Below, in pieces: positions 1 to 27,972 of a stretch of 27,972 bases of DNA. The DNA is from an archaeon (GTDB taxonomy: Archaea > Nanobdellota > Nanobdellia > Pacearchaeales > GW2011-AR1). The notes under the pieces were generated by a model. The model was not told where the DNA came from and did not search any database. It worked only from the letters and a program-made list of their open reading frames with translations. Location of the stretch: positions 1 through 27,972 of the forward strand of contig JAZDPV010000005.1 of assembly GCA_043797265.1 (NCBI GenBank). Reading direction: 5' to 3'. The number at the start of each line of letters is the position of its first letter. The first letter of the stretch is position 1. The translations under genes were made by a program, and so were the position numbers.

Positions 1-77
1 TTGATGAATCCTCCGTTGGTTATTTTGTCGAGGTTTTTTATTCCTGTCGGAATTTTTTGTTGTGTTTCTTTTTTCAT
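1..77 (-). CDS. 5' end of a KaiC/RadB-like RecA-superfamily ATPase (runs off the window edge)
   Basis: Manual translation from ATG at 77-75 gives MKKETQQKIPTGIKNLDKITNGGFI, matching the 'TGIxxLDxxxxGG' N-terminal motif of KaiC/RecA-like ATPases. A TATA-like element lies near 95-105. Confidence 0.7.
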   Translation of the reverse strand, partial: MKKETQQKIPTGIKNLDKITNGGFI

Positions 78-112
78 AATCGTATATAGAATGAGAGTAT
101 AAAAGTATTTCC

Positions 113-2665
113 TTAGTTCCAGATTCTGATTTGGACTTCGGTGGACCAGGTGAACGGGATTCCTTCTATTTCATTTGGGGTTATTTGCAGGCTGTTTTCT
201 GAGAGTTTTGTTTCGATTTTGTTATTTTGGTTTAGGTCCAAGATTCTTAGTAATTTGTAAACTGCTTGTTGGAGCGCGTCGTTGGCGTCGTAGTTTTGTG
301 TCGTGGACGTGTAGTGGCACTGGATTCCGCCGGTGTAATTTGACGGGATGTTTATCGTCGTGTTTGTTCCGTCTTCGAATTCGAGGTTCCATGTGCATCC
401 TGAAATGTATGAGCAGATGGAGGAGTAGGAGGAGGAATTTTTTTGTATCTGGTAAATTATTTTGTTGTATTCGGAGCCGGGCTCGGTTGAGTTTTGCGGG
501 GAGAGTCCTGTCAGTGTTGTTATCGTGTTGGTTTGGTTGTCTTTTACGAATGAGATTGGGATGTTGATGGCGTATGGGTCTCCGAGTTCTATGAAGTTTG
601 AGCCGTATTTACTTAGATTGTAGATGCTGTTCCCGTTTATGTCGACGGTGGTTGTCCATTTTGGTCCGGAGTAGGAGATTACTTTTGTGTTCAGGATGCT
701 TGAGCCTTCCGGGATGTCGAAATGTATTTCTGTCGCGTCTTCAAATTGCTGTTCCGATGTTATGATTAGTCCTTGTGTTGATTCTTTTTTGGGGTGTGTG
801 AATTTGATGTAGGAGTCCGGGAAGAGCTTGGAGGTTATATTTCCTTGTGTTATTGCGGATTGTTCAACGTAAGTTATGTTTATTATATTCCCTGCGATGT
901 CGAGGATTATGTTTTCGATTTCAGATGCGTCGCTGTATTCGTAGTAGCTTCCTCCCGTCAAGTTTGTCATGTTGTCCGCCATTATTCTGTTTGCGCATAA
1001 TCCGTTGTTCCGGTCTATGTAATAGAATTTTATGTCCTCGTTGATTAAACTTTGAGTTACGGCTGCTGCGGATTTTGGTCCGAGGTTGCAGTTCTCGTCG
1101 GTGTCTGTTATCGCGCATCCTGACCACCATGAGCACCAGGTTGAACAACAACTTGCCGTTGCCTGCAAACAATCTGTCGCGTGGGGTGGCGCGTCGGTCA
1201 GCAGGATGTCGAATTTTCTGACATTTGGTCTCCAGTCGAGAGTCAGGGATTCGTTTATTGCTCTCAGGTGAGATTCGGGGAGGTCGTTTCCCCAGCCCAT
1301 ATTGTTTCTTACATAGATTACTTTATTTCTGAACTCTGTTGTGTTTGTCGTGAATTGTTCTCCTCCGAATGTGTGGATTTGGTATGGAATATCTGATGCT
1401 CCTCCGCATGGAGATGTCGGGTAGTCCTCGAATTGTATTAATCCCAATCTGTAACTGATGGAGCTGTTTTCCAGGACGTAGGTGAATTGGTTGATTATAT
1501 TTACTACAGAATCTATTTCGTCGCCCATACTTCCGGTGGTGTCGACGAGGAACACGATGTCTGCGTCGCCTCCTTGTGCGCTTGCATACCCCTCCATTTC
1601 TTCCAGTCCTATTCTGAATGGGATGTTTTCTTCTTGTAATCCGTTGTAGTTTAGCAGCGTGTTTATTTCTGCGTCGGTTATTGTTCTTGTTGTTTCTATT
1701 GTCGAGCTTTCGTTTAGTATTGTCGTGTTTCCTATATTTAGAAAGAAAGTTTGGTTCGAGAAGTAGTGAAGGTATATTTCTATTTCGGACAGGTTTGAGG
1801 GGATGAAGAATCCGTCGTAGATGTTTATTATTCCTTCGATTCCGGGGATGTATATTTTTGTTTCGTTTTCATTTTCTTGCGTGAATCCGTCGTAGTTTAT
1901 TTTGATGTATCCTCCGGCGATGTGCAGATTGTCACCCGTGAATTCTATAATGTTCGAACCGGATTGGAAATTACTTAGGTATGAGTTTAGGTTGTATTCT
2001 ACGGGTATGATGTCTGATGTCGAGTTTTCGTAGTGTCCGGAATATATTTCGTTGATGTAGATGTCGAAGTCTTTGTCCGTTGCAATTTCGATTTTTACGT
2101 CCGTTGCGTTTCCTGTGAATTCTATTTTGCTTGAGATGTTTCCGTCGCCGATGTATCCTCCGAAGTAGAAATATTTTGTTTGCTTGTCTGATGACAGGTA
2201 CGCTCTTGCTGCGAATCCGGTCGTGTCATTTCCTGTTTGCAGCCCGCTGATTGTCTGCCGTTCGACCTCGATGTTTTTTGCTGTTTCGATTGGCGTTGAA
2301 TTTTTTGAGGCGATTAGTTCGTTGGCGTACCAGATTCCTATGTTTTTTTCTGTTCTGATGTAGGAGAGAATTTCGTTGGCGGTTTCTCTCGCGAGGGTTT
2401 TGTCTGTCACGTAGAATTCGCCGATTTGTTCAAGGAGTGATTTGTTCGCGTTTTTTATTTTTCCGTCGGTAATCATTGTTTGGATTTGTGCGTTATCGAT
2501 TTCGCCTACTTTTAGATTTGAGAGGACGTGCATTGTGTCGGAATGTATTTTTGTTTTTGTCTGGGATTCTTTTATTATAGGGATTGCGATGATTAGAATC
2601 ATTAGGATGATTATCAGGGCGATGAGCGCGTCGATGCTGAAGAAGACGGCCTTTTTGGATTTCAT
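113..2665 (-). CDS. Large pilin-like surface protein/adhesin with class III signal peptide and vWA domain
   Basis: 850 aa. N-terminus KKA|VFFSIDAL followed by a hydrophobic helix. vWA/MIDAS-like motifs DIVFLVDTTGSM, PESHL and LLTDAPPH. Last gene of the pilin operon (4-nt overlap with the upstream gene). Confidence 0.8.
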   Translation of the reverse strand: MKSKKAVFFSIDALIALIIILMILIIAIPIIKESQTKTKIHSDTMHVLSNLKVGEIDNAQIQTMITDGKIKNANKSLLEQIGEFYVTDKTLARETANEILSYIRTEKNIGIWYANELIASKNSTPIETAKNIEVERQTISGLQTGNDTTGFAARAYLSSDKQTKYFYFGGYIGDGNISSKIEFTGNATDVKIEIATDKDFDIYINEIYSGHYENSTSDIIPVEYNLNSYLSNFQSGSNIIEFTGDNLHIAGGYIKINYDGFTQENENETKIYIPGIEGIINIYDGFFIPSNLSEIEIYLHYFSNQTFFLNIGNTTILNESSTIETTRTITDAEINTLLNYNGLQEENIPFRIGLEEMEGYASAQGGDADIVFLVDTTGSMGDEIDSVVNIINQFTYVLENSSISYRLGLIQFEDYPTSPCGGASDIPYQIHTFGGEQFTTNTTEFRNKVIYVRNNMGWGNDLPESHLRAINESLTLDWRPNVRKFDILLTDAPPHATDCLQATASCCSTWCSWWSGCAITDTDENCNLGPKSAAAVTQSLINEDIKFYYIDRNNGLCANRIMADNMTNLTGGSYYEYSDASEIENIILDIAGNIINITYVEQSAITQGNITSKLFPDSYIKFTHPKKESTQGLIITSEQQFEDATEIHFDIPEGSSILNTKVISYSGPKWTTTVDINGNSIYNLSKYGSNFIELGDPYAINIPISFVKDNQTNTITTLTGLSPQNSTEPGSEYNKIIYQIQKNSSSYSSICSYISGCTWNLEFEDGTNTTINIPSNYTGGIQCHYTSTTQNYDANDALQQAVYKLLRILDLNQNNKIETKLSENSLQITPNEIEGIPFTWSTEVQIRIWN

Positions 2666-3150
2666 TTGAAGATGTAGACGTAGGCCGTCGTCGGTTTATT
2701 TTGGTAAATTGTGAATCTTGTTATTTTCATAAGGTTTGATGCTGCGATGTTTGTCGAGTTGGTTCCGGGTTTTCCTATGCCTTCCAATGTCGAGTTGAGC
2801 GGGTCTTCCATGAAAAAATAGTAGTCGTATTTTGTTCCGAATGTTTGTTTTGTTTTTTCGTAATTGTTTTGCGCGAGTTCGTGGAAGTTCTCGAGTTTTG
2901 TCTGGTTTATTTTTCCGTCGGTGGTGATTCCGATTTCTATGACGTTTGATTCGTCCCATAAGGTTGGGTAGCCGGGCGAGAGGATGGAGTCGGCTATGAA
3001 GTTTCCTTCGTAGGTCATGGTTTCTAAAATATCTTCTGTTTCGTTTGAGTAGTTGAATGAGTAGAAGTAGAAGAAGATTATTGCGAATGAGAAGATGACG
3101 AATGCTATTGTTAGGTCGGTGCCCCACGCTTGTGCTTTTTTTGGTTTCAT
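2662..3150 (-). CDS. Pilin-like protein, class III signal peptide
   Basis: MKPKKA|QAWGTDLTIAFVIF plus a hydrophobic segment; overlaps both neighbours. Confidence 0.8.
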   Translation of the reverse strand: MKPKKAQAWGTDLTIAFVIFSFAIIFFYFYSFNYSNETEDILETMTYEGNFIADSILSPGYPTLWDESNVIEIGITTDGKINQTKLENFHELAQNNYEKTKQTFGTKYDYYFFMEDPLNSTLEGIGKPGTNSTNIAASNLMKITRFTIYQNKPTTAYVYIFK

Positions 3151-3542
3151 TAATTTAGGTAAACTATTCCGTTTTGTTTTGTGATTGTGTTCGTTCCTTT
3201 TGATATATTGCCTGTGATGTTTTTGATGTTGACTGCTATCGCGTGTTTTTGGTCGGTTGTTTTTGCGTAGACAATTCCTTCGAAGATTGAGATGTCGTAG
3301 TCGTCGTTGATTATTTTGTCCGGTATTTTGAATTCTCGTTTGTAGCCGTCGGTAGATTCTGTTGCCAAGTCGATTTCTTCCTGGACGGTTTTGACGATGT
3401 CTTTGATGATGATTGTTTTTTTCTCTTTGGATTTTTCCTGTATTTGACTTTGGATTATTCCTGTGAATATTATGAAGAAGAAAATCAGGAACCCCATTAT
3501 TATTATGAGTTCGACGGCGGCTTGGGCTTTTTTGTTTGGCAT
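3150..3542 (-). CDS. Pilin-like protein, class III signal peptide
   Basis: KKA|QAAVELIIIMG with E at +5, followed by a hydrophobic helix. Confidence 0.85.
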   Translation of the reverse strand: MPNKKAQAAVELIIIMGFLIFFFIIFTGIIQSQIQEKSKEKKTIIIKDIVKTVQEEIDLATESTDGYKREFKIPDKIINDDYDISIFEGIVYAKTTDQKHAIAVNIKNITGNISKGTNTITKQNGIVYLN

Positions 3543-3543
3543 T

Positions 3544-3957
3544 TTATGAGTTTATTGTTACGGTGCTGGAGGTTGCTTCGATTATTATGTTTCTTAGTCC
3601 GGAGACCGTCGAAAGAGTTCCTGTGATTGGGACGTTGCTTGGGAATGAAACTTTGTTCGTGCCGGAGGAGCATTGGAATGTTACGAAGAGGGTGTCGTCT
3701 GCGATGTTTATTTCCGAGATTCCTTCCGGGACGTAGCTTACGATTGTGATTTTTGATGGTTCGCCTGCGTAGAAAACGGATTCTGCGGAGGAGATGATTT
3801 TGTCGGACATACTTTCTATTTGTCTTGATAAAATCATGTCTCTGATTGTGTTGTTGTGGTACATTGCGATGCCGAGCGTGGTGATTAGAATGAAGGTTAG
3901 AAATCCTATAATCATAAGATATTCCATGCCGATTTGCGCATTTTTTTTGTGTATCAT
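3544..3957 (-). CDS. Pilin-like protein, class III signal peptide
   Basis: KNA|QIGMEYLMIIG, the typical archaeal 'AQxxxEY' prepilin motif. Confidence 0.85.
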   Translation of the reverse strand: MIHKKNAQIGMEYLMIIGFLTFILITTLGIAMYHNNTIRDMILSRQIESMSDKIISSAESVFYAGEPSKITIVSYVPEGISEINIADDTLFVTFQCSSGTNKVSFPSNVPITGTLSTVSGLRNIIIEATSSTVTINS

Positions 3958-3964
3958 ACCTCTA

Positions 3965-4018
3965 AGGAAGATTTATAAAATCTTATGGTATAATTTATTA
4001 AAGGACGTATTTAAAGAT
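3965..4018. promoter_or_regulatory. Divergent archaeal promoter region between the pilin operon and the assembly operon
   Basis: 65-nt AT-rich gap with TTTATAAA and TTTATTAAA boxes between divergent start codons. Confidence 0.5.
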
Positions 4019-4022
4019 TATT

Positions 4023-4526
4023 ATGAGAATTATGAAAAGAGGTTCGGGAACTTTTGTAAGGGTTTTGTTCGTGTTTTTTTTATTTGTTTTGGTGAATGCG
4101 GGGTTTATTTTTTATTCTAATTATGACAGGATTTCTTTTGAGGGCGGGCTGACTGGATTTTCGGTGAGGGAGGTTGTTGTGGATACTTTTGAGGGGCTGG
4201 GAGTTACCCAGAAGATAGTTTTGTTTGCGCAGATGTTTATTTTTGCGACGATTGTGATTTTTATTCTTGTGAAGGGGATTGGAGAGATGGGGATTGAGAG
4301 AGAGATTGGCGCTCAGGATGTTGGTGCTGGCCACAAAAAGTATGAGACGGATTTAGATGTCTTGAATAATCTTTTGAAGAGGAAAAAGAAAATTCATTTG
4401 TCGTCGATTGCGAGCACGTTTAAGGTAAGCAGAGAGACGGCCATGGAATGGTGCAGGGCGCTTGAGGCTTCGCATTTGGGGTCGATTGAATATCCTGCGT
4501 TTGGAGAACCTTATATTAGAATTTGA
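4023..4526 (+). CDS. Membrane protein (2 TM) with probable C-terminal winged-helix domain
   Basis: Two hydrophobic segments; C-terminal LSSIASTFKVSRETAMEWCRALE resembles an HTH; overlaps the ATPase gene. Confidence 0.65.
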   Translation: MRIMKRGSGTFVRVLFVFFLFVLVNAGFIFYSNYDRISFEGGLTGFSVREVVVDTFEGLGVTQKIVLFAQMFIFATIVIFILVKGIGEMGIEREIGAQDVGAGHKKYETDLDVLNNLLKRKKKIHLSSIASTFKVSRETAMEWCRALEASHLGSIEYPAFGEPYIRI

Positions 4527-6229
4527 TGGCTAAAAAAAGAGTGAGGAAAAAGAAGGCGGTTCGTAGAGATAATCATAGGAGGAAATTTCGCGGGAAGATG
4601 AAAAAATTAGGGACGTCTTCTTCCGTAGATTTTAACAAGAATATTATTAGGGGTGTTAAGGGCGCGAATGTTGCGAAGAGATTTTTTGGTTCCTTGGAGG
4701 GTTCCCAGAAAATGGGTGTTGAGATTGAGGAGGTCAAGGGGAAAGTTCTTGAGGAATATGAGATTGAGGTTGATGGCGCGAAGGTTGGCGTGAGGATTGT
4801 GAATGGGAATTTTGGGGTTGTGTATAATTTGATTATTCCAAAGGTGAGTGCCGTTACTGAAGCCCTGCTAGTGGATTTGAGGAATGAGTTGGTTTCGGCG
4901 ACGACGGTTAGCATGAAGGAAATTTTGGATCCTTCTGCTTTCGAGGGGATTAAGAAAAAGTTTATTGTTGATGCGGAGAGGATTTTGAAGGAGAAGTTGC
5001 CGAATACGACGGAGGAGACGAAGAATTTTTTGATTGGCAAGTTGATTCAGGAAATGCTTGGGCTGGGGGAGATTGAGTTTATGGTGAACGATCCGAATTT
5101 GGAGGAAATTGTTATTTTGTCGTCGAAGGAGACGATTCGTGTTTATCACAAGAAATACAAGTGGATTAGGTCTAATATTATTTTGGAGCGTGAGGACAGG
5201 ATTGTGAATTATTCGAAGAGCATTGCGAGAAGGGTCGGGCGGGAGATTACTGTTTTGAGTCCGTTGCTGGATGCGCATCTTGTCAGCGGGGACAGGGTTA
5301 ATTCTGTCTTGTATCCGATTAGCACGAATGGGAATACGATAACGATTAGGAAGTTTGCGAGGGACCCGTATACGATTGTAGATTTGATTTCTAATAAAAC
5401 TTGCAGTATTGATGTGGCTTGTCTTTTGTGGCTGGCGATTGAGTATGAGATGAACGTTTTGATTTCCGGCGGGACGGCGTCGGGGAAAACGGTTTTGCTG
5501 AATGTGTGCATGCCGTTTATTCCGCCGAATCACAGGATTGTTTCGGTCGAGGATACGAGAGAGTTGATGCTTCCTGATTTTTTGTATTGGACGCCGTTGG
5601 TTACGCGTTCGGCGAATCCCGAGGGGAAGGGCGAAGTTTCGATGCTGGATTTGCTGGTTAATTCGTTGAGGATGAGGCCGGACAGGATTGTCATGGGGGA
5701 GATGCGTCGGAAAGAGGAGGCGATGGTTTTGTTTGAGGCGATGCATACTGGGCATAGTGTTTACGCGACTTTGCACGCGGATTCTGCGGCGGAGACTATT
5801 TCGAGGTTGACGAATCCTCCGTTGAGTGTTCCTTCGAATCTTTTGAGTGCGGTTAATTTGAATGTCGTGATGTTCAGAGACAGGCGGAAAGGGATTAGAC
5901 GGATTTTGCAAGTTGCGGAGTTTGAAGCGGGGGAAGATAGGGCGACGGCGAATATTCTTTACAGGTGGATTCCCGAGGGGGACAAGATGATTCAGCATAA
6001 TGAGAGTTCGAGATTTTTTGAGCAGATAATCAGGATGACGGGGATGACGAGCGTTGAAATTCGGGCGAATCTTGCGGAGAAGATGAAAGTTCTTTCGTGG
6101 CTTGTGGATAATAAGATTAGAGATTTGAAAAGTATCGGGAAGGTGATGAATGTTTATTATTCCAACAAGGAACTTCTTATGGGGGCTATTAAGAAAAATG
6201 ATAGGAAGTTTTTGAGCGATGAGATTTAA
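4523..6229 (+). CDS. Type IV pilus/Tad assembly ATPase (CpaF/TadA/FlaI family)
   Basis: Walker A GGTASGKT, Asp box VEDTREL, Walker B LRMRPDRIVMGEMR, His box MHTGH...TLHA. Confidence 0.95.
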   Translation: MMAKKRVRKKKAVRRDNHRRKFRGKMKKLGTSSSVDFNKNIIRGVKGANVAKRFFGSLEGSQKMGVEIEEVKGKVLEEYEIEVDGAKVGVRIVNGNFGVVYNLIIPKVSAVTEALLVDLRNELVSATTVSMKEILDPSAFEGIKKKFIVDAERILKEKLPNTTEETKNFLIGKLIQEMLGLGEIEFMVNDPNLEEIVILSSKETIRVYHKKYKWIRSNIILEREDRIVNYSKSIARRVGREITVLSPLLDAHLVSGDRVNSVLYPISTNGNTITIRKFARDPYTIVDLISNKTCSIDVACLLWLAIEYEMNVLISGGTASGKTVLLNVCMPFIPPNHRIVSVEDTRELMLPDFLYWTPLVTRSANPEGKGEVSMLDLLVNSLRMRPDRIVMGEMRRKEEAMVLFEAMHTGHSVYATLHADSAAETISRLTNPPLSVPSNLLSAVNLNVVMFRDRRKGIRRILQVAEFEAGEDRATANILYRWIPEGDKMIQHNESSRFFEQIIRMTGMTSVEIRANLAEKMKVLSWLVDNKIRDLKSIGKVMNVYYSNKELLMGAIKKNDRKFLSDEI

Positions 6230-7100
6230 AATTCCTTTCGAGGGTTCTAATATTGACAGGTTGAAAAAAGTTTCCAAACCTTATTGCAAGAAAATTAGAC
6301 AGAAGCCGAATTCTAAGTTGTCGATGTATTTGAAGAATTCCGGGGCGCCGATTAAGAGAGAGGAATATCTTGGGATTTGTCGACGGAGTTTTTTGAATTC
6401 GTTTTTTGTTTTGTTGTTTGCATCTTTTGTTTTGTTGTTTATTTTCAGGAGGGAAAAACTTTATTTTCTTGCCATAGGAGTTTCCCTGTTGATTTCGGTG
6501 ATTGCTTACATGAATCAGAGGGCTTACCCGAAGATTTATTTTTTGAAGAGGCAGAGGGATATCGAAAGGAATTTGATTCCGGCGTTGGAGGACGTGTTGA
6601 TTCAGTTGAGTTCGGGGATTCCGTTGTTTAGTATTTTGGTTAATATTTCCGATTCTGATTACGGCGAGTTGAGCGTGGAGTTCAAGAAGGCGGTGCAGAA
6701 AATAAATGCGGGTGAGGCGGAAGTTGATGTCTTGGAGGAACTGGGCGAGAATAATCCGTCGAATTATTTCAGAAGGGTTTTGTGGCAACTCAGCAACGGG
6801 ATGAGGGCGGGGAGCGATATGATGGTTGTCATTCAGGATAATCTTCATTCTTTGAATGAGGAGCAGATGATTCAGATTCAGGAGTATGGGAACAAGCTTA
6901 ATCCGTTGATTATGTTTTACATGTTGATTTCGGTTATTGCGCCGGCGTTGTCGGTTACTTTCATGACGATTTTGTCGTCGATGATAAGCTTGCCGAAAAA
7001 CATGACGGTGATGGCTTTTATGGGGCTTTTTGTTTTTGTGGTTTTGATTCAGATTATGTTTTTGGGGATAATTAAATCTAAGCGGCCGAGTTTGATGTGA
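6219..7100 (+). CDS. TadB/TadC-like (T2SS F domain) membrane platform protein
   Basis: Multi-TM protein with IERNLIPALEDVLIQLSSGIPL...YGELSVEFKKAVQKINAG, the T2SSF pattern; directly follows the ATPase. Confidence 0.9.
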   Translation: MRFKIPFEGSNIDRLKKVSKPYCKKIRQKPNSKLSMYLKNSGAPIKREEYLGICRRSFLNSFFVLLFASFVLLFIFRREKLYFLAIGVSLLISVIAYMNQRAYPKIYFLKRQRDIERNLIPALEDVLIQLSSGIPLFSILVNISDSDYGELSVEFKKAVQKINAGEAEVDVLEELGENNPSNYFRRVLWQLSNGMRAGSDMMVVIQDNLHSLNEEQMIQIQEYGNKLNPLIMFYMLISVIAPALSVTFMTILSSMISLPKNMTVMAFMGLFVFVVLIQIMFLGIIKSKRPSLM

Positions 7101-8080
7101 TGGGGAAGATTAGGAGGGTGAAGGCTGGCAAAAAGTCCAAGATGACGAATAAGGTTGGTGATGTGGGGGGTGAGAGTAGCGCGAAGAAGGAGGCGAGCAG
7201 GAAAAAAGTTTCCAAAATTTTTGGTGTTTTGTTTGCGTTGGTTGTTGGGGTGCTGGTTATTATAATCAAGAGGAATGCTGTCGCGTCTGTTGTTTGTTTT
7301 TTTGTGGCTCTTGTTTTGTTTTTTGTTTTTGTTTTTGTCAAAAATTTTTTGGACAAGTCGACGAGGGTGAGGGAGATGGAGGATGTTTTCCCTGATTTTT
7401 TGCAGTTGGTTGCCGGGAATTTGAGGGCGGGGATAACTATTGATAAATCTATTTTGATTAGTGCGAGGAAGGAATTTGGTTTGCTGGACAAGGAGATAAT
7501 GAGAGTTGGGAAAGATATCGCTACGGGTCGGTCGACGGAGATTGCCTTGTGCGATATGGCTAAGAGAATAGGTTCTGAGAAAATTGAGAAGACTATTATG
7601 TTGATTAATTCTGGGTTGAGGTCGGGGGGGAATCTTGCGATTTTGCTTGAGAGGACTGCGTCGAACATGAGGGAGCGGGGGTTTGTCGAGAAGAGGGCGG
7701 CGTCTAATGTTTTGATGTATGAGATTTTTATTTTTGTGGCTGTCGCGATTGGGGCTCCTGCGTTGTTTGCTCTTTCGACGATTTTGGTCCAGACGATGGG
7801 CGGAATGATGTCTTCTGCCCCGGAGTTGGAGGCGACGATTGCTAATCTTAATGTTCCTATTTCGTTTTCGAAGATAAGTATTTCCCTGAATTTTATTGTT
7901 TATTATTCTATTGCTTTTATTATCGTCATTGGTGTTTTGTCGTCGCTGGTTATAGGATTGGTCAGCAAGGGGAACGAGAGGGACGGGTTGAAATATTTGA
8001 TTCCGATTTTGCTGATAGGACTTTCCATATTTTTGCTGATAAGATATTTTTTGTCGGGGTTTGTTAGTGGTTTGTTTTGA
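7097..8080 (+). CDS. TadC-like (T2SS F domain) membrane platform protein
   Basis: MEDVFPDFLQLVAGNLRAG...EFGLLDKEI...SGGNLAILLE, the T2SSF pattern; multiple TM helices. Confidence 0.9.
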   Translation: MMGKIRRVKAGKKSKMTNKVGDVGGESSAKKEASRKKVSKIFGVLFALVVGVLVIIIKRNAVASVVCFFVALVLFFVFVFVKNFLDKSTRVREMEDVFPDFLQLVAGNLRAGITIDKSILISARKEFGLLDKEIMRVGKDIATGRSTEIALCDMAKRIGSEKIEKTIMLINSGLRSGGNLAILLERTASNMRERGFVEKRAASNVLMYEIFIFVAVAIGAPALFALSTILVQTMGGMMSSAPELEATIANLNVPISFSKISISLNFIVYYSIAFIIVIGVLSSLVIGLVSKGNERDGLKYLIPILLIGLSIFLLIRYFLSGFVSGLF

Positions 8081-8098
8081 CATAAAGATTTTCTTTAT

Positions 8099-8180
8099 GG
8101 AGAAGTTCAGCTTCGCTGGAGGAGTTCACCTTCAGTGGAGAAGTTCAGTCGCTTTGCGACTGGAAAAGTTCAGCTTCGCT
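8099..8180 (+). repeat. Four tandem 19-25 nt mini-hairpin units (GGAGAAGTTCAGCTTCGCT-like)
   Basis: Units at 8099, 8118, 8137 and 8162; each contains a small stem-loop (CAGC-TTC-GCTG, CAC..GTG, CAGTCGC-TTT-GCGACTG). Confidence 0.85.
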
Positions 8181-8222
8181 GGGGGCTTGGCGATGGGTTT
8201 ATAACTTTGATATATTTTTTTT

Positions 8223-8588
8223 ATGTGGAATATTGATAGACTTGAGGTTTACAAGAGGGTTTGTTTATTGATTCCCAAGGTTTATTCTTTGATTAGGATG
8301 TTGCCTAGTGAATAAAAGTTTGAGCTTGGGGGTCAGTTGCGAGGTGCAGTTATTAGTGTTAAGTCGAATATGAAGGAGGGTTCGGGGAAGAGGACGAGTA
8401 ATGCGTTTGTTGTTTTTTTGGAGCATGCGATGGGGAGTTTGAGGGAGGTGAGGGCGCAGGTTGAGATTGGAATTGATTTAGGATTTTTTGATGATGACGG
8501 AAAGGAGGTTGTGAAAGAATGCTGGAGATTGGAGAGAATGTTGGCGGGTTATATTGATTATGTTAAGAAGAAGGATGTTGGTAAGTGA
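8223..8588 (+). pseudogene. Four-helix-bundle protein (23S rRNA IVP/Avd-like family) with an in-frame TAA at 8313-8315
   Basis: ATG 8223 reads MWNIDRLEVYKRVCLLIPKVYSLIRMLPSE*KFELGGQLRGAVISVKSNMKEGSGK..., matching the family pattern LxVy..LPxeEkfxLxxQlrrAxxSvxsNIaEG. The stop replaces the conserved Glu (GAA to TAA). Confidence 0.8.
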
Positions 8589-8629
8589 TGTTTGGGAAGA
8601 TATTTATATCGTCTTTGTTTTTGGTTTTG

Positions 8630-9535
8630 ATGGAAAAGAGGGGGATGTTTTTTACGGTGATGGCGATTTTTATTATAACTTTGTTTTTTATGTCATACAC
8701 GATTTATGATTTGGTGAAGGACAGGAGTTCGGTTAACAAGAGGGTTGAGACGCTGAATAATTTTGTTTTTTCGGTGGAGCAGGATGTTCCGCGTTATTTG
8801 TATATTGCGGGGTTTCGGTCGATTTTTTTGATTCATGAGGAAATTGTTTCGAGCGGGAATTATATTGACAGCGTCGAGAATTCGTTTGATGAGTTGTTTT
8901 ATAATGGAAGCTTGAACGGGGAGGAGGAGGACTTGATGAGTGGCGCGACTTTTGATGACATGGTTGATTCTTTCGGGCAGTTTGCGAACAAGGTTAATGC
9001 GAATATTAGTTTTGGGGCGCCGAGTGTTTTGATTGACCAGCAAGACCCGTGGAATATTCGGATTAGTTTGAATTTGACGATGGAGGTTTGTGACCAAGGG
9101 GGGCTGGTCAGCTGGAATAAGAGTATGACGGTTGACTCGTTTGTGCCGATTGAGGGTTTTGAGGATGCGATGTATTTGGTTGAGACGGGGCAGGTGACAA
9201 ATACGATTAGCCGAAGTCCTTATACGGTTTTTGTCGTCGGTGGTGATGTTAGTAATTTGGAAGAGCATGTTGAGAATTCTTATTATGTTGCGTCGAGTTC
9301 GGCTCCGAGTTTTTTGGACAGATTGGAGGGGAGGAATGCTGCGAATGTTAATGGGATTGAGTCGTTTGTTTATCTGCCGAGCTTGACGGCGCGCGGGATT
9401 TCCACGAGTGATAAATCCTGTGTTGATTATATTTATTTTTCCGACGATAATCCTGCGCATTTTTCGGTGGCGGGGATGCCGTCGTGGTTTGGGATTGATG
9501 ACGAGGACGGGCATTTGGCGAAGTATGGAATTTAG
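8630..9535 (+). CDS. Pilin-like/secreted protein with class III signal peptide
   Basis: Likely start ATG 8630 (MEKRG|MFFTVMAIFII) rather than 8585; TTTATAT box at about 8603. Confidence 0.7.
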   Translation: MEKRGMFFTVMAIFIITLFFMSYTIYDLVKDRSSVNKRVETLNNFVFSVEQDVPRYLYIAGFRSIFLIHEEIVSSGNYIDSVENSFDELFYNGSLNGEEEDLMSGATFDDMVDSFGQFANKVNANISFGAPSVLIDQQDPWNIRISLNLTMEVCDQGGLVSWNKSMTVDSFVPIEGFEDAMYLVETGQVTNTISRSPYTVFVVGGDVSNLEEHVENSYYVASSSAPSFLDRLEGRNAANVNGIESFVYLPSLTARGISTSDKSCVDYIYFSDDNPAHFSVAGMPSWFGIDDEDGHLAKYGI

Positions 9536-9567
9536 TTGGTAGTCGGTAGTAATTAGTTTGTAGTGTT
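9533..9567 (+). repeat. Heptamer tandem repeat TAGTNNN x5
   Basis: tagttgg tagtcgg tagtaat tagtttg tagtgtt, starting at the upstream gene's stop codon. Confidence 0.6.
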
Positions 9568-9607
9568 GACACGGAAAGTTTTTATATTGTTGTGGTTTTT
9601 GGTTTAG

Positions 9608-9952
9608 ATGAGAAAGAGTTGGTGGCTGGTGGTTGTCTTGGCTGTGTGTCTTGCTTTGCTTGTGGGCGTTCTTTTTTTTGAGGAGAGCGGGAAAGATGAG
9701 GTCCAGCAGGGAGAATCTAATTTGGAAGTGAGGGACGGCGGTTTTGGGGTGAATCCCGACGATGTTGGTGGTGGCTCTGGTTCTGGCGGTGGTTCGTCGT
9801 CGGGTGAGGGGGTTAGCGGAGAGGATTTTATTCCCGATATTGATGCGGTTGAGTGTGGTTTTTATTTCAAAGAGTATGGGGTTTGCGCCGGGACTTGTCC
9901 CGACGGGGAATGTGTTTCTGAGGGGCGAAGTTGTTATTGTAAGAACACTTAG
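9608..9952 (+). CDS. Small membrane-anchored protein with Gly/Ser linker and Cys-rich C-terminal domain
   Basis: N-terminal TM, GGGSGSGGGSSSG linker, six Cys in the last 30 aa; TTTATA box upstream. Confidence 0.75.
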   Translation: MRKSWWLVVVLAVCLALLVGVLFFEESGKDEVQQGESNLEVRDGGFGVNPDDVGGGSGSGGGSSSGEGVSGEDFIPDIDAVECGFYFKEYGVCAGTCPDGECVSEGRSCYCKNT

Positions 9953-10000
9953 TTTTCTTACCAACTTTCTTATATTGGCGGACTTCGTTCGCGATTTGAT

Positions 10001-10073
10001 GCAAATTAATTTTTTTTGCCGCGTCCGTCCATTGCTTTGCAACGGACAACCTGTCGCTAAAAAATTAATTTGC
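10001..10073. repeat. Long palindromic hairpin element
   Basis: 15-bp perfect arms GCAAATTAATTTTTT (10001-10015) and AAAAAATTAATTTGC (10059-10073), enclosing GTCCG..TTGC-TTT-GCAA..CGGAC. Confidence 0.75.
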
Positions 10074-10089
10074 GGGGTAGGGGAATTTG

Positions 10090-10243
10090 GAGAGCTTCGC
10101 TCTCATATCTTTGGCGGCTTCGCCGCCCCGCGCGGTGCGCGTGGTTTGTTTTGGTTGGGAGATGAGGAGGAGGGGAAGGGGAAAATTAGAGAACTTTCGG
10201 TTCTCATATCTTTGGCGGCTTCGCCGCCTCGCGCGGCGCGAGG
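10090..10243 (+). repeat. Dispersed three-hairpin repeat, copies A (10090-10141) and B (10172-10243)
   Basis: GAGA..TTC..TCTC ATATCTTT GGCGGCTTCGCCGCC (C/T)CGCGCGG.. repeated in tandem; the same unit recurs at 12128 and 21638. Confidence 0.9.
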
Positions 10244-10296
10244 TTGGTTTTGGTTGGGATGAATAAATTTATAATATTGGTTTTGTTTTCCGTGGG

Positions 10297-10632
10297 ATGA
10301 AGGATTGTGTGTTTTGCAAGATTGTCGCGGGGGAAATTCCGTGTCATAAGGTTTGGGAAAGTGAGGAGTTTATTGTGATTGAGGACGCGAATCCGAAAGT
10401 TGATGGGCATTTGTTGGTGATTTCGAAAAGGCATTTTGATAATTTTTTAGATTTGCCGTCGGAGTTGTATGAGAAATTTTTGATTTCGGCGAAGGAGATT
10501 ATTAAGAAATTGGGGTTAAAGGATTTTAATTTGGTTTTGAATAATGGAAAGTTGGCGGGGCAGGTTGTTCCTCATTTTCATTTGCATATTTTGCCTCGAC
10601 GGGTTGGAGATGGATTTGAGTTTGGAGTTTGA
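10297..10632 (+). CDS. hit: HIT family nucleotide hydrolase
   Basis: DCVFCKIVAGEIP N-terminus and histidine triad GQVVPHFHLHILPR. Confidence 0.95.
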   Translation: MKDCVFCKIVAGEIPCHKVWESEEFIVIEDANPKVDGHLLVISKRHFDNFLDLPSELYEKFLISAKEIIKKLGLKDFNLVLNNGKLAGQVVPHFHLHILPRRVGDGFEFGV

Positions 10633-12015
10633 TTATTTTTTCTTTTTAGGCAAATCTAATTTTATGTGGATGTCTTTGAGTTGCTTGTCTGATAATTTTG
10701 ATGGGGTGTCGAGCATGAGGTCGCGGGCTTCTTTGTTTTTTGGGAAGGCGATTGTTTCACGGATTGATTCTGCGCCGAGAATTATTTGGACTAATCGGTC
10801 AAGTCCCCATGCGATTCCGCCGTGAGGTGGTGCTCCGAATTTTAGGGCGTCGAGGAGAAAACCGAATTTTTCTTCTTGTTCTGTTTTATTTATTCCGAGA
10901 ATTTCGAAAACTTTTGACTGGATTTCTTGTTCGTGGATTCTGATTGAGCCGCCGCCGATTTCGGTTCCATTGAGGACGACGTCGTATGCGATTGATTTTG
11001 CCGTCGCTGGATTTTTATTGAATGACTGCATTTCTGGGTGAGTGAACGGGTGATGGGTTGCGATTAGTTTTCCTTTTTCTTCCGATTTGTCGAAGGCGGG
11101 GAAGTCGGTTACCCAGCAGAATGCGAATTCTTTTGGATTGTTTTTATTTTCTCTCAAGTCGGGACGGTCGATGTTATATTTTTTCATTGATTCGTCGTAG
11201 GTTAATCTTTGGAATGGGATTTTGACGTTGATGTTTAGGATTTCTTTCCAGATTTTTTGGAGAAGTTTTTCTGTTAGGTTGATTATGTCTTCTTGGGTTA
11301 TGAATGACATTTCGATATCGAGCTGAGTGAATTCTGGTTGGCGGTCGCTTCGCAGGTCTTCGTCGCGCATGCATTTTGCGATTTGGAAATATTTTTCGAA
11401 GCCGGCGACCATTAGGAGTTGCTTGAAAAGTTGCGGGGATTGCGGGAGTGCGAAGAATTTGCCGGGCTGAGTTCTCGACGGGACAACGTAGTCGCGTGCG
11501 CCTTCGGGTGTTGACTTTGCGAGGATTGGAGTTTCGAATTCTGAGAAACCTTTTTCGTGAAGGAAGTCGCGGATGATTTTTATTATTTTGCTTCGGAGGA
11601 TTAGATTTTTTTGCATCTCGGGTCGGCGTAAATCCAGGTATCTGTATTTTAGTCGGATGTCTTCGTTGGTGTCTTTATTGTCGAGGTCGAATGGGAGCGT
11701 CGGGCATTTGTTGTAGATTTCGAGTTCTTCGATTTTGATTTCGACTGTTCCGGCTGGTGAGTTTTTGTTTTCGGTTCCTACTGGTCTTTTGTTTACTTTG
11801 CCTTTAATTCGGACGCAGGATTCTTTTGTCAGGGATTTTGCCGTCGTGAAATTTGTTTCGTCTTTTGCCGTCGTGATTGTCTGGACGGTTCCGGTGATGT
11901 CGCGGATTTCGAGGAAGATTAGTTTGCCGTGTTCGCGGATGGTGTCGACCCAACCCTTGATTTCTACTTGGGAATTTTCTTTTGATGGGAGGTCTTTGAT
12001 TGTTGTTCTTTCCAT
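10633..12015 (-). CDS. aspS: Aspartyl-tRNA synthetase, bacterial-type, lacking the GAD insertion domain; probably non-discriminating
   Basis: OB-fold N-terminus, RLKYRYLDLRR, STPEGARDYVVPSR, ALPQSPQLFKQLLM, motif 2 RDEDLRSDRQPEFTQLDIEMSF, motif 3 GAPPHGGIAWGLDR; only 460 aa. Confidence 0.95.
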   Translation of the reverse strand: MERTTIKDLPSKENSQVEIKGWVDTIREHGKLIFLEIRDITGTVQTITTAKDETNFTTAKSLTKESCVRIKGKVNKRPVGTENKNSPAGTVEIKIEELEIYNKCPTLPFDLDNKDTNEDIRLKYRYLDLRRPEMQKNLILRSKIIKIIRDFLHEKGFSEFETPILAKSTPEGARDYVVPSRTQPGKFFALPQSPQLFKQLLMVAGFEKYFQIAKCMRDEDLRSDRQPEFTQLDIEMSFITQEDIINLTEKLLQKIWKEILNINVKIPFQRLTYDESMKKYNIDRPDLRENKNNPKEFAFCWVTDFPAFDKSEEKGKLIATHHPFTHPEMQSFNKNPATAKSIAYDVVLNGTEIGGGSIRIHEQEIQSKVFEILGINKTEQEEKFGFLLDALKFGAPPHGGIAWGLDRLVQIILGAESIRETIAFPKNKEARDLMLDTPSKLSDKQLKDIHIKLDLPKKKK

Positions 12016-12127
12016 AAGGAGTTATGTTAAGTGGGGTTTTTAAGAATTTGGTTGAATAGGGAATTGAGAGGGCGCTTCGCAAGGATGAGGAGACGCTTCG
12101 CGAGGGTGGGGGAGGATTGGTGGAGGA

Positions 12128-12203
12128 GGGGAAGGGGAAAATTAGAGAACCTTCGGTTCTCATATCTTTGGCGGCTTCGCCGCCCCGCGCGGTGCGCGCG
12201 CGG
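12128..12203 (+). repeat. Dispersed three-hairpin repeat, copy C
   Basis: GGGGAAGGGGAAAATTAGAGAACCTTCGGTTCTCATATCTTTGGCGGCTTCGCCGCCCCGCGCGG; preceded by two CGCTTCGC(A/G)AGG units within 12071-12106. Confidence 0.9.
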
Positions 12204-12236
12204 AAGGTTTTTATAGTTTGAAATTTTTTGTTTGCA

Positions 12237-12392
12237 ATGAAGAGAAAAGAGTTTTGGCTTGGTGCGATTTCGGGGGCGGTTGGTGCTGGGTTTGGTTCGG
12301 CGTCGGGTTCGAATAATTTGTTAATTGTCGTCGCTGTTGGGGTTGTAATTTCTTTGTTGGTTGCGTGGGGGATTAGTGGGGTTTTGAAGTAG
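12237..12392 (+). CDS. Small hydrophobic 51-aa membrane protein (not in the ORF track)
   Basis: MKRKEFWLGAISGAVGAGFGSASGSNNLLIVVAVGVVISLLVAWGISGVLK; TTTTTATA box about 25 nt upstream. Confidence 0.65.
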   Translation: MKRKEFWLGAISGAVGAGFGSASGSNNLLIVVAVGVVISLLVAWGISGVLK

Positions 12393-12429
12393 GTGGTTGA
12401 TATTGAGATTTACATCGCGATTTAAAGAA

Positions 12430-13080
12430 GTTGATTTTTCAGAGATGAAACAAGCCCTCGATTTTCTCCCTGAGCGAATGAAATAAGCGATTGGCTGAGA
12501 AAATCAGAGCTGGCGAAGTTTCCTCGAAAAATCAATTTGGGCTGAGAGGGTGCAACCCTCGAACCTGTTAATGCCTGTTCAACGACCTGAGGGCATCAGC
12601 CCGAAAATGCAATGTGGCAAGCGAGATTAATTTTAGCAAATTTTAAGGGTGGGGAAGGTGTGCCGATAGTTTTAAATAGTCATTTTATAGTAGTATAAGT
12701 ATGGTAGAAACAAGAAATTATGAAGTTGAAATGAGTTATAATCCTCAAAGAGTTGTGGCTCTATTCATAAGAGATTTATATCAAAGATATGATTTGGAAA
12801 GTCCAAGAGTTGTAAACTTAGAAAGAATTGAAGCAAAAAGAAAGGGAGTTGCTAAAACAAAATTTAGACCTTTATCAAAAAAATCTGCATTAGAATTGAC
12901 TAGCAATATTCTAGACTTTCCAAATACTAGCATAAGAATAACGGCAATATAAGACTTCTATAGGCACACCTTCGGTGGGGGTTGGAATAACTAAAATTAA
13001 TCTCGCGCAGAGTTTTTTCCCGCAGGAAAAAATTTCGTTGAACACGCTGGAAGTATGAATAAATTTGGGTTTGTATACTT
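12430..13080 (+). other. Large structured non-coding element (ncRNA or ssDNA mobile element) enclosing a small gene
   Basis: Nested stems 12430-12535 and 12539-12602; arms 12621-12636/12991-13006 (16/16) and 12654-12669/12958-12973 (15/16); long-range 9-bp pair 12576-12584/13036-13044. Confidence 0.6.
12701..12952 (+). CDS. Hypothetical 83-aa basic protein inside inverted arms
   Basis: ATG start, TTTTAAATA box at 12670-12678; A-rich codon usage unlike flanking + strand genes. Confidence 0.65.
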   Translation: MVETRNYEVEMSYNPQRVVALFIRDLYQRYDLESPRVVNLERIEAKRKGVAKTKFRPLSKKSALELTSNILDFPNTSIRITAI

Positions 13081-13102
13081 TTTTGGTATGGAAGCATAAA
13101 TT

Positions 13103-14485
13103 TTATGATAATTTTTTTAAAATTTCTGCAACTTCTTTGCCAGAGATTTGTCCTTTGAATTTGTTCATGAGGAGTCCCATATAGGCGCTTTGGGATAGTC
13201 CGGGTTTTTGTTTGATTAATTTTTTGATTTCTTGTTTGAGGTTGATATTTGATTTTTCTATTGCTTCTTTTAGGGATTTGCCGTCGGAGATTTTTTGCAT
13301 TATTATTTTTATTTCGTTCTCGGATATTTTTTCGTTTTTTAGATTTTCGAGAATTTCTTCGAGCTTGTCGGTTTCTATTTTTTGTTTGGGCTGAAATAGT
13401 GTCAGCATTTTGGCGATGAGGTTTGGGTTGTTGTGTTCTTGGATTAGGAGCTTGAAATCTTCGACTTTGTTTTGCTTGAGAATTAGTTTTATTAGTTCGG
13501 GGTTGAGGCCGAATTCGTCGAGATAGGATTTGTGTTCGGAGATTAATTTTGGAAGATTTTTTTTCGCGTCGTCGATAAGTTGTTTTGAGATTTTCAGGAG
13601 TGGGACGTCGGTTTCGGGATACATTCGCGCGGCGCCGGGCATTGGTCTCAGGAATTTTGATGAGCCGTCGGGGAGAGCGCCTCGGACTTCGTTTTCGCAG
13701 GATTTATTTTTGACGCATTCGAGTTGTCTTTCGATTTCTTTGTTGATTGTTATTATCATCATTTTTGGGTCTTGGAAACCTTTGATTTCGACGCGCTTGC
13801 TTCCGGCGATTGAGATGTTGAGGTCTTGGCGGATTGTGCCGATTCCGCGTTTTACTTTGCAGGCCCTTAATATTTCTCCGATTTTCAGGGCGGTTTCTTT
13901 TATTTCTTCGGGGGTGTGCATGTGCGGGCCGGTTGCGATTTCGACGAGAGGAATTCCGAGTCGGTCGAGCTTGTAGGTTTTTGAATTTTCATCTTCGGAT
14001 ATTGGTCTTGCTGCGTCTTCTTCGAGCATGATTGCGTCGATTGGGATTTCTCCTGATGAGATTTTTACGTAGCCGTCGTGGGCGATTAGCGCTGTTCGTT
14101 GGAAGCCGGATGTGTTTGAGCCGTCGATGACTGTTTTTCGCATGACTTGAGTGATTGGGAAAATTTTGCAGTTTAATAAGTGAGAAATTTGGAGCGCGAT
14201 TTTCAGGGCTTCTTGGTTGATTGCGTGCGGCGGTTCTTCGTCGAGTTCGACGAGGCAATTTGTGTCGTAGACTTGGTAAGTGAATTTTTTGTTTTTTGTT
14301 TTTTCGTGGGCGACAGCGACGTCGATTTCGCCGGTTTCGCCGATGACGGGATTTAGGGTTCTTTCGATTTCGTATTGTGGTTCGTCGTTTCGGAGGAGGG
14401 ATGGGCAGTCGCAGAAAAGTTTGTGAGTGTCGAGCTGCTGGTGGATTTCCAAACCAGATTTTAGTTTTAACTTTTCGTAGTCCAT
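13103..14485 (-). CDS. gatE: Glu-tRNA(Gln) amidotransferase subunit E, short form
   Basis: LKSGLEIHQQLDTHKLFCDCP, CLVELDEEPPH, MRKTVIDGSNTSGFQRTA, RGIGTIRQDLNISI, RPMPGAARMYPETD. Confidence 0.95.
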   Translation of the reverse strand: MDYEKLKLKSGLEIHQQLDTHKLFCDCPSLLRNDEPQYEIERTLNPVIGETGEIDVAVAHEKTKNKKFTYQVYDTNCLVELDEEPPHAINQEALKIALQISHLLNCKIFPITQVMRKTVIDGSNTSGFQRTALIAHDGYVKISSGEIPIDAIMLEEDAARPISEDENSKTYKLDRLGIPLVEIATGPHMHTPEEIKETALKIGEILRACKVKRGIGTIRQDLNISIAGSKRVEIKGFQDPKMMIITINKEIERQLECVKNKSCENEVRGALPDGSSKFLRPMPGAARMYPETDVPLLKISKQLIDDAKKNLPKLISEHKSYLDEFGLNPELIKLILKQNKVEDFKLLIQEHNNPNLIAKMLTLFQPKQKIETDKLEEILENLKNEKISENEIKIIMQKISDGKSLKEAIEKSNINLKQEIKKLIKQKPGLSQSAYMGLLMNKFKGQISGKEVAEILKKLS

Positions 14486-14545
14486 GTTGGTGAGAATATG
14501 TGAAGGTTTAAATAAGTTGTTTTCTTGGTTTGCGTGGAGGTGAAA

Positions 14546-14806
14546 ATGAAATTAACGAAGATTAGGTATGGGTCTGCTGTGTTTTTTGGGGCGTTTACTT
14601 TAGTGATGTATTTGCTTTTGGGTGCGCTTCAATGGACTTTGCGTGATGTTTTATTGGCAAGTGGGATTCAGCTTACCGCGCTTCAGACATTTGTTTATGC
14701 TCCGATTATCGGTGGTATTGTGGGGTATATTCTTGCTCTGATAATGATTGCGATATATAATGCTGTGGCGACGAGGTATCCTATTGCCTGGGAAGTGAAG
14801 AAGTAA
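14546..14806 (+). CDS. Small 2-TM membrane protein
   Basis: ATG 14546 preceded by the SD GGAGGTGA; two hydrophobic helices. Confidence 0.7.
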   Translation: MKLTKIRYGSAVFFGAFTLVMYLLLGALQWTLRDVLLASGIQLTALQTFVYAPIIGGIVGYILALIMIAIYNAVATRYPIAWEVKK

Positions 14807-14813
14807 TTTTTGT

Positions 14814-16085
14814 TTATCTATTTATTTTGTTAGATATATTTTCTAACATTTTTTGTTTGGGGTCCCACGTCTTGTGGCCGAGGACCCAACCGAGTTTTGT
14901 GAATGCGGTTTCGGGGAGCATGTCGTCGAGGAAAATGATTCCGGTTTTTTGGAGGTCGCGTCCGGCGGAATAGATGTTCGGGTTGAGGCGTCCGTAAATT
15001 GTTTGTGGGGCTGCGCAAATTGTGATGCCTTTATCTATTGTTTTTTTAATTTTTGGGAGCCAGTTGAATTTTGCGTTTTGCGACGGGACTTGTCCGATGC
15101 CGGTGACTTCGAGGATGATTCCTTTGTATCCTTGCTGTTCGTAGAATTCGAGGATTGCGGGGTCTTGTCCGGGGTAGATTTGGATGAGTGCGATTTTGTC
15201 GTTGAATTTTGTGTCGAGTTTTGGTTTTCGGGTTTTGTCTTTTGCGTTGAATGTTTTTAGGATTTTGATTTCGTTGGGTGTGATTTCGGCGATGGGGGTG
15301 TCGTTGATTATTTTAAAGGCGTCTCTTTTTGATGTGTGCATTTTTCGGACGTTTTGCGCGGGCATTGCGAGGCAGATGTTGTCGCTTGTGTTTTTGTGAC
15401 CGATGAGCGCGATTTCGGCGATGTCGGATGTTGCGTATTTTGCGGCGCAGATTAGGTTGAGCGCGGCGTCGGTTGAGGCGCGGTCGATGCTTCTTTGCGA
15501 GTAGGTTAGGGCGATTGGTTTGTTTAGGTCTTTGATGAAGAATGATAATGCCGACGCTGTGTAATGGAGGAAGTCGGTGCCGTGAGTTATGATTATGCCG
15601 TCGATGGTTTCGTCGTTGAGGTAGGGTTCGCAGGTTTCGGCGATTTTTTTCCAGTCGGAGAAGGACATGTTTTCCGAGAATTTCATAAAAGGGCTTACTA
15701 AAATTGGGTTGCAGATTTCTTTGATTTGCGGGGCGATGTTGAGGATTGTTTCTTTGTCGGTCGGGATTACGCCGCCGGTTTTTGGGTCTAACCTCGCGGA
15801 TATGGTTCCTCCTGTGATTATGATTGCAACGTGAGGAAGTCCGCTTCGCTGGAAGTCCGCTTCGCTGGAAGTCCGCTTCGCTGGAAGTCCGCTTCGCTGG
15901 AAGTCCGTTGTTTTAATTATTTTGGCGTCGATGATTTCGTTTTCGCGAATGCCGATATTGTAGCCGGAGTTTAGTTTTAATAGGATTATTTCTGGGTCGT
16001 GGGATTCGAGCGCGATGCCTTCCCAAGTTTTTGTTCTTGTTATGAGTTGGATTTTGTCGCCTACGTTGAATGTTTTTATTTTCAT
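14814..16085 (-). CDS. gatD: Glu-tRNA(Gln) amidotransferase subunit D
   Basis: N-terminal KLNSGYNIGI domain; asparaginase motifs TGGTI, HGTD, QRSIDR, RKMHTS, DMLPETAFTKL. Confidence 0.95.
   Translation of the reverse strand: MKIKTFNVGDKIQLITRTKTWEGIALESHDPEIILLKLNSGYNIGIRENEIIDAKIIKTTDFQRSGLPAKRTSSEADFQRSGLPHVAIIITGGTISARLDPKTGGVIPTDKETILNIAPQIKEICNPILVSPFMKFSENMSFSDWKKIAETCEPYLNDETIDGIIITHGTDFLHYTASALSFFIKDLNKPIALTYSQRSIDRASTDAALNLICAAKYATSDIAEIALIGHKNTSDNICLAMPAQNVRKMHTSKRDAFKIINDTPIAEITPNEIKILKTFNAKDKTRKPKLDTKFNDKIALIQIYPGQDPAILEFYEQQGYKGIILEVTGIGQVPSQNAKFNWLPKIKKTIDKGITICAAPQTIYGRLNPNIYSAGRDLQKTGIIFLDDMLPETAFTKLGWVLGHKTWDPKQKMLENISNKINR
15835..15907 (+). repeat. Perfect 16-nt tandem repeat GGAAGTCCGCTTCGCT x4.5 inside gatD
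   Basis: Units at 15835, 15851, 15867, 15883 and a partial unit at 15899; translated as TDFQRSGLPAKRTSSEADFQRSGLP. Confidence 0.95.
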
Positions 16086-16135
16086 AGTTGTTTAAGTTTG
16101 AGAAGATATAAAAAGGTTTGGTGGTTTTGGTTTTT

Positions 16136-17536
16136 ATGAAGGCGTTTCCGGTGAAGATTGGGTTGGAGGTGCATGGGTATTTGAATAGTCGGGAGAAATT
16201 GTTTTGCATGTGCTCGACGCGAAGCGTCGAGGAGTCAGAAGTCAGAAGTCAGAAGTCAGGAGTTAATGATAGGATTTGTCCAATTTGCACGGGGACGCCG
16301 GGGTCGAAGCCGATGGGAGTTAATGGCGAGGCGGTTCGGAAAATGGTTGAGGTTGCGTTGGTTTTGGGCTCGAGGATTTCTGAGAAAGATTTGGTTTGGC
16401 AGAGGAAACATTATTCGTGGGCGGATTTGCCGAAGGGTTATCAGAATACAATTTCGGGGCCGCATTCGACACCGTGCGCGGTTGGGGGGAAGTTTAGTGG
16501 GATTAATATTATTGAGGCGCATTTAGAGGAAGACCCGGCGCAGTGGAACCCGGATAGCGGGAAGATAAATTATAATCGGAGCGGGTTGCCGTTGGTCGAG
16601 ATTGTGACGGAGCCGGAGTTTTCCGACGCTGAACAAGTTGTTGAGTGGTTGAAGAATTTGGTTTTGTCGCTTAGTTATATTAAGGCGGTGCGGAAGAATG
16701 CGGGGATTAAGGTTGATGTTAATGTTTCGACTTATGGTGAGCGGGTTGAGATGAAGAATTTGAATTCGTTGGAGAAGATTCGGAAGGCGATTGAGTATGA
16801 GGTTGCGAGGCAGATTGAGAATCACGAGAAAGGAATTGAGCAAAATAGGGAGACGCTGGCGTTTGATGAGAAGTTGGGAAAGACGGTTAAGATGAGGAGT
16901 AAAGAAGGTGCTGCTGATTATCGTTTTATTCCGGAGCCGGATTTACCGTCGTTGAAATTTGAGAAGAAGTTGGTTGATGAGGTTAGGAAGAGTTTGCCGG
17001 AGATGCCGGAGGTGAAGTTGAATAGGTTGTTGAAGAAATTTAAAGTTAGCGAGAGCGATGCGCGGATATTGACGAGGAATTTGGAGCTGGTGGAATTTTT
17101 CGAGAAATTGGCGGAGAAAAAAATTGATGTTGTGAAGAATATTTCGTGGGTGACTGTTGAGTTGCTTCGTGTGCTTAATTATAATAAGAAGACGCTTGAG
17201 GATGAGGATGTTGAGATTTTGCCGGAGCATTTGGCTGAGTTGATTGGGGCGGTGTCGTCGGGGAAGATTACGGTTTTGAAGGCGAAGCAGATTATGAATG
17301 ATTTTGTGCCGAGGTCGTTTTCGATTTTTGGGGGGAAGGATATTGGGAAGATTGGTGATGAAGCGATTGAGAATTTGTGCCGGCAGGTTGTCGACGAGAA
17401 TGCGCATGTTGTTGATGAGTTTCGAAATGGGAAGACAGCGTCGCTTAATTATTTGATTGGGCAGGTGATGAGGTTGAGCGAGAGGCGGGCGGGGCCGGAC
17501 GAGGTTAGGGAGATTTTGAAGAAGATGATTGGGTAG
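16136..17536 (+). CDS. gatB: Asp/Glu-tRNA amidotransferase subunit B
   Basis: KIGLEVH, RKHYSWADLPKGYQ, HLEED, NYNRSGLPLVEIVTEP, MRSKEGAADYRFIPEPDLP, Yqey-like tail NYLIGQVMR; likely start ATG 16136. Confidence 0.95.
   Translation: MKAFPVKIGLEVHGYLNSREKLFCMCSTRSVEESEVRSQKSGVNDRICPICTGTPGSKPMGVNGEAVRKMVEVALVLGSRISEKDLVWQRKHYSWADLPKGYQNTISGPHSTPCAVGGKFSGINIIEAHLEEDPAQWNPDSGKINYNRSGLPLVEIVTEPEFSDAEQVVEWLKNLVLSLSYIKAVRKNAGIKVDVNVSTYGERVEMKNLNSLEKIRKAIEYEVARQIENHEKGIEQNRETLAFDEKLGKTVKMRSKEGAADYRFIPEPDLPSLKFEKKLVDEVRKSLPEMPEVKLNRLLKKFKVSESDARILTRNLELVEFFEKLAEKKIDVVKNISWVTVELLRVLNYNKKTLEDEDVEILPEHLAELIGAVSSGKITVLKAKQIMNDFVPRSFSIFGGKDIGKIGDEAIENLCRQVVDENAHVVDEFRNGKTASLNYLIGQVMRLSERRAGPDEVREILKKMIG
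16213..16267 (+). repeat. Palindrome plus heptamer repeat inside gatB
   Basis: CTCGACGC-GAA-GCGTCGAG (16213-16231), then AGTCAGA x3, AGTCAGG and AGTTAAT. Confidence 0.85.
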
Positions 17537-17605
17537 ATTATTTAAAACCAAAAGGTTTATATTTGGTCGATGTTCAAGTTGATATCTAAAATTGGAGGGC
17601 AAAAA

Positions 17606-17686
17606 ATGTGTGCTGTTTGGAAAGGCGACGATGATGACGACGAGGATGATAGCGATGGCGATGGCGATGTCGACTTTGATGAGTAG
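17606..17686 (+). CDS. Putative 26-aa highly acidic peptide
   Basis: MCAVWKGDDDDDEDDSDGDGDVDFDE; TTTATAT at about 17557, GGAGG SD at 17594, T-rich tract downstream. Confidence 0.5.
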   Translation: MCAVWKGDDDDDEDDSDGDGDVDFDE

Positions 17687-17843
17687 TTAGAAAAGTTATT
17701 TTATTTTTTAATTATGTTTGGGATTAAATATTTAAATGGTGTTTTGTTAATATATTTATGATATTTAAATTTTCGGAGGCAGGTTTTTTTAGATTATGCA
17801 ATGGCGAAGCCCTTGCGAATAAAAAATCTGGTGATTTTTTATT

Positions 17844-18239
17844 ATGATAGAGGTGTTAGTGACTGCGATTTTGGTTGTGATTTTTGTCATAGGGGTTTTT
17901 GTCGTGATGGTTGCGAGGGAGCGGAAGGAGCTGGTGAGCAGGAAGGGAAAATATCCCGAGGGGCATTTCATCGCGTTGGGTTTGATTTTTGGGATTTGTG
18001 TTGGTTTGCCGTTGGGGGTTATTGTCGGCAATGTCGCGTTTGGTCCGTCGATTGGTTTGGCGCTTGGGTTGTTGATTGGGGCGTTGTTTGAGGACAAGTT
18101 TAGGAAAGAGGGAAGAATTAGGGGGTTGACGAAAAAAGAGAGGGTTGAGGAGAAGAATCTTTTGAAGTTGATTCTTGTTGTTGTGCTTAGTATTTTGGTT
18201 GTCGTTTCGGCTGTGGCTGTTGTTCTTGGATTTAGTTAA
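17844..18239 (+). CDS. Membrane protein (about 4 TM, Gly-rich helices)
   Basis: Hydrophobic segments with a GxxxG pattern. Confidence 0.7.
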   Translation: MIEVLVTAILVVIFVIGVFVVMVARERKELVSRKGKYPEGHFIALGLIFGICVGLPLGVIVGNVAFGPSIGLALGLLIGALFEDKFRKEGRIRGLTKKERVEEKNLLKLILVVVLSILVVVSAVAVVLGFS

Positions 18240-18266
18240 AATAAAAAATAAAATGTTGGTTTAGAG

Positions 18267-18659
18267 TTAATCCTCGTCGTCTGTGTCTTCGTCGGTTATT
18301 TCTGGCGAATCGTCTTCGCCGGATTCATCTTCAGAGTCTTCTGTCCCTGAAGGTTTTGTCGTGTGACCTTTTCTCGGACTTGAGCTGCCGGATGGTGCTT
18401 GCGAAGAGTTGTCTCTTTGAACCATTGGTCGGGCCTCGCTAACAGTTAGTGAGCGACCGTCTATTTCTTTTTGGTGCATTTCCGAGAGTGCTTTTTGAGC
18501 TTCTTTATCGTCTGCAATTGTTACAAAACCGAAACCTTTTGATCTACCCGAGTATTTGTCTGTGATTAAAGTTGCTTCTTCGACGTCGTATGACGAGAAA
18601 AGTTTTTTTAATCCGCTTTGATCGATGCTCCATGGCAGATTTCCTACATATAACTTCAT
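18267..18659 (-). CDS. RRM-domain RNA-binding protein with acidic disordered tail
   Basis: RNP2 KLYVGNL, RNP1 SKGFGFV, IDGRSLTVSEARP; SD GGAGG upstream. Confidence 0.95.
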   Translation of the reverse strand: MKLYVGNLPWSIDQSGLKKLFSSYDVEEATLITDKYSGRSKGFGFVTIADDKEAQKALSEMHQKEIDGRSLTVSEARPMVQRDNSSQAPSGSSSPRKGHTTKPSGTEDSEDESGEDDSPEITDEDTDDED

Positions 18660-18745
18660 TGTTTCCTCCTGATTAATTTAATATTAGAAATGTCATTTAC
18701 TTGTCTTGTCCTTACTTGATTTTTTAGGAAGAGGGGTATATAAAG

Positions 18746-19861
18746 TTAATGGATGAATTCGAGGATGATGCCGGCGACGAAGATGAGCGAGAGGATGATT
18801 ATGATTATCCAGTTGATTGGCATGCGGATTTCTGGGTCTTTGCCGGAGCGGGTTGTTTGTTTTGCGCGTTTATTCATGATGATTATCAGGATGCCGGTTA
18901 GTCCGCCGGAGATGACGCCGCCGATACCGAGGACCGAGGAGAAGCCGAAAAATTTGAATTTTGTGATTAGGATGTAGAGGATGAGCGGGACGAAGGAGGT
19001 GAAGAATATGTTTATTTTTTTGTTTGTTTTGATGTCGAATTTGAATGTGTCGCGGAGAGAGAAGGAGAGGACGAAGTAGGAAGTGAGCATTGTGAAGATT
19101 CCGAGGAGCGTCATTAGTGGACCGAGAGACAGGGTTGCGATTTGGTCGATGTTTTTGCCGAGAGTCCCGACGAATCTTGCGGAGAAGAGGGCGTAGAGAA
19201 TTATCGGGATTGTGCTTCCGATGATGATTGCTTTTTTGAGGAGTTTTTCTTGGCCTTTTATTTCTTGGCGAAGTTCTGGGATTGAAGTGAAGCCGAGGAG
19301 GGCGAACATAATTATGCCGATTGGGAGGAAGAAGTTTGGAGTGTTCCATGCCAGGAGGTTTGGTGTTTGGATTTGCGGGAGGAATCTAATGAAGAAACAT
19401 AGGACGATTATGATGATTGCGAGGACGCCCCATGTTTCGATTTTTTTGAGACCGCGAAGCCCTTCTTTGAGCAGGAGCGTCATGATGAGCCAGAAGCTGA
19501 TGCCGAGTACGAGGGGGTTGATGTTGCCGGGGAGTATTTTTGACAGAGATTCGCCTTCGCCGATTAAGTAGGCGAGGAGGGCGGAGTAGATTCCAAATAG
19601 CATTGCGAAGAACATTGCGCGTCTGCCCCATGGTCCGAGATATTTGTTGGCGTAGCCGGAGAGTTGGTGCCGACCTTTTGTTCTCAGGGTGATTTCGCCG
19701 AGGCAGAGATTGATGAATATCATTATTGCGCCGATGATGATTAGCCAGAAAAGTCCGACGAGAAAACCGGATTTTGCGAAGACATATGGGAGTCCGAGGA
19801 TTCCGGCTCCGATGATTGTGCCGGTTAGAGTGAATGTTGTTGCCCAGAATTTTTTGTTCAT
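18746..19861 (-). CDS. Amino-acid permease (TyrP/Mtr-like aromatic amino acid transporter family)
   Basis: GTIIGAGILGLP TM1 motif; about 11 TM segments. Confidence 0.85.
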   Translation of the reverse strand: MNKKFWATTFTLTGTIIGAGILGLPYVFAKSGFLVGLFWLIIIGAIMIFINLCLGEITLRTKGRHQLSGYANKYLGPWGRRAMFFAMLFGIYSALLAYLIGEGESLSKILPGNINPLVLGISFWLIMTLLLKEGLRGLKKIETWGVLAIIIIVLCFFIRFLPQIQTPNLLAWNTPNFFLPIGIIMFALLGFTSIPELRQEIKGQEKLLKKAIIIGSTIPIILYALFSARFVGTLGKNIDQIATLSLGPLMTLLGIFTMLTSYFVLSFSLRDTFKFDIKTNKKINIFFTSFVPLILYILITKFKFFGFSSVLGIGGVISGGLTGILIIIMNKRAKQTTRSGKDPEIRMPINWIIIIILSLIFVAGIILEFIH

Positions 19862-19897
19862 TTGTTTTTACGATGTTATTGTTTTTAAGAGTTTAGG

Positions 19898-19916
19898 ATA
19901 GATAATATTATAAATT
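19898..19916 (+). promoter_or_regulatory. TATA-type tRNA promoter, copy 1
   Basis: ATAGATAATATTATAAATT, identical to 20119-20137. Confidence 0.6.
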
Positions 19917-19988
19917 CGTTTTGGGTTTGAAAAGTAGAGCCCATAGTTTAAAGTAACGGCGAAGCCGTTTCATGAAAACTATGGGTAT

Positions 19989-20116
19989 GAGCCCATAGTT
20001 TAATGGATAGAACATCAGGTTTCGGCCCTGAAGATTGCTCGCAAAATGCATTTCGCAATCAAATTTATTTTTATTTTAGATTGCTCGAAGCGTTTTGCTC
20101 GGAGTTCGAGTCCCCC
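19989..20116 (+). pseudogene. Interrupted tRNA-Arg(UCG) copy: 5' 47 nt identical to the intact gene, hairpin insert, variant T-arm, no 3' acceptor strand
   Basis: 19989-20035 equals the first 47 nt of the tRNA; insert 20036-20100; GGAGTTCGAGTCCCCC at 20101-20116. Confidence 0.8.
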
Positions 20117-20118
20117 TT

Positions 20119-20137
20119 ATAGATAATATTATAAATT
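20119..20137 (+). promoter_or_regulatory. TATA-type tRNA promoter, copy 2
   Basis: 19-nt exact repeat of 19898-19916, at nearly the same spacing to the leader and tRNA. Confidence 0.6.
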
Positions 20138-20211
20138 ATCTTTCTTGAGAATATTTGTGAGCCCATAGTTTAAAGTAACATTAAAATGTTTCATGAAAAC
20201 TACGGACTTGT

Positions 20212-20283
20212 GAGCCCATAGTTTAATGGATAGAACATCAGGTTTCGGCCCTGAAGATGGGAGTTCGATTCTTCCTGGGCTCG
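20212..20283 (+). tRNA. tRNA-Arg (anticodon UCG), intact, no encoded CCA
   Basis: Cloverleaf GAGCCCA/TGGGCTC, D-arm GTTT/GAAC, anticodon arm TCAGG-TTTCGGC-CCTGA, T-arm GGGAG-TTCGATT-CTTCC. Confidence 0.95.
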
Positions 20284-20304
20284 TGTCGAACTCGTATTCA
20301 ATTT

Positions 20305-20394
20305 GATGGGAGTTCTGATTCGCAATTTGCATTTCGCGAAAATAATATTTTGAATAGTTTTCGCTCGAAGCGAATTGCTCACTTCCTGGGTTCG
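20305..20394 (+). repeat. Duplicated tRNA-Arg 3' end interrupted in the T-loop by a hairpin insert
   Basis: GATGGGAGTTC (20305-20315) ... CTTCCTGGGTTCG (20382-20394), flanking hairpin 20322-20378. Confidence 0.8.
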
Positions 20395-20414
20395 TTCTGG
20401 AGTGATAGAAATGT

Positions 20415-20966
20415 ATGAATAAAAAAAACAGAGAAGAAAGGGCAGAAAAATTTTTGCCGTTGATTCATTATATTTTGCGGGAGCATGGGATTAGAAGAGG
20501 GAATCCTTATAGAGATAATTATTTTGAAGCAGGACTTGTCGGATTAGCAAAAGCTTTGAATGGTTATGACGGGCGCGTAACTTTTTTGACTTACGCATAT
20601 AGTTGTATTGAGAATGAAGTTTTAAATGAGGCGGTGAAATATTGGAGAGGCAAAGAGAAGATGTGGAGGACTGTGAGAGGTTTGGATTGTTTTTTGTGGG
20701 GGATTGTTGCAGATGGGGGAGATAGTCCTTATGATAAGGTAGAGAGAGAGGAAGATATATCTTTATTGATGAGGCTTGTTGATGAGTTGCCTTCTCGGAG
20801 CAGAAAGATTATTAGGTTGCGTTGTGAGGGGATGACTTTTAATGAGATTGCTGAAGTTGTTGGCCGTGATTCCAAGAAAGTTGGAGGGCATGCTATCCAA
20901 TATTCTTATGCGAGGTCGTTGAAGAAGTTGAGGAGGATGTTTGAGAGAGAGGTTGGTGTCCATTAG
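20415..20966 (+). CDS. Bacterial-type sigma-70 family protein (regions 2 and 4)
   Basis: Region 2-like DNYFEAGLVGLAKALNGYD..TFLTYAYSCIENEV; region 4-like LPSRSRKIIRLRCEGMTFNEIAEVVG...RSLKKLR. Confidence 0.85.
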   Translation: MNKKNREERAEKFLPLIHYILREHGIRRGNPYRDNYFEAGLVGLAKALNGYDGRVTFLTYAYSCIENEVLNEAVKYWRGKEKMWRTVRGLDCFLWGIVADGGDSPYDKVEREEDISLLMRLVDELPSRSRKIIRLRCEGMTFNEIAEVVGRDSKKVGGHAIQYSYARSLKKLRRMFEREVGVH

Positions 20967-21019
20967 TTTTAAATATGGGGATGATATATTATTTGGGTTA
21001 AGGAAATGAGTTTTGGAAA

Positions 21020-21574
21020 TTGGGGGTGTCGGTAGTGGAGAGGAATGTTGTTATTGGGAAGAGGGTGCCGAGGGATTTTTTTGTTGTGAAGGGTGTTGGC
21101 GAGAGTGACATCGCGGTGCATGCGGGTTCTTATCATTTGGCGTTGAAGGATGCGGGGATTGAGATGTGCAATATTATGACTTATTCTTCGATTTTGCCGA
21201 GGATAGCGAAGGAAGTGCCGCGGCCCAATTCGATTGTTCATGGTTCGGTAATGGAAACGATTTCGGCGGTTGCGAATTGCGAGAAGGGCGGGCGGGCGAG
21301 CGCGGGAATTATTTTTGGGTGGCTTTATGATAGAGAGACGGGAGAGAAATTTGGCGGGTTGGTTTGCGAGTATAGTGGAGATAAAAGTTTCGAGGGTGCG
21401 GAGGATGATTTGAGAGCGAGTTTGGATGAGCTTTATGTTAATGGTTTTGAGGAGAGGTTTGAGTTGAGAGATGTTGTTGTTAATTTGAAATCGGTTGAGC
21501 CGAAGAAAAAGTTTGGGACGGCGTTGGTCGCGATTTGTTTTGTGAATTATGAGGTGCCCTTGATTAGCGGTTAG
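21020..21574 (+). CDS. pdaD: Pyruvoyl-dependent arginine decarboxylase
   Basis: GSYHLALKDAGIEMCNIMTY-SS-ILP self-cleavage motif, GLVCEY; the true start may be GTG 21035. Confidence 0.9.
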   Translation: MGVSVVERNVVIGKRVPRDFFVVKGVGESDIAVHAGSYHLALKDAGIEMCNIMTYSSILPRIAKEVPRPNSIVHGSVMETISAVANCEKGGRASAGIIFGWLYDRETGEKFGGLVCEYSGDKSFEGAEDDLRASLDELYVNGFEERFELRDVVVNLKSVEPKKKFGTALVAICFVNYEVPLISG

Positions 21575-21591
21575 CTTTTAGCTATTAGCTG
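21564..21591 (+). repeat. Heptamer tandem repeat TTAGCNN x4
   Basis: ttagcgg ttagctt ttagcta ttagctg, overlapping the pdaD stop codon. Confidence 0.7.
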
Positions 21592-21637
21592 TTGGGATGG
21601 GAGGGGCGCTTCGCGAGGGTGGGAGAGGTTGGGGGGT

Positions 21638-21710
21638 GGGGAAGGGGAAAATTAGAGAACCTTCGGTTCTCGTATCTTTGGCGGCTTCGCCGCCTCGCGC
21701 GGGGCGCGAG
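21638..21710 (+). repeat. Dispersed three-hairpin repeat, copy D
   Basis: Near-identical to 12128-12203; also preceded by GGCGCTTCGCGAGGGTGGG. Confidence 0.9.
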
Positions 21711-21748
21711 TTGGGTAGGTTTATAAAATTATTTTTTGTTTATTTGTT

Positions 21749-22495
21749 ATGAAGTTGGTTGATGTGCATGCGCATTTGGAGAGTTCGAAGTTTGATGGAG
21801 ATTTAGATGAGGTTATTAGGAGATTTGTCGACGCTGGCGGAAGGGTTGTAATTAATAGTGGGACTTCGCCCGAAAGAAATAGAGAGTGTTTGGAGTTGGC
21901 TCGGAGGTATGATTGCGTTCGGGCGAGTTTTGGTTTTTATCCTGTTGGGAATTTTTCTAAGGATGTTGATAAGGAGATTGAGTGGATTCGTGAGCGTTTG
22001 AGCGAGTGTGTTGCCGTCGGAGAAATTGGTTTGGATTTTGCCGAAGGTCGTGGCGATATGGAAAGACAAGTGAAATTATTTAAGAAGATGCTGGGTTTTG
22101 CGAAGGAGGTTGGCTTGCCGGTTGTGATTCATTCGAGGAAGGCGGAGGCGGAGGCGATTGAGATTTTGGAGGAGTTTGGGATGAAGAAGGTTGTGATGCA
22201 TTGTTTTTGCGGGCGTAAGAGTTTGATTAAGAGGTGTGTTGAGAATGGTTGGAGTTTTTCGGTGCCGCCGGCGATTATGAGATGGGATAATTTTAGGATG
22301 CTGGTTGAGAGCGTACCGATTGAGCAGTTGTTGACAGAGACAGATTCGCCGTATTTGTCGTCGGTGGCTGGTGAGAGAAATGAGCCGGTGAATGTTTTGG
22401 TTACTTTGAAGGAGATTGCGAGGATTAAGGGGTTGAGTGTTGAAGAAGTTAGTGAAAAGATTTGGGGGAATGCCGGGAGAATGTTTGGTTTCTAA
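21749..22495 (+). CDS. tatD: TatD family nuclease
   Basis: VDVHAHL, AVGEIGLD, PVVIHSR, VMHCF, LLTETDSPYL, RNEP. Confidence 0.95.
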   Translation: MKLVDVHAHLESSKFDGDLDEVIRRFVDAGGRVVINSGTSPERNRECLELARRYDCVRASFGFYPVGNFSKDVDKEIEWIRERLSECVAVGEIGLDFAEGRGDMERQVKLFKKMLGFAKEVGLPVVIHSRKAEAEAIEILEEFGMKKVVMHCFCGRKSLIKRCVENGWSFSVPPAIMRWDNFRMLVESVPIEQLLTETDSPYLSSVAGERNEPVNVLVTLKEIARIKGLSVEEVSEKIWGNAGRMFGF

Positions 22496-22639
22496 TTAGC
22501 AGGATAAAAAGGATGATTAGGATTTTGGTTTGATTTTGTATTTATTGACGGAATATGTTTTTGCTTCGCTGAGCTTTTGCAAAACTCGCTACGGTGCTCA
22601 CATTCCTCGTTTGGTAATGCGATGGGTGTGTGTGTGATG

Positions 22640-23485
22640 TTATTTCTTATTGATTAGTTTTTTGAGTTGTGGCCATTTGTCGGCGAGGGTTGGTTCGGCG
22701 GATTGGTAGATTATGCCGAGGGGGATTTTGCCAGATTTTGAATTATAGTCGAATTCGTCGGCGAGTTTTTCGGCGGTTTGTTTATTTTTATTATCATTTA
22801 TTTTATACATTAGTTTGTCTTTGTTGTTGGCGTCGAGGTTGAAGATGAGGCAGTCCTGGATGACTTCGACGAATGAGAAGCCGTCGTGGTTTATTGCTTT
22901 TGTGAAAGTTTCGACCATGTGCGGGATGTCGCGGGCGTTTGTTCGGGCGATGAAAGTTGCGTTTGATGCGAGGGCGAGTTTAATTGGGTTGAATGGTTTG
23001 TCTTTGACGCCGAGTGGGTTTGCTTTTGAGATGTAGTTTTGCTGGGATGTCGGGGTTGGTTGGCCGGTTGTGAGGGAGAAGGATTGGTTGTCGTGGAGGA
23101 TTAGCGTCATGTTCGGGTTGTATCTGAAAGCGTGGATGAAGTGGGCGATTCCTTCAGAGTATGCGGCACCGTCGCCAGCGAAGGTTAGGACTTTTAGATT
23201 TGGGTTGCCGAGGGTGATTCCGATTGCCGTTGGAATTGCGCGTCCATGCAAACAATAAATTCCGGAGAGATTTAGGTAGTCGAAAATTTTTGAGTTGCAG
23301 CCGATGTCTGTTGTTATGCAGAAATCTTTTTGGTCTATTTTTGATTTTGAGATTGTTTGTTTGATTGCTTCGAGAATCATGTGGTTTGGGCAGCCGGGGC
23401 ACCAGGTCACCTCGGAACTAGTTCCGATGGGGACGCTTCGCTGGTCGGTATTCGGACGCTTCGCTTGTGGGGGTTTGGGTTTCAT
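22640..23485 (-). CDS. 2-oxoacid:ferredoxin oxidoreductase, beta (TPP-binding) subunit
   Basis: TWCPGC, IGC, LHGRAIP, GDG...HDN TPP motif, LTTGQPTPT. Confidence 0.92.
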   Translation of the reverse strand: MKPKPPQAKRPNTDQRSVPIGTSSEVTWCPGCPNHMILEAIKQTISKSKIDQKDFCITTDIGCNSKIFDYLNLSGIYCLHGRAIPTAIGITLGNPNLKVLTFAGDGAAYSEGIAHFIHAFRYNPNMTLILHDNQSFSLTTGQPTPTSQQNYISKANPLGVKDKPFNPIKLALASNATFIARTNARDIPHMVETFTKAINHDGFSFVEVIQDCLIFNLDANNKDKLMYKINDNKNKQTAEKLADEFDYNSKSGKIPLGIIYQSAEPTLADKWPQLKKLINKK

Positions 23486-25005
23486 ATTGTTTCTTTTAGT
23501 AGTTTATTTAGTTCGTCGGAGCGGAAAGGTTGGCCGTTGTATTTTAAGATTTTGTTTGGGATTTTGATTCCGGTTTTTTCGCGGATTAGCCGGCCGAGTT
23601 GTCCGGTTACATTGCCTTCGATGATAATTATTTTTTTCGCGTTTTGAATTTCTTCTTTGATTTTTGGCGAGAGTGGTTTGAGATAGAGAACTTGGAGGAA
23701 TTTGGCGTCGAGGTTTTTGATTGCGTCTTTGATTGCGCCGGATGTTGAGCCCCAACCGATGATTAGGTTTTTGGAATTTTTGTTTCCGTGAATTTTTGTC
23801 ATTTCGAAGTTTTTTTCGATGTATTTTTTTATGTCGTCGTATTTTTTTAGCCGGGTGTTGGCGTTTTGTTCGGCGAGCGTGCAGGATTCGGTTGTGGTTC
23901 TGGATTTGTCGTGTTCGTAGGAAGATGCCTTGATGATTGATTGACCTGGAAGTTTTCTTGCGATTTGGATTTTTGGAGTTGGATTTGGTTTTGTCGTCGA
24001 TGAGAATTCGGATTCGGCGAGGTGCTTGTCTGAGAGGATGATTGAAAGGGTTTGGAATTTTTCGGCGAGGAATAGTGCTTCGGAAGTTTTTTCGATTGTC
24101 TCGATTGGGTTTCCTGGTGCGACGACGATTCGCGGGAATTCGCCGTGACCGGCTCGGAGCGCGACGTCGAGGTCGGCTTGTGAGGTGTAAGTTGGGACGC
24201 CGGTTGCTGGTCCGGGGCGTGATGCGAGATAAATTGTCAGCGGAATTTCTGACATTCCTTGGAGTGATAATGTTTCGCCCATTAAGTCGAATCCGCCGCC
24301 TGATGTTCCGATTAGTGTTTTTGCTCCGGCGAATGAAGCCCCAATTGCCATGTTAGCGACGGCAATTTCGTTTTCGGCCTGAAAAACTGTTAGGTTGTTT
24401 TGAATTTGGTTTTTTGCGAGTTCGTGCATCGCGTTTGTTGCTGGTGTCATGGGGTAAGCGATGTAGAGATTTATTTCGGAGTTTATTGCGCCGGTTGCTA
24501 TTGCTTGGTTTCCGGATAGAATTGTTATCTCATTGTTTAATTTTTTTAGTTGATATTTTGTTTCTTGGGAGTCGAATCCTTTTTTCGCTGAGATGATTGC
24601 CAGACTTGATTCTTTGAATTGGGATTTGATTTCGTCGTTTAGTTCTTTTAGAGGGATGCCGAGGATTTTTGTTAGTGAGCCGGCGAGTGCGACATTTAAG
24701 TTTTGCCCTTCGTTTTTGAATTTGTCGTCGGTGATTATAGTGCTGTTTTTCTTCAGGTCTTGCTTGTGGATTTTAATTGTTAGTTCGTCGAGGGCAACTA
24801 AAATGTCAGTTTTTGATTCGTGGGATTCGATTTGTTCGTCGGAGATTGTCAGGGCGTTGAAGTTGTGGCCGCTGCGGATTAGGGATTGGTAGTCGCGGTA
24901 GTTGAAAGTGAAATAGCCGAGTTTGGCGAGGACGTTTGAGAGGATTTCGGAGACCTTGTTGATTCCTTGTCCTGCTTTGCCGCCGATTAGGATTGTGAGT
25001 TTCAT
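23482..25005 (-). CDS. 2-oxoacid:ferredoxin oxidoreductase, alpha subunit (fused gamma-alpha type)
   Basis: IGGKAGQGI, YPMTPA, QAENEIA, TSGGGF, RPGPATGVPT, GHGEFP, GWGST. Confidence 0.92.
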   Translation of the reverse strand: MKLTILIGGKAGQGINKVSEILSNVLAKLGYFTFNYRDYQSLIRSGHNFNALTISDEQIESHESKTDILVALDELTIKIHKQDLKKNSTIITDDKFKNEGQNLNVALAGSLTKILGIPLKELNDEIKSQFKESSLAIISAKKGFDSQETKYQLKKLNNEITILSGNQAIATGAINSEINLYIAYPMTPATNAMHELAKNQIQNNLTVFQAENEIAVANMAIGASFAGAKTLIGTSGGGFDLMGETLSLQGMSEIPLTIYLASRPGPATGVPTYTSQADLDVALRAGHGEFPRIVVAPGNPIETIEKTSEALFLAEKFQTLSIILSDKHLAESEFSSTTKPNPTPKIQIARKLPGQSIIKASSYEHDKSRTTTESCTLAEQNANTRLKKYDDIKKYIEKNFEMTKIHGNKNSKNLIIGWGSTSGAIKDAIKNLDAKFLQVLYLKPLSPKIKEEIQNAKKIIIIEGNVTGQLGRLIREKTGIKIPNKILKYNGQPFRSDELNKLLKETI

Positions 25006-26945
25006 TATTCCTTCTTCCCGGAGTTTGTTTTAAGGATTTGTTTTATTTTGTCGACGGATTCGGGGTTGATTAATGTCATCAGGCCCTCTGGTTCTTCGTT
25101 GACTAATAATGCTTTGAGGATTCGTCGCATGATTTTTCCGGAGCGGGTTTTTGGGAGGTCTGGAATGAAAAAGATTTTTTGTGGACGTGCTGTGGGTCCG
25201 ATTTTTGTGTCGACGGATTTTTTTAGTTTTTTTTCTAATTCTTCTGAGCCTTGTCCGTGTTTTAGCACGACGAATGCGATTGGCACCTGTCCTTTTATTT
25301 TGTCTGGCATTGGCACGACTGCGCAGTCTCCTACAAATTTTCCGTCGTGTATTGCGTTTTCGACTTCTGCTGTTGATAACCGGTGTCCGGCGACTTTCAT
25401 GATGTCATCGGTTCTTCCGGTGATTCTGATTAGACCTTTTTGGAGGTAGGCGCCGTCGCTGGTGTCGTACATTGTTTTGAATTTTTTCCAGTAGGTGTCG
25501 ACATATTTTTTGTGGTTGTTGAAAATTCCGTGGAGCATTCCTGGGGCGAATGGGCTTTGTTGTGCGAGAAATCCTGGTTTTCCTTTTCGTACTGGTTTCC
25601 CGTCGTCGTTTACGATGATGTGTTTTGTTCCGGGGAAACTTTTGCCTGAGACGGTTGGGACGAATGGTCCGATTCCTGGCAGGACGTTTATCAGTGTTCC
25701 TCCGGTTTCGGTTTGCCACCATGTGTCTATGACTGGGCAACGGGAGCCGCCGATTTTGTTGAAGTACCACATCCATGATTCTTTGTCGATTGGTTCTCCG
25801 ACGGTGCCGAGAATTTTTAGAGAGGATAGGTTATATTTATTTATCCATTTTTGATTTTCTTTCATGAACATTCTGATTGCGGTTGGCGCGGTGTAGAAGA
25901 CGTTTACTTTGTGGTCTTGAATTATTTTCCACCATCTTCCTGGGTTTGGCGAAGTGGGACTGCCTTCGTAGATTAGTGTTGTCGCGCCGACGAGGAGTGG
26001 GCCGTACATTGCGTATGTGTGTCCGGTAATCCATCCGACGTCTGCGGTGCACCACATTATATCTTCGGGGTGGAGGTCGAAGTTCCATTTGGTTGTCCAG
26101 TATGCTTGTGTTGCGTAGCCGCCGGTGTCGTGCACTATTCCTTTTGGTCTTCCGGTTGTTCCAGATGTGTAGAGCAGAAACATTGTATCTTCTGAGTTCA
26201 TTATTTCTGGTTTACAATAGGAGTTTGTTTTTTCTAATTCGGTGTCGAAGTTCAAGAATTTTTTGCCTTTTAGTTTTTCGCCGATTCTATTGACTACTAT
26301 AACTTTTTTGATTGTTGTTTTTTTGACTGCTTTTTTTACTTTGTCGAGGAGGTTTTCTGGCTTGCCTCCGCGGTAATATCCGTCGGCGGTGATTAGTATT
26401 TTTGATTTTCCGTCTTGGATTCTTGTTTTTAACGCGTCGGCTGAGAATGCGCTAAAGACGACGGAATGTATTGCCCCGATTCTTGTGCATGCGAGCATTG
26501 AGATTAGGGCTTGTGGAATCATTGGCAAGTAGATTGAGACGACGTCGCCTTTTTTGATTTTGTTTTGTTTTAGGACGTTTGCGAATTTGTTTACTTTGTC
26601 GTAGAGTTCGCCGTAGGTTATTTTTATTGGTTTTTCTTTTGTTGGTTCTGGAATCCAGATTAGCGCTATTTTGTCTGGTTGGTCGAGATGTCTGTCGACG
26701 CAGTTTGTGCAGAAGTTTAGTTTTCCGCCTTTGAACCATTTGAAGTATGGGATTTTTTCTTCGTAGGGTTTGTCCCATTTTTTGTCCCATGTTAATCCTT
26801 TTTCAGCCAGTTTTTCCCAGAATTTTATTGGATTTTTTGCGGCTTTTTTGTAAATTTTTTTGTCGGTCATGTTTGCAATTTTTTTCATTGCATCGCTGGG
26901 CCAGAATATTTTTCTTTTTTTGACGACGTAGTTTGTTGGGTTCAT
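25005..26945 (-). CDS. acs: Acetyl-CoA synthetase (AMP-forming)
   Basis: YTSGTTGRPKG, WCTADVGWITGHTY, VGEPI, DTWWQTETGG, GRTDD, LPKTRSGKIMRR. Confidence 0.95.
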   Translation of the reverse strand: MNPTNYVVKKRKIFWPSDAMKKIANMTDKKIYKKAAKNPIKFWEKLAEKGLTWDKKWDKPYEEKIPYFKWFKGGKLNFCTNCVDRHLDQPDKIALIWIPEPTKEKPIKITYGELYDKVNKFANVLKQNKIKKGDVVSIYLPMIPQALISMLACTRIGAIHSVVFSAFSADALKTRIQDGKSKILITADGYYRGGKPENLLDKVKKAVKKTTIKKVIVVNRIGEKLKGKKFLNFDTELEKTNSYCKPEIMNSEDTMFLLYTSGTTGRPKGIVHDTGGYATQAYWTTKWNFDLHPEDIMWCTADVGWITGHTYAMYGPLLVGATTLIYEGSPTSPNPGRWWKIIQDHKVNVFYTAPTAIRMFMKENQKWINKYNLSSLKILGTVGEPIDKESWMWYFNKIGGSRCPVIDTWWQTETGGTLINVLPGIGPFVPTVSGKSFPGTKHIIVNDDGKPVRKGKPGFLAQQSPFAPGMLHGIFNNHKKYVDTYWKKFKTMYDTSDGAYLQKGLIRITGRTDDIMKVAGHRLSTAEVENAIHDGKFVGDCAVVPMPDKIKGQVPIAFVVLKHGQGSEELEKKLKKSVDTKIGPTARPQKIFFIPDLPKTRSGKIMRRILKALLVNEEPEGLMTLINPESVDKIKQILKTNSGKKE

Positions 26946-27548
26946 TTAGTCTTTGTCTATAAATTTTTGTTTTTCTTTTGTTCCTTTGTACCAAAGCATT
27001 TTTGTGTAGCCGGTGTTGTCTATCCAGTCAGGGTCGATTTTTAATGTTTCCAATATTTCTCTGATTTTCCGTCGGGCTTTTTCGATTTCGTTTGGCTGGC
27101 AGAGGTATTCTATTTCCATGAACCATCCGAGGTGTTTTACTTTGTTTAGTTCTATGGATGCTGTTTTGTCTTTTTTGTATTTGTAGGTTTCGTTGTATTT
27201 TATTTTTTTTACCCATTCGCGGAAGCCGAGGTCTTTGAATAGCGCCAAAAGGTCTTCGACTTCTTCTTTGCCTTTGAGTTTGAATTCGAATTCTTGTTTT
27301 ATGACGATGTCTTTGGTCCAGAATTTTGTCAGGTGTTTTTTGAAGTTGACTTCAAATTCGTCTTTGGTTGCCCGGATTCTGAATGCTTTTTTAGGATAGC
27401 ATTTTTTTATTTTTCTTCTTATCGCGAAGTAATCGTCTTCTTTTTTGCCTTTCTTTTCGAATCTTGCGATTTGTTTTATTTTTTCTCTTAAAGAATTGAC
27501 TTCCTCGTCGGGAATTTTCACTTTTGTTTCTACTTCAAGCCAGACCAT
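26946..27548 (-). CDS. CYTH-domain protein (class IV adenylate cyclase-like)
   Basis: ExExK motif LEVETKV, LGWFMEIE, GY near the C-terminus; probable ATG at 27548 behind the SD GAGGTGA. Confidence 0.85.
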   Translation of the reverse strand: MVWLEVETKVKIPDEEVNSLREKIKQIARFEKKGKKEDDYFAIRRKIKKCYPKKAFRIRATKDEFEVNFKKHLTKFWTKDIVIKQEFEFKLKGKEEVEDLLALFKDLGFREWVKKIKYNETYKYKKDKTASIELNKVKHLGWFMEIEYLCQPNEIEKARRKIREILETLKIDPDWIDNTGYTKMLWYKGTKEKQKFIDKD

Positions 27549-27596
27549 GTTCACCTCTTTGTTATTTGGAGGAGGTTGTTTATAAATTTATAGAAT

Positions 27597-27899
27597 TTAC
27601 ATTAGTCCTTCTTCGTCGATGCCGGCGTTATCGTCGTTTGTCGCGGAAGGTTTGATTGGTTTTGTTTTTTGTGTTTGAGTTTTATTTTTTAGGTCATCGG
27701 GTTTTATTGAGTTTATCATTTTTTTGAATTCGTCGAAGTTGTCGGCTTTGATTCGGACGCCGGCTTTTGTGAATCCGGTGTAGTTTTCTGATTTCACGAA
27801 TTCTCGAATTGTTAGTCCGGGGTTTCCGCCAAAGTCGTCGATTCTTATTAGGATGTCGGTGTCGTCGTTCTTTTTTATTTTGCCGATGTCTTTTTCCAT
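27597..27899 (-). CDS. PC4/YdbC-like ssDNA-binding protein
   Basis: IRIDDFGGNPGLTIREF...GFTKAGVRI matches the PC4-like pattern. Confidence 0.7.
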   Translation of the reverse strand: MEKDIGKIKKNDDTDILIRIDDFGGNPGLTIREFVKSENYTGFTKAGVRIKADNFDEFKKMINSIKPDDLKNKTQTQKTKPIKPSATNDDNAGIDEEGLM

Positions 27900-27945
27900 A
27901 GTTGATTGAGAGATGAGTGGTTTATAAGAATTTGGGTGGGAGGAA

Positions 27946-27972
27946 TGCCTTCGCAGGGAATCGAACCTGCGC
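27946..27972 (-). tRNA. 3' end of a tRNA (T-arm and acceptor strand), truncated by the window edge
   Basis: Minus strand GCGCAGG-TTCGATT-CCCTGCGAAGGCA. The T-arm is off by one nucleotide from canonical. Isotype cannot be determined. Confidence 0.6.

Follow-up and report, generated by a model that had tools for sequence, protein, structure and literature searches.

The DNA analysed here is a 27,972-nt stretch of contig JAZDPV010000005.1 (the window), in which an inserted segment of ~707 nt lies between two convergent genes, a short ORF and gatE (Table 1). In a comparison of 12 loci of the same synteny, the site was empty in five relatives (G005, G018, G022, G011, and G014), whose convergent genes were ~20 nt apart or less. 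The two genes were separated by 70 nt in G012, and unrelated inserts of 440-1330 nt occupied the same locus in five other relatives. Judging from sequence, the window region belongs to a mobile element.

Table 1 Features of the insert in window coordinates. Letters (a) to (f) denote elements of the first-pass annotation, and I numbers denote inverted repeats.
Feature	Position	Strand	Description
Whole insert	12394-13100		Between the stop of a 54-aa ORF (12228-12392, +) and the stop of gatE (13103-14485, -)
Leader arm of family site	12409-12427	+	TACA 12411-12414, bulge TC 12415-12416, 11-nt L arm GCGATTTAAAG 12417-12427; matches the exact 21-nt family pattern
Variable hairpin Ha, (a)	12428-12538	+	Base AAGTT.../...AATTT; nested stems; internal-loop motif CCTCG / CAGAGCTGG; I4, I7
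Hairpin Hb	12546-12560	+	GAGGG-TGCAA-CCCTC, after junction AATTTGG (12534-12540); covaries in the family
Degenerate 3' arm of site	12561-12579	+	Two TGTT (12566-12569, 12576-12579); family has CTTTAAATCGC-TGTT
Cassette start	12580-12620	+	CAACGACCTGA, hairpin GGGC-ATCA-GCCC (12591-12602), then GAAAATGCAATGTGGCA
5' arm of long stem (c)	12621-12669	+	16-nt perfect arm, G-rich internal loop (GGGTGGGG), then GAAGGTGTGCC; I1, I2
AT-rich cargo	12670-12957	+	28-32% GC; orphan 83-aa ORF 12701-12952; TATA-like TTTTAAATAG ~29 nt upstream (by eye)
3' arm of long stem (c)	12958-13006	+	I1, I2
Hairpin (d)	13007-13036	+	GAGTTTTTTCC-CGCA-GGAAAAAATTTC
Cassette end	13036-13044	+	CGTTGAACA, complementary to TGTTCAACG at 12576-12584; pairing (e), I5
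Possible remnant of second site	13045-13100	+	CGCTGGAAG ... AATTTGGG; leader likeness by eye only
Terminator-like hairpin (f) + T6	13051-13080	+	MFE structure

Structure and modules of the insert

A 661-nt stretch of the region folds at -188.4 kcal/mol, compared with -148.1 +/- 6.2 kcal/mol in 20 shuffles (z = -6.5). The first-pass annotation had described a candidate large structured RNA here, and the complementary segments that it listed are all present, with coordinates right within 1 nt. Hairpin (a) contains the inverted repeats I4 (12428-12440/12526-12538) and I7 (12460-12468/12497-12505), and long stem (c) is formed by I1 (12621-12636/12991-13006, 16 nt perfect) and I2 (12654-12669/12958-12973). 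Hairpin (d), at 13010-13036, and hairpin (f), with the T-run after it, were also borne out, and the structure is real and conserved in homologues. Element (b), proposed as a multibranch structure, survived in part. Its complementarities are present and the small hairpin at 12591-12602 within it is supported, but its closing helix GGGCTGA/TCAGCCC is absent from the MFE structure, is not kept in homologues, and straddles a recombination breakpoint, with other metagenome contigs diverging at 12540/12541.

The earlier statement that no group I, group II, RNase P, or SRP consensus could be matched agrees with Rfam, which gave nothing at the gathering threshold across the window, nothing at E values up to 10 in 12380-13110, and nothing at E values up to 0.1 in seven homologous loci. 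Several individual RNA classes were considered and rejected. Ha of G007 and part (b) of the window resembled the Alu domain of SRP RNA, an idea set aside because G007 and G010 encode their SRP RNA on different contigs. SRP RNA was detected in 42 of 61 relatives, where its contigs were not the ones that carry the element homologues, and it was not found in the source genome (G000), which is 83% complete. The RNase P RNA of this genome is encoded elsewhere (G000:C7:2318-2615, 83.1 bits). A C/D-box sRNA in (a) had just a weak snoTBR5 match (15 bits, E = 1), and no bulge-helix-bulge motif was seen at the insert edges. The segment GTTCAACGACCTGA bears what we take to be a resemblance to the group I intron R element; a group I intron had neither Rfam support nor a host gene.

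The insert is composed of modules that recur separately elsewhere. Its first part matches the family site model (R1) at 12403-12587 with 34.2 bits. The window copy has TACA where the family has AACA (AAC to TAC), and the low R1 score is due to the degenerate 3' arm, which pairs poorly with the leader arm; the same 3'-arm variant is found in the homologue L115. A homologue of Hb in G007 reads GGAAAAATTCC-TGCAA-GGGATTTTCC. The cassette-start module likewise follows TGTT in L115, L127, and partly L100, and its small hairpin has the covarying counterparts GCCC-ATCA-GGGC (G010:C14), AGAAATC-TTT-GATTTCT (G010:C57), and GGGC-GTA-GCCC (L127). The 5' arm of stem (c) stands before a different gene in G010:C57, and its 3' arm also occurs in G014:C33 and, directly upstream of a leader, in L115. 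Strands homologous to (d), GAGTTTTTTCTTCGGC ... GCTGAAGAAAAAATT, flank a reverse-strand gene in L115 and L127. The cassette end is directly followed by TCGCGATTAAGAG in L115, where the parts of the insert are present in circularly permuted order, and L115-type copies have a 15-nt hairpin in place of 12620-13009.

Contigs of four other runs locate the breakpoints at 13044, 12654, 12986, 12619, and 12540, in addition to a swapped Ha interior. Three contigs of run X2 and one of run X4 match the window to 12654 and then diverge, and other contig matches begin at 12974/12986. One contig of run X1 and two of run X3 match to 13044 and continue into other sequences, one of which is another leader type. 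Some contigs of runs X2 and X3 have different Ha modules where the window has the Ha interior (12445-12521). The cargo was covered by no contig of these four runs, and its ORF had no Pfam or NCBIfam match and no homologue but itself. No second site was found by R1 at 13045-13100.

A family of sites in cassette arrays

The exact 21-nt leader is found in at least 120 genome contigs of Woese-, Pace-, and Nanoarchaeota. It occurs in 40 of the 401 genomes and 29 of the 153 genera of the order, and a reversed-pattern control gave 0 matches. The carriers include kin genomes, which are not independent, and the family counts given here therefore overstate support. There were also 0 exact leader matches in 2.9 million viral contigs. 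Some family contigs were binned as bacteria; L091 among these has archaeal ArlJ-like genes, and the others are ambiguous. A BLAST search of G000 recovered the window element as a single copy, with only a weak leader match on contig C1 besides. Contig C1 carries a well-formed site (84.7 bits), one AT-rich cassette, and the recombinase.

In family sites, AACA and a bulge of 2-3 nt (TC or TAT) precede an arm of 11 nt; two variable hairpins separate this arm from its complement, after which comes TGTT. The bulge is on the leader arm only and there is no two-sided spacer. The hairpins Ha (9 to >60 nt) and Hb (8-50 nt) are mixed and matched among sites, and AACA and TGTT were invariant in 38 of 38 aligned elements. 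Pairing in 38 elements held in 84.7% of cells, compared with 75.5% in shuffles (0 of 500 reached the observed value) and 38-47% when partners were slid. Many double changes were seen in Ha and Hb, including covarying outer Ha pairs and an Hb column pair (66/99) with GC in 21 and AU in 17 elements. The 11-nt inner inverted arms pair in the folded strand and have at least four compensatory variants: the combination GCGATTAAGAG/CTCTTAATCGC was seen 56 times and GCGATTTAAAG/CTTTAAATCGC 11 times, and further variants are GCGGATAAACG/CGTTTATCCGC (L149) and GCGATTTAACG/CGTTAAATCGC (L127).

Two to six site copies are present at 46 of the 120 loci, with a median spacing of 1066 nt and mixed orientation in 0 of 46. 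The intervals between sites behave as cassettes with matching ends. Of the 6 nt that follow TGTT, a mean of 4.62 are complementary to the 6 nt preceding AACA in the next site (31/65 perfect), compared with 2.84 for the site's own flank (8/143 perfect) and 2.57 for random pairings; an earlier count agrees (19/83 downstream vs 3/83 upstream). The cassettes have 10-nt terminal inverted repeats. Pairing (e), which had been read as a pseudoknot-like pairing, is this cassette-end feature of the family. Its 9-mer lies inside I5 (12573-12585/13035-13047, 13 nt at 92%), and the pair covaries across homologues. It should be noted that one 9-nt inverted match per 650 nt is expected about once by chance by our own arithmetic, and it is the family-wide cassette-end test only that makes the pairing meaningful.

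Cassette genes are not co-oriented: among 77 intervals, 34 had genes on the same strand as the site, 40 had them on the opposite strand, and three had no ORF. Pfam matches were obtained for 72 cassette ORFs, covering 111 families that include methyltransferases, GmrSD, Mrr, and GNAT, and the cassettes carry additional conserved hairpin modules. The motif GGGYGGG was considered as a general cassette feature and ruled out, as exactly two copies flanked the cargo in just 5 of 77 cassettes; it characterises a single cassette type. The family loci available whole included no circular contig, and the sole candidate was an artefact of a 45-nt locus.

The associated XerA-type recombinase

A tyrosine recombinase of ~270 aa is encoded at 10 of the 120 loci picked by the leader pattern, on the strand of the element in 10 of 10. 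At eight of these ten loci, plus G000:C1, an ...AAC| junction and a small palindrome lie ~100-130 nt before the gene start. In G000:C1 the recombinase gene adjoins a near-palindromic site of 38 nt, AACATCTATTAGATA..TATCTAGTAGATGTT, and the other loci have other small palindromes. When loci were picked by the recombinase alone and their upstream flanks were searched, R1 sites were found at 10 of 16 loci of the accessory type and 0 of 16 of the housekeeping type; all 17 R1 matches were on the strand of the gene, with the sites upstream of it. The accessory recombinase is a patchily distributed second paralogue, and the housekeeping-type paralogue is near-universal and has no sites nearby.

The accessory recombinases scored 246, 236, and 231 bits with NF040815 (XerA), above the cut-off of 220, and 218 bits in one case. 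Their TIGR02249 scores (206, 225, 195, and 187 bits) were all under the cut-off of 265, with the matches in two stretches skipping profile positions ~180-251, and the IntI-specific domain was missing in the profile search. The best PDB match was 4a8e, followed by XerA 5hxy. The L149 recombinase was 40% identical to the G000:C1 protein and 39% identical to the C18 protein, and no distinct clade was discerned. Given the XerA-like scores and the missing integron-integrase stretch, the recombinase could have another role. Protein clusters common to at least three of the 120 loci, at which not every ORF was annotated, included the recombinase and no transposase or Rep family. A single ISH3 transposase was seen, at L058.

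Interpretation and comparison with known systems

The window region is likely a lone, degenerate representative of a family of mobile cassette junctions, similar to those of integrons, that fold as single-stranded DNA. It would comprise one folded recombination site (12409-12579), in which two variable hairpins stand between a leader arm and a return arm, and one gene cassette (12580-13044), whose ends would be the two halves of a site's outer box. Elsewhere in the family, such sites alternate with cassettes of varied accessory genes in same-orientation arrays, and the second, XerA-type recombinase gene lies at one end. In the mechanism that we infer, with its folded DNA form, recombinase action, exact crossover point, and polarity, the + strand would fold as single-stranded DNA, the AACA/TGTT box and the 11-bp arm would mimic a recombinase core site, and the recombinase would exchange strands near AAC/GTT. 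Cassettes would be excised as circles and inserted at other sites. The window copy itself probably no longer recombines, because it has TAC for AAC, has lost its return arm, and is followed by a truncated site. On a wider scale, we tentatively suggest that DPANN archaea (Woese-, Pace-, and Nanoarchaeota) may have an integron-like form of gene capture, which would use a second XerA-type recombinase without an IntI domain and large branched single-stranded-DNA sites, and would exchange modules and whole cassettes among many genera.

The same folding could be that of a transcribed structured RNA on mobile cassettes, such as a processing or stabilising element, an antisense regulator, or a guide-like RNA, with (e) as a real long-range RNA helix. 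Only one strand folds strongly: the + strand was the more stable in 66 of 71 elements, and in 61 of 71 with RNA parameters. Compensatory changes occur in all helices and a hairpin and T-run follow the window ORF; the covariation and the strand bias are equally compatible with RNA and with single-stranded DNA. With no match in Rfam, the RNA would belong to a new class. However, the loops closed by (e) would then span 0.1-5 kb and contain genes on either strand, the modules are exchanged at sharp DNA breakpoints, and the sole enriched neighbour is a DNA recombinase. Inspection by eye showed no promoter at a constant distance ahead of the leader. The loops argue in the same direction. Of the 155 loops on the + strand, 62 are GNA triloops, compared with 0 of 154 on the - strand, and such loops, mostly of the C-GNA-G kind, are far less stable in RNA according to the available text of PMC13037366, in which d(GCGAAGC) melts at 76.5 C and r(GCGAAAGC) at 39 C. 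We regard an RNA as rather unlikely.

A different single-strand DNA signal, with the recombinase a mere neighbour, seems quite improbable. It could serve replication priming or initiation, in line with mini-hairpins such as CCGAAGG and GCGAAGC that phage G4 and RSF1010 have in their signals for single-strand initiation (PMC13037366, available text), or mark transposon ends, which the 10-nt terminal inverted repeats of the cassettes resemble, with the HUH or DDE enzyme not nearby. However, the clusters shared by at least three loci contain the recombinase and no transposase or Rep, ISH3 in L058 being a single case; the strand and position of the sites relative to the recombinase gene are strictly kept, which would not be expected of a mere neighbour; and the viral contigs contain no matches.

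A new self-splicing intron or ribozyme, as the first-pass annotation had proposed from the size, the many hairpins, the ORF in a stem, and the long-range pairing, is hardly credible: Rfam matches no group I or group II intron or any ribozyme even at E values up to 10, the empty sites contradict it in that no host gene is interrupted and the convergent genes on either side adjoin each other in relatives, the parts occur as distinct modules that are shuffled at discrete breakpoints and found permuted elsewhere, the "loop" closed by (e) in homologues consists of cargo genes on either strand, and the family is linked with a tyrosine recombinase gene and has loops of a kind whose high stability in DNA is largely lost in RNA. 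The region does share with large structured RNAs (group I/II introns, RNase P, SRP, HEARO, GOLLD, and ROOL) a length of several hundred nt, many covarying hairpins, and an ORF in a stem; unlike them, its family has no Rfam match and its parts behave as modules that are permuted in the DNA itself.

The integron-like cassette junction can be set beside several known systems. The outer box of attC sites has the consensus RYYYAAC/GTTRRRY, and the unpaired bases of classical attC sites have a layout defined relative to the integrase. The unpaired bases of the family are on the arm nearer the array start, which appears opposite relative to the recombinase as we understand that convention. The structure of attC was described by Bouvier et al. 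2009 (PMC2727003), and archaeal integrons by Ghaly et al. 2022 (PMC9668308), with attC clusters without integrase reported in Nanoarchaeota. As far as the available text of these two sources goes, the family resembles attC in its imperfect palindrome AAC ... GTT, inner inverted arms, and variable, sometimes branched terminus, and perhaps in having unpaired bases on one arm, and it resembles integrons in that the outer box pairs over ~10 nt only when its partner is the other end of the same cassette. In addition, same-orientation arrays with sites ~1 kb apart, diverse accessory cargo, and a tyrosine recombinase gene at one end beside a simpler site are common to both.

The family also differs from integrons in several respects. 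Sites share an exact 21-nt leader across 29 of the 153 genera sampled in the order, whereas attC sites are reported to lack sequence conservation (PMC2727003, available text). The recombinase is without the IntI-specific domain, and its profile scores are those of XerA. Cargo genes occur in both orientations, unlike the short ORFs of integrons, which are generally in one orientation and served by a platform promoter. Site cores reach ~180 nt, compared with 57-142 nt for attC, and the extra conserved hairpin modules of the cassettes are not needed by a pure recombination model.

In the sedentary chromosomal integrons of Vibrio cholerae, highly similar ~120-nt attC sites (VCR) are repeated along the array. 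The family likewise has highly similar repeated sites with a branched terminus, a feature also given for VCR in the available text of PMC2727003. However, VCR similarity is found within a species or genus, whereas near-identical modules of the family are common to many genera and habitats and are mixed and matched. The Xer/dif-type double-stranded core has two ~11-bp arms and a 6-8 bp spacer; the array sites of the family have 60-150 nt between their arms, and the small palindromes lie beside the recombinase genes. IMEX (in CTX phage, a folded single strand that mimics dif) and the pdif modules of Acinetobacter plasmids exploit the housekeeping XerCD and chromosomal dif. They resemble the family in combining a Xer-family recombinase with small modules, and in CTX the folded single strand is the substrate; unlike them, the family has a second, patchy paralogue beside the array, and the near-universal paralogue has no sites nearby.

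For annotation, the region would be a warning that hairpin-rich intergenic DNA enclosing an ORF can be a recombination junction and not an RNA gene. If the integron-like reading is true, the sites, being unusually conserved, could mark horizontal transfer among uncultured archaea. Integron-like recombination would then be possible without the IntI-specific domain, which bears on the origin of integron integrases from Xer-type recombinases, and the family would offer a living example of a Xer-type enzyme on folded single-strand sites, a step proposed for that origin. Furthermore, symbiotic archaea with streamlined genomes of 0.5-1 Mb would keep a dedicated device for trading accessory genes, including methyltransferases, restriction enzymes, and acetyltransferases.

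The element and its locus

The 661-nt structured stretch had a predicted minimum free energy of −188.4 kcal/mol, compared with −148.1 ± 6.2 kcal/mol for shuffled sequences (z = −6.5; 0/20 shuffles as good), and all complementary segments named in the first-pass annotation were present in the window sequence. That annotation could not match the element to a group I, group II, RNase P or SRP consensus. In Rfam scans, the sole match in the whole window was a tRNA outside the element, positions 12380-13110 gave no match better than E = 1, and seven homologous loci gave none. RNase P RNA and SRP RNA were rejected as identities of the element. An RNase P RNA lies elsewhere in the source genome G000 (C7:2318-2615, L001; 83.1 bits, just below the Rfam gathering score of 84 bits). 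A search of G000 (625 kb, 83% complete; the window is its contig C5) gave no SRP RNA; 42 of 61 relatives have one, on contigs other than those with element homologues. On these results the element is none of the RNA families scanned.

The order aspS, 54-aa ORF, gatE was found in 12 of 30 loci taken from the genus. The stops of the small ORF and gatE are at most ~20 nt apart in G005, G018, G022, G011 and G014 and 70 nt apart in G012, and unrelated inserts of 440-1330 nt occupy the same spot in G031, G023, G019, G025 and G003. Among the loci compared in the genus, only G000 carries the window element here. The orphan 83-aa ORF inside the element had no family match and no homologue and is a candidate gene; it contains a perfect 12-nt inverted repeat, ATTTGGAAAGTC/GACTTTCCAAAT.

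Two further features of the locus were observed. Between aspS and the 54-aa ORF lies a separate GC-rich repeat of ~120-170 nt with several short GC hairpins, which has at least 14 more copies in G000 at 73-96% identity (C5 at 10074, 10166 and 21607; seven on C12, two on C2, and on C16 and C14) and none in the 120 family loci; a 217-nt contig of DNA run X1 matches 12028-12244 exactly. In nine relatives (G035, G006, G061, G062, G036, G020, G017, G028, G034), gatE matches in two pieces within a single open frame of ~616-638 aa, which suggests that ~120-150 aa were inserted near residue 260, as an intein-like element or an additional domain.

Features of the window element and its surroundings
Feature	Position	Strand	Remark
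aspS (class II aspartyl-tRNA synthetase)	10633-12015	-	
GC-rich repeat	12040-12215		
54-aa ORF	12228-12392	+	
Inserted segment	~12394-13100		between 54-aa ORF and gatE
CCTCG internal-loop motif	12454-12459 with 12506-12514		in hairpin Ha
Cassette-end pair	12576-12584 / 13036-13044	+	TGTTCAACG / CGTTGAACA
Small hairpin	12591-12602		
Long stem	12621-12669 / 12958-13006		
83-aa ORF	12701-12952		
12-nt inverted repeat	12792-12803 and 12914-12925		
3' hairpin	13010-13035		
gatE, then gatD	gatE 13103-14485	-	
Breakpoint	12540/12541		
Breakpoint	12619		X4: 1 contig, continuing like L115
Breakpoint	12654		X2: 3 contigs, X4: 1
Breakpoint	12986		X2: 2 contigs, X3: 2, X4: 1
Breakpoint	13044		X1: 1 contig, X3: 2; one runs on into another leader type

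A family of sites and cassettes

BLAST against the 61 relatives located parts of the element at two places in G010 and also in G007 and G014. In G010:C57 the 5' arm of the long stem is as in the window and is followed by a different gene; in G007 the leader and hairpins are shared and the interiors differ. At least 120 contigs from Woese-, Pace- and Nanoarchaeota MAGs carry the exact 21-nt leader. Within the order it was found in 40 of 401 genomes and 29 of 153 genera, with 1-3 copies each, and the reversed pattern, used as a control, had no match in the 401 genomes. Family copies also lie on contigs binned as Parcubacteria, Patescibacteria, Dojkabacteria, Gammaproteobacteria and Desulfobacterales (L065, L058, L091, L117, L120, L083); L091 is probably mis-binned, since it carries archaeal ArlJ/FlaJ-like genes, and L117 carries bacterial-type polysaccharide genes. 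At L122 the leader directly follows the apparent 3' end of a tRNA gene (GGGTTCAAATCCC...).

From 126 occurrences and 77 parsed unique elements, the site reads, 5' to 3': ~6 variable nt, AACA, a bulge (TC, or TAT in a second leader type), an 11-nt arm, AAGTT, hairpin Ha, AATTTGG, hairpin Hb (tip often TGCAA), the complementary 11-nt arm, TGTT and ~6 variable nt. In an alignment of 38 short elements this structure paired 84.7% of cells, compared with 75.5% for shuffles (0/500 reached it) and 38-47% for slid partners, and 18 pairs had changes on both sides. The 11-nt arms covary, as GCGATTAAGAG/CTCTTAATCGC (n = 56) or GCGATTTAAAG/CTTTAAATCGC (n = 11) with no cross combination; the generic pattern gave no return arm in 46 copies, many cut by contig ends, and further arm pairs occur in L149, L127 and G000:C1. 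Ha and Hb types are freely combined among the 77 parsed elements. Many long Ha hairpins contain a recurring asymmetric internal loop, CCTCG opposite CAGAGCTG(G/A), sometimes nested twice (e.g., the window, L058, L087, L147), which may be a protein-binding feature.

Of 71 unique elements, 66 folded better as the + strand than as the - strand with DNA parameters, and 61 did so with RNA parameters. G-N-A triloops made up 62 of 155 hairpin loops on the + strand and 0 of 154 on the - strand. With a closing C-G pair, these triloops form the 'mini-hairpin DNA' motif, for which d(GCGAAGC) melts at 76.5 °C and r(GCGAAAGC) at 39 °C (PMC13037366), and the motif is present at single-strand initiation signals (PMC13037366; PMC3201870). 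These triloops and their reported stability as DNA favour, short of proof, a single-stranded DNA form of the site, and we consider an RNA function of the sites unlikely.

A profile search found 2-6 site copies in 46 of the 120 loci, never in mixed orientation, at a median spacing of 1066 nt; L121 has six copies by R1, the covariance model of the site. The 6 nt after TGTT pair with the 6 nt before the AACA of the next copy (mean 4.62/6 matches, 31/65 perfect), compared with 2.84/6 (8/143 perfect) for the copy's own AACA and 2.57/6 (~2% perfect) for randomly paired family flanks. Inter-site segments therefore have ~10-nt terminal inverted repeats, TGTTxxxxxx...xxxxxxAACA, as would be expected if the cassette had at one time been circular and held one complete site. 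The same arrangement, with outer-box pairing extended to 9-11 nt, has been described for attC (PMC2727003). The longest inter-site ORFs (n = 72) matched 111 Pfam families, including SAM methyltransferases (10), DNA methylases, GmrSD and Mrr restriction enzymes, GNAT acetyltransferases and many single families; 34 cargo ORFs lie on the strand of the site and 40 on the opposite strand, and three intervals have no ORF.

These comparisons bear on the long-range 9-nt pair that had been read as pseudoknot-like. Chance alone would give about one 9-nt inverted match in 650 nt, so the pair needed outside evidence. It is real and covaries across the family; however, its two halves are the family's end pair and so mark the two ends of the cassette. 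The proposed closing helix of the multibranch lies outside the minimum free energy fold and is not conserved in homologues, whereas the small hairpin at 12591-12602 is conserved and shows compensatory changes.

Contigs at least 90% alike to the element in four DNA runs (X1-X4), each of a different study, covered 12412-12657 and 12974-13044, and none covered the cargo at 12658-12969; they stop matching at the breakpoints in the table. Among RNA runs, none was found to contain the stretch. In four contigs the Ha interior (12445-12521) was swapped for another module. L115 has the same parts in permuted order, because the 3' part of the window element (stem arm, 3' hairpin, CGTTGAAC) directly precedes the leader, which is followed by window-type Ha, Hb and cassette start. 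The breakpoints and this arrangement indicate that the long stem is a conserved arm pair holding different cargo by place; in L115 and L127 the 3' hairpin is the base of a comparable stem that holds a gene. The G-rich arm motif is confined to this cassette type (two copies in 5/77 cassettes). Of the earlier reading as a ribozyme, intron or mobile-element RNA, the mobile part therefore holds, as an insert from a cassette family, and the new ribozyme-like RNA does not, because its parts are shuffled and permuted.

An accessory recombinase

When the 1079 ORFs of the 120 loci were clustered, the top two clusters were SAM methyltransferases (16 ORFs, 15 loci) and a ~270-aa tyrosine recombinase (10 loci). 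The recombinase gene was on the element's strand in 10/10 and downstream of a site in 9/10; in 8/10 a cassette end ...AAC followed by a small palindrome lies ~100-130 nt 5' of the start codon. G000 shares this layout on C1, where the order is an amino-acid kinase family host gene, a well-formed site (R1 84.7 bits), an AT-rich cassette of three small genes (start TGTTAGCC, end GGCTAACA), a 38-nt near-palindrome, the recombinase and an RNase P p30-like gene. The recombinase gene has the folding (+) strand as its sense strand. This parallels classical integrons, where intI has as its sense strand the bottom strand of attC, the one that recombines.

The proteins score as XerA (NF040815), and the integron-integrase model gave a below-cut-off, two-piece match that skips the IntI-specific region; the closest solved structures are XerA-like proteins, then IntI4. 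Across 41 genomes of the genus there is a near-universal housekeeping recombinase, ~37-41% identical to the C1 protein and including that of G000:C18, and a patchy accessory type, 41-87% identical to the C1 protein, in ~16 genomes. In an independent test, 16 loci per type were chosen by protein rank alone, and the gene with up to 7 kb upstream was searched with R1. The accessory loci gave 17 matches in 10/16 loci, all on the gene's strand, and the housekeeping loci gave matches in 0/16; the test covered upstream flanks only, and its counts include related, non-independent genomes. The six match-less accessory loci are cut off by the contig end less than 2 kb upstream. In G023:C22, G003:C26 and G004:C23 the contig ends ~40-160 nt upstream of the accessory gene, as expected if repeated sites break assembly there; housekeeping loci are mostly mid-contig.

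Relation to integrons and the window copy

The DPANN system shares most structural hallmarks of integron attC arrays and would work in the manner of an integron. However, it lacks two features that define integrons, since the associated recombinase has no IntI-specific domain and the cargo ORFs are not co-oriented. Its sites are also, unlike attC, strongly conserved in sequence, branched and modular, and the bulge appears to lie on the arm opposite to that predicted from the classical layout. Archaeal integrons have been reported, with attC clusters in Nanoarchaeota among them and six IntI genes in four phyla (PMC9668308), and some DPANN arrays may already be listed as attC clusters in those data. 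A term search of a review on archaeal tyrosine recombinases from 2021 (PMC8371274) gave no mention of DPANN, hairpin sites or such arrays. Literature searches on DPANN integrons or cassettes and on archaeal XerA/attC found no description of this system, and one on Woesearchaeota structured RNAs found nothing relevant.

The window copy scored 34.2 bits with R1, compared with ~45-95 bits for most of the others in that search. Its AAC is changed to TAC, in place of the return arm it has CCTGTTAATGCC, with a second TGTT, and the sequence 3' of 13044 bears only a faint likeness to the leader. The odd return arm also occurs in L115 and in contigs of three runs, so it may be a variant rather than decay. 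Judged by these sequence changes, the copy is probably an inactive remnant; it entered at a variable spot, and the C1 recombinase may have placed it there in trans. The finding stands and is of interest, but as something other than a new ribozyme-like RNA: the window element is likely a degenerate junction of a DPANN integron-like cassette system that apparently uses a XerA-type recombinase.

Follow-up and report, generated by a model that had tools for sequence, protein, structure and literature searches.

The window analyzed here, a stretch of 27,972 nucleotides, is one contig of the 625-kb genome of a Pacearchaeota-like DPANN archaeon with extreme GC skew. Between positions 19898 and 20394 it carries a single intact gene for tRNA-Arg(TCG), two copies of a leader hairpin (element B), two copies of a hairpin of about 60 nt (element A), a promoter-bearing pseudo-copy made of tRNA nt 1-47 and A, and a 3' fragment of the gene that is split by A. 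Direct copies of a gene end are called decoys below, and inverted copies are called anti-segments.

19898-19916, + strand: promoter-like 19-mer, copy 1, with a TATA-like TTATAAAT at 19908-19915; identical to 20119-20137; putative promoter
19937-19951, + strand: decoy of tRNA nt 1-15 (P), unit 1; repeat match, at the expected transcription start
19950-19974, + strand: B core hairpin 1, AAAGTAAC-GGC GAA GCC-GTTTCATG
19976-19985, + strand: anti-segment 1, inverted copy of tRNA nt 4-13, 10/10 complementary
19989-20035, + strand: 5' part of the pseudo-tRNA, tRNA-Arg nt 1-47, identical to the real gene
20036-20100, + strand: A copy 1, AAAAT/GTTTTG-arm subfamily, TG linker, inserted at tRNA position 47/48
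20101-20117, + strand: degenerate T-arm copy GGAGTTCGAGTCCCCCT, without the acceptor 3' strand
20119-20137, + strand: promoter-like 19-mer, copy 2, identical to copy 1
20159-20173, + strand: decoy of tRNA nt 1-15, unit 2; repeat match
20172-20195, + strand: B core hairpin 2, AAAGTAAC-ATT AA AAT-GTTTCATG
20197-20205, + strand: anti-segment 2, AAACTACGG, one mismatch to the present tRNA
20211-20284, + strand: intact tRNA-Arg, anticodon TCG (ARAGORN; Rfam RF00005, 65.4 bits)
20286-20293, + strand: inverted copy of the T-arm 5' half, TCGAACTC, complement of tRNA 20261-68
20305-20315, + strand: direct copy of variable loop and T-stem 5' strand, GATGGGAGTTC, an 11-nt left flank word
20316-20381, + strand: A copy 2, AATTT/GAATT-arm subfamily, inserted in the T-loop of the 3' fragment
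20382-20394, + strand: direct copy of T-stem 3' strand and acceptor 3' strand, CTTCCTGGGTTCG; repeat match

The initial annotation described a promoter-leader-tRNA unit of about 221 nt that occurs twice, and every string it quoted lies where it had placed it. The promoter-like 19-mer and the leader are indeed present twice, and the exact 19-mer has only these two copies in the whole 625-kb genome (19898 and 20119). The tRNA, however, is found in the second unit only, and the units are mosaics rather than simple tandem copies. The 20-nt spacer 3' of the promoter is unrelated between units, and that of copy 2 resembles the region upstream of the paralogous tRNA-Arg(GCG) (C2 21687; C2:21634-21686, 81%). 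The first 15 nt of the tRNA occur four times (19937, 19989, 20159, and 20212), and 48 nt are identical between 19988-20035 and 20211-20258. Unit 1 runs from tRNA nt 1-47 into a 63-nt hairpin element and then a degenerate T-arm, and it scores 25.7 bits as an Rfam tRNA (19989-20101), below the 29-bit cutoff. Its promoter and nt 1-47 are perfect despite the unrelated spacer. Rfam searches returned no family besides tRNA at gathering thresholds, and no plausible one at E values up to 10.

Each leader was said to begin with a copy of the tRNA 5' end and to end with its complement. This is so in both units, as in the inverted pair CCCATAGTTT/AAACTATGGG at 19940-49/19976-85, except for the single mismatch in anti-segment 2. 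The TATA-to-decoy spacing is 29 to 30 nt (29 nt from the first T of the TATA-like box to the G at 19937), the same as the spacing from TATA to tRNA position +1 in L004, a relative with a clean site. Thus, the decoy sits where transcription would be expected to start. On the 3' side, the anti-T-arm segment and decoy 3' copy it described are both present, but the hairpin that splits the decoy 3' copy (20319-20380), homologous to the one in unit 1, had been overlooked. The two A copies belong to different subfamilies, their arms are mutually complementary, and both match the sequence and covariance models of the family (copy 1, nhmmer 20038-20100, E = 1.2e-10, and 73.3 bits with covariance model R1; copy 2, nhmmer 20320-20380, E = 4.7e-16, and 73.9 bits with R1).

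Two families of hairpin elements

Element A is a non-coding, long imperfect hairpin of about 60 nt with conserved arms and a variable loop, and nhmmer found 21 copies in this genome. For 19 of them, an intact tRNA gene lies less than 400 nt away, and 8 nt or more of that gene are directly repeated in a 35-nt flank. The intact gene adjoins A in all 19 cases, and A is sense to the tRNA in 8 and antisense in 11. The remaining two copies were simply inserted, with no duplication: one interrupts another repeated structured sequence, and the other lies in the 16S rRNA gene, where 65 nt stand in place of the 8 in the archaeal small-subunit model. Insertions also occur in the D-loop and the variable region of tRNAs. 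A is a discrete unit, as near-identical copies are set in unrelated, target-derived flanks: A copy 2 is 98% identical over 65 nt to a copy at tRNA-Thr(CGT) (C12:79187-79251) that has Thr-derived flanks and the opposite orientation to its tRNA.

The A hairpin is 93.5% paired, and 10 of 18 pairs change on both sides, which none of 500 shuffles equaled. The covariation invoked by the initial annotation is therefore real, but it belongs to the element families and does not reflect co-evolution in place at this locus. On the G-rich strand, one T.G pair never varies. With regard to the hallmarks of a MITE (terminal inverted repeats, a target-site duplication of fixed length, and a related autonomous transposon), the A arms behave as inverted repeats and TC is found invariably at both ends. 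The flanking target copies vary in length from 8 to 25 nt, and the linkers are ragged (TG, TA, TAT, TAAT, and TTTTAT). Such ragged ends are unlike the product of a precise transposase and count against a mobile element.

Self-copies of at least 10 nt within 250 nt of the gene are found at 15 of the 31 tRNA genes genome-wide, and inspection of other tRNA genes here and in relatives indicated that the architecture is not unique to tRNA-Arg. An inverted T-arm piece also lies 3' of at least 10 other tRNAs, and the palindromic turn-arounds are sharp, with centers of 0 to 2 nt. At the Thr and Ile loci, the inverted pieces include uninterrupted T-loop sequence. We conclude that inverted pieces were copied from an uninterrupted gene.

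Element B is also non-coding and multicopy, with a core of about 24 nt: AAGTAAC, three variable base pairs, a loop, three base pairs, and GTTTCATG. It is found 5' of tRNAs and at the starts of protein genes, and 33 copies from relatives uphold the same order: gene 5' end, B core, imperfect inverted copy, filler, and real gene. In 16 of these 33, a sense tRNA lies 16 to 70 nt downstream, and all 16 tRNA-linked copies are sense to that tRNA, in a screen confined to sense neighbors. Where B lies at a protein gene, its inverted piece is complementary to the region around the start codon. Across the 33 copies, the inner helix is 97.5% paired with three covarying pairs, and the outer, target-derived helix formed by the anti-segments is 75.5% paired. 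The duplicated segment begins near the transcript 5' end; this start, together with the sense orientation, would be more readily accounted for by a process or function linked to RNA than by replication alone. Decoys mostly match their source exactly, while the anti-segment is mismatched at about 25 to 30% of positions; thus, one simple copying event is insufficient. The mismatches follow the T-ward strand bias of the genome. The genome carries a reverse transcriptase of a diversity-generating retroelement (DGR), and DGR-type adenine mutagenesis of the anti-segments was considered and rejected, as mismatch was not adenine specific (A, 0.22; C, 0.41; G, 0.33; T, 0.32).

Strand rule and distribution

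Twelve contigs, of both skew signs, carry A, and every one of the 21 copies is on the G-rich strand. GC skew is 0.3 to 0.5 on every contig, and none shows a switch of sign. Genes on either strand are skewed (0.47 and 0.23), and therefore the strand asymmetry is not an effect of gene orientation. We assume that the skew marks the direction of replication. In a second genus (G072), 20 of 22 A copies lie on one strand of their contigs, and of the 19 copies detected again, 12 lie no more than 300 nt from a tRNA, with both orientations represented.

Relatives differ at the same site. Among 11 with an orthologous tRNA-Arg(TCG) locus, five are clean, one has B only, two have A only, two have both, and the last has inverted and direct T-arm pieces without A. 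In L003 and L010, direct copies of the tRNA 3' end lie downstream, sometimes with 7 to 16 nt of trailer. Model R1 found A in 3 of 4 additional genomes of the genus. Of the 60 other genera of the family, 4 carry it by this model (1, 22, 19, and 8 copies), whereas 41 genomes from other families of the order gave no hit. The B core pattern was found in 23 of 41 genomes of the genus, with 63 matches against 1 for a reversed control. No viral contig matched the two-arm A pattern. Thus, A and B are patchily distributed within one clade of Pacearchaeota-like DPANN archaea. The suggestion that the locus bears the footprint of a tRNA-targeting element is supported by the multicopy nature of both families and by the same decoy and anti-segment grammar at many tRNA genes of this genome and its relatives, and it gains further backing from the empty tRNA-Arg site in 5 of 11 relatives.

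Origin of the locus

The best explanation of the locus, and in our judgment a probable one, is that a working tRNA-Arg(TCG) stands amid what at least four insertions, by members of two hairpin families, and one local duplication have left behind. More generally, we favor the view that these structures are the footprints of strand-specific mobile hairpin elements and of target-derived duplications that keep the gene intact. The two families and their grammar are observed, as are the strand rule, the differences between relatives, and the covariation of the hairpins, and all of these support this reading. A would enter stable-RNA genes and B the first 7 to 20 nt of transcripts, in each case on the G-rich strand only. 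Because a cell would not survive insertion into its only copy of a tRNA gene, only interrupted copies beside a regenerated intact gene end are seen. A 5' insertion would leave the old 5' end at the promoter as a decoy, followed by the element, an imperfect inverted anti-segment, filler, and a new complete gene; a 3' insertion would give the intact gene, an inverted T-arm piece, and a 3' fragment carrying the element. The strand rule may reflect entry into single-stranded DNA at the replication fork, where the G/T-rich strand would be long exposed. Direct and inverted target copies could stem from snap-back or template switching primed by a hairpin, or from selection among events of this kind, and RNase P and 3' processing would remove the extra leader and trailer.

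A Y1/RAYT transposase was considered as the mobilizer and rejected, as it showed neither co-occurrence with A nor linkage to it. Of 31 genomes of the genus, only 6 have Y1 genes. Outside the genus, Y1 was found in 19 of the 60 other genera of the family whether or not A was present (3 of 4 with A and 16 of 56 without), and the 1.5 kb around each of five Y1 genes held no A copy. The one Y1 copy in the present genome is truncated and lacks the catalytic Tyr motif. Searches of this genome for a TnpB-type domain (PF07282), and for a longer parent element with A-like ends or separated half-sites, were likewise negative.

Alternatively, the decoy, the anti-segment, and the real gene end might form a selected RNA device, as the initial annotation had proposed. 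The anti-segment would sequester either the decoy or the real end, the B or A hairpin would be a handle whose binding of a protein or ligand sets the balance, and the output would be control of tRNA maturation or start-codon access. Indeed, the predicted correct and decoy-invaded folds of the unit 2 precursor are nearly isoenergetic (-33.3 and -33.6 kcal/mol), and the hairpin cores are strongly conserved in structure. Moreover, the 16 tRNA-linked B copies in relatives are 5' proximal as well as sense, the decoy falls at the predicted transcription start, and the complementarity to start codons at protein genes would suit such a device. The orientation of A, however, tracks the DNA strand and not the gene (11 of 19 antisense), the sites are polymorphic among close relatives, and the anti-segments are imperfectly paired with mismatches that show the T-ward strand bias. 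The fold predicted without the decoy retains the cloverleaf, and thus no switch would be needed. Compensatory change in DNA hairpins can also arise without selection on RNA, by quasi-palindrome template switching. We consider a riboregulatory switch unlikely.

Integrase-mediated integration could leave similar traces if small integrative elements or decayed proviruses had generated att-type repeats of the tRNA 3' end, with A as a remnant by attR. The genome encodes three tyrosine recombinases, the direct downstream copies in L003 and L010 resemble att duplications, and tRNA fragments left by integration are common in archaea, according to one preprint (bioRxiv 10.1101/2022.07.05.498093). Only 60 to 90 nt lie between or inside the repeats, however, with no integrase gene or open reading frame there, and A mostly splits a copy rather than sitting between copies. 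Integration would not predict the inverted piece, and it fits poorly with events on the 5' side, with insertions in the D-loop and variable region, and with the simple 16S insertion. Finally, no further copy of the tRNA-Arg 3' end was found elsewhere in the window to serve as the distal repeat. Integration thus appears quite improbable as the source of the locus.

A still different possibility is that A is a bulge-helix-bulge (BHB) intron or that the tRNA is nascently split, such that the 5' piece (nt 1-47 and A1) and the 3' piece bearing A2 are joined by splicing endonuclease and RtcB. The host, an archaeon, has canonical tRNA introns and RtcB, and EndA is present in 26 of 31 genomes of the genus, with no match in the present genome, which is 83% complete. 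The perfect promoter and 5' part of unit 1 would also be accounted for. Four of the 21 A copies, all sense T-arm insertions, can form a BHB-like motif, but this is not an enrichment over the 1.85 expected with shuffled flanks, by a simple scanner that recovered all four canonical-intron controls. By inspection, the predicted cuts in the A2 copy of Arg and in Trp would leave a T-loop of 2 to 3 nt. Moreover, the 16S copy has no BHB motif, most tRNA-linked copies are antisense, and an intact gene always adjoins A. We regard splicing of either kind as very unlikely here.

Finally, the assembler might have chained or collapsed repeats at a repeat-rich locus of a metagenome-assembled genome, but the chance of such an artifact is negligible, as the key junctions are reproduced exactly in contigs from two other runs and the same grammar recurs at 19 other places in the genome and in dozens of independent assemblies. 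Contigs from four DNA runs cover parts of the stretch: a 151-nt contig of one run is identical to 19898-20048 and a 219-nt contig of a second run covers 19989-20110 without difference, although either run may depend on the source sample. A contig of run X2 joins a unit 2-type leader to a unit 1 body, which favors an artifact if it reflects graph ambiguity and otherwise points to population variants.

Related systems and significance

Our literature searches found no description of A or B, although tRNA tables in supplementary files may bear on this. Among the closest known systems are REP/REPIN sequences with their RAYTs and IS200/IS605-derived palindromic elements of bacteria and some archaea, which, like A, are non-coding hairpins of small size and imperfect pairing, have conserved arms around a variable loop, occur in tens of copies per genome, and are patchy between lineages. 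Strict strand polarity is as expected for such single-strand DNA transposition. The present elements differ in having no linkage to a Y1 transposase, in their ragged ends, in targeting tRNA and rRNA genes instead of extragenic space, and in the direct and inverted duplications derived from the target. Templated insertions by snap-back or template switching arise at DNA breaks and hairpins, in alternative end joining and quasi-palindrome mutagenesis. They too involve short local direct and inverted copies of the flanks around a junction, with sharp palindromic turn-arounds, whereas here the events go together with two conserved hairpin sequences and strike one type of target repeatedly across many genomes.

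Archaeal BHB introns have transposed between tRNA positions in the Thermoproteales. Like A, they are, at least in published outline, small related inserts at non-canonical positions in many different tRNA genes and also in rRNA; unlike them, half of the A copies are antisense and lie in pseudo-copies beside an intact gene, and excision would not restore the T-arm. Split and permuted tRNA genes of Nanoarchaeum equitans and Caldivirga share, in the main lines of their descriptions (PMC3218864 and PMC2237900), a DPANN-type host, pieces with their own promoters, and adjoining self-complementary sequence. Here, in contrast, every affected tRNA keeps an intact gene, and joining is not in evidence from DNA sequence. 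Fragments left by virus or plasmid integration resemble the locus, as far as the cited preprint outlines them (bioRxiv 10.1101/2022.07.05.498093), in the partial direct copies of the tRNA 3' end downstream, but here a 60-nt hairpin splits the copies, no element or integrase lies between them, and there are inverted pieces and 5'-side events as well.

About half of the tRNA genes of this genome are flanked by pieces of themselves, and automated tRNA calls in DPANN archaea may therefore mislead. A recent preprint describes tRNA-Val and tRNA-Trp as "missing" from many Pacearchaeales; to link this with A and B would be speculative. The strict strand rule, in a genome of extreme skew, suggests that one strand is unusually exposed while DNA is replicated and that hairpins drive genome change there. 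B, judged from its sequence, may be a mobile RNA-structure module for gene 5' ends that adds a structured leader with a decoy start. The clade, which is related to Nanoarchaeum, offers a natural series of clean sites, 5'-side events, 3'-side events, and whole-gene duplicates, and this series bears on the origin of fragmented tRNA genes. In its boldest form, the mobile-hairpin reading would make A and B new strand-locked archaeal elements whose entry is "self-healing," in that the gene end is re-synthesized from the target, so as to yield hairpin-tagged, promoter-bearing 5' pieces and 3' pieces of a tRNA in one step, their arms able to pair with one another, and with the leftover decoy and anti-segment pairs acting as RNA folding switches at tRNA and mRNA 5' ends. 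We offer this proposal tentatively and hold it to be a long shot. Were it true, the hairpin-tagged pieces would be raw material for the split, trans-spliced tRNA genes of Nanoarchaeota-type archaea.

The tRNA-Arg(TCG) locus

The genome (G000) amounts to 624,983 bp in 18 contigs, one of which (C5) is the window in its entirety, and the sole tRNA gene in the window is tRNA-Arg(TCG) (20211-20284 by ARAGORN; Rfam concurs, 65.4 bits). Around it lie direct copies of the gene ends (decoys), inverted copies complementary to them (anti-segments), and hairpins of two families, elements A and B. Every string named in the initial annotation was found in place, and the features are as follows.

19898 and 20119: identical copies of a 19-mer
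19937, 19989, 20159, and 20212: 15-mer of the tRNA 5' end
19976-85: inverted 10-mer
19988-20035: 48 bases identical to 20211-20258
20038-20100: A1, a 63-nt hairpin of element A, after tRNA nt 1-47 of the upstream copy and before a degenerate T-arm
20197-205: inverted 9-mer with one mismatch
20286-93: TCGAACTC
20305-15 and 20382-94: direct pieces of the tRNA 3' end
20319-20380: A2, a hairpin homologous to A1, splitting the T-loop of the downstream 3' copy

Two promoter-led units of about 221 nt were originally described. They do share an identical promoter 19-mer, leader flanks, and tRNA nt 1-47, but the upstream unit (unit 1) lacks a complete tRNA: its tRNA-like copy consists of nt 1-47, A1, and the degenerate T-arm and scores 25.7 bits against a 29-bit Rfam cutoff. 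Likewise, the proposed 3' decoy at 20305 exists as direct pieces, but its interruption by A2 had been overlooked. The two units are mosaic, differing altogether in their 20-nt spacer and in the inner stem of the leader, and the promoter and spacer of unit 2 resemble those of the paralogous tRNA-Arg(GCG), whose tRNA follows directly. In both units, a TATA-like box lies 29-30 nt before the G of the decoy, the same spacing that separates TATA from tRNA +1 at the clean site of a relative (L004). Thus, the decoy appears to be the former 5' end of the gene, still in place where transcription begins.

Exact matches to 19898-20048 and 19989-20110 occur in contigs of two other public runs, which are possibly not independent of the source sample. 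In a 219-nt contig of run X2, the unit 1 body (nt 1-47 plus A1) is preceded by a leader of the unit 2 type (inner stem ACATT), with the joint at window positions 20003/20183; this joint may be either a population variant or an assembly-graph path through the 48-nt repeat. Directly downstream of the locus, a 183-aa open reading frame (20415-20966, plus strand) matches Sigma70_r2 (25.4 bits; cutoff, 24) and Sigma70_r4_2 (29.5 bits; cutoff, 25.7) and, judged by these domains, encodes a putative ECF-like sigma factor of bacterial type, here in the genome of an archaeon. The sequence downstream of tRNA-Arg differs in L004.

Two hairpin families and their probable scars

Iterated nhmmer found 21 copies of element A in G000, all 21 on the G-rich strand of their own contig (10 on the plus strand of positive-skew contigs and 11 on the minus strand of negative-skew contigs). 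Nineteen lie less than 400 nt from an intact tRNA gene, 8 sense and 11 antisense to it, and each has, within a 35-nt flank, 8 nt or more copied directly from the gene. Across 18 copies from 15 or more genomes, 93.5% of the cells of the A structure are paired and 10 of 18 pairs have changes on both sides, values reached by none of 500 shuffles (slid controls, 34 to 51%). Because one T.G pair is invariant, the G-rich strand is the one that pairs best. Over 65 nt, A2 shares 98% identity with the A copy at tRNA-Thr(CGT), which has Thr-derived flanks and the opposite orientation to its tRNA; thus, A moves as a discrete unit. A1, with AAAAT/GTTTTG arms, belongs to a subfamily other than that of A2.

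The two remaining A copies are plain insertions without duplication. One is a 65-nt sense insertion in 16S rRNA (C14:142-200), where the archaeal SSU model has 8 nt (positions ~193-200), in the single 16S fragment of G000, which is cut by the contig end. No bulge-helix-bulge motif was found at this copy, and therefore element A may be retained in mature 16S rRNA. The other interrupts one copy of a third repeated sequence, ~110 nt long and structured, with long-range self-complementarity (GCAAATTAATTTTTCT ... GAAAAATTAATTTGC), which occurs at C17 ~3500-3620 and C14 ~21950-22180; its uninterrupted copy lies downstream of tRNA-Cys, and it has no Rfam match at gathering.

Element B is a leader hairpin with a core of AAGTAAC, 3 variable base pairs, a loop, 3 base pairs, and GTTTCATG. 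All nine copies in G000 are on the G-rich strand; five are upstream of tRNAs (Arg twice, Val twice, and Ser) and four are elsewhere, including a tandem pair where a protein gene starts. Of 41 genomes in the genus, 23 contain the exact pattern (63 matches, versus 1 for a reversed control). Inspection of other tRNA genes and of relatives, the check proposed in the initial annotation, shows that the architecture is not confined to tRNA-Arg: self-copies of at least 10 nt lie within 250 nt of 15 of the 31 tRNA genes in G000, and the B grammar is the same in 33 distinct copies from relatives. Among those 33, the surrounding 3 kb has positive skew in the B orientation at 28, and a sense tRNA, the only orientation screened, begins 16 to 70 nt downstream of 16, in eleven anticodon classes. 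Pairing reaches 97.5% in the inner helix, where three pairs covary, and 75.5% in the target-derived outer helix. Thus, the swapped yet paired inner stems of the window (19958-66 and 20180-87), described in the initial annotation as covariation, are two members of a variable family and do not reflect local coevolution. Other B copies of relatives lie at protein-gene starts, where a decoy ATG is followed by B and its inverted copy, and a Shine-Dalgarno-like filler then leads to the real ATG. The tandem pair of G000 (C18:78316-78401) likewise stands before a protein gene, and each of its two units has a decoy Shine-Dalgarno plus ATG (GGAGGTGGAAAATGACTAAAG) as well as a TAGTC piece in inverted orientation; this design recurs at several protein-gene starts in relatives (L082, L093, L095, L103, L105, and L108).

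In tRNA sense, events on the 3' side (for example, Arg, Thr twice, Met twice, Ile twice, Gly twice, Gln, Pro, and Asn) start with the intact tRNA and a short inverted copy of the T-arm 5' half; a direct copy of that half follows, then A, which may face either way, and finally the T-stem 3' and acceptor 3' strands. Their turnarounds are sharp palindromes with centers of 0 to 2 nt, and the inverted piece at the Thr and Ile loci holds uninterrupted T-loop sequence and was therefore copied from an intact gene. On the 5' side, the order is promoter, decoy, element, inverted piece, filler, and complete gene; examples are two tRNA-Leu genes with A in their D-loop and B throughout. Tandem whole-gene duplicates in which the upstream copy carries A were found for Trp, Pro, Cys, and Phe. 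The 3'-side unit of inverted T-arm, T-arm 5' half, A, and 3' end is present in two identical 107-nt copies downstream of tRNA-Met (C12:84514-84730) and in three copies, one with a variant A, downstream of tRNA-Ile (C9:1-560), repeats that look like local tandem amplification of scars.

Host, strand asymmetry, and distribution

The host is an archaeon: its 16S fragment matches the archaeal SSU model (259.7 bits), and an archaeal-type RNase P RNA on C7 scores 83.1 bits, slightly below the 84-bit cutoff. MAGs carrying element A are labeled Pacearchaeota, Woesearchaeota, or Nanoarchaeota. Strand asymmetry is extreme: absolute GC skew is 0.29 to 0.53 on each of the 18 contigs, T exceeds A on their G-rich strand, the sign changes within none of them, and the skew holds for genes of both strands (0.47 and 0.23).

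Among 11 relatives, the orthologous tRNA-Arg(TCG) locus is clean in five, including L004, which has the upstream permease gene in common with the window; it carries B only in one, A only in two, A and B in two, and inverted and direct T-arm pieces without A in one. One of the two A-only relatives has its tRNA on the C-rich strand, with A antisense. Searches with a covariance model detected A in 3 of 4 additional genomes from the genus, in 4 of the family's 60 other genera (1, 22, 19, and 8 copies), and in 0 of 41 genomes from other families of the order. In the 22-copy genome (G072), 20 copies share a single strand of their contigs; nhmmer redetected 19 of the 21 examined (one low-scoring hit was omitted), and 12 of those 19 lie within 300 nt of a tRNA, with both orientations represented.

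Origin of the locus

The strand rule, the antisense half of A copies, site polymorphism, and near-identical copies at unrelated tRNAs argue for a DNA-level mobile element, support the original suggestion of a tRNA-targeting element, and argue against an RNA device specific to the locus. A folding switch would nonetheless be thermodynamically possible at unit 2. The intact tRNA is predicted to fold as a cloverleaf (-24.0 kcal/mol), and in the predicted minimum of leader plus tRNA (-33.6 kcal/mol), the acceptor 3' strand of the real tRNA is paired to the decoy, at an energy close to that of the correct fold of leader hairpin and cloverleaf (-33.3 kcal/mol); the cloverleaf is retained in the predicted fold without the decoy.

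Element A could instead be a spliced intron. Canonical tRNA introns exist in G000, RtcB is present, and a tRNA-splicing endonuclease domain occurs in 26 of 31 genomes of the genus, though none was found in the G000 assembly, which is 83% complete. A simple bulge-helix-bulge scanner recovered four canonical-intron controls and, among the 21 A copies, detected a motif at the element ends in 4, versus 1.85 expected with shuffled flanks; the predicted cuts would leave a T-loop of 2 to 3 nt. We therefore do not class A as a bulge-helix-bulge intron. A tRNA at C18:72264-72371 with a ~32-nt insert in the anticodon loop, called Trp(CCA) by ARAGORN with introns allowed, reads by eye as Gly(TCC) with a canonical-position intron.

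As to candidate mobilizers, a Y1 (IS200/RAYT-type) transposase is encoded by 6 of 31 genomes in the genus and by 19 of the family's 60 other genera (3 of 4 A positive and 16 of 56 A negative), and the 1.5 kb around each of five Y1 genes contains no A. The only Y1 copy in G000 is N-truncated, with RKF in place of the expected catalytic SYF. This degenerate 103-aa frame (in C18:85459-88794) adjoins a Cys-rich HNH-like frame on the opposite strand, just downstream of a tyrosine recombinase gene (C18:84904-85377), and the region may be a decayed mobile island. G000 has three tyrosine recombinases; neither a TnpB-type domain nor separated A half-sites were found in it, and A had no match in viral contigs. 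A diversity-generating retroelement (DGR) on C3:8619-12257 (L123) has its reverse transcriptase frame at L123 1291-2310 and its template repeat at 1182-1268, and the variable repeat (833-919) occupies the 3' end of a frame of 278 aa; the 87-nt repeats are 83% identical and, by inspection, differ at template adenines. Mutagenesis of anti-segments by the DGR is rejected, as their mismatch rates (A, 0.22; C, 0.41; G, 0.33; T, 0.32) are not adenine specific, and the mismatches are biased toward T, the genome's own strand bias.

The portions of literature searched held no account of either element. Several features are not accounted for: the sense, 5'-proximal placement of all 16 tRNA-linked B copies of relatives, the exact decoy versus the sloppy anti-copy, and the ragged element ends. 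On balance, we consider it probable that two hairpin insertion elements, locked to one strand and conserved in structure, left these footprints, together with duplications of target sequence that keep one gene intact. The hairpins may enter single-stranded DNA exposed at replication, and snap-back or template-switch synthesis may make the decoy and inverted pieces.

Follow-up and report, generated by a model that had tools for sequence, protein, structure and literature searches.

Hairpin elements, probably mobile, lodged in partial tRNA gene copies of very small DPANN archaea

Several described systems resemble, each in part, the hairpins reported here. The REP/BIME (RAYT) and PATE families are short non-coding imperfect hairpins, present in many copies per genome, with compensatory stems and a short conserved motif 5' of the foot; their orientation is tied to replication asymmetry. 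Folded single-strand sites are another group. The integron attC site has R''/R' core boxes (RYYYAAC/GTTRRRY) and extrahelical bases and comes with gene cassettes and an integron integrase, while the attP(+) site of the CTX phage is a folded single-strand site used by Xer. Rickettsia palindromic elements and MITEs are short palindromes without genes for their own movement, and they stay in the genome wherever the insertion does no harm; MITEs, which DDE transposases move by cut and paste, have terminal inverted repeats, a short direct target-site duplication and a related autonomous element. Archaeal tRNA genes can carry bulge-helix-bulge (BHB) introns at non-canonical positions. These introns are small and structured, their sites vary and include the T-loop, and several tRNAs of one genome may have related ones; in the Thermoproteales, transposition has been proposed for them. 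The mitochondrial light-strand origin is a hairpin that sits within a tRNA cluster. Finally, a passage of PMC9897764 cites Williams 2002 and Reiter 1989 for the partial, attR-type copies of tRNA genes that integrase-mediated insertion leaves behind. Which of these systems do the hairpins found here follow, and how far?

The window, the whole stretch of 27,972 nt that was analysed, carries two such hairpins on either side of an intact tRNA-Arg(TCG) gene (20211–20284; ARAGORN, and Rfam tRNA at 65.4 bits); this gene and all other window features given here lie on the forward strand. A preliminary description, made from the letters of the window, had placed two hairpins at 20041–20098 and 20322–20378. 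Both are present there, with cores at 20039–20100 and 20320–20380, and their shared core, GCATTTCGC..GCTCGAAGC, has two occurrences in the window, where 100 shuffles give an expectation of 0. The proposed positions thus stand, but the lengths were slightly short: with the 5' tail (T-R) and a covarying closing pair at positions -1/+1, the refined elements run from 20036 to 20101 and from 20316 to 20381. The first has a TG tail and the closing pair C20038:G20101 (CM match of 76 bits, fold and covariation); the second has a TGA tail and the closing pair T20319:A20381 (CM match of 79.1 bits and fold).

What are these elements inserted into? The host of the first is a truncated upstream copy of tRNA-Arg(TCG), nt 1–47 (19989–20035). 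It matches the intact gene base for base as far as the variable loop, has no acceptor 3' strand and receives no tRNA call from ARAGORN or Rfam. The insertion site lies between this variable loop and a diverged T-arm-like remnant (GGAGTTCGAGTCCCCC, 20101–20116, a weak match to tRNA positions 50–61), with no acceptor strand after it. The second element interrupts the T-loop of a 3' fragment that lies behind the intact gene. Following the gene come a short inverted copy of the 5' part of the T-arm (CGAACTC, 20287–20293), which matches the inverted segment of other loci, and a direct partial copy of tRNA-Arg comprising the variable loop, the T-stem 5' strand and the TTC of the T-loop (20305–20315). 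On the far side of the hairpin the copy resumes with the T-stem 3' strand and the acceptor 3' strand (CTTCCTGGGTTCG, 20382–20394). In the annotation of DPANN genomes, such hairpin-plugged tRNA-like fragments could pass for additional tRNA genes, or for split genes or genes with an intron; at the window locus ARAGORN and Rfam call only the intact gene.

The two hairpins belong to a non-coding family of about 60 nt (about 62–66 nt for the element) with 21 CM matches on the motif strand of this 625-kb DPANN-type genome. Its consensus is 5'-(Y)TR-Y-TC-GCAAWWTGC-A..variable inner stem + loop..-A-GCGWWTTGC-TC-R-3'. In the predicted fold, a Y:R pair closes the element; a TC/TC 2x2 loop and a 9-bp stem follow, then a small internal loop and a covarying inner stem of 6–9 bp that ends in a T-rich loop. 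The compensatory stem differences noticed between the window pair are real: over 11 copies of this genome all 150 of 150 cells are paired and 8 of 15 pairs have changed on both sides, which 0 of 500 shuffles reach. Among 73 copies from relatives, 95.8% of the cells are paired and 13 of 15 pairs covary, in an alignment that was fitted to the model and is biased towards the structure. Judging from the fold of the window hairpins and the variants among other copies, the apparent 5x5 'bulge' probably breaks down into an A.A mismatch, two weak pairs and a 2x2 loop. The closing pair -1/+1 is Watson-Crick in 84 of 92 copies, compared with 44.9 after shuffling (0 of 2000 shuffles as high), and positions -2/+2 to -4/+4 show no pairing; together these fix the ends of the element. 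Conserved flanking bases extend the picture on the 5' side (T at -3 in 71/94, R at -2 in 79/94, Y at -1 in 94/94) and on the 3' side (R at +1 in 90/94). Leaving out the invariant T.G column, G.T and A.C mismatches number 20 and 34, counts that do not tell which strand folds. For the conserved loop, a K-turn, an H/ACA or C/D box and a hammerhead were dropped by eye because the GA pairs or boxes they require are missing. Around the copies, Rfam reports tRNA and SSU rRNA only.

The association with tRNA genes is strong. The preliminary description had allowed that the motif might be a generic repeat, widespread and with no preference for tRNA, but in this genome 19 of the 21 copies are within or next to a tRNA gene copy that is partial or duplicated; one is in the 16S rRNA gene and one between genes. 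An intact tRNA lies within 200 nt of 49 of the 73 copies in relatives, several of the others having tRNA-end-like flanks or standing at contig ends, and of 40 of 57 copies on metagenome contigs. The arrangement is also polar. Among these tRNA-linked copies, 42/49 (relatives) and 37/40 (metagenome) have their motif strand antisense to the tRNA, and in 46/49 and 35/40, respectively, the hairpin precedes the intact tRNA when read along its motif strand. The polarity of this genome, read by eye, is the same in 14 of 17 tRNA-linked modules, and by script 15 of 19 copies are followed by an intact tRNA within 260 nt. An intact, uninterrupted gene adjoins nearly every copy.

The motif strand is the G-rich strand in all 21 copies of this genome, whose contigs each have a uniform GC skew with a size of 0.29–0.53. 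Relatives follow the rule less strictly, with 37 of 46 copies on the G-rich strand where the locus has |skew| ≥ 0.15 and the other 9 breaking it. Since the G-rich strand of this genome holds every copy, and along it the dead copy usually comes before the live gene, the modules may report the direction of replication, and they may mark it in organisms that cannot be grown.

How is a module built? Read on the motif strand, it starts with the first 10–18 nt of a gene end (s1), followed by the hairpin, the next ~8 nt of the gene end (s2), an inverted copy of s2, filler and the working gene. The inverted copy runs back over the insertion point without the hairpin, and spans the bases lost there at C9, C12 (two loci), C3, C16 and C18; then come a few nt of filler and the complete gene. 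The stereotyped order means that a working tRNA is preserved while the hairpin survives in a dead spare end. Insertion usually falls between a C and a G of the T-loop, T-stem, D-loop or anticodon arm, at a cost of about 3 nt of target: a loss of 3 nt is the commonest (21/51), s1 ends in C in 29/51 and the next target base is G in 39/51. Most often 20–33 nt separate the hairpin from the intact gene, and the DNA between the direct repeats is about 90–110 bp, with the same make-up at dozens of loci. Modules at the 5' end exist as well (tRNA-Leu, tRNA-Phe and tRNA-Cys), and tandem arrays of two to three units are found on C9 and C12. In different species, the same tRNA has its hairpin inserted at the same position.

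Near-identical copies occur at unrelated tRNAs. The second window hairpin differs at 1 of 61 positions from a copy at C12:79189–79249, which lies antisense behind tRNA-Thr(CGT), so that the two have opposite orientations relative to their tRNAs, and the tRNA-Gly copy of C3 is identical to the tRNA-Ile copy of C9. Hairpin interiors group by genome, not by tRNA: of 57 interiors, 16 have as their nearest neighbour the copy of another tRNA in the same genome and 3 the copy of the same tRNA in another genome. These observations, with the tRNA contexts, support the earlier suggestion of a small mobile hairpin that targets tRNA genes and leaves partial duplications. Gene conversion between copies could be another source of the near-identity. 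Transposition itself is inferred and not seen, since no pair of empty and filled sites was obtained: the neighbouring sigma-like gene was matched in 0 of 40 genus genomes (E ≤ 1e-10), so the species of the genus are too diverged for an orthologous comparison.

Among the genomes searched, the hairpin is seen only in a single genus of very small archaea, DPANN members of the Woesearchaeota/Nanoarchaeota type. Of 36 genomes of the genus, 31 carry the family and five show no match; none of the 24 genomes that represent other families of the order has it. A viral contig collection gave 0 matches, and a 16-mer scan of a genome collection returned mostly chance matches in unrelated bacteria. A literature search, mainly of abstracts, found no published description of hairpin inserts in DPANN partial tRNA copies or of a tRNA-targeting archaeal MITE.

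Taken together, it seems reasonable to regard the inserts, with moderate confidence, as copies of a non-coding, apparently mobile element that acts at the DNA level and lodges in sequence copied from tRNA gene ends. How would such a module arise? In the model we favour, a DNA 3' end at the gene boundary would be extended with strand displacement; the extending end would switch to a hairpin donor and then back to the target, and would finally fold back onto the displaced strand and be ligated to its 5' end, the whole process being coupled to replication. It is conceivable, although we hold it to be doubtful, that the hairpin is copied into tRNA gene ends without a protein of its own, by replication-coupled strand displacement and template switching. 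This would be an undescribed form of DNA movement in which the target gene is rebuilt ('self-healing') and the direction is set by the strand exposed during very asymmetric replication. If true, replication in ultra-small genomes would restart preferentially, and with polarity, at tRNA genes, and fork direction could be read from the modules.

Could the hairpin instead be retained for what it does? Its long retention in streamlined genomes, its constant position per tRNA across species and its covarying stems could equally mean function. On this account it would be a functional cis element of tRNA loci, either a signal folded on the single-stranded G+T-rich strand during asymmetric replication (priming or fork handling, for which the mitochondrial light-strand origin is the named comparison) or one acting in transcript processing or termination. 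In this genome, with its mitochondrion-like strand asymmetry, the strand rule has no exception; the hairpin is kept with compensatory changes in most species of the genus, its end loop is T-rich and it keeps a fixed position with respect to the intact gene. The 5' modules, moreover, lie between a promoter-like box and the tRNA and would thus be transcribed as a leader. Yet the hairpins sit in dead gene fragments and in tandem arrays that look like debris, 16 of the 31 ARAGORN tRNA genes in this genome have none, five genomes of the genus show no match and some copies in relatives break the strand rule. We therefore consider a functional cis element unlikely.

As another possibility, the partial tRNA copies could be attL/attR-type scars of integrative elements, whose tyrosine integrases cross over in tRNA arms, and the hairpin a remnant of such an element. 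In the passage of PMC9897764 mentioned above, partial copies of tRNA 3' ends are a classic footprint of integration. As with attR-type copies, an intact tRNA gene here has a displaced copy of its own end nearby and the break points fall in symmetric arms; this genome also holds three tyrosine recombinase genes. Unlike such scars, however, the 'insert' measures only about 100 bp and is made up alike at dozens of loci, the hairpin interrupts the partial copy instead of lying between the repeats, an inverted segment is always present and modules are found at 5' ends too. No integrase gene is within 5 kb, the three recombinase genes being 5–12 kb from the nearest hairpins, and the viral contigs hold no match. 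Among the 59 loci from relatives and 51 from metagenomes examined, there was no full-length integrated element with a hairpin at one end between the same repeats. An origin as integration scars is thus quite improbable.

The preliminary description had offered an unusual intron or a split-tRNA signal as the alternative to a mobile hairpin: the insert would be a BHB intron at a non-canonical tRNA position, or a signal for joining split tRNAs, removed by the splicing endonuclease. It had added that a clean BHB could not be drawn, which is correct for the first insert but not for the second. There, a strict geometry (3-nt bulge, 4-bp helix, 3-nt bulge) places the boundaries between an exon ending in GGGAGTTC, an intron running from TGATTCGC to GCTCAC and an exon starting with TTCCTGGG. 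The same geometry is found in an interrupted full-length copy of tRNA-Trp (C1) and in a copy behind tRNA-Asn (C6), and, as a control, the scan picks up the tRNA-Glu(CTC) intron at its canonical 37/38 sites. The copy at C14:142–199, within the 16S rRNA gene, which needs to stay functional, is in sense. Nevertheless, only 3 of 21 copies have a strict BHB on their motif strand, compared with 2 of 21 in the reverse-complement control, and the predicted cuts at the second insert would leave GGGAG-TTC-TTCC, a T-loop of 3 nt, so that no T-loop is rebuilt. Unlike BHB introns, most copies are antisense to the tRNA, 18 of 21 have no BHB and the hosts are fragments; neither host in the window has an acceptor partner strand, the first insert's host lacking the acceptor 3' strand and the second's the 5' half. 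Nearly every copy also has an uninterrupted gene beside it. The splicing endonuclease domain PF01974 was not found in this genome with the query used, a weak argument given that the genome is 83% complete. An intron or joining signal is therefore highly improbable, and a split tRNA of the Nanoarchaeum type, in which separate 5' and 3' half genes have flanks that pair and no intact gene exists for the tRNA, does not agree with the intact tRNA-Arg(TCG) between the fragments and the complete hairpin in each of them.

If the hairpin is a mobile DNA element, which enzyme moves it? It could be a derivative of IS200/IS605 elements, similar to REPs or PATEs, that a Y1 (HUH) transposase mobilises in trans in the form of single-stranded DNA. 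In favour are the imperfect hairpin with a short conserved 5' tail (here YTRY), the similar pentamers TRYTC in the 5' flank and TGYTC at the 3' end, a strand bias relative to replication asymmetry and the single Y1 (IS200-type) transposase gene of this genome, which lies with a gene for an HNH protein in C18:84.8–87.3 kb. The Y1 gene, however, appears N-terminally truncated and is flanked by hairpins unlike this element. Y1 transposases (PF01797) do not co-occur with the hairpin, being found in 6 of 36 genus genomes, namely 4 of 31 carriers and 2 of 5 non-carriers, in assemblies 69–92% complete in which an absence is not proof. IS200/IS605 elements also insert without target duplication, whereas the copies here are surrounded by duplicated target, are strictly lodged in duplicated tRNA gene ends and have a target-derived direct and inverted repeat each, in which they differ from REP/BIME and PATE hairpins. 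We give this origin very little credence.

Other enzymes fare no better. No TnpB was found in this genome. XerA-like recombinases are encoded by 33 of 36 genomes of the genus and by 20 of 24 outside it, and being as common outside as inside they are uninformative; the two XerA-like paralogues of this genome share 38% identity. Integron attC and CTX attP(+) sites resemble the hairpin in their organisation (about 60 nt, with stem, unpaired centre, stem and variable loop) and in strand-specific behaviour, but here the target is duplicated and no specific recombinase is linked. An integron attC does not fit, as the consensus has no RYYYAAC/GTTRRRY boxes, no ORF cassettes flank the copies and XerA/IntI-like genes are not carrier-specific. 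The likeness to Rickettsia palindromic elements and MITEs lies in small non-autonomous palindromic insertions that persist where tolerated, here including an rRNA gene. The outer stem could pass as 13-bp inverted repeats, and each copy has its 10–18-nt direct repeat and ~8-nt inverted repeat. In contrast to those elements, there is no short direct target duplication of fixed length and the target is a regenerated tRNA gene end. A search of this genome for an autonomous parent found no long element bounded by the two halves of the hairpin, and unpaired 5' or 3' halves bracket nothing convincing. No mobilising enzyme has thus been identified for the hairpin, which poses a puzzle of mobility: an element with sharp ends and a strong preference for tRNA ends always leaves a working gene and has no recognisable transposase.

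A smaller hairpin accompanies the element in the window. Upstream of each tRNA-Arg 5' end lies an A/T-rich box (ATAGATAATATTATAAATT), with copies at 19898–19916 and 20119–20137; the 19-mer recurs as part of a tandem duplication of about 220 bp. The first copy is about 22 nt upstream of the first tRNA-like base, a position that suggests a promoter. Each box is followed by a 5' leader module. The first (19937–19985) consists of a direct copy of tRNA-Arg nt 1–15, a 23-nt mini-hairpin, hp2 (19952–19974), and an inverted copy of the tRNA start; the second (20159–20206) has a direct copy of the tRNA start, hp2 (20174–20195) and an inverted copy. The hp2 motif, AGTAAC..GTTTCATG, has seven copies in the genome, all on the G-rich strand. 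Four lie within a partial copy of a tRNA 5' end (two in the window, one on C2 and one on C16) and the other three have no tRNA-like flank. The stems of the two window copies of hp2 differ from each other by a compensatory change.

The two hairpins of the preliminary description are both present in the window, insert 1 at 20036-20101 and insert 2 at 20316-20381: their core motif occurs twice against an expectation of zero, and the inserts share one two-stem fold (z about -2.8). But do the stems covary, as was also claimed? With a covariance model trained on 11 copies from the source genome assembly (G000, contigs C1-C18) and a cut-off of E < 1e-3, 21 copies were found across that assembly on the motif strand, the strand that reads the conserved core. 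In the alignment of the 11 copies, 150 of 150 cells are paired and 8 of 15 pairs are altered on both sides, and in 73 copies from related genomes, aligned by fitting to the model, 95.8% of cells are paired and 13 of 15 pairs covary, which bears out the claim. The base immediately 5′ of the element is a pyrimidine in 94/94 cases and the base immediately 3′ a purine in 90/94. An extra closing pair, outside the limits first drawn, is Watson–Crick in 84 of 92 distinct copies versus 44.9 when shuffled, and the next three flanking positions outward show no pairing in these 92 copies; the element ends are therefore fixed. It also follows that the element moves as a single unit, ~62-66 nt long and bearing a 5′ T-R tail.

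The proposed preference for tRNA holds genome-wide, as 19 of the 21 G000 hairpins lie within or adjoin a partial or duplicated tRNA gene, with 15 different tRNA genes represented. The other two are on C14. One (C14:142-199, locus L159) is inside the 5′ part of a 16S rRNA gene in sense orientation and, by our reading of the sequence, sits at a variable hairpin tip; the contig ends within this gene. The second (C14:22043-22100; locus L158, 644-701) is intergenic with no recognised RNA there. This copy lies between the arms of a 15-nt inverted repeat, GCAAATTAAAATTTT, and is followed by a perfect palindrome, GACGGCGCCGTC, and a 30-nt upstream motif is seen again behind the C17 tRNA-Cys; a small RNA gene that has escaped recognition may lie here. 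An intact tRNA was found within 200 nt of 49 of the 73 copies in related genomes and of 40 of the 57 copies on 51 metagenome contigs, a tally made with ARAGORN in which loci L194 and L257 count as lacking a tRNA, although Rfam finds intron-bearing tRNAs beside their hairpins. Several copies with no intact tRNA nearby are at contig ends or have flanks resembling tRNA ends. At locus L213 (G032:C30) a copy with such flanks lies ~80 nt from an Rfam group I catalytic intron (1722-1924, 65 bits).

Is the element inherited with its loci or does it move? Copies at unrelated tRNAs can be identical, as at the C3 tRNA-Gly and the C9 tRNA-Ile. Among 57 copies with an assigned tRNA, the nearest neighbour of the hairpin interior belongs to a different tRNA in the same genome 16 times and to the same tRNA in a different genome 3 times. 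Identity of 85% or more is reached by 3.7% of within-genome pairs, versus 0.4% of pairs that differ in both genome and tRNA. It follows that hairpins are not passed down with their loci but are exchanged or re-inserted inside genomes, and that the recurrent insertion position in each tRNA reflects target choice. Of the two readings offered initially, that of a mobile hairpin is the right one. The family turned up in 31 of the 36 genus genomes and in none of 24 genomes drawn from eight other families of the order; a collection of viral contigs gave no match to it.

Most copies share one stereotyped layout. In the direction of the motif strand, the module opens with the outermost 10-18 nt of the tRNA gene's nearer end, beginning no more than ~2 nt from the gene end, followed by the hairpin element, ~8 more nt of the gene, an inverted copy of these ~8 nt, a few further nucleotides and then the intact gene, the distance from hairpin to gene being most often 20-33 nt. 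About 3 nt of target are lost between the two gene pieces (3 nt is commonest, 21/51), often GAA, the reverse complement of T54-T55-C56, and the target break usually falls after C (29/51) and before G (39/51). At six G000 loci the inverted copy crosses the insertion point, including the lost bases and without the hairpin. The hairpin is mostly antisense in modules at tRNA 3′ ends and sense in those at 5′ ends; the tRNA-Leu 5′ modules of several species use the same D-loop position every time. Tandem arrays of two to three modules occur on C9 and C12. A third hairpin family (..ACTTCACTCTAAAATTTTTC..GAAAAATTCGAGCAAAG..; C9:~300-420 and C7:3434-3500, loci L008 and L161) stands in for the main hairpin in one tRNA-Ile array unit and, at tRNA-Phe, comes after it.

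In the window, a tandem duplication of ~220 bp surrounds an intact tRNA-Arg(TCG) on the plus strand (20211-20284; ARAGORN, Rfam 65.4 bits). Both units, also on the plus strand, run from an identical A/T-rich box (19898-19916 and 20119-20137) through a leader to the tRNA, each leader comprising a copy of the first ~15 nt of the tRNA, a 23-nt mini-hairpin and an inverted tRNA start. Unit 1 ends in a truncated tRNA copy that stops at the variable loop (19989-20035, +), insert 1, and a diverged T-arm-like remnant without the acceptor 3′ strand (20101-20116, +); insert 1 represents a long form of the module, with the promoter-like box and leader also duplicated. Behind the intact gene come a short inverted T-arm piece (20287-20293, +) and a tRNA 3′ fragment whose T-loop holds insert 2 (20305-20394, +), the layout of a standard 3′-end module with the hairpin flipped. 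Neighbouring genes encode GatD/GatE and a pyruvoyl arginine decarboxylase, and these together with the 625-kb assembly size point to a DPANN-type host; metagenome-assembled genomes with the same motif are labelled Woesearchaeota, Pacearchaeota or Nanoarchaeota. A 183-aa protein encoded at 20415-20966, with no match at E<=1e-10 among 40 genomes of the genus, has weak matches to sigma-70 regions 2 and 4, in an archaeon.

The modules are polar: along the motif strand, the hairpin comes 5′ of the intact gene for 46 of 49 copies in relatives, for 35 of 40 on metagenome contigs and, by inspection, for 14 of 17 G000 modules. Strand asymmetry is extreme in G000, where GC skew keeps one sign along each of the 18 contigs (size 0.29-0.53) whatever the gene direction, with no switch within any of them, and the motif strand is the G-rich strand for 21/21 hairpins; by hand count, tRNA genes are divided 16 versus 16 between strands. 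The rule is weaker in relatives (37/46 copies with local |skew| >= 0.15); as a guide to replication direction, skew across 3-4 kb is noisy. The 23-nt mini-hairpin (hp2, AGTAAC..GTTTCATG) is found at window positions 19952-19974 and 20174-20195, its stem covarying between these two copies, and at C2:10719-10741, C2:9852-9874, C16:40483-40505, C18:78318-78340 and C18:78379-78401. The G-rich strand carries all 7 copies. Four of them (both window copies, C2:10719 and C16:40483) sit at the D-loop position within a partial copy of a tRNA 5′ end; no tRNA-like flank is seen at the remaining 3.

How does such a module arise? The process is constrained by three features: the duplication begins at the gene boundary, the inverted segment derives from a template lacking the hairpin, and the junction with the intact gene is at the gene's first base. 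A model of strand displacement and template switching is one that would yield the observed module order. A DNA 3′ end at the tRNA gene boundary would be extended, displacing the old strand; the growing end would stall in a tRNA arm, copy a hairpin donor, go back to the target for ~8 nt, fold back onto the displaced strand and be ligated to its 5′ end, and the next round of replication would fix the insertion. If donor and target were available only as exposed single strand, the strand rule would be explained as well. It is equally possible that a dedicated structure-specific recombinase or nuclease drives insertion. The sharp element ends and conserved 5′ tail favour such an enzyme; transposase and recombinase searches in G000 and genomes of the genus tied none to the element, and a link to a Y1 transposase in particular gained no support.

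The second initial reading, an unusual intron or split-tRNA signal, is wrong. Among copies with an intact tRNA no more than 200 nt away, 42 of 49 in relatives and 37 of 40 on metagenome contigs have a motif strand antisense to that tRNA. Insert 2 differs at 1 of 61 positions from the C12 copy behind tRNA-Thr(CGT), yet the two face opposite ways relative to their tRNAs, and the hosts are gene fragments with an uninterrupted gene alongside. What of the claim that no clean bulge-helix-bulge could be drawn? A strict scan (3-nt bulge, 4-bp helix, 3-nt bulge, flanking helices), which recovered the canonical cut sites of the tRNA-Glu(CTC) intron as a control, found none at insert 1, as claimed, but one is drawable at insert 2, because the TGAT flank with TCGC pairs with GCGAATT and GCTC pairs with the T-arm GAGT. 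This geometry is common to the C1 copy in a full-length tRNA-Trp duplicate and the C6 copy behind tRNA-Asn. The predicted cuts at insert 2 would leave a 3-nt T-loop, and a strict motif occurs in 3/21 copies versus 2/21 on the reverse-complement control; a bulge-helix-bulge accounts for neither the hairpin family nor insert 2. Separately, G000 has intron-bearing tRNA-Glu(CTC) (C1:6090-6296; 134 nt, clean bulge-helix-bulge at 37/38) and tRNA-Asn (C6:6601-6704; 29 nt), yet the splicing-endonuclease domain PF01974 as query gave no match in this assembly, which is 83% complete.

The mobile hairpin belongs with the small non-autonomous palindromic elements. REP/PATE elements, MITEs, displaced tRNA ends at integration sites and folded single-strand recombination sites are the nearest known kinds, and of each it lacks at least one defining feature. 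A literature search found no description of such a hairpin element, and one source treats partial tRNA genes only as scars of 9-23 kb integrated elements or as CRISPR spacers (PMC9897764). The novel aspect is the unusual, regular lodging in regenerated tRNA gene ends. Elsewhere in G000, a small mobile-element gene cluster (C18:84883-87294, loci L014 and L016) contains a second XerA-like recombinase, an HNH-type endonuclease ORF and an IS200-type Y1 transposase that is apparently N-terminally truncated and has its own flanking hairpins.
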